DNA from: Robiginitomaculum sp.
GTDB lineage: Bacteria; Pseudomonadota; Alphaproteobacteria; Caulobacterales; Maricaulaceae
Reading direction: 5' to 3'
NCBI GenBank assembly: GCA_015485155.1
Contig: WFUF01000002.1
Coordinates: 69,735 to 133,734 of the forward strand
DNA length: 64,000 nt
The translations under genes and the position numbers were made by a program. Each line of letters opens with the position of its first letter. Position 1 is the stretch's first letter. Shown here piece by piece: positions 1 through 64,000 of the stretch. Under the pieces are notes generated by a model that did no database searches, was not told the DNA's origin, and saw only the letters and a list, made by a program, of their open reading frames with translations.

Positions 1-1149
1 GGGCAAAAGATTGCCGAAGTGGTTCGAGCTGATCTGGAGCGTTCAGGCTTATTCAGGGTTCTGGATCCTGCATCTTATATTGAACAACAGCGCAATATCG
101 ACATGCAGCCTAAATTTGCCGAATGGCGAGTGATAAAGGCCGATGCCTTGCTGGCAGGTCGGGTAGTGATTGAAGATGAAAACCGGATCCGGGTTGATAT
201 GCGGCTTTGGGATGTGTTTGCTGAAAGCCATCTTTTAGGACAGCAAATGGGAACCACACCGGAAAACTGGCGCCGGATCGCTCATAAAATAGCTGATTCC
301 ATCTATCAGAAACTAACCGGAGAATCCGGATATTTTGATACCAGGATTGTTTATATTGCTGAATCCGGGCCCAAGACCAACCGAACCAAACGGCTGGCGA
401 TTATGGACCAGGATGGAGCCAACTCCACCTTCTTGACCCCGGGCAGTTATACGGTGCTGACCCCAAGGTTTTCACCAACAGCCCAGCAGATCACTTACCT
501 GTCATATTCGACAATGGTGCCTTCTGTATTCCTGTTCAATATAGAGACAGGCCGGCAGGAAGTTCTTGGTGATTTTCCCGGAATGACTTTTGCCCCAAGG
601 TTTTCCCCCGATGGAAAAAAAGTGATCATGAGCCTGGTGCAAAATGGCAATAGTGATATCTGGGTTATGGATTTGCGCACCCGCACCCGCACCCGGCTAA
701 CCAGTTCGCCTGCCATTGATACCTCGCCATCATTTTCCCCCGATGGTTCAAAAATTGTGTTTAACTCTGATCGTGGTGGTTCTCCGCAATTATACATCAT
801 GAATGTTGATGGCAGCGATATTCACCGCATCAGCTTTAACAAGGGGCGGTATTCAGCTCCGGTATGGTCTCCGCGCGGTGACTTGATTGCCTTTACCAAG
901 CAATTGAAAGGCAAGTTTCATATCGGGGTAATGCGTCCTGATGGGCAGGGTGAACGAATTCTGACTACGGCCTATCTTGATGAAGGGCCTACCTGGTCAC
1001 CAAATGGCCGGGTTCTGATGTTTTCGCGGGAAGCCCGACCCGGATCAGGGCCTCAGATATGGAGTGTTGATCTGACCGGGGCCAATTTGCGCAAAGTTAT
1101 CACACCAGGAGATTCATCCGATCCGGCATGGTCCCCCTTGATTGAATAG
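1..1149 (+). CDS. tolB: Tol-Pal system beta-propeller protein TolB (5' end cut by window edge)
   Basis: The frame is open to base 1. Repeated propeller-blade motifs are present ([44 protein letters not shown]). It is followed by pal and cpoB in canonical order. Confidence 0.93.
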
Positions 1150-1245
1150 AACACTGGGGCTAGTTTGTCTGGTGCTGTAAACTAGAATAACAAAATATTG
1201 AAATACTTTTGCCATTATCAGTTTCGTTTCGCAAAGGAAAACAGA

Positions 1246-1791
1246 ATGAAAATCCAATTGATCAGTTTAGCCGCAGTATTTGCTATATCGGCGTGCGCCA
1301 GTGAGCCCAAAGTTGCTGAGCCTGTAGCTCCGGCCGCCCCTGAACCACAACATCAGGTCAGCTCCCATCGCGTAACCCCTGTGCAGTCACACACTACGCA
1401 GCCGATCCATACTGTTACTCCCGGATCCATTGAGGATTTTGCCACTAATGCGGGCGATCGGGTATATTTTGCATATGACAGCTATACCTTAAGCAGCGAA
1501 GCCAGAGCTGTGTTGGCCAAGCAGGCCGCATGGCTGAACAGCTATCCACGGGTAAGATTGCTGATTGCCGGTAATTGCGATGAGCGTGGTACTCGCGAAT
1601 ATAATCTGGCTCTTGGTGCCAGACGCGCCAGTGCAGTTAAGGAATATCTGGTTAATCTTGGTGTTGATCCGTCTCGACTAACCACTATATCCTATGGTAA
1701 GGAGCGCCCAATTGATCCGCGATCCACAAATGCGGCCTGGTCGATCAACCGTAATGCCCATTCTGCGATTGTATCTGGTGCTGTTAGCTGA
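1246..1791 (+). CDS. pal: Peptidoglycan-associated lipoprotein Pal (OmpA-like domain)
   Basis: ATG at 1246 is preceded by AAGGAAA. There is a lipobox (LAAVFAISAC) and an OmpA-family C-terminal domain (GNCDERGTREYNLALGARRA). The track start at 1198 adds an implausible leader. Confidence 0.9.
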   Translation: MKIQLISLAAVFAISACASEPKVAEPVAPAAPEPQHQVSSHRVTPVQSHTTQPIHTVTPGSIEDFATNAGDRVYFAYDSYTLSSEARAVLAKQAAWLNSYPRVRLLIAGNCDERGTREYNLALGARRASAVKEYLVNLGVDPSRLTTISYGKERPIDPRSTNAAWSINRNAHSAIVSGAVS

Positions 1792-1855
1792 TCGGGCAAT
1801 CAATAAATCAGGCTTCTGCCTTGTTTTTGCTATATTTGATTGAAAAGGTGCGGGT

Positions 1856-2719
1856 ATGCGAACTCTGACCCTTGTGCTTTGTGTTGTCTTTGCTTCCCTT
1901 TCGGGCGGCGCTTTTGCTGCTGAGTCCCGTAAAGAACTTGGTTTGCGTATGGATGCGTTGACCCAGCGGGTTATCGCGCTTGAGGAGCGTTTGTTAACTG
2001 GCGATCCGGCAGCTATTCAGTTGCAACAGCGTCTGGATGAGCTGGAGCGGCAATTGCGCATGCAAGTCGGCGAGAATGAACGTTTGCGCTTTGAGAATAT
2101 CCGCCAGCGTGAGGATATTAACAGTCTGCGCAAAGAACTGGATTTGTTGAATTCTGATGTGCAAACTGCCCGCGAGGATGCACAGGCTGCCAAACGCTTG
2201 CTTGGTGGTTATATTGCCGCCAGCGCAGGGGGGTCGGTAATGGCCGAGCCGATAACTGCTGGCGGTGAAGCAGCTCAGGACACGGAAGTGGCTTCAGATG
2301 CCATGCCCGTTGAGACGCAAATGGATCCTGCATCTGCCGAAGCCAGATTCAGCGAAGCACGCCGGGTTCTGGAAAACGGCTTCTTTGATGAAGCCTATAC
2401 TGCTTTGCAGGCATTTGTTTCTGATTTTCCAAAACATGCCCTATCCGGAGAGGCTTTGTACTGGATGGGTGAAATTCAAATGGTACGTGGCAATCCTGAA
2501 ATTGCTGCCGAGCAATATCTGCAATCCTTGAAAAATTTCCGCAAAGGTGAAAGAGCGCCGGATGCCATGGTCAAACTGGCAGCAGCCTTTGCCGCAATTG
2601 GCGATAATGATGAGGCGTGCCGGACACTGAAATTGTTTCCAAGAGAATACCCCAAGGCTAATTCTTCGGTAAAGACCAAAGCTGATATCGAAATGCGCCG
2701 GGCCGGGTGTACCCCGTAA
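1856..2719 (+). CDS. cpoB: Cell division coordinator CpoB/YbgF (coiled coil + TPR)
   Basis: Signal peptide, a Q/E/L-rich coiled-coil N-terminal half and a TPR-like C-terminal half (GEALYWMGE...). It occupies the conserved position after pal. Confidence 0.85.
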   Translation: MRTLTLVLCVVFASLSGGAFAAESRKELGLRMDALTQRVIALEERLLTGDPAAIQLQQRLDELERQLRMQVGENERLRFENIRQREDINSLRKELDLLNSDVQTAREDAQAAKRLLGGYIAASAGGSVMAEPITAGGEAAQDTEVASDAMPVETQMDPASAEARFSEARRVLENGFFDEAYTALQAFVSDFPKHALSGEALYWMGEIQMVRGNPEIAAEQYLQSLKNFRKGERAPDAMVKLAAAFAAIGDNDEACRTLKLFPREYPKANSSVKTKADIEMRRAGCTP

Positions 2720-2725
2720 AATCCG

Positions 2726-4030
2726 GTGCCGGACAATGACCCGGACAGTGGCCCTGATGGGTTGATTAAGAAATGCCTGACAAGCGTGGCTGTGGATGAG
2801 CCGCTGGTTGTGGGGTTTTCTGGCGGCAGTGATTCTCTGGCTTTATTGCAATACCTGCTGAAAGTCGGTGGCCATCGCCAGGTGCACGCGCTTCATGTCA
2901 ATCACAAAATCAAGCCTGATGCCGATGAACAGGCCAAGAAGGCAAAAAAGCAGGCTTTGGCATTGGGGGCCAGGGCCAAAGTGCTTCCCTGGAATGGCAG
3001 CAAACTGAAAGGTCATGCAAATGCCAGAGATGCCCGCTATCAAATGCTGGCGGCAGAATGCAAACGATTGGGAAGCTCTCATCTATGGATTGCCCACACC
3101 CGTGATGATCAGGTGGAGACCTTCTTCTTGCGTATTGCTGCTGGTTCTGGTGTTCGCGGGCTGGCAGTTATGGGGTTTGATGCACCATTTCCAATCTGGC
3201 CTGAAGGAGCAGGTTTGCGAGTATTGCGCCCCTTACTGGCTCACAGCCGTGAATATCTCAGGAATGAGTTGAAAAAACAGAATTTGTGCTGGCTGGAAGA
3301 TGAGGCAAATCAGGATCGTAATTATGCCCGGGTGCGTTTGCGTCAGCAATTGAGAAAACTGCAGGACAGCGGTTTTTCAGTTGAAAAAACCTTGAGCACA
3401 ATTTCGCATTTTCAGCAAATTGCAGCAATAGAACAAGAACAGGTAAAAGCTCTTATGCATAGTGTGGCTGAGTTTTCTCCATTTGGTTTTGTCACAGTAA
3501 AAACCGCGCGGCTGAGCGCTGTTAGTTCCCATGTTCTTGCAAGGTTTTTTGAAAAACTGATGCTTAGCGTATCCGGGGGCTTGCGCTGTAAACACACCGC
3601 AGGGCGTCTTGTTAAAATGTGGAAAGCTTTGCATGAAGGCTCCGGGCCTGTGACTTTGAATGGATGTTTGCTAAAATATAATGATGGCGTACTTTGGGTG
3701 TTTAGGGATCCAGGGTCTGTGCGCAGAAATTCGGTGCGCTCTGTAATAAATACCACGCACTTGCAGGCCGGTAGCGCTGTGATATTTGATCAAAGATGGA
3801 AAATAATACTGCCAGTGGCAGGCAAGATTATGGCTCTGGCTGATAATAAGGAACCTATGGATGAAGATCAGCGTCGATTTTTGGGCAAAGTTCCGTTTTA
3901 CGCCCGTGCCTCCATGCCGGGAGTTTTGACTTCTGCTGGGGAGTTTTTACTATTGCCAATGAAATTTCCCGAACATATTAGCTTTCAAGGTGCAGTTCGG
4001 GGGATGGAAACTGGCATTCGTTTCGCATAA
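2726..4030 (+). CDS. tilS: tRNA(Ile)-lysidine synthase TilS
   Basis: PP-loop ATPase motif VVGFSGGSDSLALL. GTG start. Conserved tilS-ftsH linkage. Confidence 0.85.
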   Translation: MPDNDPDSGPDGLIKKCLTSVAVDEPLVVGFSGGSDSLALLQYLLKVGGHRQVHALHVNHKIKPDADEQAKKAKKQALALGARAKVLPWNGSKLKGHANARDARYQMLAAECKRLGSSHLWIAHTRDDQVETFFLRIAAGSGVRGLAVMGFDAPFPIWPEGAGLRVLRPLLAHSREYLRNELKKQNLCWLEDEANQDRNYARVRLRQQLRKLQDSGFSVEKTLSTISHFQQIAAIEQEQVKALMHSVAEFSPFGFVTVKTARLSAVSSHVLARFFEKLMLSVSGGLRCKHTAGRLVKMWKALHEGSGPVTLNGCLLKYNDGVLWVFRDPGSVRRNSVRSVINTTHLQAGSAVIFDQRWKIILPVAGKIMALADNKEPMDEDQRRFLGKVPFYARASMPGVLTSAGEFLLLPMKFPEHISFQGAVRGMETGIRFA

Positions 4031-4157
4031 ACTTGAAAAGATCATGCCAAAATGATGCATTTTGCATCTTTTACCATTGTTTCAGTCGCCACAATACCCC
4101 ATTTAGGGAACGTAACCGTTCATTGGGTTTCTGATGAAGAAATAAGGACAATATTAT

Positions 4158-6086
4158 ATGGCCATGCGCAATCTTCTTTTATGGGCGATCATCATTTTAT
4201 TGGTGGTTTCGCTGTTTTCGATGGTTCAAGGTACCGGCGGTAATACGCAAGCCGGTGAAATCAGTTATTCCACACTAATGCGCGAGGCAGAGGCTGGCCG
4301 AATTAAGGCTGTGAGCCTGAACGGTATGAAGCTCTCCGGCAGATATGATGACGGCAGCAGTTTTACCGCGACCACCCCATATCCTGATACTAATCTGGCC
4401 ACCAGATTAAGTGCTGCCGGGGTGGACGTGACCGTAAAGCCCGAAGGGCGAAATGTGCTGTTCACTATTTTGATGAACTTTTTGCCGATTATGCTGCTTA
4501 TTGGCTTTTGGCTGTTTTACATGCGCCAAATGCAAGGTGGCGGTAAAGGCGGGGCTATGGGTTTTGGTAAATCAAAGGCCAGATTGCTTACGGAACATCA
4601 AACCAAGGTCACTTTTTCTGATGTAGCCGGGGTTGATGAGGCCAAAGAGGAATTAGAAGAAATTGTCGAATTCCTAAAAGACCCATCCAAGTTTCAGCGC
4701 CTTGGCGGTAAAATCCCCAAGGGCGCTTTGTTGGTAGGCCCTCCTGGAACCGGTAAAACCTTATTGGCCAAAGCAGTAGCCGGTGAGGCCGGTGTTCCGT
4801 TTTTTACCATATCAGGCTCTGACTTTGTTGAGATGTTTGTAGGTGTTGGTGCCTCACGGGTTCGTGATATGTTCGAGCAGGCAAAGAAAAATGCTCCATG
4901 TATTATCTTTATTGATGAAATTGATGCGGTGGGCCGTTCGCGCGGAGCTGGACTTGGCGGCGGAAATGACGAGCGCGAGCAAACCCTAAACCAGCTTTTG
5001 GTTGAGATGGATGGATTTGAAACCAATGAAGGCATTATTTTGCTTGCGGCTACCAACCGTCCGGATGTGCTGGACAGTGCTTTATTACGTCCGGGTCGTT
5101 TTGACCGGCAGGTAACTGTGCCAAACCCTGATATTCTTGGCCGTGAGAAAATTTTGAAAATTCATACCCGTGATATTCCAACAGCAGCTGATGTTGATGT
5201 TCGGGTGATTGCCCGTGGCACTCCGGGTTTTTCTGGCGCGGATCTGGCTAATTTATGCAATGAAGCCGCCTTGCTTGCTGCGCGCCGGGAGAAGCGTATT
5301 GTTACCATGTCCGATTTTGAAGATGCAAAGGACAAGGTAATGATGGGTTCGGAGCGCCGCTCAATGGTGATGAGTGAAAAAGAAAAGCGAAATACTGCCT
5401 ATCATGAGGCTGGCCATGCGGTGGTTGCCTTAAAGGTTCCGGCATCAGACCCGGTTCACAAGGCCACTATCATTCCTCGTGGACGGGCTTTGGGCATGGT
5501 GATGCAATTGCCTGAGGATGACAAGTATTCACAAAACTTTGAGGAAATGACTTCAAGGCTGGCCATTTTGCTAGGTGGACGTATAGCTGAGGAATTGGCC
5601 TTTGGTTCAAACAAGGTAACCTCAGGTGCATCATCTGATATTCGTATGGCAACCGGGCTGGCCAAGGCCATGGTCACCAAATGGGGATTTTCAGAAAAAT
5701 TGGGCAAGATTTCCTATGGTGAGGATGATGGTGAGGTGTTTTTAGGACAGCAGATCATGCGAAGCAGTTCTGTTTCCGGATCTACCGCCAAAATAATCGA
5801 AGAAGAAACCAAGCGTTTTGTTGACGAAGCAGAAGCCACTGCCAGAGCTATTTTGACCAAATACAAGAAGGAATGGGAAGCTGTTGCCGAAGGACTGATA
5901 GAGTTTGAAACCCTAACCGGTGAAGAAATTGAAGGACTGATGAACGGCAAGCGTCCGGAGCGCCCGGATCCGGAAGAAACGCCAAAGCCCAAAGGCCCGG
6001 GAGCTGCAGTACCTGTAACCTCAGGCCCGAAAAAGCCGAAGCCGAAATCAGGGGAGACCGACGACCCCAAACCACAGGGCGCGTGA
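4158..6086 (+). CDS. ftsH: ATP-dependent zinc metalloprotease FtsH
   Basis: Two N-terminal TM segments, Walker A GPPGTGKT, an AAA second region of homology, and the HEAGH zinc site. Confidence 0.97.
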
Positions 6087-6913
6087 GTTTCGCCGATAAA
6101 CATAATCGCCCGCAGGTTTGCGGTATTGTAAATGTCACTCCTGACAGCTTTTCAGATGGTGGCCGGTTTTTAGATCCAGAGCAGGGTATTTTTCATGCCC
6201 TGCAATTGGTTGCTGCGGGTGCTGATATGCTTGATATTGGTGGCGAAAGCACCCGGCCCGGAGCTAAACCGGTAACAGCGTCTGAGGAATTAAAACGGGT
6301 TTTGCCGGTTATTGCCGGGATTCGCCAAAAAACCAATATCCCGGTTTCCATTGATACGATGAAGCCGGAAGTGGCCAGAGAAGCAATAAAGGCCGGAGCC
6401 GATATCTGGAATGATGTAAGCGCTTTGCGTCATGACCCGTATTCCTTGGAGACAGCGGCAAGTCTGAATTGCAAATTGGTGTTGATGCACATGCAAGGGG
6501 TTCCTGAAACCATGCAGGACATGCCGGTTTATGATGATCTGCTGGCAGAGGTAATATCCTTCCTGCAAACAAGAATTGCCGCAGCAATCGCTGCAGGAGT
6601 TGATAGGGACAAAATTTTTGTAGACCCCGGTATTGGCTTTGGCAAATCGGTCAATGACAATCTGGATTTACTGAATAATCTGGAACGCATTGCCAAAGAA
6701 ACCGATTGCCCTGTCTGGCTTGGAGCCTCCAGAAAACGCTTTATTGCTGCTATTGATACCGGATCTGCTGAAGGTGAAAGACTGGGTGGTTCATTGGCCG
6801 CGCTGTCTATAGCTTTTCTGCAAAACACGGATGTAGTCAGAGTTCACGACGTGCGTCAAAGCGTTCAGTTCCTGGATGTTTTATCTGCGATCAGATTAGC
6901 GAAAGAGACATGA
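6083..6913 (+). CDS. folP: Dihydropteroate synthase
   Basis: Pterin-binding motifs [15 protein letters not shown] and [10 protein letters not shown]. The GTG start overlaps the ftsH stop. Confidence 0.92.
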
Positions 6914-7719
6914 TGAACCGACAAAAGCCGGTGGTTCTGGCCGTTGGCGGCTCTGATAGCGGTGGCGGGGCCGGGATACAGGCCGATATTAAAACCATCA
7001 CAATGTGCGGGGGCTATGCAGCAACTGCCATAACCGCGATCACCGCCCAAAACACCACAGGGGTTCATAAGATTAAGTTACTGGATCCGGAATTGCTTCG
7101 GGCGCAAATCCGGGTGGTTTTAGATGATTTTGAGGTAAGTTGCGTAAAAATAGGCATGCTTGGCAATGCTGAAATGATCAATACAGTGGTTAAGGAATTC
7201 AAGCATACAAAAATTCCAATAATTCTGGATCCGGTCATGATTGCCAAGGGTGGTGCCAGCCTGTTGCAGACAAAGGCCATCAAGGCATTGCAAAACAACT
7301 TTATACCTATCAGTTATCTGCTTACCCCAAATGCACCGGAAGCTGAAAAATTAAGCGGACTTTCAGTTGTCGATCTGGATGGTCAGCGCCGTGCCGCCAG
7401 TGCCATATTAAAGATGGGAGCGCAGGCGGTTCTGATAAAGGGTGGGCATTTGCCGGGGGAGGCGGTTCATGATCTGTTGCTTTGGGGCCATGGAGAAGTG
7501 GTTTTTGAATCAGCACGTATCAATAGCCGTCATACCCATGGCACCGGCTGTACTTTGGCAAGCGCCATTGCCTCATGGCTGGCGCAGGGTCTGCAATTAG
7601 AAGAAGCCATAAGAATGGCACGCGATTATGTGCGCAATGCTATTTTGCAGGCTCCGGAGCTGGGCAAGGGACACGGCCCCCTAGGGCATAACTGGACGCT
7701 ATACGGAAAACAGAAATGA
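6910..7719 (+). CDS. thiD: Hydroxymethylpyrimidine/phosphomethylpyrimidine kinase
   Basis: Motifs GGSDSGGGAGIQADIKT and THGTGCTLASAIA. ATGA overlap with folP. Confidence 0.88.
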   Translation: MMNRQKPVVLAVGGSDSGGGAGIQADIKTITMCGGYAATAITAITAQNTTGVHKIKLLDPELLRAQIRVVLDDFEVSCVKIGMLGNAEMINTVVKEFKHTKIPIILDPVMIAKGGASLLQTKAIKALQNNFIPISYLLTPNAPEAEKLSGLSVVDLDGQRRAASAILKMGAQAVLIKGGHLPGEAVHDLLLWGHGEVVFESARINSRHTHGTGCTLASAIASWLAQGLQLEEAIRMARDYVRNAILQAPELGKGHGPLGHNWTLYGKQK

Positions 7720-8510
7720 AATTCGACCTGTATCAGATAGACGCATTTTCTTCCGGGCCTTTTACCGGTAATCCGGCGGCGGTAATTCTTTTGCAAGATT
7801 GGCTTAATGCCGAGTTGATGCAGCAAATTGCTGCGGAAAATAATTTGTCGGAAACTGCATTTATTGTACCGGGTAAGGATGTTGCGCATTGGGGTCTGCG
7901 CTGGTTTACCCCGGCTACAGAGGTGCCGCTTTGTGGTCATGCCACCTTTGCCAGTGGGGTAGTGATTATGCGCCATATTTGTCTGCAATTGGACAAGGTG
8001 AACTTTTCCTCCAAGAGCGGTGTTTTGTCCGTTGAGCGCGATGGTAATAATTTTGTGGTGGATTTGCCGGCCACACCTGAAACCACGTGGATTCCACCAA
8101 CAGATTTATCCAAAGGGCTGGAGACTAAAATAATAGCAAGTGGTGGCGATGATTTTCCATTTGTGATTATTTCCGATGCAACACATGTTTCAGGACTATC
8201 CGTTGAAACCGGTGTTCAATTGGCTAATGAAAACCAGTCCGGAGAATTGATTGTGTCGGCCCCGGGTGAAAACGGTATTGATTTTGTGATAAGGGTGTTT
8301 GCTCCCGGGGTCGGCATTGATGAAGATCCCGTTACTGGCTCGGCATTTGCGGCAATAACACCTTACTGGGCAAAACGACTAGGTAAAACCCGTATGAAGG
8401 CTTTTCAGGCATCAAAACGCGGTGGCCATGTGTCGGTGGAGTTACGGCAGAACCGGGTCAGGTTAGGTGGTGGCGCTCATGAGTTTCTGCAGGGCAGTAT
8501 TTCATTATAA
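7716..8510 (+). CDS. PhzF-family isomerase
   Basis: N-terminus YQIDAF..GPFTGNPAAV and the paired-domain layout typical of PhzF/YddE proteins. ATGA overlap with thiD. Confidence 0.85.
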   Translation: MKFDLYQIDAFSSGPFTGNPAAVILLQDWLNAELMQQIAAENNLSETAFIVPGKDVAHWGLRWFTPATEVPLCGHATFASGVVIMRHICLQLDKVNFSSKSGVLSVERDGNNFVVDLPATPETTWIPPTDLSKGLETKIIASGGDDFPFVIISDATHVSGLSVETGVQLANENQSGELIVSAPGENGIDFVIRVFAPGVGIDEDPVTGSAFAAITPYWAKRLGKTRMKAFQASKRGGHVSVELRQNRVRLGGGAHEFLQGSISL

Positions 8511-8682
8511 TTACGATGCTTTGTATAAAACAGGATATGATGAATTCGATTAAATATCTACAATCAGACAAGAAGCCGCATATTACGCTAATTGAAAAAA
8601 CCGCCGTTACAATATATTAAACAGAAGGGCATGGGGCCTGATTTTGAAGTGCGAACAGGTGACAGGAAAACAGGGAAGTAAA

Positions 8683-10239
8683 ATGGCAAAAACAGTTAAC
8701 AGTATTCTGATCGTTGGTGGCGGCACTGCCGGGTGGATGTCAGCGGCGTATTTAGCCAGGCACCTTGGTTCTGATTTACCTAATGGAGTAAAAATCACAT
8801 TGGTTGAATCCAGTGATATCCCGGTCATTGGCGTTGGCGAGGGGACATTTCCCTCCATAAGAACCACTTTGGGGCTTATTGGTATTGATGAGGCGGAATT
8901 CATTAGAAAAGCCGATGCAACCTTCAAACAGGGAATTAAATTCGTAAACTGGGAAACTGATCCGGCGACAACCTCTGAGCATTTTTATTATAATTTGTTT
9001 GAGAATCCGCACATGATCCAAAATAGCGAGGATCTGGCTCCTTATTGGGCATTTCGGCATTCTAAGTATAACCCGTCATTTTCTGATTCGGTCTCTTTTC
9101 AGCATGGTATCTGTGAGAGCAAGAAAGCTCCAAAACAACAAAGCGACAAAGGCTTTTTTGCGCCGATGAATTATGCCTATCACCTTGATGCCGGTAAATT
9201 GGCCGAGCTGCTAAAGGAACATTCCTTGCGCCTTGGCATTAAGCATTTGATCGGAACCGTGGATAAGGTAAATGTTAAGGAAAATGGTGAAATTAAATCG
9301 GTTCTGCTGAAGGGCGGCAAGACACTAGAAGCAGATATGTTTATCGACTGCACAGGATTTGCGGCGCTTTTGATTGACAAGACCATGGGCTCAAAGCGCA
9401 AGCCCGTTGATGATGTCTTGTTCGTTGACAGGGCGTTGGTCGCACAAGTCCCTTATGAAGATAAAATGTGCGCGATTGCCAGCAGCACTCTATCAACAGC
9501 TCAAGAGGCCGGTTGGCTATGGGATATCGGATTGCGGCATCGCCGGGGTACGGGGCATGTCTATTCCAGTCGCCATTCTACTGATGAGCAGGCAGAGCGG
9601 GTTTTGGAAAAATACCTTGGCGCATCAGCCAAAAAAGCATCGCCAAGATTGCTGAAAATGCAAACCGGTTACCGGGAGAAACACTGGGTAAAGAATTGTG
9701 TGGCCGTAGGATTATCTGGTGGGTTTTTAGAGCCATTGGAGGCCACTGGCATTGTGTTGATTGAAGCAGGAATTAGAATGATCGGAGACTATTTTCCTCG
9801 CCATGGCGATTTTGATATAGTAGCCAGACATTATAACCGGGCAATGCGTGAACGTTATGAAGATGCGGTTTCTTTTGTGAAACTACACTATTATCTTAGT
9901 CGTCGGGAAGACAATGCATTTTGGATTGATAACCGGGATCCGTCATCGGTACCTGACTATTTGAAGGAAAAACTGGAATTGTGGCGATATCGTTTGCCAC
10001 GGGCGTCTGATTTTCATTCAAGCAACAGATTGTTCAGCCATGAGATATATCAATATATTCTGCTAGGCATGGGTTACAAGCCGGATCTGATAGCCAATCA
10101 GTCGTCATTTCCATTTATTCGTCAGGCTGATAACGAATTCCAGAATATACAAATAGCCAAACAAAACGCCTTGCGGGTTATGCCGGATCATCGTGAGCTG
10201 ATCGAAGCTGCTCAGGACGAAAATTTTTCATTCGGCTAG
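8683..10239 (+). CDS. Flavin-dependent (tryptophan-type) halogenase family protein
   Basis: FAD fold ILIVGGGTAGWMSAAYLA, then GVGEGT, then FKQGIKFVNW (conserved Lys), GWLWDIGL (a WxWxIP-like motif), and GFLEPLEATG. ATG 8683 follows AGGGAAG. The track start at 8644 is a TTG. Confidence 0.85.
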   Translation: MAKTVNSILIVGGGTAGWMSAAYLARHLGSDLPNGVKITLVESSDIPVIGVGEGTFPSIRTTLGLIGIDEAEFIRKADATFKQGIKFVNWETDPATTSEHFYYNLFENPHMIQNSEDLAPYWAFRHSKYNPSFSDSVSFQHGICESKKAPKQQSDKGFFAPMNYAYHLDAGKLAELLKEHSLRLGIKHLIGTVDKVNVKENGEIKSVLLKGGKTLEADMFIDCTGFAALLIDKTMGSKRKPVDDVLFVDRALVAQVPYEDKMCAIASSTLSTAQEAGWLWDIGLRHRRGTGHVYSSRHSTDEQAERVLEKYLGASAKKASPRLLKMQTGYREKHWVKNCVAVGLSGGFLEPLEATGIVLIEAGIRMIGDYFPRHGDFDIVARHYNRAMRERYEDAVSFVKLHYYLSRREDNAFWIDNRDPSSVPDYLKEKLELWRYRLPRASDFHSSNRLFSHEIYQYILLGMGYKPDLIANQSSFPFIRQADNEFQNIQIAKQNALRVMPDHRELIEAAQDENFSFG

Positions 10240-10268
10240 GGTCAATTAACAGGTCAGTATCTTAAGAC

Positions 10269-10874
10269 TTATACGGACCTGCGTGATTGTAGTGCGGCAG
10301 ATAATGTTCCGTCGTCCAGATAGTCCAACTCGCCTCCAACTGGAACGCCGCGGGCAATGCTGGTCACTGTGACATTGGCTTTGGCCAAAACGTCAGAAAG
10401 ATAGTGTGAGGTACTGGCTCCGTCCACATTGGCGCTCAATGCTAAGATCACTTCGGTAATTTGCGGCTGCTCGGCCAGAGCCAGCAGCCGGTCAATGTGC
10501 AAATCCTCCGGCCGTACACCGTCAATTGCCGATAGAACACCACCCAGTACAAAATAACGCCCACGATGGGCTCCGGCACGCTCCAATGCCCAAAGATCAC
10601 CCACCTGTTCAACCACGCACAGGCTGGTTTGTTCACGCCCCGGAGCATCACAGATTGCGCACGGATTGCGTACATCTATATTGCCGCATTGTTTACATGA
10701 CTGAATACGCTGCGCAGCCTCGATCATTGAACGACCCAAAGGCTCAAGCAGGCTTTCCTTGCGCCGGATCAGGTGCAAGACCGCCCGCCGTGCTGAACGG
10801 GGCCCTAATCCGGGCAGGCGCGAAAGCAGCGTTATCAATTGTTCAATTTGCGGGCCGGCAGATGTATGGGGCAT
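10269..10874 (-). CDS. recR: Recombination protein RecR
   Basis: C4 zinc finger [16 protein letters not shown] and a Toprim domain. Conserved dnaX-ybaB-recR order. Confidence 0.95.
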
Positions 10875-10882
10875 TAAAACTC

Positions 10883-11212
10883 CTAAAATGGTAGTTTCAT
10901 GCCTGGCGGCATCATGTCAGCCAGAGGCCCGGCAGCATCAGCCATTTGCTGCTGGGCAGCGGCTTCAACCTTGCGCCGACCATCATTAAGAGCCGCAACA
11001 ATCAGGTCTTCAAGTACCTCAACTTCCGAGGGCACCAGGAAATCTGGCTGGATACGAAGTTTTCTGGCCTCACCTTTGCCGTTTAGTGTAATTGCGACCA
11101 TGCCGCCAGCAGATTCGCCCACAACCTCAATCTCGGCCAGTTTCTCCTGCGCCCTGGCCATATTGTCCTGCATTTGTTTGGCCTGTTTCATCAGACCTTT
11201 TAAGTCTTTCAT
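10883..11212 (-). CDS. ybaB: Nucleoid-associated protein YbaB/EbfC
   Basis: 109-aa protein with the typical MKQAKQMQ..M...Q N-terminus. ATGA overlap with dnaX. Confidence 0.92.
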
Positions 11213-13065
11213 TCAAATTCTCCATCAGGATCTGGTTCTACAAGTCCAATTATCTTTGCCTCTGGAAAGGCCTGTAATACGGTTTGCACCTCCATGTCAG
11301 ACATAATTTTTGTATGTTCACGTTGTTTTGCCTCGCGGCGCGCATTGGCAACTGTTACTTTGCCTTTGGCTGTGTGCTCCTGATCAAGCAGCCAGCGCTG
11401 GCCAGTGATTTGCTGTAATTGCCGTGACAGCTCAGCCGCCAGATTGGGCGGCGCACCATCTTCGGCAGAAAAACTTATGGCACCTGGTTGATAGCTGATA
11501 AGCCGGACATATTGCTCCAATTGATTTAACAGGTGCAATTCACGGTTTTCTTCCAGATATTGTAATAATTGCTCAAATGATTGCGGTGCATCCGGTGTTA
11601 GCACGGTGGCAGAAACTGGTTCTGCCGCAGATTCTATACGCGCTGGCTGGGCCGCAGATGATGTGTTGGTAGATGGCGGTTTGGCTGAGTAATCTGATGT
11701 TTGTGGCTGTGGCCGGGGATTGGTCATCAGGTTTTGTGTGCCCGGTACCGATTTGTGCGCCTGTGTCTGGGTCTGGGTGCCGACAGCTGGTTTTTCCCTG
11801 GAGTTTGCCGGTGTGTCTGTTTGTCCAAGCAATAATCTGGCCGAGTGTTCAGGCCCCGGCAGGTTCATTGCCACACAAAGCCTGATCAGGGCCATTTCAG
11901 TAGCGGCCAGTGAATCGGAGGCAATCCTGATCTCGTTGGCGGCCTTTAGTAATATCTGCCAGCTTCGCGATAATTGTCCCATGGAAAATTCATCAGCAAG
12001 CGTGCGCACCAATTGTGCACCGGAGCCATATTGCGATAAATCTGCCGCCTCGCCCAGAGCTTTGGCCCGAGTGACCTGATGGCAATGATCAAGAAGGTCG
12101 GAGACAATCACTACAGGATCCGCACCCAAATCGTATTGTTCGCGCAATTCGGTAAGTACAGCTGATATATCAGCGCGTAATGCCAGAGCCAATAATTGTA
12201 AAATCCTGCCCCTGTCGGCCAGTCCAAGCATAATTCTGATGTTCTCGGCATCCACTTCTTCTGTGCCGTCAGCCTGCACCAGCGCCTGATCAAGAATGGA
12301 TAGTGCATCGCGTACCGAGCCTTCGGAGGCTCTGGCGATCAAAACCAGCCCTTCGCGAGATACTTTGCGGTTCTCTGTTTTGCAGATGCGTTGTAAATGC
12401 TCAACCATTGTCTCAGTATCGACTCTGGACAAATCAAAACGCTGACAGCGTGAAAGTATTGTAACTGGTACTTTTCTGATCTCGGTGGTGGCCAGAATGA
12501 AAATAGCGTGAGGCGGCGGCTCTTCCAAGGTTTTTAGCAGAGCATTAAATGCCGGTTTGGACAGCATATGCACTTCGTCAATGATATAAACCTTATAGCG
12601 CGCTGATACTGGTGCATAGCGCACACTGTCCAGTATTTCCCTGATATCGCCAATACCGGTGTGACTGGCGGCATCCATTTCCATCACATCCATATGCCGG
12701 GATGCAGATATCTCCGCGCAATGGATGCCAGAAGGGGATAATTGCATTGATGGCGCATCAATCTCATCGCTTTGATAGTTCAATGCCCGCGCCAGTAATC
12801 GTGCAGTAGTGGTTTTGCCAACTCCCCGAACCCCGGTCAGCATAAAGGCATGAGCTATTCGCCCTGCTGCAAAGGCATTGGTCAGGGTGTGAACCATTGT
12901 CTGCTGCCCGATAAGGTCATCAAAATTATCAGGCCGGTATTTGCGTGCCAATACCTGATAGGCAGGCGGTGCGCTTGGCATTGCGCTATCGTCAAACATG
13001 CTGCCCTGATCAGGATCAATCGGATCAGGTTGCAGGTTGTCGGTATCAGGATCAGATTCGCTCAT
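11209..13065 (-). CDS. dnaX: DNA polymerase III subunit gamma/tau
   Basis: Walker [10 protein letters not shown] and clamp-loader boxes ([14 protein letters not shown]). I start it at ATG 13065 because the track's extension to 13197 runs through the SRP RNA gene. Confidence 0.93.
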
Positions 13066-13100
13066 GTCATGAAAATGCAAGTTACCGGAGCGAAGAGCAA

Positions 13101-13197
13101 GTGGAGACTGAACGACAACCCGAGAAAATCTCGTTGCGGCTGCTTCCTTCCGGACCTGACCGGGTTGGCGAGGGTCTCGTCCGCCGCCAGTCTCCAC
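13101..13197 (-). ncRNA. ffs: Signal recognition particle RNA (4.5S / small SRP RNA)
   Basis: The minus strand reads GTGGAGACTG...CCGGTCAGGTCCGGAAGGAAGCAGCCGCAA...CAGTCTCCAC. This is the universally conserved domain IV motif GGUCAGGUCCGGAAGGAAGCAGCC, closed by a perfect 10-bp terminal helix. It sits just upstream of dnaX, which is the usual linkage. Confidence 0.9.
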
Positions 13198-13395
13198 TGG
13201 TTATATAGTCTTTACCTGTTTGTTTTGGAAGTCATGAAAGACAGAAAATTCACAAAGCTGTTTATCCTTGGCACATGCTATTGCATTTCACGCCGGTGCC
13301 GCTATAACGCCCACTTCACCCCCGTCGGGCCAATGGCATGCCTTGTCGGGTTTATTAGCACCTTCCTCATTGTGAGGAAATTACAGGAGAGCAAA

Positions 13396-13593
13396 ATGCC
13401 GAAGATGAAGACCAAGAGCGGCGTTAAAAAACGCTTTAAGCTCACCGCCTCTGGCAAGGTGAAGAGCGCCCAGGCCGGAAAACGGCATGGCATGATTAAA
13501 CGCACCCCGAAACAGATCCGCAACAAGCGCGGAACTGCGGTTTTGGCTGCACCTGATGCCAAAAGTATCAAACGGTTCATGCCTTACGGCTGA
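13396..13593 (+). CDS. rpmI: 50S ribosomal protein L35
   Basis: [23 protein letters not shown]... ATG 13396 is preceded by AGGAGA. The 247-aa track ORF is an artefactual upstream extension. Confidence 0.95.
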
Positions 13594-13637
13594 ATCTTTT
13601 TTCCGTTTTCATTTATTTCTTTTAGGAGCGCAATCTT

Positions 13638-13994
13638 ATGTCACGCGTAAAACGGGGCGTTACCAGCCACGCCCGTCACAAAAAAGTTCTCGATAAAGCC
13701 AAAGGTTATCGCGGTGCCCGCCGCACCCAGATCAAAGTTGCAAAACAGGCAGTGGACAAGGCAGGACAATATGCCTATCGCGACCGCAAGGTACGCAAGC
13801 GTAATTTCCGCAAGCTATGGATCACCAGAATTAATGCGGCCAGCCGCATGCATGACATGACCTATGGCTCATTTATCAATGGTTTGACCCGCGCCGGGAT
13901 TGAAGTGGATCGGAAAGTAATGTCTGATCTGGCCATTCATGAACCAGCGGCCTTTGCCAAACTGGTGGAAAAAGCCAAAGCAGCGCTGGCATAA
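13638..13994 (+). CDS. rplT: 50S ribosomal protein L20
   Basis: [18 protein letters not shown]..., the canonical L20 N-terminus. It follows rpmI. Confidence 0.96.
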
Positions 13995-14078
13995 CAGCCG
14001 AAAAGCTGATTTTTCCATCCGTCCCCCAGCCTGCGGGGACGTCCTCGCGGGCATTATCTTAAGATTAGAGTCTTGCCC

Positions 14079-15182
14079 ATGAAAGATCTGCAAAACATTC
14101 AAAGCCGAGTAATGCAGGCAATTGCTGATGCTTCTGATCTGGCCGAGCTTGATCAGGTTAGGGTTTCGGCGTTGGGCAAAAAGGGCGAAGTTTCCCTGCT
14201 TATGCGCACATTAGGCTCAATGAGCCCTGATGAGCGCAAGCAGTTCGGGCCAAAACTAAATACCTTAAAAGACGAATTAAACAAGGCTGTGCTTCTGCGC
14301 CGTGAGGCGCTAGAAACCAAGCTCTTAAACGCTCGTCTGGCTTCAGAAACTTTAGATGTTACCCTGCCGCCATTGTCGCGTCCAATGGGGAGTATACACC
14401 CGGTTTCTCAGGTTTTTGCCGAAGTTACAGCTATTTTTGCCGATATGGGTTTTGTGACTGCTACCGGCCCGGATATTGAAACTGATTTTTATAATTTTAC
14501 CGCGCTGAACTTTCCACCTAAGCACCCGGCGCGGGATATGCATGATACGTTTTTCTTTGAATCTAAGGAAGATGGGACTAGAAAACTGCTGCGCACCCAT
14601 ACCTCTCCGGTACAAATCCGCACCCTGCAGGCGGCCGCCAGACAGGCTGAACAATCCGGATCAGAATTAGAGCCGATTCGCATTATTGCACCGGGACGTA
14701 CCTATCGTTGTGACAGTGATCAAACCCATACCCCCATGTTTCACCAGGTCGAAGGTCTGGTAATTGATAAAACCACCCATATGGGACACCTTAAGGGCTG
14801 TTTACAGGACTTTATTTCAGCCTTTTTTGAACGGGATGTAAGCTCCCGTTTTCGCCCACATCATTTTCCGTTTACCGAGCCGTCGGCTGAAATGGATATT
14901 GGCTATGAGCGCAAGGGAGATGAAATTCTCATTGGGCAGGGCGAGCAATGGATGGAAATTCTAGGCTGTGGCATGGTTCACCCAGAAGTCTTGCGCCTTA
15001 GCGGGGTTGATCCTGATATTTATCAGGGTTTTGCTTTTGGTGTCGGAATTGACAGGCTGGCCATGCTAAAATACGGGATTCCCGATTTGCGGGACTTTTT
15101 TGCCTGTGACCAAAGATGGTTGCAGCATTATGGCTTTTTGCCGGTTCATCAACCAAATCTGGCGACGGGGCTGTCCTCATGA
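14079..15182 (+). CDS. pheS: Phenylalanine--tRNA ligase alpha subunit
   Basis: Class II synthetase core ([39 protein letters not shown]). The ATG at 14079 is preferred over the TTG at 14073. Confidence 0.95.
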
Positions 15183-17569
15183 AATTCACCCTGTCTTGGC
15201 TAAAGGAACACCTTGAAACAGATGCAACGCTTGAGCAAATCGTTGCAGCAATGACCATGGCTGGTCTTGAAGTTGAAGAGGTCATTGATCCGGCTGAAAA
15301 ACTTAGCTCATTTACGGTTGGCAGAGTGCTGTCTGCTGAACAACACCCTGATGCCGATCGCTTACGGGTTTGTCAGGTGGAGACGATTGAAGGCGTTAAA
15401 CAAATCGTTTGCGGCGCACCCAATGCCAGAGCTGATATTTGGGTCGCCTTTGCCCCGGTGGGGGCCTATGTTCCGGGAATTGATGTAACCTTAAAATCTG
15501 CCAAAATCCGCGGTGTTGAGAGTTTTGGCATGATGTGCTCGGCCAAAGAGCTGGAACTGGGCGAAGATCATGACGGCATTTTAGAACTGTCGGCAGATAA
15601 CCTGAAAGTCGGACAATTAGTGTCTGATGTCATGGGCTTAAATGATACGGTTATTGATTTTGAAGTAACCCCAAACCGGCCCGACTGGCTGGGAGTAAAT
15701 TCAATTGCCCGTGATCTGGCAGCTGCCGGCCTTGGCAGCTTGATCGAAACCCCGATTGTACCGATTGCCGGGAAGTTTCCCTGTCCACAGGAAGTTATCA
15801 TTGATGACAGTAATGCTTGTCCGGCTTTTGCTGGTCGGGTAATTCGCGGCGTAAAAAACGGCCCTTCCCCGGATTGGGTGCAAAGACGCCTTCGTGCCAT
15901 TGGTTTGCGCCCAATTAGTGCCTTGGTCGATATAACCAATTTAATGTCATATGACCGGGATCGTCCCTTGCATGTTTATGACTTGGCCAAGCTGTCAGGG
16001 CCAATTCGGGCCCGGCTTGGAACCGGCGACGAGCGTTTGCAAGCTCTTGATGACAAGAGCTATGATATCGGGTCGGACATGTGTGTCATTGCCGATGACA
16101 ACGGCGCCATTGGTCTTGGCGGGGTCATGGGCGGCAGTAGTACCGCCGTTGATGAAAATACCAAAGACGTATTTATTGAATGTGCCTTGTTTGATCCGCA
16201 AATAACCATGCAGACCGGACGGGATACCGGCATAACATCAGATGCACGCTATCGTTTTGAGCGCGGGGTCGATAGTGGTTTTGTATTAGATGGAATTGAA
16301 CTTGCAACTAGGCTGGTATTGGATTGGTGCGGCGGTGAGCCGTCCGAAGTCACGCTGGCGGGCGAAATTCCCCCGGCCCCAGCCCCAGTGGATTTTGAGT
16401 TGAAACAGGTAAAACGTCTAACCGGGTTAAATTTAGATGAGAGCCAAATCCGCAATATTCTACAGCTGCTTGGTTTTGAATGTGCGCAGGTTAAAAACGG
16501 CCACATGCTGGTCAATATACCAAGCTGGCGCCGTGATGTAACCGGTGCTGCCGATCTGGTTGAGGAAGTGGTTCGCATTCACGGGTTTGATAAATTACCA
16601 GCCCAGTCCTTAACCCGTCTGCCCGGACAATTACCACCAAAACCGGCTTTGGCCCAGCGCCAGGCTCATGCTATGCGTTATGCGCTGGCAGGCCTTGGGT
16701 TTAATGAATGTGTCACCTGGTCATTTTGCGATCAAAAGCATGCCAAAGCTTTTTGCGGCGGCAGTGATGAACTGGTATTGGCCAATCCAATCAGTTCAGA
16801 GTTGGACTGCATGCGGCCATCAATTTTGATCCATTTATTACTGGCAGCCCAGCGTAATAGTGATCATGGGCAGCAAAACCTGTCCTTGTTCGAGGTCGGG
16901 CCGGTATATAAGGGTGATGCTCCTGAAGATCAGCTTTTGTGTGCCGCAGGAATTATTACCGCCGGAACAATCCGCCATTGGCAGGGCAATAGCAAGGCCA
17001 ATGTGTTTACGGCCAAAGATGCTGCCTTACAGGCCTTGATTGCAGCTGGAGCCGGGTTGCAAAGCCTGCAAACCTATACTGATACATCCAGCTATTGGCA
17101 TCCGGGTCGATCGGGTGCCTTGCGGCTCGGGCCAAAAAACACTTTGGCCGAATTTGGCGAATTGCATCCAGCAGCACTAAAGGCCTTAAAAGTGGACGGG
17201 CCGGTATATGGTTTTGAAATATGGCCGACAAACATTCCGCCTGCGCGCAAAAACAAGATCAGCCGTTCGGCTTTGCTGCGCCATGATTTGCTGGCTGTGT
17301 CCCGTGACTTTGCCTTTGTGGTTCCGGAAAGTGTTAGTGCACAGGATCTGGTGCGCAGCGCCCGGGGTGCTGATAAGAAGCTGATCTGCGATGTGCAGGT
17401 TTTTGACATATATGCAGGCAAAGGCATCGAGGATGGTTTTAAGTCGGTGGCCATCGAAGTACAGTTGCAACCCCTTGATCACACTTTGACCGATACGGAA
17501 ATAGATGCGGTTTCAAAGAAAATAATTGCCAAGGTTGAAGGTGCTACCAAGGGGTTTTTAAGGACTTGA
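15179..17569 (+). CDS. pheT: Phenylalanine--tRNA ligase beta subunit
   Basis: Canonical N-terminus [12 protein letters not shown], with tRNA-binding, B3/4, B5 and FDX-ACB regions. ATG 15179 overlaps the pheS stop (ATGA). Confidence 0.95.
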
Positions 17570-18213
17570 GCAGGGATTTGCATCTAAAACTTGCAAAGTC
17601 ACCACCAGCAGAACAGGAACAGGCCCTGCTGGAGTTTGTGCTGGATAATCCAGTAAACACTGAAATCCTAAGGCGTATTCCTGATCTGCCTTTGCCGCAG
17701 GGCATGTTGGTATCGGGATGTTTGTATCAAAGTGTCTGGAATGGTCTGTTAGGGCATGACCCCAAATATGGTATTCTTGATTATGATCTGGCCTATTTTG
17801 ATGATAGCGATCTGTCTTATGAAGCTGAAGACGTAATAATCAAAACTTGCGCTGCTGCCTTTGCTGATCTGGATGCAGACATAGAGGTGCGCAATCAAGC
17901 ACGTGTGCATCTTTGGTTCAAAGATCATTTTGGACTTGATTACGCGCCACTTACCAATGCGGCCCACGCCTTGTCGCGTTATATGTCGCCATGCAATGCG
18001 GTGGCTGTTGAACCGGATGCTTATGGTAATTTTACAATCCATGCACCATTTGGTTTTGACGATATCTTTGGGTTTGTGGTGCGACCAAGAACCGATGGCA
18101 CGCAAATTTCCACCAGCTCTTACACCGAAAAGACCACTCGCATGAAAACCCTGTGGCCGGAATTAACGATTGTGCCTTTGGCTCCTGATAAGCAACACTA
18201 CAAATGCGTATAG
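17566..18213 (+). CDS. Nucleotidyltransferase-family protein (NTP_transf_6-like, function unknown)
   Basis: The pattern GCLYQSVWN..GILDYDLAYFDD resembles the minimal polymerase-beta-type nucleotidyltransferase G[SC]...DxD signature. The only upstream start is a TTG overlapping the pheT stop. The family assignment is from memory. Confidence 0.65.
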   Translation: MSRDLHLKLAKSPPAEQEQALLEFVLDNPVNTEILRRIPDLPLPQGMLVSGCLYQSVWNGLLGHDPKYGILDYDLAYFDDSDLSYEAEDVIIKTCAAAFADLDADIEVRNQARVHLWFKDHFGLDYAPLTNAAHALSRYMSPCNAVAVEPDAYGNFTIHAPFGFDDIFGFVVRPRTDGTQISTSSYTEKTTRMKTLWPELTIVPLAPDKQHYKCV

Positions 18214-18217
18214 ATCG

Positions 18218-19351
18218 ATGAAGTCAACGAAAATGCCTGCGCTTTTCATTACCAGCCCGGTTTTTTCAAGTGCGGAATGGGGCAGCAATCATCCTTTGGC
18301 CATTTCTCGGCACAGCACAGTGGTTTCATTGTGCAAAATATTTGGCTGGCTCCCACCTTCTGCGGTGCGTATTGCCAAAGCTGCAAGCGCGCAGACTTTG
18401 CAAGAGTTTCATGACCCTGATTATATTGCTGCATTTCAGCAGGTTTGCGAAAGCGGAAAAGTCAGCGCCCATATTCGCCAGAAATACCAACTGGGAACAA
18501 TGGAAAACCCCATATTCACCGGCCTGTTTGAACGAGCGGCAACTACGGTTGGCGGCTCTATATTAGCCGCAAAATTGGCGATGAAGGGCCATGTGGTCTA
18601 TCACCCTGCTGGTGGTACACATCATGGCCGCGCCGACAAGGCCTCCGGCTTTTGTTATTTTAATGATCCTGTTTTTGCGATTGGGGCCTTACTTGCTGGC
18701 GGCAAAAACCGGGTGGCCTATATTGATCTGGATGCCCATCATGGTGACGGCGTTGAAGATGCGTTTTTGGTCGATCCACGCGTATTAACGGTGTCCATTC
18801 ACGAAGAAAATCGCTGGCCATATAGTGGTAAATTAGGGAACACAGGAGCGGACGGAACGGCTTGCAATTTACCTGTACCCAAAGGAATAAATGACACGGA
18901 GCTGGATTTTTTGATGCAAAAGATTGTATTGCCATTACTTTATGAATTTGGGCCTGAGGCTGTGGTTATCACTTGCGGTGCTGATGCCCTGGCCAAAGAT
19001 CCTCTATCTGGCATGCAACTTAGTAATATTGCTCTTTGGAAAGCAGTTAAACAGCTTGTGGAGCTAGTGCCGGGGGCCGTTGTGCTTGGGGGTGGTGGGT
19101 ATAACCCGTGGACAGTGGCCCGCTGCTGGGCTGGATTATGGGGCGTGCTCAGCCAACAAATATTGCCGCAAACCTTGCCGGCATCTGCACGTCACTTGCT
19201 TGATGAACTGCAATGCGATCTTGTTGATGAAGACGAGATTGAGCCGCAATGGCTGACCCATTTGCAAGATCAACCAAATGAGGGTTTGGTACGCGAATAT
19301 TTTGAGCAATTATGTCAGCACAATAATTTATCCAAGCAACCAAGCGCGTAA
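18218..19351 (+). CDS. Histone deacetylase-family (AcuC/AphA-like) deacetylase
   Basis: Zinc and active-site motifs HHGRADKASGFCYFND, DLDAHHGDGVEDAF and GGGGYN. ATG at 18218. Confidence 0.85.
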   Translation: MKSTKMPALFITSPVFSSAEWGSNHPLAISRHSTVVSLCKIFGWLPPSAVRIAKAASAQTLQEFHDPDYIAAFQQVCESGKVSAHIRQKYQLGTMENPIFTGLFERAATTVGGSILAAKLAMKGHVVYHPAGGTHHGRADKASGFCYFNDPVFAIGALLAGGKNRVAYIDLDAHHGDGVEDAFLVDPRVLTVSIHEENRWPYSGKLGNTGADGTACNLPVPKGINDTELDFLMQKIVLPLLYEFGPEAVVITCGADALAKDPLSGMQLSNIALWKAVKQLVELVPGAVVLGGGGYNPWTVARCWAGLWGVLSQQILPQTLPASARHLLDELQCDLVDEDEIEPQWLTHLQDQPNEGLVREYFEQLCQHNNLSKQPSA

Positions 19352-19438
19352 AGGCTGTCTAACCGAAGCTCAACATTGTATCTATTTTGCAGAATCATTC
19401 CCTGACATTTGCAATCAACGGCCAATAGCATTATCTAT

Positions 19439-20233
19439 ATGGACTCAGTCATTGAATTAAATTTCATAATTATGCCGTTTTTTGCTATAGTATTACTTAT
19501 CCTGTTCTCTTTTCAGTTATCAAATCTGAATTTTATTAAAACTGATTCTTATGAAGTTTTAGAGCCTGAAAAATATTTTGAAACACCAGCTCATATGATG
19601 AATTGTAGCCAAGATGTAGATTGCCCAGAATATGCAGAGGCTTTATTTTGGGCTGCGGCCAAAATTTTATCAGAAGCAGATTACAAAAGCAGTACGATAG
19701 AAGGGGCGAATTTAAATTCTACAAATACTCAATCAGGTGGGAAGGATTTAGGGAAACAGGTGTTCCCATATGAAGTCAATTCTGACACTGCTTTTCAAAA
19801 TTATATGACAAACGAAAGTGACTTCCAACGTGGGCTTGCAATGTTGAAAAAAGCGGACAATGCTGGCAGTCTGTATGCGTCCAATGAATTGGGCTTATTA
19901 TACATGAAGCACAAGCCTATTCAGGATTTATCTTTAGCAGAGATGTACTTTAGGCGTTCGGTGGATAACGGCGACTTTCTTGGAGCTTATAACCTGGCGC
20001 GTATAGTTCGCAAACGTAACCCTGAAGATAACAGAGCGATTATAGAACATTTAAAACTGGCACGCCAAACAAATACAGAGAGTATGACTGTTTCTTATAT
20101 GTTAGGCTTGGAGGCTTTTGGTACAGAGCGCGAAAAATTGTTTGCCAAGATTTACTTTATAATAAAGCCCAAAATGAAATCCTATTACGACTACGAATTC
20201 AAAAAGAATTTTGGACTCATTGAACAGGAATAA
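19439..20233 (+). CDS. Sel1/TPR-like repeat protein with N-terminal hydrophobic segment
   Basis: Sel1-type repeats (AGSLYASNELGLLYMKH..., NGDFLGAYNLARIV). N-terminal hydrophobic helix PFFAIVLLILFSF. The start is ambiguous (TTG 19409, ATG 19439, ATG 19472). The gene is visibly AT-richer than its flanks. Confidence 0.6.
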   Translation: MDSVIELNFIIMPFFAIVLLILFSFQLSNLNFIKTDSYEVLEPEKYFETPAHMMNCSQDVDCPEYAEALFWAAAKILSEADYKSSTIEGANLNSTNTQSGGKDLGKQVFPYEVNSDTAFQNYMTNESDFQRGLAMLKKADNAGSLYASNELGLLYMKHKPIQDLSLAEMYFRRSVDNGDFLGAYNLARIVRKRNPEDNRAIIEHLKLARQTNTESMTVSYMLGLEAFGTEREKLFAKIYFIIKPKMKSYYDYEFKKNFGLIEQE

Positions 20234-20341
20234 TTCGCTTGATTTCCAAAGAGCCAAGGCCGTTTAACAGCATCATATAACCAAATTCAAACAGATATAC
20301 CCACTAGGCGCGGAAAATGTTTTGTAACAGATTCCACAATT

Positions 20342-20956
20342 TTACAATGGAATAAACCGGCGTTTTTTGGAATAAGCCAGATAGCCCACATTGGCCCCAA
20401 GGCGAAGGCCGACACCGGTTCTAACTGGTGCCAGGGTTATAGTATCGGATCGCTGATAGTTAACGCCCATTCCCGCCACCAGATAGGCAGTTCCCTCAAC
20501 ACCGGGAAAGCGTTGGTAGATTTGCTCAATGTTTTGCATATTATAGACTAGGGTAAACACTTTGGAGCCGTTGCCTCCTGCATCCCAGCCAACAGAAGGC
20601 CCGCGCCAGAAAACCTTTGTCTGTGAGCCGTCGGCCATTTGCAATATCCCTTGGCCATAGCGCAGGCCAACTACGATGGCTGCAGAGGCTTCGGAACCGT
20701 AAATATAGCCAACGGGCTGTCCAAGGTCACGAAAAACCCGCTCAACCACGGATCCGGCAGCCTCAGAAGTCACGCCGAAATAATCTGACATTGCGGAGGT
20801 GATTTCACGCCGATCAAAGCTTGATCTTTGTTGGTTGGGTTGTGCCGTAGCCTGTGGTTCGGCCTGAGGGTCGGCCTCTGCCCTGTTTAGAACCACTGCC
20901 GGTGTCAGGAATAGCAACAGTAATAGGCCAAAAACAATAGCAGGACGAAAACGCAT
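20342..20956 (-). CDS. DUF1134-domain periplasmic protein (EipA-like)
   Basis: Signal peptide plus a conserved core (GYIYGSEASAAIVVGLRYGQG...GPSVGWDAGGNGSKVF...) that I recognise as the alphaproteobacterial DUF1134 family. Confidence 0.78.
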   Translation of the reverse strand: MRFRPAIVFGLLLLLFLTPAVVLNRAEADPQAEPQATAQPNQQRSSFDRREITSAMSDYFGVTSEAAGSVVERVFRDLGQPVGYIYGSEASAAIVVGLRYGQGILQMADGSQTKVFWRGPSVGWDAGGNGSKVFTLVYNMQNIEQIYQRFPGVEGTAYLVAGMGVNYQRSDTITLAPVRTGVGLRLGANVGYLAYSKKRRFIPL

Positions 20957-21092
20957 TGGATTACCTCTTAATCAAAAGATATTGGGGCCGATTGTCACGG
21001 CAAAACCTTAGCAAGCGGTGAATGAACACAAGATGAGCAAAACTGTTCGAGTTAGCTTGCTTTAACTTGGCTTTGAATGTTATTTGCCGCCC

Positions 21093-22901
21093 ATGACAAT
21101 TGATCCTGAACATATTCGCAATTTTTCTATTATCGCTCATATTGATCACGGCAAATCAACGCTGGCTGATCGATTGATTCAATTCACCGGTGCTCTTAGC
21201 CAACGGGAGATGAAAGAGCAGGTTTTGGACAATATGGATATTGAGCGCGAGCGTGGTATCACTATCAAGGCGCAAACGGTTCGTCTTGATTATACGGCCA
21301 AAGACGGCCAGAAATATATTCTTAATTTAATGGATACCCCGGGGCATGTGGATTTTGCCTATGAGGTTTCGCGCTCCCTTTCGGCTTGTGAGGGATCAAT
21401 TCTGGTTGTTGATGCTTCGCAAGGGGTAGAGGCGCAAACTCTGGCCAATGTTTATCAGGCCGTTGAACATGACCATGAAATTGTAACAGTGTTGAACAAG
21501 ATTGATCTTCCGGCCGCAGAGCCGGAACAGGTGGCGCAGCAGGTTGAAGATGTCATCGGGATTGATGCCACTGATGCGGTTTATGCTTCTGCAAAGTCCG
21601 GCATTGGTATTGAGGATATTTTAGAGGCAATTGTTGAAAAACTTGCCCCCCCTGATGCGGGTGATAGTGAGGCTCCGCTAAAGGCATTGCTGGTTGATGC
21701 ATGGTATGATGCCTATCTTGGTGTGATCGTGTTATTTCGTGTGCTTGATGGTGTGGTCAAAAAGGGCATGCGGATTCGCATGATGTCCACAAATGCCAGT
21801 TATGTGGTTGACCGGGTCGGGGTGTTTCGCCCGAAAATTGAAACCGTGGATGAGCTTGGACCTGGAGAAATAGGGTTTTTAACTGCCTCAATCAAACAAG
21901 TGGCAGATGCGGCGGTTGGTGAGACCATAACAGAGGAAAAGCGTCCAACCAAAGAGGCTTTGCCCGGCTTTCGTCCAGTACAGCCGGTGGTGTTTTGCGG
22001 AATTTTTCCGGTAGATGCGGCGGATTTTGAGGATTTACGGGCAGCAGTTGGCAAATTACGCCTTAATGATGCTTCCTTTTCCTATGAGATGGAAACCAGT
22101 GCTGCTCTTGGCTTTGGCTTTCGCTGTGGATTTCTGGGGCTTTTGCATCTGGAAATTATTCAAGAGCGATTATCCCGCGAATTTGATCTTGATCTGATCG
22201 CAACTGCACCTTCGGTGGTTTATGAGCTTACCATGACCGATGGCACAAAGACTTATTTACATAATCCGGCGGACATGCCGGATCCGGTGAAAATTGAAAG
22301 TATTGCCGAGCCATGGATCAGGGCCACTATTTTAACTCCGGATGAATATATCGGTCCGATCTTGAAATTGTGTCAGGATCGCCGGGGTATTCAACAAGAC
22401 ATGTCATATGCCGGGTCGCGGGCCATGCTGGTATATGACCTTCCTCTTAACGAGGTGGTGTTTGATTTTTATGACCGGTTAAAATCCATCTCCAAAGGCT
22501 ATGCCAGTTTTGATTATACCGTGGAAGAAAACAGAATTGGTGATCTGGTTAAAATGAGTGTGCTGGTAAATGCTGAACCAGTTGATGCGCTTTCCATGAT
22601 GGTGCATCGAAGCCAGGCTGAAAACCGGGGCAGGATAATGGTGGAGAAGCTAAAAGACCTGATTCCGCGCCATATGTTCAAAATTCCGATTCAGGCAGCT
22701 TTGGGCGGGCGGGTCATTGCCAGAGAAACAATATCTGCCATGCGCAAGGACGTTACGGCCAAATGTTATGGCGGTGATGCGACCAGAAAACGTAAATTGC
22801 TTGACAAGCAAAAGGCCGGAAAGAAAAAAATGCGCCAGTTTGGCAAAGTGGAAATTCCCCAAAGCGCCTTTATCGCAGCGTTAAAGATGGATGGTGATTA
22901 G
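21093..22901 (+). CDS. lepA: Elongation factor 4 (LepA)
   Basis: GTPase motifs [17 protein letters not shown] and NKID, plus the LepA-specific C-terminal domain. ATG at 21093. Confidence 0.96.
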
Positions 22902-23125
22902 GCCAATTTAGGCTAGCGGCTCATTGATTCCATCCATTTTGTGCAAATCGCAGCAAATCTAGGACGATCAGGAAGTTTAAAATACAATTGCCAGTTATTG
23001 AGTATTGCGAACATTGTTCTTTTTTTAAATCGTGGTTCACAGATTTTGATAACTGCTTTAGGTTCATGTTCGTGGGGGCATGACTTGGTTTTAAGTTTTA
23101 CCTGCTGGCAAAATGGGGAGACAAA

Positions 23126-24676
23126 ATGTTTGCAGCCGAGAGTCTGGTCAAAACTTTATTGGCGCAAGGGGTTGAGGTTTGTTTTACCAATCCTGGAACC
23201 TCAGAGATGCACATGGTGGCGGCATTGGATCGCAATCCAGAAATGCACTCGGTACTGTGCCTGTTTGAAGGGGTGGCTTCGGGGGCAGCGGATGGTTATG
23301 CGAGAATGAGCGGCAAGCCAGCTTGTACTTTATTGCATTTGGGGCCGGGGCTGGCGAATGGGTTGGCTAATTTTCACAATGCCAAGCGGGCGAAAGTGCC
23401 TGTGGTAAATATTGTTGGCGATCATGCCCGTGATCATCTGCAATTGGATGCGCCATTGACTTCGGATATTGTGGGATATTGTTCACCGGTATCACGCTGG
23501 ATTGGAACCGTTTGTGAACCATCGGATGTATCCTCCATGGCCGTGGAAGCTGTGCAGCAATCTTATGGCCCGGAGCCGGGTGTTGCCAGCTTGATACTAC
23601 CTGCTGATTGCGCCTGGTCTGATCAGGAACCAGACGTGATAAAGGGTGCAGATATGCCCAAACGGGCTGTTGTATCTGCGGCCCGCATTGCCGAAGTGGC
23701 ATCACAAATAAAAGCTGCAAAAAATCCAGTGCTTTATCTTGGTGATCTGGCAACGCAGGAGGCCGGGATATTTACTGCCGGGCGTATTGCATCTGCGCTG
23801 GGATGTCGGGTGTTTATGGAAACTTTTGCCACGCGCATGTCCCGTGGCTCGTCACGTTTTAGTGCACAGCGCCTTAGTTATTTTGGCGAAAGCGCGCTTG
23901 AAGACATGAAGGATTGTGACCTGCTGGTGATTGCGGGCTCTAAGGCCCCGGTATCATTCTTTGCTTATCCTGGGGTGGGGTCAGAACTGACCCCGCCGGG
24001 AGCTGAGGTTTGCATGCTTGCTGATGCCGCCATGGATACGGTACAGGCTCTTTCTGATCTGGCCGACATGTTGCAGGCTCCAGCAAATCCAGAGCTGGCA
24101 CCGCGGGCTTCTGCGCCTGATCTTGATCGTGATCAGCCATTAAACCCCGGGTTTGTTGGTTTGTCCTTATTGCGGCACATGCAAGATGGTTCGGTGATTT
24201 GTGATGATGCCACCACTTCGGGCATGGGGGTGTATCCGTGGCTGGAGAACGGCCCTGATCATGAATGGCTGTGTCTTACTGGTGGTGCTATTGGCATGGG
24301 CATGCCGCTGGCGGTGGGGGCAGCTTTGGCCTGTTCTGACAAGCAGGTATTTGCGTTGTGTGGTGATGGGGCGGCAGCCTATACCTGTCAGGCCCTGTGG
24401 ACGCAGGCCCGTGAAAAACAAAATATTATCAATGTGGTTTTTGCTAATCATTCTTATTTGATTTTGAATTTTGAACTTGCCCGGGTCGGGGCTGGAGATC
24501 CCGGCCCGGCTGCGCAGTCCATGCTGGACTTGTCCAATCCCAAAATTGACTGGGTAGCTTTGGGAAATGGATTTGGGGTGCCATCAGTAAGTACTAAAAC
24601 CGCCGGAGAATTTGATGATGCTCTGGTTCATGCAATGGCCACGGGGGGGCCGCATTTGATAGTTGCTGAAATTTGA
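23126..24676 (+). CDS. Thiamine-diphosphate-dependent enzyme (acetolactate synthase large-subunit-like)
   Basis: N-terminal Pyr domain ([24 protein letters not shown]) and C-terminal PP domain ([17 protein letters not shown]...CGDGAAAY). At 516 aa it is not a canonical IlvB. Confidence 0.85.
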
Positions 24677-24686
24677 AGGGCTTGTC

Positions 24687-26279
24687 ATGGAATTTGATTA
24701 TATAATTATCGGGGCCGGCTCAGCAGGTTGCGTTCTTGCCAACCGGCTGTCTGCGGATAGTAAGAACAAGGTATTGCTGTTGGAAGCGGGCGGTGAAGAC
24801 AAGTCGCCAATGATCCACATGCCGGCGGGATTTATGAAACTATTGTATGATCCAAAAAATAACTGGATGTATGAGACCGAAGCCGAGCCCAACCTGAACA
24901 ACCGGCGGATATTTCAACCACGGGGCATGACGCTGGGCGGTTCTTCTTCGATCAATGGCATGTTGTGGGTGCGGTGCCAGCCTCGTGACTTTGATTTGTG
25001 GGCGCAAGCTGGTAATAAGGGTTGGGGCTGGGAACAGGTTTTGCCGGTTTACAAATCAATTGAAGATCACGCCCAGGGAGCCAGTGAGCTGCGCGGAACC
25101 GGCGGGCCGATGGCTGTTACTGATTTTGAGGAAACCGATTTTGTATCCGATACAATTATCGAGGCAGTGGCCGAAAAAGGCATAGCAAAACATCCTGACT
25201 TAAATACTGAAGATCAAGAAGGTGTTGGATACTTTCAAACCTCTATTAAGAACGGAAAGCGTTTTAGTGCAGCGCGAGGTTATCTTGATCCGGTAAAATC
25301 GCGGCCAAATCTGACTGTATTGACCGAAGCAAGGGCTGCAAAACTGGTGCTTGAGGGCAAAAAATGTACCGGGCTGGAGTTTACTCACAAGGGAAAGCCC
25401 ATCACTGCCAAAGCTGGTAAAGGGGTGATAGTGTCAGGAGGTGCGTTTAACTCTCCACATATCTTACAGCTTTCAGGTATCGGGCCGGCAGATGTTTTAC
25501 AACAGGTGGGGATTGAGGTATTGCACGAATTACCCGGTGTCGGCGAGAATTTGCAAGATCATTTAAGTTGTGCGGTATCGTGTCGTTTGTCAAAGCGCTT
25601 GGGTTATAATCACCGGGTGCAGGGTTTGCCTTTGGTTTGGGAAATGCTGCGGTATATGACCACCAAAAAGGGCGCTATGGCAATTGCTCCGGCTCATATC
25701 GGAGCATTTATCAAGTCCCGGCCCGAGTTGGAAACTCCTGATCTGCAATTTCATTTCCTTGGAGCAAGTCTGGAGATCGAGGGCATGAAGCCACGTAAAT
25801 ATCCGGGCATGTTGGGCGCTGTTTATCAGATGCGACCCGAAAGCAGGGGCTGGGTGCGCGCCGGATCAAATGATCCTATGGTGAAACCAAAAGTGTTTTG
25901 TAATTATCTGGATAGCGAAGAAGACGTACGCTCTACTATTTATGGGTTAAAGTGGATGCGCGAATTATTTGCCAGCAAAACTTTTGACGAGATTCGTGCA
26001 GAAGAGGATAATCCTGGCCCTGGTGTGGTAACTGATGCTGATTGGGAGAATTATTTGCGCGATCATGGCTCTACCCTTTATCATCCGGTAGGTACATGCA
26101 AAATGGGTTCAGATAAAATGGCAGTAGTTGACGACCGTCTGCGTGTACACGGGATTTCGGGACTGCGGGTTGTAGATGCCTCGATAATGCCGCGTTTGAC
26201 CTCAGGAAATACCAATGCGCCAACCTTGATGATTGCCGAAAAAGCCAGCACAATGATTTTACAAGACGCAAAGAGTTAA
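24687..26279 (+). CDS. GMC-family FAD oxidoreductase (choline/alcohol dehydrogenase-like)
   Basis: [29 protein letters not shown], and the C-terminal HPVGTCKMG...VVDASIMP signature. Confidence 0.9.
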
Positions 26280-26308
26280 CCAGTCACAGGATCAAAAGGG
26301 GCAGGCAC

Positions 26309-27172
26309 ATGCCAGAATATACATGCTTTGATGTAGAGGTTAGCGATAATATTGCCCATATTGTGCTAAAGCGCGGTGCTGAACTAAACACCATGACCCC
26401 GGCTTTCTGGCAGGAACTTCCGCAAATTGTTCGTAAGATCGATGATGCTGCTGCGGCGCGGGTGATTGTAATTTCATCTACTGGCAAACACTTTACTGCC
26501 GGGATGGATTTTGCCGTATTTGGTGCAAATGATGGCCTGATGGCTGCTGATGATCCTGATAGCAGGGGAAATGGTCAACGGCGCGAAGCATTGCGCCGGT
26601 TTGTATCTACGCTGCAAGATACATTTAATGCGCTGGAGACCGCCCGCATGCCGGTTATTGCTGCCGTACAGGGCGGATGTATTGGCGGCGGCATGGATAT
26701 GATATCGGCCACTGATATTCGTTATTGTACCCGTGATGCTTTTTTCTGCATTCAGGAGGTAAATCTGGCAATGGTGGCCGATGTGGGAACTTTCCCGCGC
26801 CTGGGGCATTTAATTCCGCATGGCTGGATACGTGAAATGGCCTATACCGGTCGCAGGCTATCTGCTGAAAAGGCTATGGAAATTGGTCTGGTTAACGAGG
26901 TTTATGAAAGCCATGATGACATGATGGCGGCAGTTATGAAAACAGCATCAGAAATTGCACAAAAGGCTCCACTGGCAATTGCAGGTTCTAAAATCATGCT
27001 GAATTATGCCAGAGATCACAGTATCCGGGATGCTCTGGATTATGTTGCCACCTGGCAGGCCGGCATGTTCCAGCCCGGAGATATTATGGAAAGTGTGAGC
27101 GCACAAAAAGAAAAACGCAAACCAGACTATCTAGATTTGCAACCAATTAGAAAGCAAATAGCAGATTCGTAG
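26309..27172 (+). CDS. Crotonase-family enoyl-CoA hydratase/isomerase (dienoyl-CoA isomerase-like)
   Basis: Crotonase fold motifs (GKHFTAGMDF, AAVQGGCIGGGMDM). Confidence 0.87.
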   Translation: MPEYTCFDVEVSDNIAHIVLKRGAELNTMTPAFWQELPQIVRKIDDAAAARVIVISSTGKHFTAGMDFAVFGANDGLMAADDPDSRGNGQRREALRRFVSTLQDTFNALETARMPVIAAVQGGCIGGGMDMISATDIRYCTRDAFFCIQEVNLAMVADVGTFPRLGHLIPHGWIREMAYTGRRLSAEKAMEIGLVNEVYESHDDMMAAVMKTASEIAQKAPLAIAGSKIMLNYARDHSIRDALDYVATWQAGMFQPGDIMESVSAQKEKRKPDYLDLQPIRKQIADS

Positions 27173-27187
27173 AAATAGCCTATTCCT

Positions 27188-28681
27188 TCAGGTTTCCGGC
27201 AGGCTTCCGGCGCGCTCCAGCATTAAGTGATATACCTGCACACCATGGGCCAGATTTTCTATGCCGATACGCTCGTTCAAGCCGTGCAGGCGGGTAAGAT
27301 CGGAGCTGTCGAATATATAAGGTGCAAAGCGGTAAATATCATCGGTGACCTTGGCATAATGTCTGGAATCTGTAGCCATTAACACCACATTAGGCGCAAT
27401 AAGCGTGCCGGGGAAACCAGCGTCAATCGCATCTTTGAGCCAAAGATATGGCCCGCTGTCTATTTGTGAAACCGGGGAGGGTTCAATGCCCGGAGGCCTT
27501 ATAATTGCTACTTCTATTGCTGGGTTGTCGATAGACTTTATTACATGATCAATTACAGAGCTGACGCTGTTGCGGGCGGAAATACGAAAATTAACAAATG
27601 CCACTGCCTCACGCGGCAGGGCGTTCTCCTTAATGCCGGCATTTAACATTGTGGGGGCAATAGTAGTTCCGAGCAGGGCGGCTCCTGACTTGCTTTTTTT
27701 CATTTTGTTTTCGACCAAAGGTCCAAACAGCCACAGGTTTGACAAGATAACCCGGTTGACGAAACCAACCTCTTCAGAACGCGCCGTAGCATGCAGCATT
27801 TTGATTAAAACCGGATCAAGCTTTTGCTCAAATGGATTGGCCTCCAATGCGGCAATAGCCCGGCTTATTTCTCCAAGCGCGGTTATTTTTGGCGGTGTTG
27901 AGGAGTGTCCGCCAACTGCCCGCGCGGTAAGGGTTATGGTAAGGTAGCCTTTTTCTGCAACTCCGATTCTGGCGACGGGGCCGGCTATATCTGGCATATT
28001 AGTGGTGATGGCTCCGCCTTCATCGATCACGGCCCATGGGCTAATGCCGCGCAACTTTAATATATCGGACATTGCATCGGCTCCGCCTCCGCCAATTTCT
28101 TCATCATGGCCAAAAGCAAAAATTAATGTGCGCTGTGGGGCAAAGCCTTTGGCTGCCAGAAGATCTGCAGCCTCAAGCAGGCCAATGAGCGAGCCTTTAT
28201 TGTCAATGGAGCCGCGTCCCCAGACAAAGCCATCAGCAATTACACCGGCAAAAGGAGGGTGCTGCCAGCCGGATTTGGCGCTTTCATCGGCGGGGACTAC
28301 ATCCTGATGAGCCAGGAAGACCATTGGCGCCAATGATGGATTGCTGCCAGCCCAGGTGTTAAGCTGTGAATATCCCGCCACGGTTTCTGTAGTTACCACC
28401 TTATAGAAATTCGGATAGGTTTTCCGTAGCCATTTCTGAAAGGAGAGGAAGGCTTCACCGTCAAACTTGTCAGCCTGCTGATGAGATATGGTTTTAAACT
28501 GTACCGCCATTGCCAGATTTTGGGCCAGCCGGTCACTATTTATGTTGATTTGATTATCCGGATTTTTTGCCTGTATCGAAGAACTGGATGCGTAAGGTAA
28601 AGAGCGAATTATCAGGACTGCAATCAATACGCCAAGGGCAATGACCAAAGATATTCCTGTTTTTATCAAAACCCGGACCAT
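27188..28681 (-). CDS. M20-family metallopeptidase with N-terminal membrane anchor
   Basis: M20 zinc-site motifs (LAHQDVVP, GRGSIDNKG, GHDEEIGG). ATG 28681 is preceded by AGGAGA. TM helix ISLVIALGVLIAVLII. Confidence 0.85.
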   Translation of the reverse strand: MVRVLIKTGISLVIALGVLIAVLIIRSLPYASSSSIQAKNPDNQININSDRLAQNLAMAVQFKTISHQQADKFDGEAFLSFQKWLRKTYPNFYKVVTTETVAGYSQLNTWAGSNPSLAPMVFLAHQDVVPADESAKSGWQHPPFAGVIADGFVWGRGSIDNKGSLIGLLEAADLLAAKGFAPQRTLIFAFGHDEEIGGGGADAMSDILKLRGISPWAVIDEGGAITTNMPDIAGPVARIGVAEKGYLTITLTARAVGGHSSTPPKITALGEISRAIAALEANPFEQKLDPVLIKMLHATARSEEVGFVNRVILSNLWLFGPLVENKMKKSKSGAALLGTTIAPTMLNAGIKENALPREAVAFVNFRISARNSVSSVIDHVIKSIDNPAIEVAIIRPPGIEPSPVSQIDSGPYLWLKDAIDAGFPGTLIAPNVVLMATDSRHYAKVTDDIYRFAPYIFDSSDLTRLHGLNERIGIENLAHGVQVYHLMLERAGSLPET

Positions 28682-28845
28682 AAGCCTCTCCTTGTATTTT
28701 AGGCAATTTACGCCATTGCCCATAAAATTCAATCAATGATCAGAACAAAGTTGAAAACACTGTTTTTAGAAGAAAGATGAACTATTGTCCTTGCTTTTTG
28801 GCTTAAAACCCAAACTATTGGGTATGGAGTGCCCCGGAGGTTACA

Positions 28846-29697
28846 ATGAACTTTCTAAAATCCATCTATATAGTGTTTTACATCTCGGCAGCATTGGCCA
28901 TTTCGATAATGGCAGTTGTGAAATTGCTAGGTGATGGCAATGCAATTGCATGGAGCGGGGTTTTGTTAAGTACGGCTCCGTTCATGATGGTGCTAAGCTG
29001 GCTGATGCTGGCAAAGCCTGCTGCAAGAACCAGCCGAAATCTGCCCGTTATTACCCTGTTGGCTGTGGCAGGTCTGGTGTTTTCCCTGTGGGGCTGGAAT
29101 CAGCAACAGGCTGACTTTTTAAGTGTGAAGCTGGCGGGTGCCGGACTGGTTGGGTTTTTGATCTATGTGTTTTGGTATTCAGCCTATAATAATCGTAGCA
29201 GCAGGATAATTCTCGGGCAATTATTACCCAACTTTTCCTTACAAGCCACCAATGGCCAGATTGTAACCAACAAGGATTTTATCGGCAAAGCCAGTATATT
29301 GATGTTTTATCGGGGTAATTGGTGCCCGCTATGCATGGCGCAGATAAAGGAAGTTGCCAGACAATATGATCAATTGCGCGAGGCAAATGTGCGGGTTGCG
29401 CTAATCTCACCGCAACCACACAAAAACACCATGAAGCTGGCGGAAAAATTTCATGTGGGTTTTGAGTTTTACATCGATGAAGGCAATCAGGCTGCCAGAA
29501 CGCTGGGTGTGTCGCAATCCTTTGGGGTGCCTATTGGTTTGCAGGCTTTGGGCTATGACAGTGAAACCGTATTGCCGACCGTGGTTATTACTGATGCCAA
29601 GGGTAATGTGATCTGGCTGCACGAAACCGATAATTATCGCATACGGCCTGAGCCGGAGACATTCTTACAGATATTGCGTGAACACGGGATTGGCTAA
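28846..29697 (+). CDS. Membrane-anchored peroxiredoxin-like/redoxin protein
   Basis: About 4 N-terminal TM helices followed by a thioredoxin-fold domain with FYRGNWCPLC (CxxC). GGAGG RBS. Confidence 0.75.
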   Translation: MNFLKSIYIVFYISAALAISIMAVVKLLGDGNAIAWSGVLLSTAPFMMVLSWLMLAKPAARTSRNLPVITLLAVAGLVFSLWGWNQQQADFLSVKLAGAGLVGFLIYVFWYSAYNNRSSRIILGQLLPNFSLQATNGQIVTNKDFIGKASILMFYRGNWCPLCMAQIKEVARQYDQLREANVRVALISPQPHKNTMKLAEKFHVGFEFYIDEGNQAARTLGVSQSFGVPIGLQALGYDSETVLPTVVITDAKGNVIWLHETDNYRIRPEPETFLQILREHGIG

Positions 29698-29705
29698 TCG
29701 TTATT

Positions 29706-30416
29706 TTAGGGCCGTGAATTGATCCAGTTTACAACCGGCACCACCCATTCATCGAGAGGCTTAAAAAATGCGCCATGCTCTTTGCCAGTGCTGATAGCTA
29801 TTTCGGTAAAAGAGGAAACATTATCACTTTGGTTCACCAATTCACGGCAGCTCCCAAAGCGATCCGAAGTTTCATAAACCGACAATACATTACCCGCTAG
29901 TTCAAGTTTAGGCTGCGAGCTAACCCAATTACTGCAACTGGCAAGCAGAACCACATTGATATCTGGCGCCGCCAAAAGATCAGAAACTAAAATCGTGATC
30001 ATACCGCCTCTGGAAAAACCCATTAACGAAATATTTCTCAAGGGCACACCTTGTGCGGTCAACTCTTTTACATCATTTGCCAGTTTTTGCGCAAATTCCG
30101 ACGGAACAGTTCCGGCTTTGCGGTGATAGGCGATCAGGTTAAAATCCGATGCTGCCAAAGCCTGTTTGATCGCCGGAAAATCATAGACACCAAAATGCGG
30201 ATGCTTCGGGGTTTCATTATCCCCTTCGACAATAAAGCCGTGCGAATAAAACACGTATTTCTCATCGGCCTGTGCTTGTTCTGGTAACTGGGTGAATAAT
30301 TCCCCGGCTAAAGCTGCTGTGCTGAGCAATATGCCAAACAGGCCCACCGCTAGAGCGGATATTCGATATTGCAGCGCTGGTAATAGTCGGCTGGACTCAG
30401 GCTTCTGAAAAAACAT
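29706..30416 (-). CDS. Secreted alpha/beta-hydrolase-fold protein
   Basis: Signal peptide and nucleophile elbow GFSRGG. The size and layout resemble dienelactone-hydrolase-like esterases. Confidence 0.62.
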   Translation of the reverse strand: MFFQKPESSRLLPALQYRISALAVGLFGILLSTAALAGELFTQLPEQAQADEKYVFYSHGFIVEGDNETPKHPHFGVYDFPAIKQALAASDFNLIAYHRKAGTVPSEFAQKLANDVKELTAQGVPLRNISLMGFSRGGMITILVSDLLAAPDINVVLLASCSNWVSSQPKLELAGNVLSVYETSDRFGSCRELVNQSDNVSSFTEIAISTGKEHGAFFKPLDEWVVPVVNWINSRP

Positions 30417-30421
30417 CTGCC

Positions 30422-31102
30422 TTACTTTCCTACCAAGACTGCATCACCAACAAATGGGTTGCTGGCCCGCTCCTCGCCAAAGGTACTAATCGGCCCGTGG
30501 CCGGGTATAAATCGCATATCATTACCCAATGGCCATAGCTTTGCTGTGATGCTGTCAAGCAATTGCTGATGATTGCCTTTGGGAAAATCGGTGCGGCCAA
30601 TAGAGCCTTTAAACAATACATCCCCGACAAAGCAAAATGCACCCTTTTGGTTGTATATCACCACATGGCCCGGCGTATGACCGGGGCAATGCACTACGCC
30701 AAATTCATTATTATCAAGACTTAAAGTATCGCCATCTTTCAGATAACGATCGGGCTTCACGTTTCGGCCTCCGGAAAGTCCGTATTTTTTTCCTTGTGCT
30801 TCTATGTCATCAAGCAGCCATTGATCGTCCTGATGCGGGCCGATCACCAAACAGCCGGTGCGCTCACGGATTTCGTCGGCGGCTCCAGCATGATCAAGGT
30901 GGCCATGGGTCAGCCACACGGCAACGATCTTGACATTATTTTGTTCTGCCGCCGCCAGTAATTTTTCGGTTTCACCACCTGGATCCACAAAAACGCCCTC
31001 GCCGGTTTGAGGCGACCACAATAATGACGTATTTTGTTGCAGTGGCGTAACTGGCAAAATCTGAATTTGCAAGGCAGGTGCTTCATTGGTGTTTTTATTC
31101 AT
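30422..31102 (-). CDS. MBL-fold metallo-hydrolase (glyoxalase II-like)
   Basis: HxHxDH motif (THGHLDHAG) and downstream His/Asp ligands (CPGHTPGH, GDVLF). Confidence 0.88.
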   Translation of the reverse strand: MNKNTNEAPALQIQILPVTPLQQNTSLLWSPQTGEGVFVDPGGETEKLLAAAEQNNVKIVAVWLTHGHLDHAGAADEIRERTGCLVIGPHQDDQWLLDDIEAQGKKYGLSGGRNVKPDRYLKDGDTLSLDNNEFGVVHCPGHTPGHVVIYNQKGAFCFVGDVLFKGSIGRTDFPKGNHQQLLDSITAKLWPLGNDMRFIPGHGPISTFGEERASNPFVGDAVLVGK

Positions 31103-31215
31103 GTGCTACCCATAACGCTTTGTCCGGTTATGTGAAAGAAAAAACTGGGCAATGTTTGACATTTGCCCCGGATAACTGGCATTTGAATGACAGGAATTGT
31201 AAAATACGGGGGCCA

Positions 31216-33960
31216 ATGATGAATATTAAAACCACTTTGTTTGCAGCTTTTTCCCTTGCCGCAATATCTGTTAGCTCTTTGGCTCAAATGCCGGATCTGG
31301 ACATAGCATATGACAGCTTCACCCTTGATAATGGCTTGCGTGTTGTAGTTCACGAAGATCGTAAAGCTCCTATTGTTTCGGTTGGGGTCTGGTATCATGT
31401 GGGTTCAAAAAACGAGCCTGAAGGCAAAACCGGCTTTGCCCATTTGTTTGAGCATTTGATGTTTAATGGCTCGGAGAATTATCCGGGCGAGTATTTTGCC
31501 CCGTTTGAAGAAGTAGGTGCCACAGATATGAATGGCACTACCTGGCTGGATCGCACCAATTATTTTGAAACTGTTCCAACTCCGGCGCTCGATATGGCGC
31601 TATGGATGGAGTCCGACCGCATGGGGCATTTATTGGGTGTGGTTGATCAGGAGGTGCTGGATGAGCAGCGTGGAGTTGTACAAAATGAAAAGCGCCAAGG
31701 CGACAACAGGCCTTATGGCATGGCACAATATCGGTTGCAGGCCGGGGTTTTTCCCAAGGGGCACCCCTATAATCACAGTACTATTGGCTCGATGGAAGAC
31801 CTGAACGCCGCCAGCCTTGATGATGTCAAAAACTGGTTCAATCAGTATTATGGCGCTGCCAATACGGTTTTGGTGCTGGCTGGTGATATTGATGTAGATA
31901 CTGCAAGACAAAAGGTCAGCAAATATTTTGGTGATATTGCTGCCGGGCCAAACCTGCACCGGTTTAAGGCATGGGTGCCAACAAAAGTCGAAAATGTATT
32001 TGAAGAAATAACCGATAATGTACCACAGGGGCGCATTTATCGCCAATGGGCGGTTCCCGGGCGTACCACCAAGGATGCAGCCATGCTGGAGCTGGCAGCA
32101 GATATTCTTGGTTCCGGGAAAAATTCCAGATTTTACAGGGAGCTGGTTTACAAACGTCAAATTGCCACACAGGTGAGCGTTTATGTGGAGCAGCACGAAT
32201 TGGCTAGTATTTTTTCCGTTGAAGTTACGGCAAAACCCGGCGGTGATTTGGCGGAAATCTCTAATGCCATTGACGAGATCATGGCAAATTTTTATGCCAA
32301 GGGCCCAACCAGAGACGAGCTAAAACGGGTTAAAGCCGTAATTAATGCGGCCATGGTGCGCGGGCTGGAGCAGATCGGTGGCTGGAGTGGTAAGGCGGTA
32401 AAACTTGCCGAAAGCATGCTTTATGCCGGAGATCCCGGGTTTTTCAAAACCAGACTTGACTGGATGAACAAAGCCGATACCCGCGCTGTACAATACGCAG
32501 TGCGTGAATGGTTGTCTTATGGCTATTACCAATTGGCAGTAATTCCTGCCGGTGAATATAAAACTATTGCTTCATCGGTGGATCGTTCCGCCGGAATTCC
32601 TGCGGTTGATGGCTTGCCTGACCTGATTTTTCCTAAAATCCAGCAGGCAAACCTGGACAATGGCATGCCGGTTATACTGGCCGAGCGCCATTCGGTGCCG
32701 GTGGTGGAAATTTCCATGCAATTTGATGCTGGATATGGCGCTGATCAAGGGGGTAAGCTGGGGACATCATCTTTTGCCATGGCAATGATGGATGATGGCG
32801 CCGGCAAAATGGATGCATTGAAGTTGAGCGAAACTCTGGAAAGACTTGGTGCTGACCTAAGTACCGATTCAGGCCTTGATACGTCTAGCATTTCGCTATC
32901 GGCGCTAAAGAAAAACTTAATCCCTTCGTTAGAGATCATGGCTGATGTATTACTGAATCCACGGTTTGCCGAGCAGGATATTGAGCGATTGCGCAAACGC
33001 TGGATTGCCGGCATTGCCAGTGAAAAGTCACAGCCTGTGCAACTGGCTTTGCGGCTATTGCCACCGGTTTTATATGGCAAGGATCATGCTTATGGCGTTC
33101 CCTTTACCGGTTCGGGCACTGTGGCTTCGATCAATAGTTTAACCCGTGATGACCTGGTGAATTTTCATCAAAAATGGTTGCGCCCGGATAATGGTGTCTT
33201 GTTTGTGGTTGGCGATACCACTATGGACGAAATCCTGCCACAGCTAAACAAGGCCTTTGGCACATGGAGAGCACCTGATACGGCCAAGCCGGTGAAAAAT
33301 ATATCTGATGTGACCAGACCAGATACTGGTAAGGTGATAATTATTGACAAAAGGGACGCGCCACAAACCCTGATTCTGGCTGGTGATCTGGTTCCTTCTT
33401 CGTCGGATGCAAATTATCTGGCGCTGGAAACCATGAATATGGTTCTTGGCGGCCAATTCACCGCACGGATCAATATGAATTTACGTGAGGATAAAAGCTG
33501 GGCTTATGGTGCCTATACCTTCACCCAGGAAGCCAAAGGCCAGCGCCCATTCATGGTATATGCGCCGGTGCAAACCGACCGCACCGGGGATAGTCTTAAA
33601 GAGTTGATTAAGGAGTTAAACGACATTAAAGGCGAGCGCCCGGCAACTGCTGGCGAAATCGAAAAAGTGGTAAAGAACGCTACTAATGCTTTGCCGGGAC
33701 AGTATGAAACCGCTGATGCAGTGCTGGGGTCGTTAATGGATAGCGAGCGTTTTGGGCGGCCCTTAAATTATCCGACCACCCTAAAAGAGCAATATCAGGC
33801 AATTAATACCGACACTGTGAACGCCCAAAGTGAACAGGTACGCCCCGATGCTCTGGTGTGGATATTGGTTGGTGATTTGACAAAAATCCGCCAGCAGGTC
33901 GAAGCGGTTGGTCTTGGCCCGATCGAAATATGGGACGCTGATGGTAAAAGGGTGGAATAG
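31216..33960 (+). CDS. Secreted two-module M16 (pitrilysin/insulinase) zinc peptidase
   Basis: Signal peptide and inverted zincin HLFEHLMFNGS. At about 915 aa it has a second, inactive M16 half. Confidence 0.88.
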   Translation: MMNIKTTLFAAFSLAAISVSSLAQMPDLDIAYDSFTLDNGLRVVVHEDRKAPIVSVGVWYHVGSKNEPEGKTGFAHLFEHLMFNGSENYPGEYFAPFEEVGATDMNGTTWLDRTNYFETVPTPALDMALWMESDRMGHLLGVVDQEVLDEQRGVVQNEKRQGDNRPYGMAQYRLQAGVFPKGHPYNHSTIGSMEDLNAASLDDVKNWFNQYYGAANTVLVLAGDIDVDTARQKVSKYFGDIAAGPNLHRFKAWVPTKVENVFEEITDNVPQGRIYRQWAVPGRTTKDAAMLELAADILGSGKNSRFYRELVYKRQIATQVSVYVEQHELASIFSVEVTAKPGGDLAEISNAIDEIMANFYAKGPTRDELKRVKAVINAAMVRGLEQIGGWSGKAVKLAESMLYAGDPGFFKTRLDWMNKADTRAVQYAVREWLSYGYYQLAVIPAGEYKTIASSVDRSAGIPAVDGLPDLIFPKIQQANLDNGMPVILAERHSVPVVEISMQFDAGYGADQGGKLGTSSFAMAMMDDGAGKMDALKLSETLERLGADLSTDSGLDTSSISLSALKKNLIPSLEIMADVLLNPRFAEQDIERLRKRWIAGIASEKSQPVQLALRLLPPVLYGKDHAYGVPFTGSGTVASINSLTRDDLVNFHQKWLRPDNGVLFVVGDTTMDEILPQLNKAFGTWRAPDTAKPVKNISDVTRPDTGKVIIIDKRDAPQTLILAGDLVPSSSDANYLALETMNMVLGGQFTARINMNLREDKSWAYGAYTFTQEAKGQRPFMVYAPVQTDRTGDSLKELIKELNDIKGERPATAGEIEKVVKNATNALPGQYETADAVLGSLMDSERFGRPLNYPTTLKEQYQAINTDTVNAQSEQVRPDALVWILVGDLTKIRQQVEAVGLGPIEIWDADGKRVE

Positions 33961-34032
33961 GGTAAAGGTTGTTTTTCTTTAGCCTGCATCTTATAAGAGT
34001 TGCGTTGTTTTTGTCGCGACGTGAGGTGTTTT

Positions 34033-35052
34033 ATGCGGTTGTCCGTCAAGCTCTTGCTGATTTTGGTATTATTGGGCTCTATTGCAAATAGCTCAATTGC
34101 TCAAACTTCATCATTCTCACCCCCAGGAGGCTTGCAAAGAGCCCTGAGCAAGCAATTAGAATCAAACATAGCTAATGGGAGATGGGATCTTGCGCAACAA
34201 ACCATCGAAATAATTGAGGAGATAGGTAAACCAGCGCCTGCAAGTTCTTTGTATGATGTGGGTAAAGGCTTGTTGGAACAAAAACAGATGGCCGGGGCAT
34301 TAAGTTTTCTTGGCTATTATCTTTCGCAGGCTAAACCCTCCGATGAAAATTACCAAATGGCGCGCTCTGGCTGGCAACAAGCCAAACAGAACCTGCCCAT
34401 TTATTGTCAGGAGAACAGTGATTTATGCGCACGATATGCCACTAAAATCTGGTTAAGAAACAAGGATAAGGAGAGTTTATCTTCATCCGCTTTATTATTT
34501 GGTTATAGCTGTGATAATGGCTCGCTATATGGCTGTTACAATTTAGCCAGCATGTATGCAGCGGGCACAGGAATAACAAGAAATGATGCCAAAGCTGTTG
34601 TTTTGCATACTAAAGCTTGCGCTGGTGATTATACCAAAGCATGTGAAAAACTTGGCGAGATTTATCAACTTGGTAAAGGTGTGGATATCGATCTTGAAAC
34701 GGCAATTGGATTTTATCAAAAAGACTGCCGTCTTAAAAAAGCTGGTGGATGTGCGCAATTAAAATCTTTGGGCGTAAAATACAGCCATGAAGCTCGGCCA
34801 ATCAGCCGTTATCCACCCTTATATCCTCCAAGAGCCTTTTCCAAAGGTTTACAGGGAAAATGCAAACTTACCTATGATGTCAGTGCAAAAGGCAGGGTTC
34901 AAAATGTAAAAGTTGATTGCACAAACCGCATTTTTAACCGGGCAGCTTTAGCATCGATCAGAAAATGGAAATATGAACCACAAATCATAGATGGCGTTGC
35001 CGTCATGTCCAAAGGACTAACCACATCTATTACCTTTAACTTGGCCGAATAA
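34033..35052 (+). CDS. Sel1-repeat protein fused to a TonB C-terminal domain
   Basis: Signal/anchor MRLSVKLLLILVLLGSIANSSIAQ. Sel1 repeats (GSLYGCYNLASMYAAGTG, ACEKLGEIYQLGKG). C-terminal TonB_C-like domain (PPLYPPRAFSKGLQGKCKLTYDVSAKGRVQNVKV...ALASIRKWKYEP). Confidence 0.7.
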   Translation: MRLSVKLLLILVLLGSIANSSIAQTSSFSPPGGLQRALSKQLESNIANGRWDLAQQTIEIIEEIGKPAPASSLYDVGKGLLEQKQMAGALSFLGYYLSQAKPSDENYQMARSGWQQAKQNLPIYCQENSDLCARYATKIWLRNKDKESLSSSALLFGYSCDNGSLYGCYNLASMYAAGTGITRNDAKAVVLHTKACAGDYTKACEKLGEIYQLGKGVDIDLETAIGFYQKDCRLKKAGGCAQLKSLGVKYSHEARPISRYPPLYPPRAFSKGLQGKCKLTYDVSAKGRVQNVKVDCTNRIFNRAALASIRKWKYEPQIIDGVAVMSKGLTTSITFNLAE

Positions 35053-35088
35053 GTTAGCAGATGCGCTACCCCCGGTTTAGCAATTGAC

Positions 35089-36381
<1,293 letters not shown>

Positions 36382-36531
36382 TCAAGTGCTGATGGACGAC
36401 ACTTACAGCAGATTTTGAACACAATTGCCAAGGTTTTGCCACATCTGCCGCAAAAATACCTTGGCTTGGTCGCGCTTAAGGCACTTGCCCTTGCTTCTAA
36501 TTGCCCCACACCAACAAAAGGGGACGTTGAG

Positions 36532-38613
36532 ATGCAAATAATCACCATTCACAGATTACGCAAATTTAGCCTATTACTTGGGCTTACCTTGCTCAGTTTT
36601 TGGTTATTTTCCTGCTCGGCTCGCGCGGAAACAGCCACCATGACATTGGATGAAGCCAAATCGGGAAGCTTATTGTTTCGCACCGATCAACCGGGTCAAT
36701 ATATACCAGCTCCAGCTTTGGCAACAGATGTGCAAATCAAAGTCACTGGGCCGATTATTCGCACCCGCCTCACCCAAAAGTTTATCAATAATTCCGCGCA
36801 AACAGTTGAGGGGATTTATCTGTTTCCTCTGCCGCAAGATGCTGCGGTTGATCGTTTGGTGATGATAATAGGAGGCCGGGTGATAGAGGGCAAAATCCAA
36901 GAAAAACGTCAAGCCCGAAAAACTTACGACACTGCCAAAGAGGCCGGAAGAAAAGCATCACTTGTCGAGCAAATACGCCCAAACATGTTCACCAATTCGG
37001 TGGCCAATATCGGCCCCAAAGAAACCATTACCGTCCAAATCGAATATCAGGGTACTGCAAAGCTACGCGATGGACGGTATTCCTTGCATTTCCCTTTGAT
37101 AGTAGCACCGCGTTTTAACCCCAATGCCGAACAATCCCCCACATTTGAAAATCAAGTACCCAGAATAACCGATCCGGCGCAAATACCAAAGGGTGTTCGT
37201 TTACAGGTTCAATTAACCGCCGGCTTTGACTTGGACGACATTAATAGCCCCAGCCATAAAATCAGCATTTCTGGGGATCGCCAAAAATCCATCACTATTG
37301 ACGGCCCGGTTCCAGCGGATCGGGACTTTATCCTAAACTGGATACCCAAAGTCCAAAGCAAACCAGCCGCGCAGCTGTTTACCGAACAGAAAAATGGATC
37401 AACTTATCTGCTGGGTTTAATTCAAGCTCCAACCGGGATGGGGGAACAAACATTCAATCTGCCCCGAGAAGCAGTATTTGTGATCGATAATTCTGGCTCC
37501 ATGGCTGGCAAATCCATACGCCAAGCTCGCACCGCTTTGTTGCTGGCCTTAGATGGTTTGCGTGCAAGTGATCGTTTTAATGTCATCGCCTTTGAGAATG
37601 TTACCGATAAACTGTTCACACAAAGTGTGGTCGCAAACCGTGAGAACTTGGCCACAGCCAAGCGGTTCGTCTCGCGCTTAAATGGAGATGGCGGAACAGT
37701 GATGCTTCCGGCTCTACGTGCTGCATTTCGCACCACGGCCCCCGCGCGCGAAAACCAGGTGCGGCAAGTAATCTTCATCACAGATGGCCAGATCAGCAAT
37801 GAAGGTGAATTATTTGCAGAAATCAGACGTGAGTTAGGCCAAAGCCGTTTGTTCATGATCGGAATAGGCGCCGCCCCCAACCGTTATTTTTTGAGCCGTG
37901 CTGCCAGATTAGGTCGCGGTACCAACGTCACTATATCAGACATCAATCAAGTAGAGCAAAAAATGACCGAAATGCTGATGAAATTAGAGCGCCCGGTCAT
38001 GCAAAACCTGACTGTCTCGTTTCCCGGAGCCACCCAGCCAATTATCTGGCCCAATCCATTGCCTGATCTTTATGCCAATGACCCAGTGGTCATAGTGGCA
38101 AAAATTGATGAAGCACCACAGAACCTACTTGTATCTGGACAATTCTCCCATGCCAAATGGCAGGCTAACCTTGATTTATCCTCAGCAAATTCTGGAACTG
38201 GCATATCACAACTATGGGCGAGGGCAAAAATTGCTAGCCTCGAGGAAAGTCGGTTTGATGGCATTCATCCAAGCCATATTGATGCCCAAATTTTACAAAC
38301 TGCTTTGGCCCATCACCTGGTAAGCAGAGTGACCTCATTAGTGGCGGTTGATGTCACCCCGCAAAAAATGTTTGAGGCTGAGGCTGTCACACAAGTTTTG
38401 CCCCTTGCTTTGCCCGATGGCTGGAGCCCGTTGAAAGTAAAACCCCGAACCACTTCCATAACCCCGCCATCGCTCAATCCGGTGAATGATACCGGCATAA
38501 CCCTGCCGGCCACGGCCAGCCCCCATGAAATAAAATTGATACTTGGACTTTTAAGCTTGGCGCTGGCATTGGCACTTTTTGGACGCTGGTTACCCGCAAG
38601 GTCAAAGTCATGA
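36532..38613 (+). CDS. Marine-proteobacterial sortase target protein (VIT + VWA domains, C-terminal sorting signal)
   Basis: Signal peptide, a VIT-like N-terminal region, and a VWA domain with MIDAS motif (VIDNSGSM). The C-terminus has LPATAS, a hydrophobic helix (LILGLLSLALALALF) and a basic tail (RWLPARSKS). Confidence 0.85.
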   Translation: MQIITIHRLRKFSLLLGLTLLSFWLFSCSARAETATMTLDEAKSGSLLFRTDQPGQYIPAPALATDVQIKVTGPIIRTRLTQKFINNSAQTVEGIYLFPLPQDAAVDRLVMIIGGRVIEGKIQEKRQARKTYDTAKEAGRKASLVEQIRPNMFTNSVANIGPKETITVQIEYQGTAKLRDGRYSLHFPLIVAPRFNPNAEQSPTFENQVPRITDPAQIPKGVRLQVQLTAGFDLDDINSPSHKISISGDRQKSITIDGPVPADRDFILNWIPKVQSKPAAQLFTEQKNGSTYLLGLIQAPTGMGEQTFNLPREAVFVIDNSGSMAGKSIRQARTALLLALDGLRASDRFNVIAFENVTDKLFTQSVVANRENLATAKRFVSRLNGDGGTVMLPALRAAFRTTAPARENQVRQVIFITDGQISNEGELFAEIRRELGQSRLFMIGIGAAPNRYFLSRAARLGRGTNVTISDINQVEQKMTEMLMKLERPVMQNLTVSFPGATQPIIWPNPLPDLYANDPVVIVAKIDEAPQNLLVSGQFSHAKWQANLDLSSANSGTGISQLWARAKIASLEESRFDGIHPSHIDAQILQTALAHHLVSRVTSLVAVDVTPQKMFEAEAVTQVLPLALPDGWSPLKVKPRTTSITPPSLNPVNDTGITLPATASPHEIKLILGLLSLALALALFGRWLPARSKS

Positions 38614-39206
38614 GCGCCGAACAGGCCTTACACCGTGGTCGGCGCACTCTGGCATTGTTTATAATGCTGGCTGGAATAATTTTACTTTTACAAGGTGGGT
38701 TCACTGTTGCCAAAGCACATTTGTCTCAAACTTTATTGCAACAATCATGGGACAAAACATTGGGCAGTCAAGACAATACACGGCCATGGCCGTGGGCAGA
38801 CACTTGGCCTGTAGCTAAAATTCAAGCCCCGCGTTTAGGCAAAAGCAATATTGTATTAGCTGAAGCCGGCGGGGAGGCTTTAGCTTTCGGCCCATCACTC
38901 CTAAATGCCGGTGGGCGCCCGGGGAAAGCAGAAGATATTTTGATATCTGCTCATAAAAATACCCATTTTTCATGGCTAAAAGATCTAAAATCAGGTGATA
39001 CGCTTACCTTACAAGACCCGACAGGTGATGAAAAAAGCTATCAGGTCACCGGAATGCAGGTGGTGCGATTTGATGCCTCTGGCATTAGTGCCCAGAATAA
39101 AGGGAACCGATTGGCTCTTATCACCTGTTATCCGTTTGATGCCGGATTTGGCGGGCCGTTGCGATACATTGTATGGGCTGAAGCTGTGCCAAGCGCGACA
39201 AGCTAA
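38610..39206 (+). CDS. Gram-negative (marine proteobacterial / class GN) sortase
   Basis: N-terminal TM, His (ISAHKNTHF), the catalytic TLxTC-type motif LALITCYPF, and Arg (PLRYIVWAE). ATGA overlap with the target gene. Confidence 0.85.
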   Translation: MSAEQALHRGRRTLALFIMLAGIILLLQGGFTVAKAHLSQTLLQQSWDKTLGSQDNTRPWPWADTWPVAKIQAPRLGKSNIVLAEAGGEALAFGPSLLNAGGRPGKAEDILISAHKNTHFSWLKDLKSGDTLTLQDPTGDEKSYQVTGMQVVRFDASGISAQNKGNRLALITCYPFDAGFGGPLRYIVWAEAVPSATS

Positions 39207-39331
39207 CAATGCCGATTACAGGCACCGGATTTACGCAAAAACCGGTAATATGAACAGGAGTTAATAGATTAAGCTATGGTCTCCAGATTATTTTGATATT
39301 ACCCTGACCTGCAAATCGGTAATAACAGAAT

Positions 39332-40903
39332 ATGGAGTTTCCTATGTGGGGGGTTATTTATAAAACAGGTCTTGGTTTTATCCTGTCGTGCCTGTTGGCG
39401 TTTTCAGCATATGCACAGGCGAGCAATACCCGGCTTGAGTTTAAGGGCCTGGATGTTAACGCCGAACACATAGCTGTCTTTGTGGGTAAGGATGGTGAAT
39501 TGAGCAAAGCGGTTGCGGACATTAATGCCAAAACTGATGGCCGACTGCAAACCGCACTAAAAGATGCTGAATTTGAAGGAAAATTTGGCAAAAAATTACG
39601 TCTTTATGGTCTGTCTCCATTTAAGTCTGTTATTGTGGTTGGATCCGGTGAAGATGAATTATCGGTGCGCCAGCTTCGTGATCTTGGTGGTTATGTTGCC
39701 CAGGCAAGTTCTAATGATGATTCCCTTGCCATCATTGGCGCCGGCCTTAACACCAGTGTCGCACAAAGCGCAGCCGAGCTTGCCATGGGTTATGCGCTTG
39801 GCTCGTACAGTTTTGATAAGTACAAGGCAAAGGGCAGTGGAGACAGCAAGAAAAAAGCCCGTACCGTCAGCTTTCATACAGAAGAGCCTCAGCTTTCCAA
39901 AGACCTGTTTGTAAATGACCTTAAACACGTTGTGACCGGTGTAGGTTTTGCCCGTGACATGGGAACCGAGCCCGGCAAATCTATTTATCCTGAAAACTAT
40001 GCCCAAAGGGTGCGCAAGCTGTTCAAAGGTGTCGCCAACGTCAAGGTAGAGGTCATGGACCTTGCCCAGATGAAACGCAAAAACATGGGTGCTCTTATGG
40101 GGGTAGGCCAAGGTTCAATTCATGACCCCAGGCTGGTCACCGTTACCTATATGGGCGGAGCAAGTAATGAAGCGCCGATTGCACTGGTAGGAAAAGGCAT
40201 CACTTTTGATAGTGGTGGTATTAGCCTGAAACCAAATACTGGTCAGTGGGCGATGAAGTCTGACCTGTCCGGCGCCGCAGCAGTGGCAGGAACAATTTAT
40301 GCCGTTGCCAAACGCGGTGATAAAGTCAATCTGGTAGGTGTAATGGCCATGGCTGAGAACATGCCGTCGGGCAAGGCAATTCGTCCCGGTGATGTGCTTA
40401 CAACAATGAGCGGGAAAACCATCGAGGTCATGTCAACTGATGCCGAGGGCCGTCTGGTCTTATCTGATGCCATGACCTATGTACAAGAAGAATACGACCC
40501 ACGCTTGCTCATTGACATTGCGACTCTTACCGGGTCAGCAGCACGGGCAATGGGCGAGGATTATGCCGCCGTTATCACTCCGGACTGGGATTTGACCCAA
40601 GAGATGATGCGCATCGGCAAAGCCGTTGGTGAAGATGTCTGGCCATTGCCCTTAAACAAAAACCATTACAAGGCCATTGCCTCTGATATTGCTGATATCA
40701 AGAGCACCGCCGGCAGGCCAGGTGCCAGTATTGGCGCGGCGGTCATTGGCACATTTGTCGATGAAGATCGCAAATGGGTGCATCTGGATATTGCGGGCGT
40801 TGACTGGCTGGATAAAGCCACGCCAACCACGCCAAAGGGTCATGCCGGATGGGGTGTAAGATTTCTTGACGCTGTAGTTCGCGAAAACCAACAGGCAGAG
40901 TAA
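39332..40903 (+). CDS. pepA: M17 leucyl aminopeptidase with apparent signal peptide
   Basis: VGKGITFDSGGISLKP and STDAEGRLVLSDA (the NTDAEGRL box). The N-terminus GLGFILSCLLAFSAYAQA looks like a Sec signal. Confidence 0.9.
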   Translation: MEFPMWGVIYKTGLGFILSCLLAFSAYAQASNTRLEFKGLDVNAEHIAVFVGKDGELSKAVADINAKTDGRLQTALKDAEFEGKFGKKLRLYGLSPFKSVIVVGSGEDELSVRQLRDLGGYVAQASSNDDSLAIIGAGLNTSVAQSAAELAMGYALGSYSFDKYKAKGSGDSKKKARTVSFHTEEPQLSKDLFVNDLKHVVTGVGFARDMGTEPGKSIYPENYAQRVRKLFKGVANVKVEVMDLAQMKRKNMGALMGVGQGSIHDPRLVTVTYMGGASNEAPIALVGKGITFDSGGISLKPNTGQWAMKSDLSGAAAVAGTIYAVAKRGDKVNLVGVMAMAENMPSGKAIRPGDVLTTMSGKTIEVMSTDAEGRLVLSDAMTYVQEEYDPRLLIDIATLTGSAARAMGEDYAAVITPDWDLTQEMMRIGKAVGEDVWPLPLNKNHYKAIASDIADIKSTAGRPGASIGAAVIGTFVDEDRKWVHLDIAGVDWLDKATPTTPKGHAGWGVRFLDAVVRENQQAE

Positions 40904-40932
40904 GTGCTGCGCGAAAAGCTGTGCATTACTAT

Positions 40933-40957
40933 CCGTCATCAACTGAGTTGATGACGG
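40933..40957 (+). terminator. Perfect 11-bp hairpin downstream of pepA (possible terminator)
   Basis: CCGTCATCAAC-TGA-GTTGATGACGG sits 30 nt after the pepA stop. No clean U-tract follows, so this is weakly supported. Confidence 0.35.
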
Positions 40958-41089
40958 GGCTTGAGGAGCCGTTTTCCCCTCTTACTTGAAAATAATCTGT
41001 AAGCAGTCTTGAAGGGTGAGAAAACCATGCGGACGCGAGTTCAGGCTCATTCCTGTGCGGGTGTTCCATTTGCCTAATATAGCGGATTT

Positions 41090-41377
41090 CTACAAATGTT
41101 TGTTCAGATCCTGGCGGCCAAGAATTCGGATGATATCAACTGTTTGCTCGTTTACTTGATAGTAAATTATGTCACTACCACAGGGACAGCTTCTATATTC
41201 TCGATCAAGATTTTCTACGATTGAAAACAAGTACGGCTGCTCGGCTATAATATAAAATTGATCAAGAAAATTGTAATGATATTTATCCGCTTGGATTTCG
41301 CCATATTTGGTAACCTCCCAATGATAAATACGCCACAAATCATCTTCGGCTTGTGGCGTAAGCCTATATTTTCGCAT
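41090..41377 (-). CDS. parE: Type II toxin, ParE/RelE family
   Basis: 95 aa, MRKYRLTPQAEDDLWRIYHW..., the typical ParE N-terminus. It overlaps the upstream antitoxin gene by 14 nt. Confidence 0.85.
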   Translation of the reverse strand: MRKYRLTPQAEDDLWRIYHWEVTKYGEIQADKYHYNFLDQFYIIAEQPYLFSIVENLDREYRSCPCGSDIIYYQVNEQTVDIIRILGRQDLNKHL

Positions 41378-41615
41378 CCTGCTTTAATCTGGTTTTGAAT
41401 TTAACCAACAAATCCTTTGGATCAGTTTCGGAAATTCCGCTCTCAACACCTTTGCTAAGTAATGCTTGCAAGTTTGAAATAGTATTTTCACGCTGTCTAA
41501 CCTGACGTAAAACAGAATTTACAACATCGCTATGGCTCTTGAATTCTTTACTGGCGACTTGTTCTTCAATCCAGCTCTGGTTCGGCTCTGTAAATGAAAT
41601 TGTCGTGCGAGGCAT
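41364..41615 (-). CDS. parD: Type II antitoxin, ParD/CopG ribbon-helix-helix family
   Basis: 83 aa, MPRTTISFTEPNQSWIEEQV...SDVVNSVLRQ (RHH fold pattern). Located upstream of parE. Confidence 0.8.
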   Translation of the reverse strand: MPRTTISFTEPNQSWIEEQVASKEFKSHSDVVNSVLRQVRQRENTISNLQALLSKGVESGISETDPKDLLVKFKTRLKQDAKI

Positions 41616-41641
41616 TTTACCATCCTGTGCGAAGTTCGTCG

Positions 41642-41669
41642 TGATGCATTATTGCTACATTTTGCATCA
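41642..41669 (-). promoter_or_regulatory. Candidate parDE operator (7-bp inverted repeat)
   Basis: TGATGCA-N14-TGCATCA lies 27-54 nt upstream of the parD ATG. RHH antitoxins usually autoregulate through such palindromes. Confidence 0.3.
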
Positions 41670-41716
41670 TTAGTCCAGTTTTCCTTATATCTGCAAACGA
41701 AAAAGGGCCACCTATC

Positions 41717-42007
41717 TCAAACGCCCGCCATTGGTTGAACGGTTTTTTGTAATTCAGCAAGGCGGTCACGTTTGGCAATGCGTAGTTCATAGTCTTTTTG
41801 CAGGTTTAGCCAAAACCCGTTGCTCATGCCAAAGAACAAACTAAAGCGTAACGCCATATCCGCAGAGATAGCTCGCTTGCCGTCTATGATTTTTTTGATG
41901 GCGGCACGATCAACGCCAATGGCCTTGGCAAATGCTCCGGGTTTAATGCCCAGATCGTCCAAGAAATCTTGCTTTAGCATTATGCCGGGGTGTTCAATTT
42001 CAATCAT
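41717..42007 (-). CDS. higA: HigA-family antitoxin (XRE helix-turn-helix)
   Basis: HPGIMLKQDFLDDLGI..GAFAKAIGVDRAAIKKIIDGKRAISADMALRF is the characteristic HigA/VapI sequence. AGGAG RBS. Confidence 0.85.
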   Translation of the reverse strand: MIEIEHPGIMLKQDFLDDLGIKPGAFAKAIGVDRAAIKKIIDGKRAISADMALRFSLFFGMSNGFWLNLQKDYELRIAKRDRLAELQKTVQPMAGV

Positions 42008-42021
42008 CTCATTACTCCTGT

Positions 42022-42135
42022 CTAATGGTAGTCGATTAGCTTCACGTCATGAGCAAAGCCACCCATTTCACAACTTTTGCCCGTATCAGGCATATGCCTT
42101 GGCCTTACAGGTGGGGTAATATTTATTAAATCATG
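42022..42135 (-). pseudogene. higB: 3' remnant of a higB toxin gene
   Basis: The open frame ends ...GKSCEMGGFAHDVKLIDYH*, 14 nt upstream of the higA ATG. HigB (COG3549-type) toxins end ...RICF.W..G.A.DVEI.DYH. Only about 37 codons remain before an in-frame stop, against roughly 92 aa for intact toxins. Confidence 0.5.
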
Positions 42136-42176
42136 TTACACATTGATTTCATTAGAGTCTTGCGTCTTTCAGCAAG

Positions 42177-42866
42177 ATGTATCAAAGTGTGTTGATGAAT
42201 GATTTTTCGCAAGTTCCAAAAGTAAAACCCAGCCCATATAAGAAACCTTCGCGTATTCGTGGCAATGATGAGACCCGAAAGCGTATATTGTCTGCTGCGG
42301 CTACAGTGGTGGCCCGTTATGGGATGAAAAAAACCACAATCCGGAAAATTGCCCGCGAGGCCAAGGTGTCGGGCGGGCTTGTCATGCATTATTTTGGATC
42401 GAAGGTTGAGCTGATCCATCATATTTTTCGCTCAGGAAACCCTCCTTTGAGCAAATATTTAAGAACACATCTGGATCAGTTTCATTCACCGGAGGAACTG
42501 GTTCTGGGTGCCATGGAAGCCTATTTGCCCCGGGATATTAAAAATTCAGAACTAACCAGAGAGATTATGGCTAATTCCTGGCTGTGGAGCAAACAGGACG
42601 AAATAAAATATGCCAGCCATCTTGGTGAACTGGCGGATATTGTGGCGGACGCCTTGCAGGAAAAATTTTATCCCGGACAGGTGACTTTAACCCAAACCGC
42701 TACCTATACCTTGGCCAGTGCCTATGTAGGAGTTTTGCGCATGGGATTGCAAAAGGGGTGGGAAAAACAAACCTATATCAATGTTATGACGCCTGCTTTT
42801 CGAATGATCCTGGCCGGTCTTGATGCCGAGGTAAAAGCCTCAATATCCAAAGATGGTGCATCATGA
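42177..42866 (+). CDS. TetR/AcrR-family transcriptional regulator
   Basis: N-terminal HTH RKRILSAAATVVARYGMKKTTIRKIAREAKVSGGLVMHYFGSK. The start may instead be at 42195. Confidence 0.88.
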   Translation: MYQSVLMNDFSQVPKVKPSPYKKPSRIRGNDETRKRILSAAATVVARYGMKKTTIRKIAREAKVSGGLVMHYFGSKVELIHHIFRSGNPPLSKYLRTHLDQFHSPEELVLGAMEAYLPRDIKNSELTREIMANSWLWSKQDEIKYASHLGELADIVADALQEKFYPGQVTLTQTATYTLASAYVGVLRMGLQKGWEKQTYINVMTPAFRMILAGLDAEVKASISKDGAS

Positions 42867-43876
42867 ATTTTGCCTCAGATACTGCTGCTCCTGCGCACCC
42901 GAAAGTTCTGGAACAATTAGCTGCGGCTAATTCCGGGCCTGCGGTAAGTTATGGAGCCGATGGCTGGACGCTACAGGCCGAAGCCATGCTCTCGGATTTG
43001 TTTGAATTTAACTTGCGGGCAAGTTTTGTCAGTTCCGGTACGGCCAGCAATGCTCTTGCCCTGTCATTATTGTGCCCACCTACTGGCGGTATTATATGTC
43101 ATGAACAGGCGCATATAAATTGTGATGAGCGCGGCGCGCCAGAGTTTTTCAGCCATGGAGCCAGGCTGATGCCGCTTACTGGCCTTCACGGTCGGATCAA
43201 AGCGCAGGTTTTGCAGCAAAAACTACAGGAAACTGACGAGAGCTTCGTACACGCAACTCCGCCCAAAGCCCTGTCCATTTCCAATTTAACTGAGTCAGGG
43301 TGCTGTTATACGCCAGAACAAACTACGTCTTTGGCGCAAATGGCAAAGACTGCGGGCCTTGGCGTGCATATGGATGGGGCGCGTTTGGTAAATGCCATGG
43401 CCTTTCTTAAAGCCCGGCCTGCTGATCTAACCTGTAAGGCCGGGGTGGATGTCTTGTCTTTAGGGTTTACCAAAGCCGGTGCCATGGGCGCAGAGGCAGT
43501 TATTTTATTCGGCTCTAATGCCGATATGTTTGACGACTTTGAGGCCAGACGCAAACGGGCAGGGCACATGCCGCCAAAACAACGCTTTGTAGCGGCGCAG
43601 GTGGTGGCTCTGCTACAAAATAATCTGTGGCTGGAACTGGCTGAACATGCCAATACAATGGCGCAAAAATTGCGTGATGGTTTGCTGGAGCAGGGGATTT
43701 GTATTTTGCATCCGGTAGAAGGAAATGAAGTATTTGCCAGGTTGAGCGCTGATCAAACCAGCCAGTTGCGCGATGGTGGAGCCGCGTTTTACTCATGGCC
43801 TGATGGCTCTGCCCGTCTTGTTACCAATTGGAGTACGAAGCACTCTGAAATAAGCTCGGCTCTTGCTCTGTTATAG
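42863..43876 (+). CDS. ltaE: Low-specificity L-threonine aldolase (beta-eliminating lyase family)
   Basis: NFASDT N-terminus, GTASNALAL and GFTKAGAM (PLP lysine). ATGA overlap with the tetR-family gene. Confidence 0.82.
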   Translation: MNFASDTAAPAHPKVLEQLAAANSGPAVSYGADGWTLQAEAMLSDLFEFNLRASFVSSGTASNALALSLLCPPTGGIICHEQAHINCDERGAPEFFSHGARLMPLTGLHGRIKAQVLQQKLQETDESFVHATPPKALSISNLTESGCCYTPEQTTSLAQMAKTAGLGVHMDGARLVNAMAFLKARPADLTCKAGVDVLSLGFTKAGAMGAEAVILFGSNADMFDDFEARRKRAGHMPPKQRFVAAQVVALLQNNLWLELAEHANTMAQKLRDGLLEQGICILHPVEGNEVFARLSADQTSQLRDGGAAFYSWPDGSARLVTNWSTKHSEISSALALL

Positions 43877-43935
43877 CCTGTAATTTACATTAGAACAAAC
43901 TGGAAACCCCAGCCGGATTGAGGTAGCAACAGGTT

Positions 43936-46179
43936 ATGAGCAATGCTGATGGATTTTCTGATTCATCGTCTGGCAGTTTTGGGCCTGACGCAGGCAAGGC
44001 TGTGCGGCAGGAAGAATGGGCTCCGCACCGCCCGGCGCGACCAGAAAAATCTGAAGGCGGCGTGGCTTTTGAACTGGTGAGCGAGTTTGAGCCCAAGGGT
44101 GATCAACCGCAGGCCATAGCCAATCTGGTAAAAGGGGTGGAAGCTGGTGAAATGGATCAGGTATTGCTCGGTGTTACCGGCTCGGGCAAGACGTTTACCA
44201 TGGCGCAAGTTATCAAGGAAACTCAGCGCCCGGCACTTATCCTGGCCCATAACAAGACTCTGGCAGCGCAATTATATGGAGAGTTTAAGGACTTTTTCCC
44301 GAACAATGCGGTTGAGTACTTTGTTTCCTATTATGATTATTATCAGCCGGAAGCCTATGTGCCGCGCACCGATACCTATATTGAAAAAGACAGCGCAATA
44401 AATGAAACCATTGACCGAATGCGCCATGCTGCCACTCGCGCTATATTGGAACGTGATGATGTAATTATTGTCTCTTCGGTTTCATGTATATATGGCATTG
44501 GCTCGGTGGAAACCTATACGTCGATGACATTTACCCTGGAGCCGGGGCAGGAGATTGACCAACGGGCAATAATGCGCAATCTGGTGGAATTGCAGTTTAA
44601 GCGCAATGATGCTGCCTTTACCCGCGGCACATTCAGAGTGCGCGGTGATGTGTTGGAGATATTCCCCTCCCATTATGAAGACCGGGCCTGGCGCATTGAT
44701 TTTTTTGGTGATGAAATTGACAGTATCTGGGAGTTCGACCCGCTAACCGGTAAAAGAACTTCAGAGCGCGATCATATCAAGGTTTATGCGAATTCTCACT
44801 ATGTTACCCCGCGTCCGACCATTAAACAGGCCATAAGAAATATTCGCAAGGAAATGCACGAGAGGGTTAAGTGGCTGGAGAAAAATAATAAATTACTCGA
44901 GGCTCAACGCTTGCAGCAAAGAACCGACTTTGATCTGGAAATGATGGAAGCACAAGGAGTTTGCTCAGGCATTGAAAATTATTCCAGATATCTTACTGGT
45001 CGCAAGCCCGGAGACCCGCCGCCAACCTTGTTTGAGTATCTGCCGGAAAATGCTCTGGTGTTTGTTGATGAAAGCCATGTGACCATTCCGCAATTAGGCG
45101 CAATGTACAAGGGCGATTTTCGGCGCAAATCAACTCTGGCTGACTATGGGTTTCGGCTGCCAAGCTGTCTGGATAACCGGCCATTGAAGTTTGAAGAATG
45201 GCAGGCAATGCGCCCACAGACGATAAATGTTTCTGCCACTCCCGGGCCATGGGAGCTGGCGCAGACCGGTGGTGTGTTTACCGAACAGATCATACGCCCA
45301 ACCGGCCTGATTGATCCTCCGGTGCAGGTGCGTCCGGTTTCAGCCAATGGTGCCAATCAGGTTGATGATGTGATTGCGGAGGTGCGGGCGGTAGCTGAGC
45401 GTGGCTATCGGTCACTGATAACCACACTTACCAAGAAAATGGCTGAGGACCTGACCGAATATATGCATGAACAGGGCATAAAGGTGCGTTATATGCATTC
45501 GGATATTGATACGCTGGAGCGTATTGAAATAATTCGCGATTTACGCCTTGGTGCCTTTGATGTGCTGATCGGGATCAATCTGCTGCGTGAGGGTTTGGAT
45601 ATTCCTGAATGTGCATTTGTTGGAATTCTTGATGCTGATAAGGAAGGTTTTTTGCGTTCAGAAACATCTTTGGTGCAGACCATTGGCCGGGCCGCCAGAA
45701 ATGTTGAAGCGCAAGTGGTGTTATATGCTGACAAAATTACCGGCTCCATGCAGCGGGCTATGAATGAAACCAAACGCCGTCGTAAGAAACAGCAGGAATA
45801 TAACGCCAGACACGGCATTACCCCGCAATCCATTAAAAAGAATATCGGCGATATTCTGGAAAGTGTATATGAAGGTGATCATGTGCGGGTGGGAACTGAA
45901 GACAGCGCACTTGGCTATGTCCGTGGCCTTGCCGAAGATGGCAGTCATTTTGTCGGTAAAGACTTAAAAACAGTAATTGCGGAAACTGAAAAAGCCATGC
46001 TCAGTGCTGCGGCTGATCTGGAATTTGAGCAGGCAGCCAAATTACGCGACCAACTTTCCAAATTGCGCGAAAAAGAGCTTGATTTACTATCCCCAGCAGG
46101 AACCATTTCCCATAAGAAACGCCATTCGCGCAAAAGCGGGGGCAGCGGAGTAAGTTGGAAGCATAACCGTAGCCGGTGA
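43936..46179 (+). CDS. uvrB: Excinuclease ABC subunit B
   Basis: GVTGSGKT, helicase motifs ([24 protein letters not shown]) and the C-terminal UVR domain ([13 protein letters not shown]). Confidence 0.97.
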
Positions 46180-46213
46180 ACCTTGCTTGCGTGCAAAAGG
46201 GGCTGGTGCAGCA

Positions 46214-46243
46214 AAAAGGGCGACCCAATCGAGCCGCCCTTTT
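46214..46243. terminator. Bidirectional intrinsic terminator between convergent uvrB and groEL
   Basis: AAAAGGGCG-(12-nt loop)-CGCCCTTTT. The GC-rich stem is flanked by an A-tract and a T-tract, so it reads as a terminator on both strands. Confidence 0.55.
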
Positions 46244-46293
46244 CAAAATTTATGAACCGGGTAAACCGGAACGGTTAATGTGGCATAAGTGCC

Positions 46294-47958
<1,665 letters not shown>

Positions 47959-47999
47959 TTATGACTAAAATTTGAGGGATGGATAGAATGAGGCGGGGA

Positions 48000-48287
48000 T
48001 TAACCCAGAACACCCATAATATCGGATTCTTTCATTATGATCAGCTCTTTGCCGTCAAGTTTAACTTCGGTACCAGACCATTTGCCAAACAGGATGCGAT
48101 CACCTTTCTTTACATCCAGCGGTATCAATTTACCGCTATCATCTTTGGTGCCAGGGCCAACGGAGATAACCTCGCCTTCCTGTGGCTTTTCCTTGGCGGT
48201 ATCGGGAATGATAATTCCACCAGCAGTTTTGCTGTCTTCTTCGATGCGCGACACAAGTACGCGATCATGTAAAGGACGAAATTTCAT
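48000..48287 (-). CDS. groES: Co-chaperonin GroES
   Basis: [12 protein letters not shown]...; 95 aa. Located upstream of groEL. Confidence 0.97.
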
Positions 48288-48350
48288 ATCGGTTCGCTCT
48301 TTCTTGTTTAGGGTTTCAAAACACTTAACCGGCCGCCTTATGGGTGAATT

Positions 48351-48377
48351 TTAGCACTCACCGCACCCGACTGCCAG
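48351..48377 (-). promoter_or_regulatory. CIRCE-like HrcA operator (one perfect and one degenerate arm)
   Basis: The plus strand reads TTAGCACTC-N9-GACTGCCAG, against the consensus TTAGCACTC-N9-GAGTGCTAA (9/9 and 6/9 matches). It lies between the putative promoter and the groES ATG, which is the canonical location. Confidence 0.5.
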
Positions 48378-48387
48378 CGCAAGGGGG

Positions 48388-48416
48388 AGATAGGGGGGCG
48401 CAGGTGCTGAGTCAAG
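48388..48416 (-). promoter_or_regulatory. Sigma-32 (RpoH)-type heat-shock promoter for groESL
   Basis: The minus strand reads CTTG-N18-CCTATCT. This matches the alphaproteobacterial RpoH consensus CTTG-N17/18-CYTATNT as I recall it. It is about 100 nt upstream of groES. Confidence 0.5.
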
Positions 48417-48528
48417 GATTGAAGAGGAAAAATTATTGGGGGCAGCTACATTGTTCAGTTTGCCAAGGCAGATTAACAATACACCTTAATCACCATGAAC
48501 AAATTTGTGTATGGTCTTTCATGCTAGT

Positions 48529-49080
48529 TTATTTTTGGATGTTCCAGCAGGGCTGTAATTGGCTAATTATTGAGTTTTCCAACCCTGCTGCCGTGTCCAG
48601 ATCAAATATACCAATCTTCTTTGCAGATGTGTCGGCATAACCAAATATTTCAACTGAATTCCCGTTACTAAGTGAGTGAGATAAAAGGGCATTCAAACGA
48701 ATGTTAGTGCTCTGGCTACTACCGGGTTTTGCATAAAAATACAGGCGCTTTGCCAATAGCTGACTGGTTTTTCCTACATACATCACCTGCCCATTTAGAA
48801 TGAAGGAGTACAAAGCTGGTGATGCTTTCCTCATTTGATTTTGACGAAGCGCTAGATTCCCGTTTTCGATCAACCAAGTTCCAATTTGTCTAAACCCGAT
48901 TGCCCTAATATCTGCCAATCCTGGTTTCGAAAATAACCTGCTTGTTTGCGATGCGCGGATAGGGGCTAGGTTCTGTGGTATGTTCTCCGCGGAATTTGCT
49001 GCCGATGATTTTCTGATGATCAATCGTACTATTTTTTTTTTGACTGCCACAACTTTGGCAATAGTCTGTACGTCGATCAA
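48529..49080 (-). CDS. GIY-YIG nuclease-domain protein (5' end uncertain, possibly frameshifted)
   Basis: The C-terminal half carries the GIY-YIG signature: LYSFILNGQVMYVGKTSQLLAKRLYFY...N...E..IFGY...LENSIISQLQPCWN. The track start is a TTG. The first ATG (48834) would leave a roughly 100-aa domain. The segment is AT-rich. Confidence 0.68.
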   Translation of the reverse strand: MIDVQTIAKVVAVKKKIVRLIIRKSSAANSAENIPQNLAPIRASQTSRLFSKPGLADIRAIGFRQIGTWLIENGNLALRQNQMRKASPALYSFILNGQVMYVGKTSQLLAKRLYFYAKPGSSQSTNIRLNALLSHSLSNGNSVEIFGYADTSAKKIGIFDLDTAAGLENSIISQLQPCWNIQK

Positions 49081-49374
49081 ATTGTCGTAATAATTCCAAT
49101 TTTCGGCTGATTTGGTTTGCTTGCTGTCGCTGAGTAAACTTCAATTTAGCTGCGATGCAATCATCACAAATTCCAGCCGGTGCAATTTTTGACAGTAATT
49201 TTCTACTTCATATCTTTGAGACATAGTTAATTAATCTTCAAAATATCCTCGAGTGTGGGTAGGAATCTATCACGAGGCTAAGCGTTAACCAAACCATCGT
49301 GCTGGTTTGTCTTATCGCCTGGCGGCTATTTTAAGGACGGGTTTTGCGGTAAAATGCTCATTTGCAAAAACCAA

Positions 49375-50976
49375 TTAGCCAAAACATTCTGCCTTTATTA
49401 TGTCCGCCACGCGCAGGGAATTGGCGATGGCAGTAAGCGCCGGATTTACAGCAGCGCTTGAGACAAAAACCGAGGTATCCACCACATACAGATTTTCTAT
49501 TTGGTGCGACTTGCAATTTGCATCAACCACGGAAGCCTTTTTATCCTTGCCCATGCGCAAGGTTCCGCATTGATGCGCTGTACCATAAAGCGGCAATATT
49601 CCGTCCATTTGTGCCCTGTGGCCTTCAAGGCAATGACACAGGCGCCCGGCATTGTGCATTATCTGGTGAAAACGCTTGATCAGCCGTTTATGAGGCACCA
49701 GATTATTATACCAGTAATCAAGCTGTATGGAGCCATCATCGCGCAGACGCACCCGGTTTCTGGCTTCGGGAAGGTCTTCGGTCATGACCAGAAATGGGAT
49801 TAGTCTTTCGCCAATGGCATCGGCAACGAATTTTGGGATTAGCCAGTATGGGATCAGTCCGGATAATTGCCCGCGCAACACATCGCCATTCATGTATTCA
49901 AGCAATTGAATATGCCCCATGGGGAAATCAAATTCGCCATCAGGGTCTTTCCAGTAAAAGTCATTGATTGCCATGGTTTTGGGAAAACTTGTCTCCACTT
50001 TGGACCAGGCAAAGGAAAGGGTGGCAGATGCGGTATGAAACATATAATTGCGCCCCACCTGATCCGAGCCATTGGCCAGCCCGTTCGGGTGGGCATCATT
50101 TGCCGAAGCCAGCAATAAGGCTGCCGAATTGATGGCACCTGCGGCCAGAACCACCACATCGCCACGCACATTATGGCTTTCGCCATTGTGTACATATTCC
50201 ACGCTGGTAATATCTGTTCCAGAAGCATTGGTGTGCAATCGGGTTACCCTGGCGCCTGTTAGCAATTCTACATTGCTGTGCTCTATGGCCATATTTACCA
50301 TTTTGCGACCATCGGATTTGGCTTCACGCAAGCAAGGAAACCCGCCGCAAGTGCGACAGCGGATACAGGGGCTGTTCAGGGGATTTTCCACATTACGATC
50401 CACCGCTATCGGCATTTCAAACGGTTGCAGGCCCTGTTTGGTCAAATGATGTTTAATACGGGCAATTTCCGGATCATGCTTCATTGGCGGATAGGCATAG
50501 GGCGGGGCGCTGGCATCATCGGTGGGATCAGCGCCGCGATTGCCATGTACCTGCCACAGGGTTTCAGCTTCGGTGTAATAAGGTGCCAGATCAGTATAGC
50601 TAATGGGCCATGCCGGCGAGATCATGCCGCCATAATGTCTGGTTTCTTCAAAATCGCGCTGGCGAAACCGATACAGGGCTGCTCCATAAAAAATGGTATT
50701 GCCACCCACCCAGTAATGGATATTGGGCTGGAAGGTTTTGCCCTTGCGATCTGTCCAGTTTTCATCGGCCTTGTAACGATCCTTGATAAAAACCTCTTTG
50801 GGGCTCCAGTTTGCGCTTTCCACAGGCAAATGTTCACCGCGCTCCAAAATCAAGATGGACTTCCCCGATGCGGCCAGTTTCTGGGCCAGGGTGGCACCGC
50901 TTGCTCCTGAACCGATAATTACCAGATCATAAGAGCTATCGGCCCTGCGTGGTGTTTCTACTTTAATCGCCGACAT
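49375..50976 (-). CDS. GMC-family FAD oxidoreductase (Cys-rich CxxCxxCGxxxC insert type)
   Basis: YDLVIIGSGASGATLAQKLA, CIRCRTCGGFPC, and a C-terminal GTAHQCGTLRMG...VVDTSVF signature. ATG 50976 is preferred over the track start at 51075, which lies inside the SDR gene. Confidence 0.85.
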   Translation of the reverse strand: MSAIKVETPRRADSSYDLVIIGSGASGATLAQKLAASGKSILILERGEHLPVESANWSPKEVFIKDRYKADENWTDRKGKTFQPNIHYWVGGNTIFYGAALYRFRQRDFEETRHYGGMISPAWPISYTDLAPYYTEAETLWQVHGNRGADPTDDASAPPYAYPPMKHDPEIARIKHHLTKQGLQPFEMPIAVDRNVENPLNSPCIRCRTCGGFPCLREAKSDGRKMVNMAIEHSNVELLTGARVTRLHTNASGTDITSVEYVHNGESHNVRGDVVVLAAGAINSAALLLASANDAHPNGLANGSDQVGRNYMFHTASATLSFAWSKVETSFPKTMAINDFYWKDPDGEFDFPMGHIQLLEYMNGDVLRGQLSGLIPYWLIPKFVADAIGERLIPFLVMTEDLPEARNRVRLRDDGSIQLDYWYNNLVPHKRLIKRFHQIMHNAGRLCHCLEGHRAQMDGILPLYGTAHQCGTLRMGKDKKASVVDANCKSHQIENLYVVDTSVFVSSAAVNPALTAIANSLRVADIIKAECFG

Positions 50977-51769
50977 AAGCTTTCTCTGCCAGGGGGCGGG
51001 TGATGGCCCGCACCATTCTTTCAGGAAGGTATCGCAATAATAGCGCCATGATTTTTGCTGATAATCCTGGTACAATAATTTCGGCGCCTTGATTATTACG
51101 TCGCCAGGCTTCTTCTACCATTTGCTCAGGGCTTTGGGTGAACCATTTGGCGCTTTGCATGGATTTGGGATCAATATTGTTTGCCTGCTGAAACTCGGTG
51201 GCAACAAATCCCGGTAAAACTGCGCTGACCAACACTCCTTGTTCTGATACTTCTGCGGCCAGACTTTGGGAAAATTTAAGCAAAAAAGCCTTGCCTGCCG
51301 GATATAGGGTATGGCCCTTGCCCCCTGATGACAGGGCGGCGATTGAGCTTATGTTTAATATGCGCCCCCAGCCTTGTTTGGTCATATGCGGTAAAACTGC
51401 ATGGCTAAGCGCCACCGGGGTGTTTATGGTAAGCTCAAGAAATCGTAATTGTTGCTCATAAGTTGTTTTGGCAAAGCTACAGGCAATTGAAATTCCGGCA
51501 TTGTTGATCAGAATATTTACCTTGCGCCCCAGCTTCTGCACCTGTTTGAATAAATTTAGTCCGGCACCTGGCAAGCCAAGATCAGCGCAAAACGTATCGA
51601 CGGCAACATTGTGATCCTGTTGTAGTTTTTCTGAAATGTCTAACAGGCGGTCTTTGCGGCGGGCGCATAGCCCAAGATCATAGCCGTTAATGGCTGCATG
51701 ACGGGCAAAGGCTGCACCAATTCCCGAAGATGCTCCGGTAATCAGGGCGTATTTGTCCGGTTTTGTCAT
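50963..51769 (-). CDS. Short-chain dehydrogenase/reductase (SDR)
   Basis: TGASSGIG cofactor motif, NNAG, and a catalytic S...YxxxK (YPAGK). Confidence 0.9.
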   Translation of the reverse strand: MTKPDKYALITGASSGIGAAFARHAAINGYDLGLCARRKDRLLDISEKLQQDHNVAVDTFCADLGLPGAGLNLFKQVQKLGRKVNILINNAGISIACSFAKTTYEQQLRFLELTINTPVALSHAVLPHMTKQGWGRILNISSIAALSSGGKGHTLYPAGKAFLLKFSQSLAAEVSEQGVLVSAVLPGFVATEFQQANNIDPKSMQSAKWFTQSPEQMVEEAWRRNNQGAEIIVPGLSAKIMALLLRYLPERMVRAITRPLAEKAYVGD

Positions 51770-51772
51770 AGT

Positions 51773-52510
51773 TTAGCCAAGCCATCCGGCAGCACGGATT
51801 TTAGGTGCATAGGTGCGGCTTACTGGAACCTTGGTTTGATCCCTTAATACAATATGTAATTTACCCTGATCCCGTTTTATTTGTTCAATGCCCTCTTTTG
51901 CCACCCACCATGAACGGTGCACCTGCATGCCATCATAATCACCAAGCTCGGAAATGGCATCGGCAAGCCGCATCAGAATTAAATCTGATCCCTGGGCTGT
52001 GTAGATGCGTAAATAATGGTCTTCGGACGAAACTGCGTATAAGCTGCCATCAGATATTTTTGCAGGGATCCTGGCAAAAAACCGTGCTCCATTATCAGAT
52101 GGTTTATCAGGAAATGCCCGGTCAGAGAGAAAACTGACCCCGCTAACCGCCACAGATACAACCCAGATCAAAAAATACAAATTTGGCCAGTGGACTATGG
52201 AAACCGGATGACCGGTTGCAAGCTGTATCAGTAATACAGCAGGAAATACCAGCGCCGCCATTATAAAGGATGCCAATAGATAAAACCAGAAGCTGGACAG
52301 TTTGGGTAAATTGTTTTTTAGCCTCGGGCCAATGAATCTTGATGCCATCCACCCCCATGTCAACAATCCTGTCCAATACGCCCATGCGCCGACAATTGGC
52401 AAATGACTGGTAGCTCCAAACGGTGACATTAATGCTAATATGGTCCCGATGAATACAATCAGGATTATATCCTTATTAGTATATGCATTGAGCCAAAACC
52501 GGGCGAACAT
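51773..52510 (-). CDS. Membrane-anchored LytTR-domain DNA-binding protein
   Basis: About 4 N-terminal TM helices plus a C-terminal LytTR domain (SSEDHYLRIYT..GSDLILMRLADAISEL...MQVHRSWWV). There is no receiver domain. Confidence 0.8.
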   Translation of the reverse strand: MFARFWLNAYTNKDIILIVFIGTILALMSPFGATSHLPIVGAWAYWTGLLTWGWMASRFIGPRLKNNLPKLSSFWFYLLASFIMAALVFPAVLLIQLATGHPVSIVHWPNLYFLIWVVSVAVSGVSFLSDRAFPDKPSDNGARFFARIPAKISDGSLYAVSSEDHYLRIYTAQGSDLILMRLADAISELGDYDGMQVHRSWWVAKEGIEQIKRDQGKLHIVLRDQTKVPVSRTYAPKIRAAGWLG

Positions 52511-52685
52511 TCATGTTTCCTGACTGTTTGATCTTCAAAAAATGCTTAATGTGCAGCTCAAGTCAAGTAAAACAAAGGCAACAGGGCTGATTTTTGCAAA
52601 ACCTGCGTAAAAATACAATCGGCCTCGCAATATTCGGCAAAATGGCGTATTGTGGAGACTCGTTTTAGAAATAAAGGGCGTAAGC

Positions 52686-53909
52686 ATGCGTATAATTGTT
52701 TTGATTGCAGCTTTCTTTGCTGTGATTGCAGGTGTCGGCACCGTAATAATAAACAAGGGCGGCACAAAGAATGTTTCGTTTGTTGAAGCTTCTGAAGCTG
52801 CTGATGTTGTTTCTGAAGAAGTCAGTTCTCCTGCACCTGCTTCTGCCGATGCAGCACTGCGTGCTTTTTATGATCAACAGCAAATAGCTCTGCCCAAAGC
52901 CCCCGCAGGCCCGCCATTACCGGCCTCAAATACGGTTTTGCAGCGTATTGCCTTTGGTTCGTGCCAAACAAGCTGGAAGCCCATCCCTATTTTGGATCAG
53001 GTGGCTGCCGATAATCCCGACCTGTTCATCTATCTGGGTGACAATGTTTATGGGGATGAGCGCGCCGGTAATGCATTATTGCCTAATTTGCGCAAACAAT
53101 ATGCCGATCTTGCCAAACGGCCAGCCTTTGCCCGCTTGCGGCAGCAAACCCCAATGATGAGCATATGGGATGATCACGACTATGCCATGAATGATGCTGG
53201 CGGGGACTTTGCTTTTAAGTATTTTGCTAAAAAAGTTTTTCTTGAGTTCTGGAATGAGCCGAAAGACAGCATACGCCGCAAACGTGAAGGGCTTTATGAC
53301 GCCAAGATTTTTGGCGTTGAGGGCCAAAGAGTACAGATCATTATGCTTGATACTAGGTATTTTCGTTCATCGCCCCTGATCCCTACCGATGAGCGTGGAG
53401 CCAAGGGCAAGGAGCGTTATTTATCGTCTTTTGATCCAAATATGACCATTTTGGGCGAAGAACAATGGCAATGGTTTGAAGAGCAATTACAGCAACCTGC
53501 CGAGATCAGGCTGATTATTACCTCCATTCAGGTGCTGGCTGCCGATCATGGCTGGGAGGCGTGGGATGAATTTGTACCACAGCGGGATAAATTCTTCGCC
53601 ACGGTGAAAAACAGTGGCGCCAAAGGGGTGCTGATTGTTTCTGGTGATCGCCATATGGCGTCTTTTTATCGTAAGGATGATGCCACGGACTATGCTCTTT
53701 ACGAGTTTACTTCTTCGGCTCTGAATATGAGCTTTACCGACAAAATTACCGAATATGACAGCTTGCAACTGGTTGAAGGTGTGGCTGCAAATAATTATGG
53801 CATGATTGATATTGACTGGCCGGGGCGCAAACTTTCCATGCAAATAAAAGGTGAATCTGGCGATATATTGCGCAAGCTGGAGGTGAAGTTTTCGGAAATT
53901 GGCCTGTAG
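52686..53909 (+). CDS. phoD: PhoD-family alkaline phosphatase/phosphodiesterase
   Basis: Metallophosphatase motifs FGSC, IYLGDNVYGD, WDDHDY and SGDRH. N-terminal hydrophobic anchor with no twin-arginine motif. Confidence 0.85.
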   Translation: MRIIVLIAAFFAVIAGVGTVIINKGGTKNVSFVEASEAADVVSEEVSSPAPASADAALRAFYDQQQIALPKAPAGPPLPASNTVLQRIAFGSCQTSWKPIPILDQVAADNPDLFIYLGDNVYGDERAGNALLPNLRKQYADLAKRPAFARLRQQTPMMSIWDDHDYAMNDAGGDFAFKYFAKKVFLEFWNEPKDSIRRKREGLYDAKIFGVEGQRVQIIMLDTRYFRSSPLIPTDERGAKGKERYLSSFDPNMTILGEEQWQWFEEQLQQPAEIRLIITSIQVLAADHGWEAWDEFVPQRDKFFATVKNSGAKGVLIVSGDRHMASFYRKDDATDYALYEFTSSALNMSFTDKITEYDSLQLVEGVAANNYGMIDIDWPGRKLSMQIKGESGDILRKLEVKFSEIGL

Positions 53910-54035
53910 GAAACTACAGGCACCTCACATTTGTTTGATGATTTTTTCAGTTTTGTGAGGGGACATCTGCAAAAAATTTGCTAGGGTAATCCGAAGCGGG
54001 TTATGTGGACCCGGCTAGTTAAAAGGAAACTATTC

Positions 54036-54356
54036 ATGAACGCTCCTGTTAAAATTTCTATTGCCGCAACTACTGGTATTGCGTTTGCGCTTGGCGCTGG
54101 TGTTACTGCTGCCAGTGCGGCTCCTAAAGAAAAATGTTACGGAATTGCGCTGGCTGGTGAAAACGGTTGCGCAAATTTAAGCAAAACTCATTCCTGCCAG
54201 GGAACATCGACGGTTGATTATGCTATTGATGACTGGAAAATGGTTCCAAAAGGCACTTGTGCAACCACTGTGATCACCGATGAAAATGGTGTTGAGCGCA
54301 AAGGCATGAGCAAAAAAGAGGCCAAGGCCGCGATGAAGGCCAATCAGCAACAATAA
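54036..54356 (+). CDS. bufA1: BufA1-type bufferin precursor (DUF2282, Sec signal peptide, 4 Cys)
   Basis: ATG 54036 follows AAAGGAAA. The signal peptide ends ...VTAASA|APKEKC. The core has Cys in EKCYG, GENGCA, HSCQG and PKGTCA contexts. It lies immediately upstream of a DUF692 gene. Confidence 0.85.
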
Positions 54357-54367
54357 TTTGCTGCACC

Positions 54368-54393
54368 CGGGAGGTTATCTCCTCTCGCTTTTT
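54368..54393 (+). terminator. Intra-operon hairpin plus U-tract between bufA1 and bufB (attenuator or partial terminator)
   Basis: A 7-bp stem CGGGAGG / CCTCTCG (one G-U pair) with a 6-nt loop is followed by CTTTTT. It begins 12 nt after the bufA1 stop. Confidence 0.5.
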
Positions 54394-54418
54394 CGGGTGG
54401 CTTTCCGGGTGTTTCTCC

Positions 54419-55282
54419 ATGTCAAAGCCCACAAAACCAAAGTCCATAAACCTTCCCGCCATTGCCGGCTTGGGGTTGAAGCCTGAGCACTATCACGAAG
54501 CCATGGCTTGTGATACGGATCGGATCTGGTTTGAGGTGCATCCTGAGAATTATATGGTGGATGGCGGGCCGCGTTTGGCGTGGCTTGGGGGTTTTTCGGA
54601 AAAATTTGCGCTGTCATTTCATGGCATCGGCCTGTCGCTTGGCGGTTTGGATCGCCCTGACAGGCAGCATTTATCGCGGCTTAAATCTCTGGTGGATCGG
54701 TTTAACCCGGTTCAGGTCTCAGAACACCTTGCATGGTCGCGTTTAGGTGATGTTTATTTTGCCGATCTGTTGCCACCGCCTGCAACAAAATCCTCCCTGG
54801 ACAGGCTGGTTGATCATATTGATGAAACGCAGGAGTTTTTGAACCGTAAATTGCTAATTGAAAACCCGTCCCTGTATTTGCCGATTCCGGGGTTTGCAGA
54901 ATTACCGCAGCTCTATGTAGAGGCTGCAAGAAGAAGCGGGGCTGAGCTATTGTTTGATCTAAATAATATTGCCGTATGTGCTGCTAATGTTTTATTGCCA
55001 ACTGATCGCTGGCTGGATGTGGTGCCAGCAGAAATGGTCAAGGAAATTCATTTAGCCGGAGCAACAGCGCGCAAAATTTCCGGCGAGACGGTTATGATCG
55101 ACAGCCATGATGCACCAGTAAGTGATCAGGTGTGGCAATTGCTCGAGCAGTTTATTGCTGCGAACGGGGCAAGACCGGTATTGATCGAACGTGATGGTAA
55201 TATACCAGGCTTTTCCGAATTAATGGCCGAACATGAGCGTGCCGCAAGTATTTTATCAGGCGCGGTGGCGGCCAATGGATAA
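54419..55282 (+). CDS. bufB: MNIO (multinuclear non-heme iron oxidative enzyme, DUF692) BufB
   Basis: DUF692 TIM-barrel motifs are present: FEVHPENY, VSEHLAWS, IENPS, EIHLAG, IDSHD and IERDGN. Confidence 0.9.
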   Translation: MSKPTKPKSINLPAIAGLGLKPEHYHEAMACDTDRIWFEVHPENYMVDGGPRLAWLGGFSEKFALSFHGIGLSLGGLDRPDRQHLSRLKSLVDRFNPVQVSEHLAWSRLGDVYFADLLPPPATKSSLDRLVDHIDETQEFLNRKLLIENPSLYLPIPGFAELPQLYVEAARRSGAELLFDLNNIAVCAANVLLPTDRWLDVVPAEMVKEIHLAGATARKISGETVMIDSHDAPVSDQVWQLLEQFIAANGARPVLIERDGNIPGFSELMAEHERAASILSGAVAANG

Positions 55283-56027
55283 GGATACAGAATTTTACGC
55301 TAAAATGGCGCAAGCAATTTTGAGCATGGATGATGAGCCGGTAAAATCATTATTTGGGCCATTTGCCAATCGTATAGATGCCCATCGGGGTAGTTTTATT
55401 ACCGGGGCACAAAATGCCATTGTCAGCGCATATCCGGTTGTAGCCAGACTTGTTGGTGACGAATACATGCGGGCCATGGCGCAGGCATTTGTACGAAAAT
55501 CACCCCCCAAATTGGCAAGCCTTACGCTTTATGGCGATGATTTTCCTGCGTTTTTGCGGGAATTTGCGCCAGTGCAAAAGGATCTGCCATGGCTTTCGGC
55601 GGTGGCGGAGCTGGATCGTGCATGGTTTGCGGCCTATGCTGCTAAGGATGATGAGGTTTTGCGGATTGGCGATGACAGGCATGGTATTGACCTTGCTTTG
55701 CTGGCTCCGGGTCTGGTTGCCTCAGTACAGCTTCTTCGGTTCAAAATTCCGGCATATTCAATCTGGCGCACCAATAAGGTGGATGAGAATGTGCAGGCTG
55801 TGCACATGCAAAAAGGTGCTGAATGGGCGGTGCTGTGGCGACAGGACAATCAGATTTTTCACGCCGGAATAAGTCGTGCCGAATACGTGTTTTTGAACAA
55901 TATTGGAGGCGGGCTTAGTTTTGTACAATCGTTCGCAGAATGTGTTCGCTATGATCAGGACTTTGATTTGCAGCAACAGTTTTTACGCTGGTTGTCAGCG
56001 GGATTATTTATGGAGCTTAAACCATGA
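55275..56027 (+). CDS. bufC: DUF2063-domain MNIO partner protein BufC
   Basis: ATG 55275 overlaps the bufB end by 8 nt. The N-terminal region (YRGS/HRGSF...AL...YPVV..LVGDEYM..A..F) is typical of DUF2063 proteins encoded next to DUF692 genes. Confidence 0.8.
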   Translation: MDKDTEFYAKMAQAILSMDDEPVKSLFGPFANRIDAHRGSFITGAQNAIVSAYPVVARLVGDEYMRAMAQAFVRKSPPKLASLTLYGDDFPAFLREFAPVQKDLPWLSAVAELDRAWFAAYAAKDDEVLRIGDDRHGIDLALLAPGLVASVQLLRFKIPAYSIWRTNKVDENVQAVHMQKGAEWAVLWRQDNQIFHAGISRAEYVFLNNIGGGLSFVQSFAECVRYDQDFDLQQQFLRWLSAGLFMELKP

Positions 56028-56521
56028 TCGCAAATATTGATAAACTGATACGCAAGTTTGAATGTTTTATTGCACCAATGGCTTCGCCGGTGGCTGATCT
56101 GATATTGCGTCTGGCCGTGGCCCATGTGTTTTTACTCTCAGGAATGGCCAAGCTTAAAAACCTGCAAGGTGCAGGTGATTTGTTTCAGTATGAATGGTTT
56201 TCCGATGAAAACTGGTGGATGCAATTGCTGGGCTTTGAGGAAATACCAAGAGTGCTGGCTATGATTTTGGCGGTGCTGTCTGCGGCTGCCGAGTTTGTTT
56301 TGCCCCTATTGCTGATTGTTGGGCTGTTTACCCGTTTTGCTGCCAGTGGCTTGATGGCGGTGGCGCTGGTGATTGTGGTTCTGGTGTATCCGGTGTGGAC
56401 TGAAGACGGGTTGGCGCTTTGGTGGTCAGAGCATTTATGGTGGGTCGGGTCATTACTGGCTTTGATGGCTTTTGGCGGACAAAAATTCTCTGCGGATCAT
56501 TGGCTTAAATCCCGCAAATAG
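56024..56521 (+). CDS. DoxX-family integral membrane protein
   Basis: 165 aa with four hydrophobic helices and a DoxX-like start (DLILRLAVAHVFLLSGMAKL). ATGA overlap with bufC. Confidence 0.83.
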   Translation: MIANIDKLIRKFECFIAPMASPVADLILRLAVAHVFLLSGMAKLKNLQGAGDLFQYEWFSDENWWMQLLGFEEIPRVLAMILAVLSAAAEFVLPLLLIVGLFTRFAASGLMAVALVIVVLVYPVWTEDGLALWWSEHLWWVGSLLALMAFGGQKFSADHWLKSRK

Positions 56522-56530
56522 GTGGGCTCT

Positions 56531-56559
56531 TTCTTACTTGCTCAAAATGAGCATATAAT
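56531..56559 (+). promoter_or_regulatory. Candidate sigma-70 promoter upstream of sucC
   Basis: TTCTTA-N17-TATAAT: a perfect -10 and a weak -35, about 110 nt upstream of the sucC ATG. Confidence 0.3.
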
Positions 56560-56669
56560 TTAACATCTGCCGTTGCTTCTCTTTGCGAACACTCGTACAT
56601 CCCTGTTAATCCTTCCTTATCGCCGGATGGTTGATATTCGGTGTGGTATTACGCGCAAAAGGGGCTTTT

Positions 56670-57833
56670 ATGAATATTCATGAACATCAGGCCAAAGCGG
56701 TCTTGCGAGAATTTGGAGCGCCATTGGTTGATGGTTATCCGGCTTTTTCAGTGGATGAGGCGGTAGAGGTGGCAAAAAAACTGCCCGGGCCGATTCGGGT
56801 GGTAAAAGCGCAAATCCATGCAGGTGGCCGTGGAAAAGGCGGCGGTGTCAAAATTGCCAAATCGCTTGAGGAAGTAAAAACTTACGCCAGTGAAATCCTT
56901 GGCATGCAATTGGTTACCCATCAAACAGGCCCAGAGGGCAAGAAAGTCGGGCGATTATTTATTGAGGCGGGTGCAGATATTGCTGACGAGTTTTATCTTT
57001 CAATGCTGGTGGATCGCGAGTCGAGCCGGGTTGCATTTGTAGTCTCTACAGAAGGGGGCATGGATATTGAGGCTGTGGCGGAGGAAACTCCGGAGAAAAT
57101 TCACACTTTTACCGTTGATCCGGCTACGGGCATTATGCCCCATCACGGGCGGGCGGTTGCGCGCGCGCTTAATCTTTCTGGTGCTGCTGCCAAACAAGCG
57201 GGTAAATTAGCTGGCATTTTGTACAATGCATTTGTGACCAAGGACATGAGCCTGCTGGAGATCAACCCGTTGGTTCTTACCGGGGGCGGTGATCTGGTGT
57301 GTCTGGATGCCAAGGTCAGTTTTGATGGCAATGCTTTATATCGGCACCCGGACATTGAGGCACTTCGCGATGAAAGCGAGGAAGATCCCAAAGAATTGGA
57401 AGCCGGAAAATATGACCTTAGTTATATCTCCTTAGATGGTGAAATTGGCTGCATGGTAAATGGTGCGGGCCTGGCGATGTCGACCATGGATATTATCAAG
57501 CTCTATGGCTCGTCTCCTGCTAATTTTTTGGATGTTGGTGGCGGTGCCACCAAGGAAAAGGTAACGGCAGCCTTCAAAATTATTACTTCTGATTCCAATG
57601 TGAAGGGTATTCTGGTCAATATTTTTGGCGGGATCATGCGCTGTGATGTCATTGCCGAGGGCGTGATCGCGGCGGTTAAGGAAGTGGGGCTAAAGGTTCC
57701 CTTGGTGGTTCGTCTTGAAGGCACCAATGTAAAACGCGGCAAGGAAATTATCGAAAGTTCCGGCCTTGATGTCATATCCGCTGATGATCTGGACGATGCC
57801 GCCAGAAAAATAGTCGCTGCGGTAAAGGGGTAA
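56670..57833 (+). CDS. sucC: Succinate--CoA ligase (ADP-forming) beta subunit
   Basis: [16 protein letters not shown]... ATP-grasp domain plus ligase-CoA domain. Confidence 0.97.
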
Positions 57834-57836
57834 GCA

Positions 57837-58712
57837 ATGTCTGTACTTGTTGATAAGAACACCAAAATTATTGTGCAAGGTTTGACCGGCAAGAACGGTA
57901 CTTTTCACACTGAACAGGCTTTGGCCTATGGCACCCAGATGGTAGCCGGGGTTACTCCGGGCAAGGGAGGCTCAACACATATTGGTCTGCCGGTGTTTAA
58001 TACCGTGGGCGGAGCCGCAGAAAAAACCGGGGCCACGGTCAGTGTGATTTATGTGCCGCCACCATTTGCAGCCGATGCCATTTGCGAAGCAATTGCTGCA
58101 GAACTGGAGCTGGTTGTCTGTATTACCGAGGGTATTCCGGTGGCTGACATGGTCAAGGTCAAGCGGGCTCTTAGTGGCTCAAATACACGGCTAATTGGCC
58201 CTAATTGCCCCGGAGTTATTACTCCTGGTGAGTGTAAAATCGGCATTATGCCCGGCCATATTCACCAACGGGGATCGGTTGGCGTGGTTTCGCGCTCTGG
58301 TACCCTGACTTACGAGGCAGTGGGGCAGACCACGGCTGTGGGGCTTGGGCAAAGCACCTGTATTGGTATTGGCGGTGATCCGATAAATGGCACTAATTTT
58401 ATTGATTGTTTGGAAATGTTTTTAGGTGATGACGAAACCAAGAGCATTGTCATGATCGGCGAAATTGGTGGTACTGCCGAAGAAGAAGCCGCAGAGTTCT
58501 TGCGTCGTTCAAAAACCAAGAAACCTGTGGTGGGTTTCATCGCCGGACTTACCGCACCTCCCGGTCGAACCATGGGTCATGCTGGTGCCATCGTCTCCGG
58601 TGGCAAAGGCGGAGCCGAGGACAAGATCGAGGCATTAAAATCCGCAGGCATTACGGTTTCACCGTCTCCGGCAGCATTGGGCAGTACGCTGGTTGAGGTT
58701 GTGAAGGGCTGA
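57837..58712 (+). CDS. sucD: Succinate--CoA ligase alpha subunit
   Basis: [15 protein letters not shown], and the phosphohistidine loop MGHAGAI. Confidence 0.97.
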
Positions 58713-58749
58713 TTGGCAAACAGGCAAAGATCAGGAAAAGGACAGTTTC

Positions 58750-61653
58750 ATGTCTGATGATACATTCCTTAGTGGCACCAACGCACAATATCTGGAACAG
58801 ATGCAGCAGGCGTTTGCCAGGGATCCGGCAAGTGTGCCTGAGGACTGGCGAGCATTTTTTGAAAATGAAGTTGCTCCTGTTCCAAGCTGGAAGCGCACGG
58901 ACTGGCCGCCGCAACCGGGCAATGGTCATATTGGTGAGTTGACCGGCCAGTGGCCTGATGAGCAAAAATTACAGGCTGGAAACAAGGAGCGAATGCCCCA
59001 TGCCTCGGCGGATGAAATAAGAAAAGCCACCAAGGACAGCTTGCGCGCCCTGATGTTAATTCGTTCATACCGGGTGCGCGGACATCTTGAGGCTGATCTT
59101 GATCCGTTGGGACTGGCCGAGGTCAAACAGCACCCCGAGCTTGACCCTAAGACCTGGGGCTTTGGCCCTGAGGATATGGATCATGAGATTTTTATTGATG
59201 GGGTTATGGGGCTGCAAACAGCCAGTATCCGGCAGATTGTCTCTTTCTTGCAAATGACTTATTGCGGCAAATTTGCCATGCAGTTCATGCATATTTCCAA
59301 TCCGGAGCAAAGAACCTGGCTGCAACAACGCATTGAAGGTGACAAGAAGGGTATTCATTTTACCCCCGAAGGGCGCAAGGCCATCTGGAAAAAGCTGATG
59401 GAGGTGGAGAGCTTTGAGCAGTTTTTGCACAAACGCTATCCCGGAACCAAGCGCTTTGGCCTTGATGGTGGAGAATCCCTGATCCCGGCAATGGAGCAGA
59501 TAATCAAGCGCGGTGGAAATCTTGGCGTTGAACAAGTAGTGCTGGGAATGCCGCACCGGGGTCGCTTGAATGTGCTCACAGCTGTTATGGGTAAACCATA
59601 TGCACAAGTGTTCAATGAATTTGCCGGTGGTCATACATGGGGCGAGGATGATTATGCCTCTGGTGATGTAAAATACCATTTGGGGGCCAGTTCAGACCGC
59701 GAGTTTGATGGTAATTCAGTGCATTTGTCGCTAACGGCCAATCCTTCTCATCTTGAGGCGGTAAATCCGGTTGTGCTTGGCAAGGTCAGGGCCAAGCAGG
59801 AGCCCTCGGCCCCTGAAGATGAATATACGGATCGTTCGCATATTTTGCCACTATTGCTACATGGTGATGCAGCTTTTGCCGGGCAGGGAATTGTCGCTGA
59901 ATGTTTTGCCATGTCCGGGCTGGTTGGCCATAGAACCGGGGGTACTGTTCATTTTATTGTCAATAATCAGATCGGGTTTACAACATCGCCGCAGTTTTCC
60001 CGTTCTTCGCCATATCCTACGGATATTGCCCTGGCGGTGCAGCCTCCGATTTTTCACGTTAATGGTGATGACCCTGAAGCCGTGGTTCATGCGGCCAAAG
60101 TGGCTATTGAGTTTCGGCAGAAATTTGCCATTGATGTTGTCATAGACATGTTCTGTTATCGCAGATATGGCCACAATGAGGGCGATGATCCATCATTCAC
60201 ACAGCCAATAATGTATCGCAAAATCAAGCAGCAACCGACAACCTTGCAAATTTATACCGAACGGTTGCTGGCTGAAAATGTGCTTACTCAGGAAGAAATT
60301 GACAAGATGCGCGCCGAATTTGCCGCATTTCTTGAGGCTGAATTTGAGGCGGGAAAACAACAAAAACATAATACTGCCGACTGGCTTGATGGTGCCTGGT
60401 CTGGTCTGGGGCGTGCCGGCAGCGACCGCCGCGGGCGCACAGGTGTATCTGTTGAGCGCCTAAAGCGTCTGGGCCGGGCTATGACCGAATTGCCGGAAGG
60501 GTATGATATTCACCGCACCTTAAAACGGGTTATTGCAGCAAGGCGCAAGGCAATAGAAACTGGCAAAAACCTGGACTGGGCCACAGCAGAACATCTGGCC
60601 TTTGCCAGCCTGCTCGATGAAGGCCACGCAGTTCGTTTGTCCGGGCAAGATTGCGGTCGCGGTACGTTTTCACAACGGCATAGCCGGATTGTGGATCAGC
60701 AGACCGAGAAGCGTTATACATTTTTGAACCATATTTCCGAGGATCAGGCTACTTATGAAGTAATTGATTCCCTGTTGTCCGAAGAAGCTGTACTTGGGTT
60801 TGAATATGGATATTCGCTGGCAGCTCCCAATACGCTTACCCTTTGGGAAGCGCAATTTGGTGATTTTGCTAATGGTGCGCAAATGATTGTGGATCAGTTC
60901 CTTTCCAGTGGGGAGCGAAAATGGCTGCGAATGTCTGGATTGGTGATGTTATTGCCTCATGGCTATGAGGGGCAGGGGCCGGAGCATTCCTCAGCCCGGC
61001 TTGAGCGCTATTTACAGGCCTGTGCACAGGATAATATGCAAGTTGCCAATTGTACGACACCGGCTAATTATTTTCATATTCTGCGTCGGCAAATCCACCG
61101 CAATTTCCGTAAGCCCTTGATATTGATGACACCAAAATCACTTTTGCGTCACAAGCGCTGTGTGTCTGACCTTTCCGAGTTTAACGCCAGATCCAGTTTC
61201 CGTCGGGTTTTGTGGGATGATGCACAAATACCGGAAAGACGTGGAAAAATAACCTTAAAAGCTGATAAGGATATTCGCAGAGTAATAATCTGCACTGGCA
61301 AGGTTTATTATGATTTATTTCAATCACGCGAAGAACGCGGCATTGATGATGTATATTTATTGCGTCTGGAACAGCTTTATCCGGTTCCGGCCAAATCCTT
61401 GCGCACCGAATTATCCCGTTTCAAATCAGCAGAAATTTTCTGGTGTCAGGAAGAACCCAAAAACATGGGGGCATGGTCGTTTATTGAGCCATCTATTGAA
61501 TGGGTACTAAAAATTATCGGAGCCAAATATCAACGGCCCACTTATGTGGGTCGAAAGGCTTCGGCCTCTACCGCTACCGGGGCCATGAAATTCCATCTGG
61601 CTGAACTTAAAAGCTTTTTAGATCGTGCATTTGCAGAAGGATCACAAAAATGA
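58750..61653 (+). CDS. sucA: 2-oxoglutarate dehydrogenase E1 component
   Basis: 967 aa with the typical N-terminus [13 protein letters not shown] and a TPP-binding region ([12 protein letters not shown]). Confidence 0.97.
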
Positions 61654-62816
61654 CTGAAATTGTTGTACCTGTATTGGGCGAATCCGTTACTGAGGCAATT
61701 GTTGCCAATTGGGCTGTTGCCGAGGGAGATGCAGTATCCAAGGATCAAATGCTGGTCGAGCTGGAAACCGACAAGGTCTCAATCGAAGTGGCTGCTCCTT
61801 CGGACGGAGTATTGACAAAAATTGTCGCCGAAGAGGGGGCCGAGGTTGAAATCGGTGCCATACTTGGAACTTTGGAGGCTGGCTCCGGCGCGGTAAAAGC
61901 ACCTGAGGATAGTGAAAAGCCTGTGCCTGCGCCGGCAAAAGAAGAAATCACCCCGGCATCAGAAGTAAAAACCATGCCTTCTGCCGCTAGGATATTAAAG
62001 CAAAGTGGCACCGATGCGCAATCTGTTACCGGCACCGGGAAGGGTGGCCGTATTACCAAGGGTGATGCACTGGAGGCGATAAAATCTCCGGCTCCTGCTA
62101 CTGCGCGTGATACTGGCCCACGACAGGAACGGGTGAAAATGTCCCGCTTGCGCCAGACTATTGCCCGGCGTCTAAAAGAAGCTCAGAACACGGCGGCAAT
62201 CCTCACCACTTTTAACGAGGTGGATATGAGCGCGATCATGGCGGCACGCAAAAAATACCAGGATTTGTTTGTGAAAAAACATGGTATCAAGCTGGGCTTT
62301 ATGTCGTTCTTTGTAAAAGCCTGTGTGCAGGCATTAAAAGACATTCCCGAAGTAAATGCCGAAATTGACGGTGATACCCTGATTTTCAAGAACCATTATG
62401 ACATTGGTGTTGCTGTTGGTACTGATCGCGGCCTGGTAGTGCCGGTTATTTCTGATTGCGATACCATGTCCATGGGTCAGGTTGAACAGGCCATAGCCAA
62501 TATGGGGGCCAGAGCCAGAGACGGAAAACTGACCATGGCCGATATGAGTGGGGCTACCTTTACCATCTCAAATGGCGGGGTGTATGGCTCATTGTTGTCC
62601 ACTCCTATCTTGAATGCGCCGCAAAGTGGAATCCTGGGCATGCACAGCATTCAAAAACGTGCGGTAGTCGTAAATGATGAAATAGTTATTCGTCCAATGA
62701 TGTATATTGCCCTTTCATATGATCACCGGGTAGTTGATGGTAAAGGCGCAGTTACATTTTTGGTGCGGGTCAAAGAGTGTCTGGAAAACCCGGATCGGCT
62801 TTTGTTTGACCTGTAA
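61650..62816 (+). CDS. sucB: Dihydrolipoyllysine-residue succinyltransferase (E2o)
   Basis: Lipoyl domain ([11 protein letters not shown]), E3-binding domain, and catalytic domain with DHRVVDG. ATGA overlap with sucA. Confidence 0.96.
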
Positions 62817-62820
62817 TCAT
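62810..62820. repeat. Direct repeat copy 1, CCTGTAATCAT (contains the sucB stop codon)
   Basis: An identical 11-mer recurs at 63180-63190. Together they bracket a 359-bp ORF-poor segment. Confidence 0.5.
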
Positions 62821-62902
62821 CAAAGCAATAGCCATAATTCATAGTACTTGCTCTTGTTCTGACAATTTTGGTCAAGGATATGTAGCTGGACGTAAGGTTT
62901 GA

Positions 62903-63063
62903 ACGTAAGTCCGAAACGCTTTCTACGCTTGTTGCAAGGGGTTTTGGGCAATTGAACCATGTGAACGCAAGGCCAAACCCAGACCAGCCGAGGAATTTGC
63001 GCTAAGAGCGGTTGATAAATTTTCGCCGCTCTCCTCGCTCCACTTGCAGGGACGGACTTACGT
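62903..63063. repeat. Long-range perfect 11-bp inverted repeat ACGTAAGTCCG ... CGGACTTACGT enclosing an inner hairpin
   Basis: The arms are at 62903-62913 and 63053-63063. The inner 7-bp hairpin is AGAGCGG (63005-63011) / CCGCTCT (63026-63032). An extra ACGTAAG copy lies at 62890-62896. Confidence 0.55.
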
Positions 63064-63092
63064 CGCGCAGGACGCAAGTGACGGTTGGGGTG

Positions 63093-63139
63093 AGGGTCAG
63101 TGACGAGAGGGTCACTCTTAAGGGTCACTATTAGGGTCA
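63093..63139 (+). repeat. Array of four direct AGGGTCA heptamers (iteron or arm-site-like)
   Basis: Copies at 63093, 63108, 63121 and 63133, spaced 12-15 bp apart. Confidence 0.6.
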
Positions 63140-63179
63140 ACGTGATTTTTCGCTGTCCCTTGAGTGATACTTGATATCC

Positions 63180-63190
63180 CCTGTAATCAT
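63180..63190. repeat. Direct repeat copy 2, CCTGTAATCAT
   Basis: Identical to 62810-62820. It lies between the AGGGTCA array and the inverted TGACCCT copies. Confidence 0.5.
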
Positions 63191-63218
63191 ACCAAAACAG
63201 CACTTGTTGGTAATAAAC

Positions 63219-63256
63219 TGACCCTTAAATTACCCTTGAGTGTACTGACTGACCCT
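63219..63256 (-). repeat. Inverted copies of the same heptamer (TGACCCT x2 plus TTACCCT)
   Basis: TGACCCT at 63219 and 63250, and the one-mismatch copy TTACCCT at 63230. A 10-bp direct repeat CCCTTGAGTG is also present at 63157 and 63233. Confidence 0.55.
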
Positions 63257-63542
63257 TATGTTACGGGGATAAGTGGTAAAGGCGCCCGCCATTGCCAGAG
63301 CTGTTATAATGTAAGAGTTGGGGCAAAACCCCTGACAAAATGCTCTTTGACAGGTAAATATCTTTCTCAAAACCGATAAAACAAAAGGGTTTTGCCGATT
63401 TGCATTGCGCAGGCAATTTTAACAGGCGGTCGTATAAATATCTCTGCCTCTGGCAGTTATGCGCAGGGTAAATCAGATAAACCGGTACAGGTGTTTTTAA
63501 CCCGGTAAATTTTAAGTATTTTGAACCCGAAAAATACGCTAA

Positions 63543-64000
63543 TCAGCGATCCCGCTGTACCATGAATGCCAGACGTTCAAACAATTGCACGTCTTGTTCA
63601 TTTTTTAGCAAAGCTCCATGTAAAGGCGGGATCAGTTTGCGCGGGTTTTGTTCGCGCAAGGTACTGATATCAATGTCCTCGGACATTAGCAGTTTTAGCC
63701 AGTCAAGCAGTTCTGACGTGCTGGGTTTTTTCTTTAGTCCCGGGGATTTTCTAATCTCATAAAAAATTTTCAAGGCTTCGCTAACAAGGCGCTGCTTTAT
63801 GCCTGGGAAATGCACATTGATGATTTCTTCCATGGTTTGTTTTTCCGGAAAGCGGATAAAATGAAAAAAGCACCTGCGTAAAAATGCGTCCGGCAGTTCT
63901 TTTTCATTGTTTGAAGTAATGATGATTATTGGCCGTTGTTTGGCTGTGATCATTTCGCCGGTCTCATAGACATGAAACTCCATGCGGTCCAGCTCCTGCA
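63543..64000 (-). CDS. MoxR/CbbQ-like AAA+ ATPase (C-terminal part; gene continues past the window end)
   Basis: The frame is open to base 64000. The sequence ...RPIIIITSNNEKELPDAFLRRCFFHFIRFP... (sensor-1/arginine region) and the helical lid are typical of MoxR-type ATPases. Confidence 0.8.
   Translation of the reverse strand, partial: QELDRMEFHVYETGEMITAKQRPIIIITSNNEKELPDAFLRRCFFHFIRFPEKQTMEEIINVHFPGIKQRLVSEALKIFYEIRKSPGLKKKPSTSELLDWLKLLMSEDIDISTLREQNPRKLIPPLHGALLKNEQDVQLFERLAFMVQRDR

Follow-up and report, generated by a model that had tools for sequence, protein, structure and literature searches.

A candidate two-gene operon pairing a class GN sortase with a single VIT+VWA substrate in an alphaproteobacterial genome, and a proposed anchoring route

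Within the 64,000-nucleotide stretch of Robiginitomaculum sp. DNA that we analysed (hereafter the window), two overlapping genes encode a VIT+VWA protein with a sortase sorting signal (the target) and a class GN sortase. On sequence grounds, the identity of both proteins and their pairing are established, and the gene pair is of an already known, named and very common kind, i.e., a class GN sortase with one VIT+VWA substrate. Our composite reading is evenly balanced: the two genes would form an operon in which the sortase is combined with one dedicated substrate, the minimal version typically seen in Alphaproteobacteria, and the target would follow the anchoring route proposed below. What a sortase does in a cell that has an outer membrane has been an open question from the time these genes first drew attention, and the literature found does not settle it. 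The work that we found bearing on the function of the pair consists of regulation studies in Shewanella and of comparative-genomics or classifier papers only, and gives no cleavage, acceptor or phenotype of the pair, in agreement with an earlier note on this DNA that had described it as lacking a demonstrated function. Across the family, we found in that literature no cleavage, acyl intermediate or muropeptide-linked product for any member, and no transpeptidase assay on an LPxTA signal for any class GN member.

Identity and architecture of the two proteins

Both open reading frames lie where the earlier note had placed them (Table 1), and the translational coupling that it proposed is borne out by an ATGA junction, in which the target stop codon TGA (38611-38613) overlaps the sortase ATG (38610-38612) for a 4-nt overlap at 38610-38613. 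Profile searches, also suggested there, placed both proteins above curated cut-offs: the target scored 693.9 bits against NCBIfam TIGR03788 (cut-off 551.65; aa 63-683 align with model positions 1-626 of 629), and the sortase 197.3 bits against TIGR03784, "class GN sortase" (cut-off 158.25). Because these are curated equivalog models, and because the target directly adjoins and precedes the sortase in at least 63 of 80 related loci, the pair is not a chance match.

Table 1 Features of the target and sortase genes (window coordinates)
Feature	Coordinates	Strand	Evidence
Target gene: VIT+VWA protein, 693 aa, TIGR03788 member	36532..38613	+	ORF, NCBIfam score, fold match
Predicted Sec signal peptide, aa 1-32, MQIITIHRLRKFSLLLGLTLLSFWLFSCSARA	36532..36627	+	Sequence; cleavage predicted
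VIT domain, aa 65-172	36724..37047	+	Pfam PF08487, E 2.4e-36
VWA domain, aa 314-475, complete MIDAS (D319, S321, S323, T389, D418)	37471..37956	+	Pfam VWA_3 (E 1.2e-21), VWA_2, VWA
Predicted disordered Pro-rich linker, aa 611-657, from globular body to sorting motif	38362..38502	+	AlphaFold model
Sortase recognition motif LPATA, aa 658-662	38503..38517	+	Sequence; L658 and P659 invariant in alignment
C-terminal membrane helix, aa 667-684, and basic tail RWLPARSKS, aa 685-693	38530..38610	+	Sequence
Class GN sortase gene, 198 aa, start overlapping target stop	38610..39206	+	NCBIfam TIGR03784, Pfam Sortase E 2.4e-20
N-terminal membrane anchor of sortase, aa 13-33, preceded by basic RGRR	38646..38708	+	Sequence
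PWPWAD motif, aa 59-64, specific to class GN sortases	38784..38801	+	Invariant in 37 homologues
Catalytic His115 codon	38952..38954	+	Invariant in 37 diverse homologues; aligns with 2LN7 His
Catalytic Cys173 codon (LITCYPF)	39126..39128	+	Invariant in 37 homologues; aligns with 2LN7 TTCYPFD
Catalytic Arg185 codon	39162..39164	+	Invariant in 37 homologues; aligns with 2LN7 Arg

The target has the features required of a TIGR03788 member, namely a signal peptide at its N-terminus, VIT and VWA domains, and a tripartite signal of the LPXTG type at its C-terminus. Its 693-aa reading starts at the ATG at 36532, with a GGGGA run 8 nt upstream; the public gene call (P0001, 657 aa) begins at M37 and is thus devoid of a signal peptide. 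We favour the longer reading because A30 and A32, which form the AxA signal-peptidase site, are near-invariant in the family alignment. The VIT and VWA architecture read earlier from the sequence corresponds to clear Pfam matches (Table 1), and the MIDAS is indeed intact, since D319-x-S321-x-S323, T389 and D418 are invariant across a 22-sequence alignment. The predicted fold matches human inter-alpha-inhibitor heavy chain 1 (ITIH1, 6FPY) over ~620 columns (E 4.5e-35, TM 0.70), with pilus tip adhesins among the weaker matches, and sequence homology to PARP4 (aa 52-608, E 1.8e-27) and ITIH4 (E 2.3e-27) covers nearly the whole globular part. The target is therefore ITIH-like (VIT-VWA), combining both domains with a whole-body fold similar to that of ITIH1.

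Beyond this globular body, AlphaFold pLDDT falls below 50 at aa 611-653, and the resulting linker (aa 611-657, ~45 residues) may act as a spacer. The C-terminus then reads LPATAS (658-663), PHE, IKLILGLLSLALALALFG and RWLPARSKS, i.e., the complete tripartite signal of motif, hydrophobic helix and basic tail that had been recognised before; in the predicted model, aa 664-686 form a helix. Among family targets, LPxTA is the most frequent motif, the family motif being LPxTA[ST], and cleavage is predicted between T661 and A662 after the example of class D SrtC. Sorting specificity is not uniform in the family, since ~40% of the closest target homologues have a shifted motif, LPxG[AGS]T. The target also remains the only LPxTG-type substrate visible in the window, as first claimed: a six-frame scan revealed no other ORF with a plausible sorting signal, its three other matches being loose S-P-x on short ORFs without an LPxT motif.

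The His/LITC/Arg triad attributed to the sortase falls within the motifs SAH(115)KNTHF, LITC(173)YPF and PLR(185)YIV, and all three residues proved invariant and alignable to a solved sortase (Table 1). An AF2 model of the protein (pLDDT 86.7) contains a helix at aa 3-53, and the 50 Foldseek PDB matches listed for it are all sortases. Because basic residues precede the membrane anchor, the positive-inside rule suggests an N-in topology with a periplasmic catalytic domain. The PWPWAD motif falls outside the region alignable to any solved sortase. Assignment to class GN also agrees with the context of the gene, namely a single VIT+VWA target encoded alongside it in a proteobacterium.

When compared to solved structures, the family profile best matched the Bacillus anthracis class D sortase 2LN7 (78 bits, E 3.8e-21), followed by a class C sortase (49.5 bits), and the next-best NCBIfam model for the window sortase was "class D sortase, LPxTATN-specific". 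Judged by these profile scores, class D is the closest class. The window sortase is nevertheless not a class D member, since it scores 62.5 bits against NF033746 (cut-off 165) and 70.4 bits against NF058671 (cut-off 140), and carrying acceptor specificity over from class D is for this reason an extrapolation.

Genomic setting and distribution of the pair

The host layout is alphaproteobacterial, with tolB-pal-cpoB-tilS-ftsH flanking the pair and Robiginitomaculum as nearest relatives. A recently acquired island was rejected because the GC of the pair (0.47-0.49) is in line with that of the window and the aminotransferase-target-sortase order recurs in related loci, the arrangement being found in Maricaulis, Parvibaculum, Rhizobium and Hoeflea. 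A promoter/terminator scan of 36250-39450 is uninformative on regulation, since its counts (6 vs. 4.1 ± 1.8 and 7 vs. 3.9 ± 2.0 in shuffled sequence) were not above shuffled and the 36352-36531 intergenic region was without any site.

Sortases related to that of the window form 235 clusters at E <= 1e-30 and 1312 at E <= 1e-10 (clusters at 50% identity), and pairwise identities of target and sortase co-vary across loci (Pearson r = 0.73, n = 1949 locus pairs). The pair had been assigned to a "marine proteobacterial sortase system". The family part of this name holds, both curated cut-offs being passed, but "marine" does not, as Rhizobium, Bradyrhizobium, Ensifer and Methylobacterium also carry the pair.

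In Shewanella, the homologous pair belongs to the five-gene Pds (proteobacterial dedicated sortase) system, SO2192-SO2196, comprising pdsS/pdsR, pdsO, the target and the sortase, with NCBIfam models TIGR03784, 03785, 03787, 03788 and 03789. The PdsS/PdsR two-component system (alias PghK/PghR) senses peptidoglycan damage and raises pdsO, target and sortase >17-fold in S. oneidensis, while an S. algae pdsS G547W isolate displays 126- to 799-fold increases. The gene pdsO, whose OmpA-like product binds peptidoglycan, is co-transcribed with the pair in Shewanella and gamma-type loci. Deletion of SO2194-2196 in S. oneidensis left ampicillin resistance unaltered. The window pair has no adjacent PdsS (TIGR03785) or PdsR (TIGR03787) and no PdsO (TIGR03789). 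A tblastn search of the whole 64-kb window with confirmed PdsS and PdsR examples from gamma-type loci (L063, L078) yielded nothing better than E 0.75, and neither a histidine kinase nor a response regulator was found anywhere in it. PdsO was not found upstream of the target; the sole OmpA-like match in the window (1375-1761, in ORF 1198-1791) lies 35 kb away and is read as Pal by its position in the tolB cluster.

This sparse layout is widespread: a two-component system is present in only 7 of the 80 related loci, PdsO is missing from 76, and no secretion-system or lipoprotein-sorting genes are conserved beside the pair in them. Alphaproteobacterial loci mostly consist of the pair alone, often with an aspartate aminotransferase gene as neighbour, and the commonest form in this class is the minimal one, without kinase, regulator or PdsO. 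That the core pair is kept in alphaproteobacteria without PdsO, PdsS and PdsR argues for an acceptor that all cells possess, not one tied to the system, which points to a generic envelope component as the likely acceptor. In the window, the upstream neighbour of the target is likewise a divergent aminotransferase gene, and a functional link was considered because aspartate is a diaminopimelate precursor. This link was rejected as unsupported: the nearest model of the aminotransferase is PRK06107 (aspartate transaminase; 534 bits, under the 617-bit cut-off), and it reaches only 222 bits against the LL-diaminopimelate aminotransferase model (cut-off 593).

Proposed anchoring to peptidoglycan and its alternatives

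Our best inference, held at slightly under even chances, is that the target is anchored to peptidoglycan in the periplasm. The precursor would be exported by Sec, with the signal peptide cut after A32, and its C-terminal helix and basic tail would retain it in the inner membrane, while the VIT+VWA body, which is integrin-like, would lie in the periplasm on its flexible linker of ~45 residues. Cys173 of the sortase, itself N-in with a periplasmic catalytic domain, would attack the T661-A662 bond of LPATA to yield a thioacyl intermediate, which would then be resolved by meso-diaminopimelate through its side-chain amine, the acceptor being part of lipid II or of nascent peptidoglycan. The C-terminus of the target would thereby become covalently bonded to the sacculus, and the MIDAS site would bind an envelope or matrix partner via a metal ion. 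Within this route, the acceptor (m-diaminopimelate) and the physiological role of the target are what we infer.

Several observations favour such anchoring. The closest solved relative of the sortase is a class D enzyme and m-diaminopimelate user, and the family motif LPxTA[ST] matches; peptidoglycan of proteobacteria is of the m-diaminopimelate type. The Shewanella operon is both induced by a peptidoglycan-damage sensor and co-transcribed with a peptidoglycan-binding OmpA-like protein, and the disordered linker is predicted to sit directly ahead of the motif. Conversely, the SO2194-2196 deletion in S. oneidensis had no ampicillin phenotype, and homologous VIT+VWA cargos use rhombosortase or exosortase signals instead; we know of no evidence that either of these enzymes attaches substrates to peptidoglycan. 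If the target is anchored in this way, an integrin-like protein on periplasmic peptidoglycan would represent a new class of covalent envelope link, tied to the Shewanella peptidoglycan-damage response and additional to the known links, i.e., Braun's lipoprotein and outer-membrane proteins joined by LD-transpeptidases.

A further proposal, which we advance tentatively, is that the bare alphaproteobacterial core is self-sufficient. An ITIH-like MIDAS protein would be linked via Thr661 to sacculus m-diaminopimelate, and PdsS, PdsR and PdsO would be a later gammaproteobacterial add-on coupling this anchor to damage sensing. If so, the pair would build the first sortase-made protein-peptidoglycan link within a diderm periplasm, and would mirror, in bacteria, the covalent attachment of ITIH heavy chains to glycans by their C-termini in animals.

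Among the alternatives, the sortase may serve for processing only, acting as a protease that cuts at a specific site and uses water as the nucleophile; the target, freed from its membrane tether, would then be soluble in the periplasm or shed. Sortases hydrolyse substrates in vitro if a nucleophile is not supplied, the ratio of one enzyme to one substrate is that of dedicated maturation proteases, and an acceptor has never been identified to date. Yet the full transpeptidase active site, including the Arg, is strictly conserved, a signal peptidase or other protease would be cheaper, and long linkers are typical of anchored proteins, and we consider this scenario unlikely.

A membrane amine such as phosphatidylethanolamine could also resolve the thioacyl intermediate, so that a lipid-tagged target would reach the outer membrane or the surface, with its MIDAS functioning as an adhesin. 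Rhombosortase substrates reportedly acquire a modification that contains ethanolamine and arrive at the cell surface in Vibrio cholerae, in a study of VesB. However, we know of no sortase that uses a lipid amine, m-diaminopimelate serves as nucleophile for the closest characterised enzyme, and secretion-system and lipoprotein-sorting genes are not conserved beside the pair. Hence, although the same VIT+VWA cargo carries GlyGly-CTERM, PEP-CTERM or LPXTG tails (PMC3237569) and VWA/MIDAS domains are typical of adhesins, such as the pilus tip adhesins that the predicted fold matches more weakly, lipid anchoring appears improbable.

We likewise give little credence to protein-protein ligation, in which Thr661 would be joined to a Lys or N-terminal amine of an envelope protein, which could be PdsO in gammaproteobacteria and either Pal or a protein of the outer membrane in alphaproteobacteria, or in which the target would polymerise like a pilin. 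Class C pilin polymerases are among the top Foldseek matches of the sortase, pdsO shares a transcript with the pair in gamma-type loci, and VWA domains occur in Gram-positive pilus tip adhesins, but PdsO is missing from the window and nearly all related loci, and class D is by far the nearer of the two classes by sequence profile. Pilin-like polymerisation in particular was rejected because no Lys is invariant or near-invariant in the target alignment, which leaves the family without a pilin-motif Lys.

This locus adds little to the question of what sortases do in cells with an outer membrane. Curated models exist for the family, which is widespread. For experiments, cultured carriers such as Shewanella oneidensis, Maricaulis maris or a Rhizobium species offer better systems than this uncultured genome.

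Comparison with known systems

The class D sortase of B. anthracis cleaves LPNTA between T and A with m-diaminopimelate cross-bridges as the nucleophile, its substrate BasH is anchored in the peptidoglycan compartment between two membranes, and a two-component system is adjacent to it (PMC3297441). The window pair resembles this case (SrtC/SrtD, 2LN7, with BasH and BasI) in its aligned H/C/R residues, its LPxTA motif beside LPNTA, and its few dedicated substrates, and an m-diaminopimelate-type wall with a peptidoglycan layer between two membranes is common to both. It differs by the extra invariant PWPWAD of its sortase, a substrate unrelated to BasH and BasI, and a diderm host. With the Shewanella Pds system, the window shares a sortase and target that are orthologous by curated models, the target-sortase order and an LPxTA-type signal, whereas it holds the two-gene core only, without PdsS, PdsR and PdsO.

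The same type of cargo is found with other processing enzymes, since Haft (2011) described VIT+VWA proteins with GlyGly-CTERM (rhombosortase), PEP-CTERM (exosortase) or LPXTG tails (PMC3237569). Proteins of the first two kinds have homologous cargo and follow the same logic of motif, helix and basic tail (PMC3237569). The processing enzyme of the window pair is unrelated to theirs, and the motif is different. Finally, the target resembles the VIT-VWA module of ITIH1 and PARP4 in its fold, sequence homology and intact MIDAS. ITIH heavy chains undergo C-terminal trimming and are then covalently attached by the new C-terminus to chondroitin sulphate or hyaluronan. This parallel in C-terminal attachment is suggestive but does not count as evidence on mechanism. 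The bond would be a sortase-made amide here, as predicted, instead of the ester to sugar formed in animals, and both the chemistry and the enzymes are wholly different.

Identity of the pair

Profile searches placed both proteins in a known, named and curated family. With 197.3 bits, the sortase clears the curated cut-off (158.25) of the NCBIfam model TIGR03784, "class GN sortase"; the target, with 693.9 bits, clears that (551.65) of TIGR03788, "marine proteobacterial sortase target protein". Class D models ranked next for the sortase (70.4 and 62.5 bits), well under their own cut-offs, and class D membership was rejected. ORF reading recovered the two same-strand genes with the coordinates that the earlier note had assigned to them, as well as its translational coupling, visible as an ATGA junction (38610-38613) in which the TGA stop of the target overlaps the ATG of the 198-aa sortase ORF.

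The His/Cys/Arg triad read earlier in the sortase is present: H115, C173 and R185 are invariant across 37 diverse homologues and align with the catalytic residues of the class D sortase from B. anthracis, whose structure is solved (2LN7), so that the lack of a triad, named earlier as a refutation, is ruled out. The same alignment contains a class-specific invariant motif, PWPWAD (aa 59-64), and an invariant loop (G88/A92-F93-G94-P95). Across class GN sortases, the longer PWPWAD(T)WP stretch follows the N-terminal helix and precedes the first strand; PWPWAD lies outside the part alignable to any solved sortase, and a lid-like role for it is possible. The AlphaFold model (pLDDT 86.7) opens with a long N-terminal helix and continues as a beta-barrel, and all 50 Foldseek matches listed from the PDB were sortases.

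For the target, the best reading starts at the ATG at 36532, 8 nt past a GGGGA run, giving 693 aa with a typical signal peptide at the N-terminus. A TTG start at 36415 is possible and gains no recognisable extra feature. The public call (657 aa from M37, window 36640) would cut off the signal peptide. Conservation of an AxA signal-peptidase site, whose A30 and A32 are nearly invariant across 22 homologues, supports the 693-aa start. The VIT and VWA domains with an intact MIDAS, and the complete sorting signal, were found as described earlier (see table). Scanned in all six frames, the window yielded no other ORF with a plausible sorting signal, in line with the single visible substrate noted earlier.

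Features of the sortase-target pair and its surroundings (window coordinates unless aa is given)
Feature	Position	Strand	Details
tolB (partial)-pal-cpoB/ybgF-tilS-ftsH cluster	1-6086	+	
Double M16 peptidase	31078-33960	+	about 913-960 aa
Sel1/TonB protein	34000-35052	+	weak Sel1-repeat match; TonB C-terminal domain
Aspartate-aminotransferase-like gene	35089-36351	-	divergent, upstream of pair
Target	36532-38613	+	
VIT domain	target aa 65-172		E 2.4e-36
VWA domain	target aa 314-475		domain search
MIDAS motif, complete	target D319, S321, S323, T389, D418		invariant across family (22-homologue alignment)
Target C-terminus			LPATAS-PHE-IKLILGLLSLALALALFG-RWLPARSKS (sequence reading)
Sortase	38610-39206	+	basic N-terminus; hydrophobic helix aa 13-33; Pfam Sortase domain E 2.4e-20
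PWPWAD(T)WP	sortase aa 59-67; 38784-38810	+	
G..AFGP loop	sortase aa 88-95; 38871-38894	+	AlphaFold confidence very low at aa 88-92
M17 leucyl aminopeptidase	39332-40903	+	hydrophobic N-terminal leader
ParE toxin/ParD antitoxin	41090-41615	-	overlapping genes
Small HTH_3 protein	41717-42007	-	

Distribution and gene neighbourhood

The family is large. Of 8000 candidates scored for each protein, 3910 were target-like at E <= 1e-10 and 7648 sortase-like at E <= 1e-5, and a library of representatives clustered at 50% identity contained 235 sortase clusters at E <= 1e-30 and 1312 at E <= 1e-10. The nearest relatives, at 62-66% identity, come from Robiginitomaculum metagenome-assembled genomes and already bear the same two family names at NCBI. 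A total of 518 relatives emerged from a scan of species-representative genomes; the best 80 of them are mostly Alphaproteobacteria and include the soil genera Rhizobium, Bradyrhizobium, Ensifer and Methylobacterium. Because these soil genera carry the pair, "marine" is too narrow a label: the earlier assignment to the marine proteobacterial sortase system holds for the family, as judged by the curated profiles, but not for the adjective.

Among the 120 closest target homologues (P0011-P0120), about 45 carry a shifted motif, LPxG[AGS]T (e.g. LPQGAT, LPQGGT), in place of LPxTA, as do 9 of the 80 loci (L001-L080); the hydrophobic helix and basic tail are retained. This shift may mark a changed sortase specificity or cleavage register.

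When genes around the best 80 loci were clustered, at least 63 had the sortase immediately after the target; most remaining loci were contig ends, or GC-rich with a spurious antisense ORF hiding the sortase. Across loci, pairwise identity between targets correlates with that between sortases (r = 0.73), as expected if the two are inherited together as a unit. In 26-31 of the 80 loci, an aspartate-aminotransferase-like gene precedes the pair within 3-5 kb, mostly in the opposite orientation. Its recurrence in the window as well as in Maricaulis, Parvibaculum, Rhizobium and Hoeflea is a sign of old, conserved synteny; we read this neighbour (534 bits against PRK06107, below the 617-bit cut-off) as such rather than as a functional partner. 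The tolB-pal-cpoB-tilS-ftsH cluster is consistent with an alphaproteobacterium, as are the suc genes, and the Sel1/TonB protein is not a conserved neighbour in other loci. Exported-looking peptidases flank the pair: an M16 homologue also adjoins it in four other loci (L009, L010, L022 and L028), and the hydrophobic leader of the M17 enzyme is unusual in a normally cytoplasmic family. The ParE/ParD genes lie about 2 kb downstream of the sortase.

Candidate acceptor and comparison with known systems

The earlier description and interpretation of the pair are correct, and its novelty is low, the kind being already known, named and curated. A literature search found no biochemistry for any family member, in line with the earlier statement that no function has been demonstrated. 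This locus makes the question of the acceptor no easier to answer.

The Shewanella Pds system comprises five genes: kinase PdsS/PghK, regulator PdsR/PghR, OmpA-like PdsO, target and sortase. In S. oneidensis, the two-component system is switched on by peptidoglycan-targeting antibiotics and PBP1a loss, and signalling needs its periplasmic carbohydrate-binding module; SO2194-2196 are induced more than 17-fold, and their deletion leaves ampicillin resistance unchanged. In an S. algae pdsS G547W isolate, transcripts rose 126-fold (sortase), 388-fold (target) and 799-fold (pdsO). The gamma-type locus L063 was confirmed to carry TIGR03785, TIGR03787 and TIGR03789. The two-component system adjoins the pair in only 7 of the 80 loci. 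Within the 64-kb window, tblastn with gamma-type proteins found no kinase or regulator (best E 0.75), and its sole OmpA-like match (1375-1761) falls inside an ORF (1198-1791) that we take to be Pal, given its place in the tolB cluster; this explains the weak PdsO match. A complete Pds locus was thus rejected for these 64 kb, which hold a minimal alpha-type core of target and sortase only.

Persistence of the pair without PdsO, PdsS and PdsR argues for a generic envelope component as acceptor. The family sorting motif is LPxTA[ST], and proteobacterial peptidoglycan contains m-diaminopimelate. Among solved sortases, the family profile scored best against 2LN7 (78 bits; best class C, 49.5 bits), the nearest characterised relative. 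This B. anthracis enzyme, encoded beside a two-component system, cuts LPNT|A after the Thr, with m-diaminopimelate cross-bridges serving as nucleophile, and anchors its substrate BasH within a peptidoglycan layer that has a membrane on either side (PMC3297441), a compartment topologically equivalent to the periplasm. On the combined strength of this relative, the motif, the peptidoglycan chemistry and the persistence without accessories, we tentatively propose peptidoglycan as the acceptor, giving it slightly less than an even chance by analogy. The precursor would be exported by Sec and held in the inner membrane by its C-terminal helix; Cys173 would then cleave T661|A662 and transfer the target onto m-diaminopimelate of lipid II or nascent peptidoglycan, so that a flexible linker would tether the integrin-like MIDAS protein to the sacculus. 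Alternatively, the target could be transferred to a lipid amine and displayed at the surface, a route suggested by homologous cargos that bear rhombosortase or exosortase signals (PMC3237569), released by hydrolysis, or ligated to another protein. Self-polymerisation is unlikely, as the 22-homologue alignment contains no conserved lysine in the target.

Beyond bacteria, target aa 52-608 align with the VIT-VWA region of PARP4 (E 1.8e-27), and the inter-alpha-inhibitor heavy chains (ITIH) ITIH4 and ITIH1 also align. The AlphaFold model (pLDDT 76.9) resembles ITIH1 (6FPY) along about 620 aligned columns (E 4.5e-35, TM 0.70). It shows disorder at aa 611-653, which separates the globular body from LPATA, and a C-terminal helix at aa 664-686. 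The target is a bacterial ITIH homologue. Animal ITIH heavy chains are trimmed at the C-terminus and then covalently joined through it to a glycan, so that these structural homologues offer a noteworthy parallel in C-terminal trimming and attachment.

Follow-up and report, generated by a model that had tools for sequence, protein, structure and literature searches.

A predicted Buf1-type bufferin operon with a His-type BufA precursor in a Robiginitomaculum-related alphaproteobacterium

In a 64,000-nt window of Robiginitomaculum sp. DNA (GCA_015485155.1, WFUF01000002.1:69735-133734), four co-directional, closely packed genes occupy positions 54036-56521 on the + strand in the order bufA-bufB-bufC-bufD. 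The first, bufA (54036-54356), encodes a 106-aa DUF2282/BufA1 precursor (Pfam PF10048, E=3.4e-22) and is followed by bufB (54419-55282), which encodes a 287-aa MNIO (DUF692) iron-dependent oxidase (PF05114, E=1.6e-79). The 250-aa product of bufC (55275-56027) is a DUF2063 partner of the PME1 type (PF09836, E=5.3e-16), and that of bufD (56024-56521) is a 165-aa DoxX-family integral membrane protein (DoxX, PF07681, E=2.4e-14). As described in an earlier note on this DNA, the genes share one strand, bufB and bufC overlap by 8 nt, and bufC and bufD meet at an ATGA. Profile-HMM searches, suggested there as a check, placed all four proteins above the Pfam gathering thresholds (bits against cut-off: DUF2282/BufA1, 78.6/22.4; MbnB_TglH_ChrH, 267.3/25; DUF2063, 59.1/27.2; DoxX, 54.2/23.6). 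Each element of the gig/bufferin architecture that had been proposed (DUF2282, MNIO, DUF2063 and DoxX) was tested and is present. Independent gene calls in a GenBank MAG (GCA_027006155.1, contig JALTKR010000020.1) give the same products of 106, 287, 250 and 165 aa.

The bufA ATG at 54036 is preceded by a Shine-Dalgarno-like AAGGAAA ~8 nt upstream. An in-frame ATG at 54003 offers an alternative start that has no Shine-Dalgarno-like site, and conservation across four related loci begins exactly at 54036, which supports our choice of start. Comparison with orthologues gave dN/dS values of 0.04-0.17 where dS was unsaturated, and the buf genes are therefore under purifying selection. At least five related genomes carry the whole operon, although the junctions on both sides of it vary.

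The cluster lies between phoD (upstream) and sucCDAB (downstream), a placement given in the earlier note on which the Pfam scan and the record gene calls agree. Among the ORFs covered by the Pfam scan (~25 across the window) or by the gene calls (~10 kb on each side), we found no metal sensor, sigma/anti-sigma pair or copper efflux gene, in keeping with what had been claimed, and no other copper gene; the remaining ORFs of the window were read by eye. The C. vibrioides buf1 cluster, in contrast, has an adjacent SigF/NrsF pair. The four-gene set is the core of bufferin BGCs, and the missing regulator is not unusual, because only some of the Buf1 BGCs carry sigma/NrsF genes (Antoine et al. 2025). 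Obligatory co-transcription with phoD or sucCDAB was rejected by gene order at two related loci: at L002 an opposite-strand glycosyltransferase gene separates phoD from bufA, and at L003 a 419-aa gene lies between bufD and sucC.

Upstream of bufA we identified a conserved element, TCACATTnnTTTGAT-N11-TTTTGTGAG (53925..53959, +), which contains the inverted repeat TCACA...TGTGA. When five loci are aligned, its blocks show no variation, although the Buf proteins of these loci are only 57-87% identical. The exact element occurs once per locus, always 5′ of bufA, in 7/7 Robiginitomaculum-clade loci; L029, a more distantly related His-type locus, lacks it. It is kept in L001 and L002 despite a different upstream neighbour (shown for L002). 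A search of the window with two mismatches allowed found an exact match at the bufA site only, so the element has no regulon partners within the window. Judged from this pattern of conservation, the element is a candidate operator for some regulator, and it provides a concrete regulatory handle for clusters that have no sigma/anti-sigma pair. A membrane LytTR protein encoded nearby (51773-52510) is one candidate for the protein that would bind it.

Immediately downstream lies a putative promoter (53960..53987, +), consisting of a -35-like GGGACA, 14 nt and a -10-like GCTAGGGT. The GACA and TTG-CTA of this region are invariant in the five-locus alignment. The Caulobacter housekeeping promoter consensus is TTGACGS-N10-14-GCTANAWC, and the layout at 53960..53987 appears to resemble it. 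An E. coli-type sigma-70 scan found no promoter 5′ of bufA.

The gap between bufA and bufB can form an RNA hairpin (54363..54412, +) with an MFE of -26.8 kcal/mol (z=-3.9), and no shuffled sequence folds as well. Its 3′ arm covers GGGTG, the sole SD-like sequence 5′ of bufB. A terminator scan flagged an alternative, a small terminator-like hairpin at 54368-54387 (-10.7 kcal/mol) that is followed by CTTTTTC. L024, L002 and L029 have hairpins at this position too, that of L029 being a canonical GC stem with U5. These features suggest a role as an attenuator or coupling element. An Rfam scan of 52400-56800 matched no RNA family.

The best NCBIfam model for BufB was MNIO_BufB at 300.3 bits, compared with 179 for HvfB and 64 for MbnB. 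This score is ~10 bits short of the MNIO_BufB equivalog cut-off of 310, which we treat as subtype divergence and not as exclusion from the Buf1 type. Sequence searches of the PDB matched BufB to 3BWW, TglH and MbnB. Predicted iron ligands fill all nine MbnB-defined positions (H68, H103, E148, D180, N183, H211, D228, H230 and E257). In the alignment with MbnB, for which the ligand list is published (PMC9060507), BufB H103, E148, D180, N183, H211, D228 and H230 correspond to H90, E133, D163, N166, H192, D208 and H210, and the alignments with 3BWW and TglH show conservation of BufB H68 and E257. D231 is a candidate for the catalytic base. Six "iron-ligand motifs" had been quoted in the earlier note, and all six occur in the translations, but one of them, FEVHPENY, carries no conserved ligand: the position of its His (H41) has Ala in 3BWW, a homologue that binds iron, and H41 is therefore not a conserved iron ligand. 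Three true ligands lie outside that list, in FHGIGLSLGG (H68) and FDLNNIAV (D180 and N183).

An AlphaFold2 model of BufC (pLDDT 91.1, pTM 0.85) gave as its top Foldseek matches 3DEE, a solved DUF2063/PME1 partner (E=5.5e-5), and TglI (8hi7_A, E=5.6e-4), with weak matches to MbnC and to the TbiB1 RRE. As modelled, BufC pairs a helical N-domain with a beta3-alpha3 RRE-like domain at its C-terminus. The structural matches and the PF09836 score uphold the assignment of the third gene as the DUF2063 partner. A PDB sequence search with BufC gave no match, and a 250-aa product identical to BufC has been deposited. BufD shows hydrophobic segments in its hydropathy profile, and its Pfam score agrees with the DoxX identity given to the fourth gene. 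The NCBIfam scores of these two proteins were 25 bits for BufC against HvfC (cut-off 142) and 48.4 bits for BufD against HvfX (cut-off 80).

The first gene had been described as encoding a 106-aa protein with a Sec signal and a DUF2282-like core containing four Cys. All of this held: the PF10048 match covers profile positions 1-49 of 53, the length of 106 aa lies within the 80-120 aa expected of a Buf1-type precursor, the N-terminus is hydrophobic, the quoted Cys motifs (EKCYG, GENGCA, HSCQG and PKGTCA) occur in the translation and the four Cys are invariant in alignments of 22 and 23 sequences. The predicted Sec-type signal peptide comprises residues 1-28 (54036-54119), with K6 in the n-region, an h-region at residues 7-25 (by hydropathy) and an A-S-A c-region motif that is kept in relatives. 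Cleavage is predicted between ASA and AP, before A29; we placed this site by eye, guided by the AXA motif and by how well it is kept in relatives. Neither a lipobox nor a twin-arginine motif is present at the N-terminus. The 78-aa core contains CysI (C34), CysII (C45), CysIII (C54) and CysIV (C75), together with an invariant H52. In the low-confidence AlphaFold2 model of BufA (pLDDT 56), two strands alone agree with published Buf1. A PDB sequence search with BufA as a profile gave no match. The NCBIfam scan of BufA also returned no match, and neither did that of P0082 and P0090, two proteins that NCBI names BufA1; the scan is uninformative for want of a usable BufA1 HMM.

The buf1ABCD cluster of C. 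vibrioides (CCNA_03363-03366; Leprevost et al. 2024, PMC11626156) matches this one in all four genes and in their order. Like Buf1, BufA has a Sec signal peptide, four Cys, a Trp at CysIII+13 and a WKMV strand. The Cys register, which we took for Buf1 from the residue numbers printed in papers (Cys12/23/31/52, Trp44), was to be compared with that of characterised BufA1 peptides according to the earlier note. The number of Cys and the CysI-CysII and CysIII-CysIV spacings (11 and 21) agree, but the CysII-CysIII spacing does not: BufA has 11/9/21 and Buf1 11/8/21, equivalent to one extra residue in the CysII-CysIII loop. The 8-residue spacing of Buf1 belongs to a loop of the type CxAGxGT[ST]C, whereas the 9-residue spacing here comes with the invariant His. 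A and Q follow the Cys predicted to be modified here, as against K and A in Buf1. At its C-terminus BufA has a Lys/Ala-rich helical tail, compared with GSLxxLxRDLP in the relatives with a spacing of 8. The source also differs, being a marine Robiginitomaculum-related MAG.

The CysII-CysIII insertion is common to a large subtype that NCBI likewise names BufA1. On sequence grounds we place BufA in this "His-type" BufA1 subtype, in which the CysII-CysIII spacing is 9 and the residue at CysIII-2 is an invariant His. Across 23 representatives with a mutual identity of <=50%, His52 is as invariant as the four Cys. Among profile matches ordered by their similarity to a His-type query, 119/120 have the CysIII-adjacent His, as do 82 of the best 150 representatives at 50% identity in the same kind of ordering. 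We rejected the 9-residue His loop as a rare-clade marker: it is the majority type among matches ranked by similarity to the BufA query. We found no biochemical characterisation of the 9-residue His-loop subtype in the papers that we consulted, and the only structurally characterised DUF2282 bufferin that we found, C. vibrioides Buf1, is without the CysIII-adjacent His. That this His occurs in a large share of DUF2282 precursors is the point most useful to the field, more so than the locus itself, and a His-type representative such as BufA is a sensible target for metal-site chemistry. A 7,223-aa protein (P0155) that looked like a giant 22-repeat "bufferin" was a compositional false positive, with 4 Cys only and no CYG motif.

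Taken together with the analogy to C. vibrioides Buf1, from which we infer the pathway by homology, the four genes very probably form a Buf1-type bufferin (captophorin) biosynthetic operon, bufABCD. In C. vibrioides, BufB1 and BufC1 are necessary and sufficient for the formation of two thiooxazoles, and Buf1 is exported by Sec, carries a CysI-CysIV disulfide and binds Cu 1:1 with a KD of ~1e-15 to 1e-20 M (PMC11626156). The 5-thiooxazole assignment has been confirmed (10.64898/2025.12.15.693703; PMC13097082). The chemistry given in the earlier note (Cys converted to 5-thiooxazole in an exported copper chelator) agrees with PMC11626156 and 10.64898/2025.12.15.693703.

In the proposed pathway, transcription of the operon would be driven by its own promoter 5′ of bufA, and the hairpin after bufA would probably raise the precursor-to-enzyme ratio or couple bufB translation to that of bufA. 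By homology to C. vibrioides BufB1/BufC1, the iron- and O2-dependent BufB would act with BufC in the cytoplasm, converting C45 and C54 of BufA to 5-thiooxazoles by four-electron oxidations. The modified precursor would then be exported by Sec and cut after Ala28 by signal peptidase, and a C34-C75 disulfide would form in the periplasm, as expected from its homologue. The 78-residue product is likewise predicted to remain periplasmic, to chelate Cu(I)/Cu(II) through thiooxazole N/S and to buffer copper stress; its role, taken from the family, is most likely to soak up excess copper. BufD (DoxX) would be an accessory membrane protein. More speculatively, His52 beside CysIII may supply an extra ligand. 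A tentative extension of the proposal, which we hold to be rather unlikely, is that the His-type metal site joins two thiooxazoles and a His imidazole, so that coordination geometry, metal selectivity or redox behaviour could differ from Buf1, and that the operon in this lineage answers to a non-ECF regulator via the conserved TCACA-N24-TGTGA operator.

A stronger departure from the copper-buffering model, and a clearly improbable one, is that the same machinery serves another metal or another role. His52 and the two thiooxazoles would then serve Zn, Ni, Co, Cd or Hg, or the peptide would act in metal delivery or storage rather than copper detoxification, under the control of a regulator at TCACA...TGTGA and not of an ECF sigma factor. 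Roles with other metals are expected in the literature, for example from MerC fusions (Antoine et al. 2025) and in the discussion of PMC11626156. Such a role would fit the near-universal His of the His-type matches, a CysII-CysIII loop one residue longer than in characterised Buf1, and a conserved upstream element in a cluster with no sigma/NrsF pair among the ORFs scanned or gene-called, but thiooxazole S/N donors favour copper whatever the neighbouring residues. NCBI, moreover, calls His-type proteins simply BufA1. The only contextual metal clue that we found for His-type clusters comes from another such cluster, in which a metal-related YHS-domain gene lies directly 5′ of bufA; YHS domains are typically linked to copper.

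Purifying selection wherever dN/dS was computable, synteny that is kept across a genus-level clade and conserved blocks in the promoter region all argue against a cluster that is naturally cryptic or silent, or that acts mainly via DoxX in sulfur or oxidative-stress protection, with a peptide that has little or no role in copper homeostasis. We consider this very unlikely. DoxX homologues elsewhere do protect against oxidative or sulfur stress (Antoine et al. 2025), but DoxX is dispensable for Buf1 modification and function in Caulobacter (PMC11626156). Silence has a precedent in mmr of Microbulbifer, a related marine MNIO cluster that was neither expressed nor copper-responsive (PMC12538549), and gig is only a minor protection system in C. 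metallidurans.

Membership of another MNIO RiPP class, either the oxazolin/fontiphorin class with EGKCG repeats or a methanobactin-like copper-uptake chalkophore, is refuted by the precursor sequence and has next to no probability: MNIO enzymes are common to all classes, the EGKCG class also has DUF2063 and DoxX, and HvfB and MbnB are secondary matches of BufB, but BufA is a clear DUF2282 protein without EGKCG repeats or an MbnA-like core, HvfB and MbnB score far under their cut-offs (179 against 360 and 63.6 against 325 bits) with MNIO_BufB as the top match, and the record gene calls place no MbnA, MbnC, MbnT or exporter gene at the cluster. The Buf1-type assignment nevertheless leaves clear likenesses to both classes. 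EGKCG captophorins (oxazolin HvfABC of H. influenzae, fontiphorin and gonophorin; PMC13097082) draw their MNIO from the large subfamily that also includes BufB, pair it with a DUF2063/PME1 partner and often have DoxX, and they share the 5-thiooxazole chemistry and copper link of the Buf1 type. Their precursors have repeated EGKCG and many modified Cys, whereas BufA is predicted to fold as a DUF2282 mini-protein in which two Cys can be modified and a disulfide forms. In methanobactin MbnABC the MNIO shares the nine iron-ligand positions, and a Cys-derived heterocycle with a sulfur donor binds copper. This system differs in its oxazolone/thioamide chemistry, its MbnC partner, its dedicated transport genes and its product, a secreted chalkophore for copper uptake.

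The gig operon of Cupriavidus metallidurans, with its Legionella and Bordetella orthologues, also has four genes that include a DUF692 (MNIO) gene; we liken it to the buf cluster by description, and it is treated as orthologous to buf1ABCD by Leprevost et al. 2024 (PMC11626156). gig and its orthologues are metal-induced or BvgAS-controlled, whereas no regulator was identifiable for the buf cluster here.

With the Buf1-type reading, the cluster can confidently carry the label bufABCD in annotation, and under this label an uncultured marine relative of Robiginitomaculum among the alphaproteobacteria is predicted to make a periplasmic peptide that buffers copper. Published counts put MNIO-partner loci at more than 24,000, spread over about half of Pseudomonadota reference genomes. 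The buf cluster is an ordinary member of a huge, routinely named family with members in tens of thousands of bacterial genomes; the emphasis that the earlier note gave it was overstated, and the findings hold no surprise for a specialist. In newer Pfam, PF10048 is itself named "BufA1", and NCBI names the relatives of BufA "BufA1 family periplasmic bufferin-type metallophore".

The six-frame ORF list places four ORFs in the same direction on the + strand: bufA (54036-54356, with a second possible start at 54003; 106 aa from 54036), bufB (54419-55282; 287 aa), bufC (to 56027, with possible starts at 55233 and 55275; 250 aa in the record gene call) and bufD (56024-56521; 165 aa). With the starts used in an earlier note on this DNA, the 106-aa first product, the 8-nt overlap between the second and third genes and the ATGA shared by the third and fourth were all reproduced, and every peptide motif that it quoted was found in the translations. 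These starts are supported by an AAGGAAA ribosome-binding site ∼8 nt 5′ of the bufA ATG at 54036, by an alignment of five related loci in which conservation starts exactly at this codon, and by independent gene calls in a GenBank MAG that includes this DNA (GCA_027006155.1, contig JALTKR010000020.1, 611 kb), where the products are 106, 287, 250 and 165 aa. The stop–start overlaps at bufB/bufC and bufC/bufD suggest translational coupling, which would fit an enzyme–partner complex.

All four products scored well over the Pfam gathering thresholds: BufA with DUF2282, now named BufA1 (78.6 bits, E = 3.4e-22); BufB with MbnB_TglH_ChrH, the MNIO/DUF692 family (267.3 bits, E = 1.6e-79); BufC with DUF2063 (HvfC_N; 59.1 bits, E = 5.3e-16); and BufD with DoxX (54.2 bits, E = 2.4e-14). 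The four family assignments of the earlier note, including a DoxX membrane protein as the fourth product, were thus borne out by profile-HMM searches. The best NCBIfam model for BufB was MNIO_BufB (300.3 bits, against an equivalog cut-off of 310), followed by HvfB (179), ApyH (66), MbnB (64) and ChrH (37). BufC and BufD fell well under the HvfC and HvfX cut-offs. BufA had no NCBIfam match, and neither did proteins that NCBI itself names BufA1, NCBIfam having no usable BufA1 model. Family matches, NCBIfam scores and the precursor alignment together ruled out both a methanobactin cluster and an EGKCG/oxazolin cluster. We conclude that the cluster belongs to the Buf1 bufferin family, with all defining features that can be assessed in sequence present except for the 10-bit near miss of BufB, and that it very probably works as described for Caulobacter vibrioides. 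The bufferin-operon interpretation is supported by the Pfam matches, the precursor cysteines, the BufB ligands and the BufC fold. Buf1 bufferins belong to a wider class called captophorins (Gadgil et al. 2026), and the literature describes more than 24,000 loci pairing an MNIO with its DUF2063 partner (PME1), which occur in roughly half of the Pseudomonadota reference genomes, and thousands of Buf1 precursors. As the family is very large, the cluster is a further member of an already known family.

The predicted Sec signal peptide of BufA fits residues 1-28, as read from sequence and hydropathy, with Lys6 in the n-region, then a hydrophobic stretch and a c-region Ala-Ser-Ala; neither a lipobox nor a twin-arginine motif is present. 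The 78-residue core carries Cys34, Cys45, Cys54 and Cys75, which are invariant both in an alignment of 22 close and distant homologues and among 23 representatives of at most 50% mutual identity. Together with the family match, this upholds the claim of a four-Cys DUF2282-like core. The Cys register was compared with C. vibrioides Buf1 through the residue numbers printed in papers (Cys12, Cys23, Cys31 and Cys52, followed by Tyr13, Lys24, Ala32 and Val53; Trp44 belongs to the second strand). The register agreed in part: the CysI–CysII and CysIII–CysIV spacings are 11 and 21 in both proteins, whereas the CysII–CysIII spacing is 9 in BufA and 8 in Buf1. Both also share a Trp at CysIII+13 and a WKMV strand. 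The AlphaFold2 model of BufA was poor (pLDDT 56); nonetheless, it placed strands at residues 31-35 and 67-71, the same two strands as in the NMR of C. vibrioides Buf1.

BufB matched solved MNIOs by sequence (3BWW, E = 5e-26; TglH, 3e-9; MbnB, 3.9e-9). MbnB coordinates its iron through His54, His90, Glu133, Asp163, Asn166, His192, Asp208, His210 and Glu239 (PMC9060507), and seven BufB ligands align directly to MbnB in HMMER (H103, E148, D180, N183, H211, D228 and H230). H68 (in FHGIGLSLGG) and E257 (in IERDGN) line up with a conserved His and a conserved Glu, respectively, in the 3BWW and TglH alignments. The iron-ligand motifs proposed earlier are therefore present, except that the His of FEVHPENY (H41) is not a conserved ligand, since it aligns with Ala in 3BWW. 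By motif mapping, D231, just after H230, is a candidate catalytic base at the position of Asp249, the proposed base of FonB. A PDB sequence search with BufC gave no match. Its confident AlphaFold2 model (pLDDT 91.1, pTM 0.85) had as top Foldseek match NGO1945 (3DEE, a solved DUF2063 protein; E = 5.5e-5), then TglI, the TglH partner (E = 5.6e-4), with weak matches to MbnC and the RRE protein TbiB1; with the Pfam result, the first two fold matches agree with a DUF2063 partner. The modelled C-terminal half comprises three strands and three helices, as expected of an RRE-like domain.

We infer every step of the mechanism at the present locus from the C. vibrioides system. BufB and BufC would oxidise Cys45 and Cys54 of BufA to 5-thiooxazoles in the cytoplasm, and the modified precursor would then be exported by Sec and cleaved by signal peptidase after Ala28. 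A Cys34–Cys75 disulfide would form in the periplasm, where the 78-residue mini-protein would bind a single copper ion, with thiooxazole N and S as donors, and thereby buffer periplasmic copper. BufD would have an accessory role.

The extra CysII–CysIII residue of BufA is accompanied by a His two positions before CysIII. In contrast to the Buf1-like loop CxAGxGT[ST]C, the BufA loop is one residue longer and contains this His; its C-terminal tail is Lys/Ala-rich and predicted to be helical, whereas Buf1-like relatives have GSLxxLxRDLP. That the 9-residue His loop marks a small clade was rejected, as it was a common loop type in searches. When 1.84 billion 50%-identity representatives were searched exhaustively, 844 proteins matched BufA at E ≤ 1e-3; among the best 150, a ranking that favours relatives of the query, 82 had the 9-residue and 49 the 8-residue loop. 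A His-type profile built from 23 diverse sequences matched no fewer than 7,911 clusters (90% identity). Of the best 120 matches, 119, among them proteins from Ideonella, Curvibacter, Piscinibacter, Rubrivivax and Opacimonas, combined a 9-residue loop with a His at −2. Several of these are named ‘BufA1 family periplasmic bufferin-type metallophore’ by NCBI or UniRef. Within the His-type, His52 is as invariant as the Cys (23 representatives). In our literature search, C. vibrioides Buf1, of the His-less type, was the only DUF2282 bufferin whose chemical structure had been determined, and no biochemical work on the invariant-His subtype was found. A further reading, in which the His-type has a metal site of its own and is controlled by a non-ECF regulator, seems unlikely. 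We regard this subtype and a pair of conserved cis elements as mildly worth recording, as leads rather than findings. The searches also returned a 194-aa tandem double BufA1 (P0303) with a 7-residue loop (CGTAKHxC) and His again at −2. A 7,223-aa protein (P0155) with 22 stretches matching BufA was a false positive (only 4 Cys, no CYG motif), attributable to the C-terminal region of BufA, which is rich in T/V/D/N.

The nearest relatives are Robiginitomaculum MAGs (BufB 67-69% identity) and a metagenome contig (BufA 87%, BufB 72%). In all of them the gene order is LytTR (opposite strand), phoD, bufABCD, sucCDA(B). Both borders of the buf genes carry lineage-specific insertions: in locus L002, a glycosyltransferase-like gene (8650-9462, −) lies on the opposite strand between phoD and bufA, and L001 has the same ∼970-nt gap there; in L003, a 419-aa repeat protein (11767-13026, +) lies between bufD and sucC. 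As both border junctions vary, the four buf genes behave as a module in their own right. Their evolution is faster than that of their TCA-cycle neighbours (57-73% identity for BufB, BufC and BufD versus 91-97% for SucC and SucD), yet under purifying selection (dN/dS 0.04-0.17 where dS is unsaturated). Other His-type clusters occur in unrelated contexts, L029 with the canonical bufABCD order and L028 (4725-8129) with DoxX and YHS-domain genes directly before bufA, bufB and bufC, and an AraC-family gene nearby, upstream. YHS is a metal-binding domain, and the gene for it in this cluster supports, by context, a metal-related role for the His-type.

Among the window ORFs that were Pfam-scanned or gene-called, the rest being inspected by eye, neither a sigma/anti-sigma pair nor any metal sensor or gene for copper efflux was seen, and within that scope the earlier description of a cluster with no such adjacent gene holds. 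The core of a bufferin cluster is the precursor, MNIO, DUF2063 and DoxX genes, and sigma and NrsF genes occur in only some Buf1 clusters (Antoine et al. 2025), so their absence is not unusual. A 245-aa protein (51773-52510, −), encoded divergently from phoD and kept in synteny across all Robiginitomaculum-clade loci, combines an N-terminal hydrophobic (membrane) region with a LytTR DNA-binding domain at the C-terminus. Its targets could be phoD, its own gene or the buf operon; no link between it and the conserved element upstream of bufA was seen.

Upstream of bufA, the blocks TCACATT-NN-TTTGAT, TTTTGTGAG, GACA and TTG-CTA do not vary among five aligned loci. Their exact composite pattern was found a single time in each of the seven clade loci, always 5′ of bufA; the more distant L029 lacks it, and the window holds no second exact copy. 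Positions 53925-53959 are a candidate operator with the inverted repeat TCACA...TGTGA, and 53960-53987 a putative alphaproteobacterial housekeeping-type promoter. Between this promoter and the bufA ribosome-binding site lies a small 5′-UTR hairpin (53996-54014, GCGGGT...ACCCGG), with compensatory changes in relatives (GGGT/ACCC versus GGGC/GCCC) and a folding energy indistinguishable from shuffles (z = −0.4). The bufA–bufB gap contains an 18-bp hairpin (54363-54412, −26.8 kcal/mol, z = −3.9), the 3′ arm of which covers the sole SD-like sequence of bufB, or alternatively a small hairpin followed by CUUUUUC. Hairpins occur at the matching position in L024, L002 and L029, that of L029 being a canonical intrinsic terminator, and Rfam returned no known RNA family for the region. 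Such a hairpin would be expected if more precursor than enzyme were made, or if bufB translation needed ribosomes finishing bufA.

Elsewhere in the window, the sole gene loosely linked to copper among the ORFs scanned or gene-called lies 25 kb from the buf operon and encodes a membrane-anchored AhpC/TSA-redoxin protein (28846-29697, +) that weakly matches SCO1/SenC. At 36415-39206 (+), a 732-aa protein with VIT and von Willebrand A domains and, directly after it, a 198-aa sortase-domain protein look like a proteobacterial sortase/target pair. Overlapping ParE toxin and ParD antitoxin genes lie at 41090-41615 (−; Pfam E = 6e-12 and 2e-8), and a 531-aa tryptophan-halogenase-family flavoprotein (8644-10239, +; Pfam E = 1.4e-133) is encoded amid housekeeping genes.
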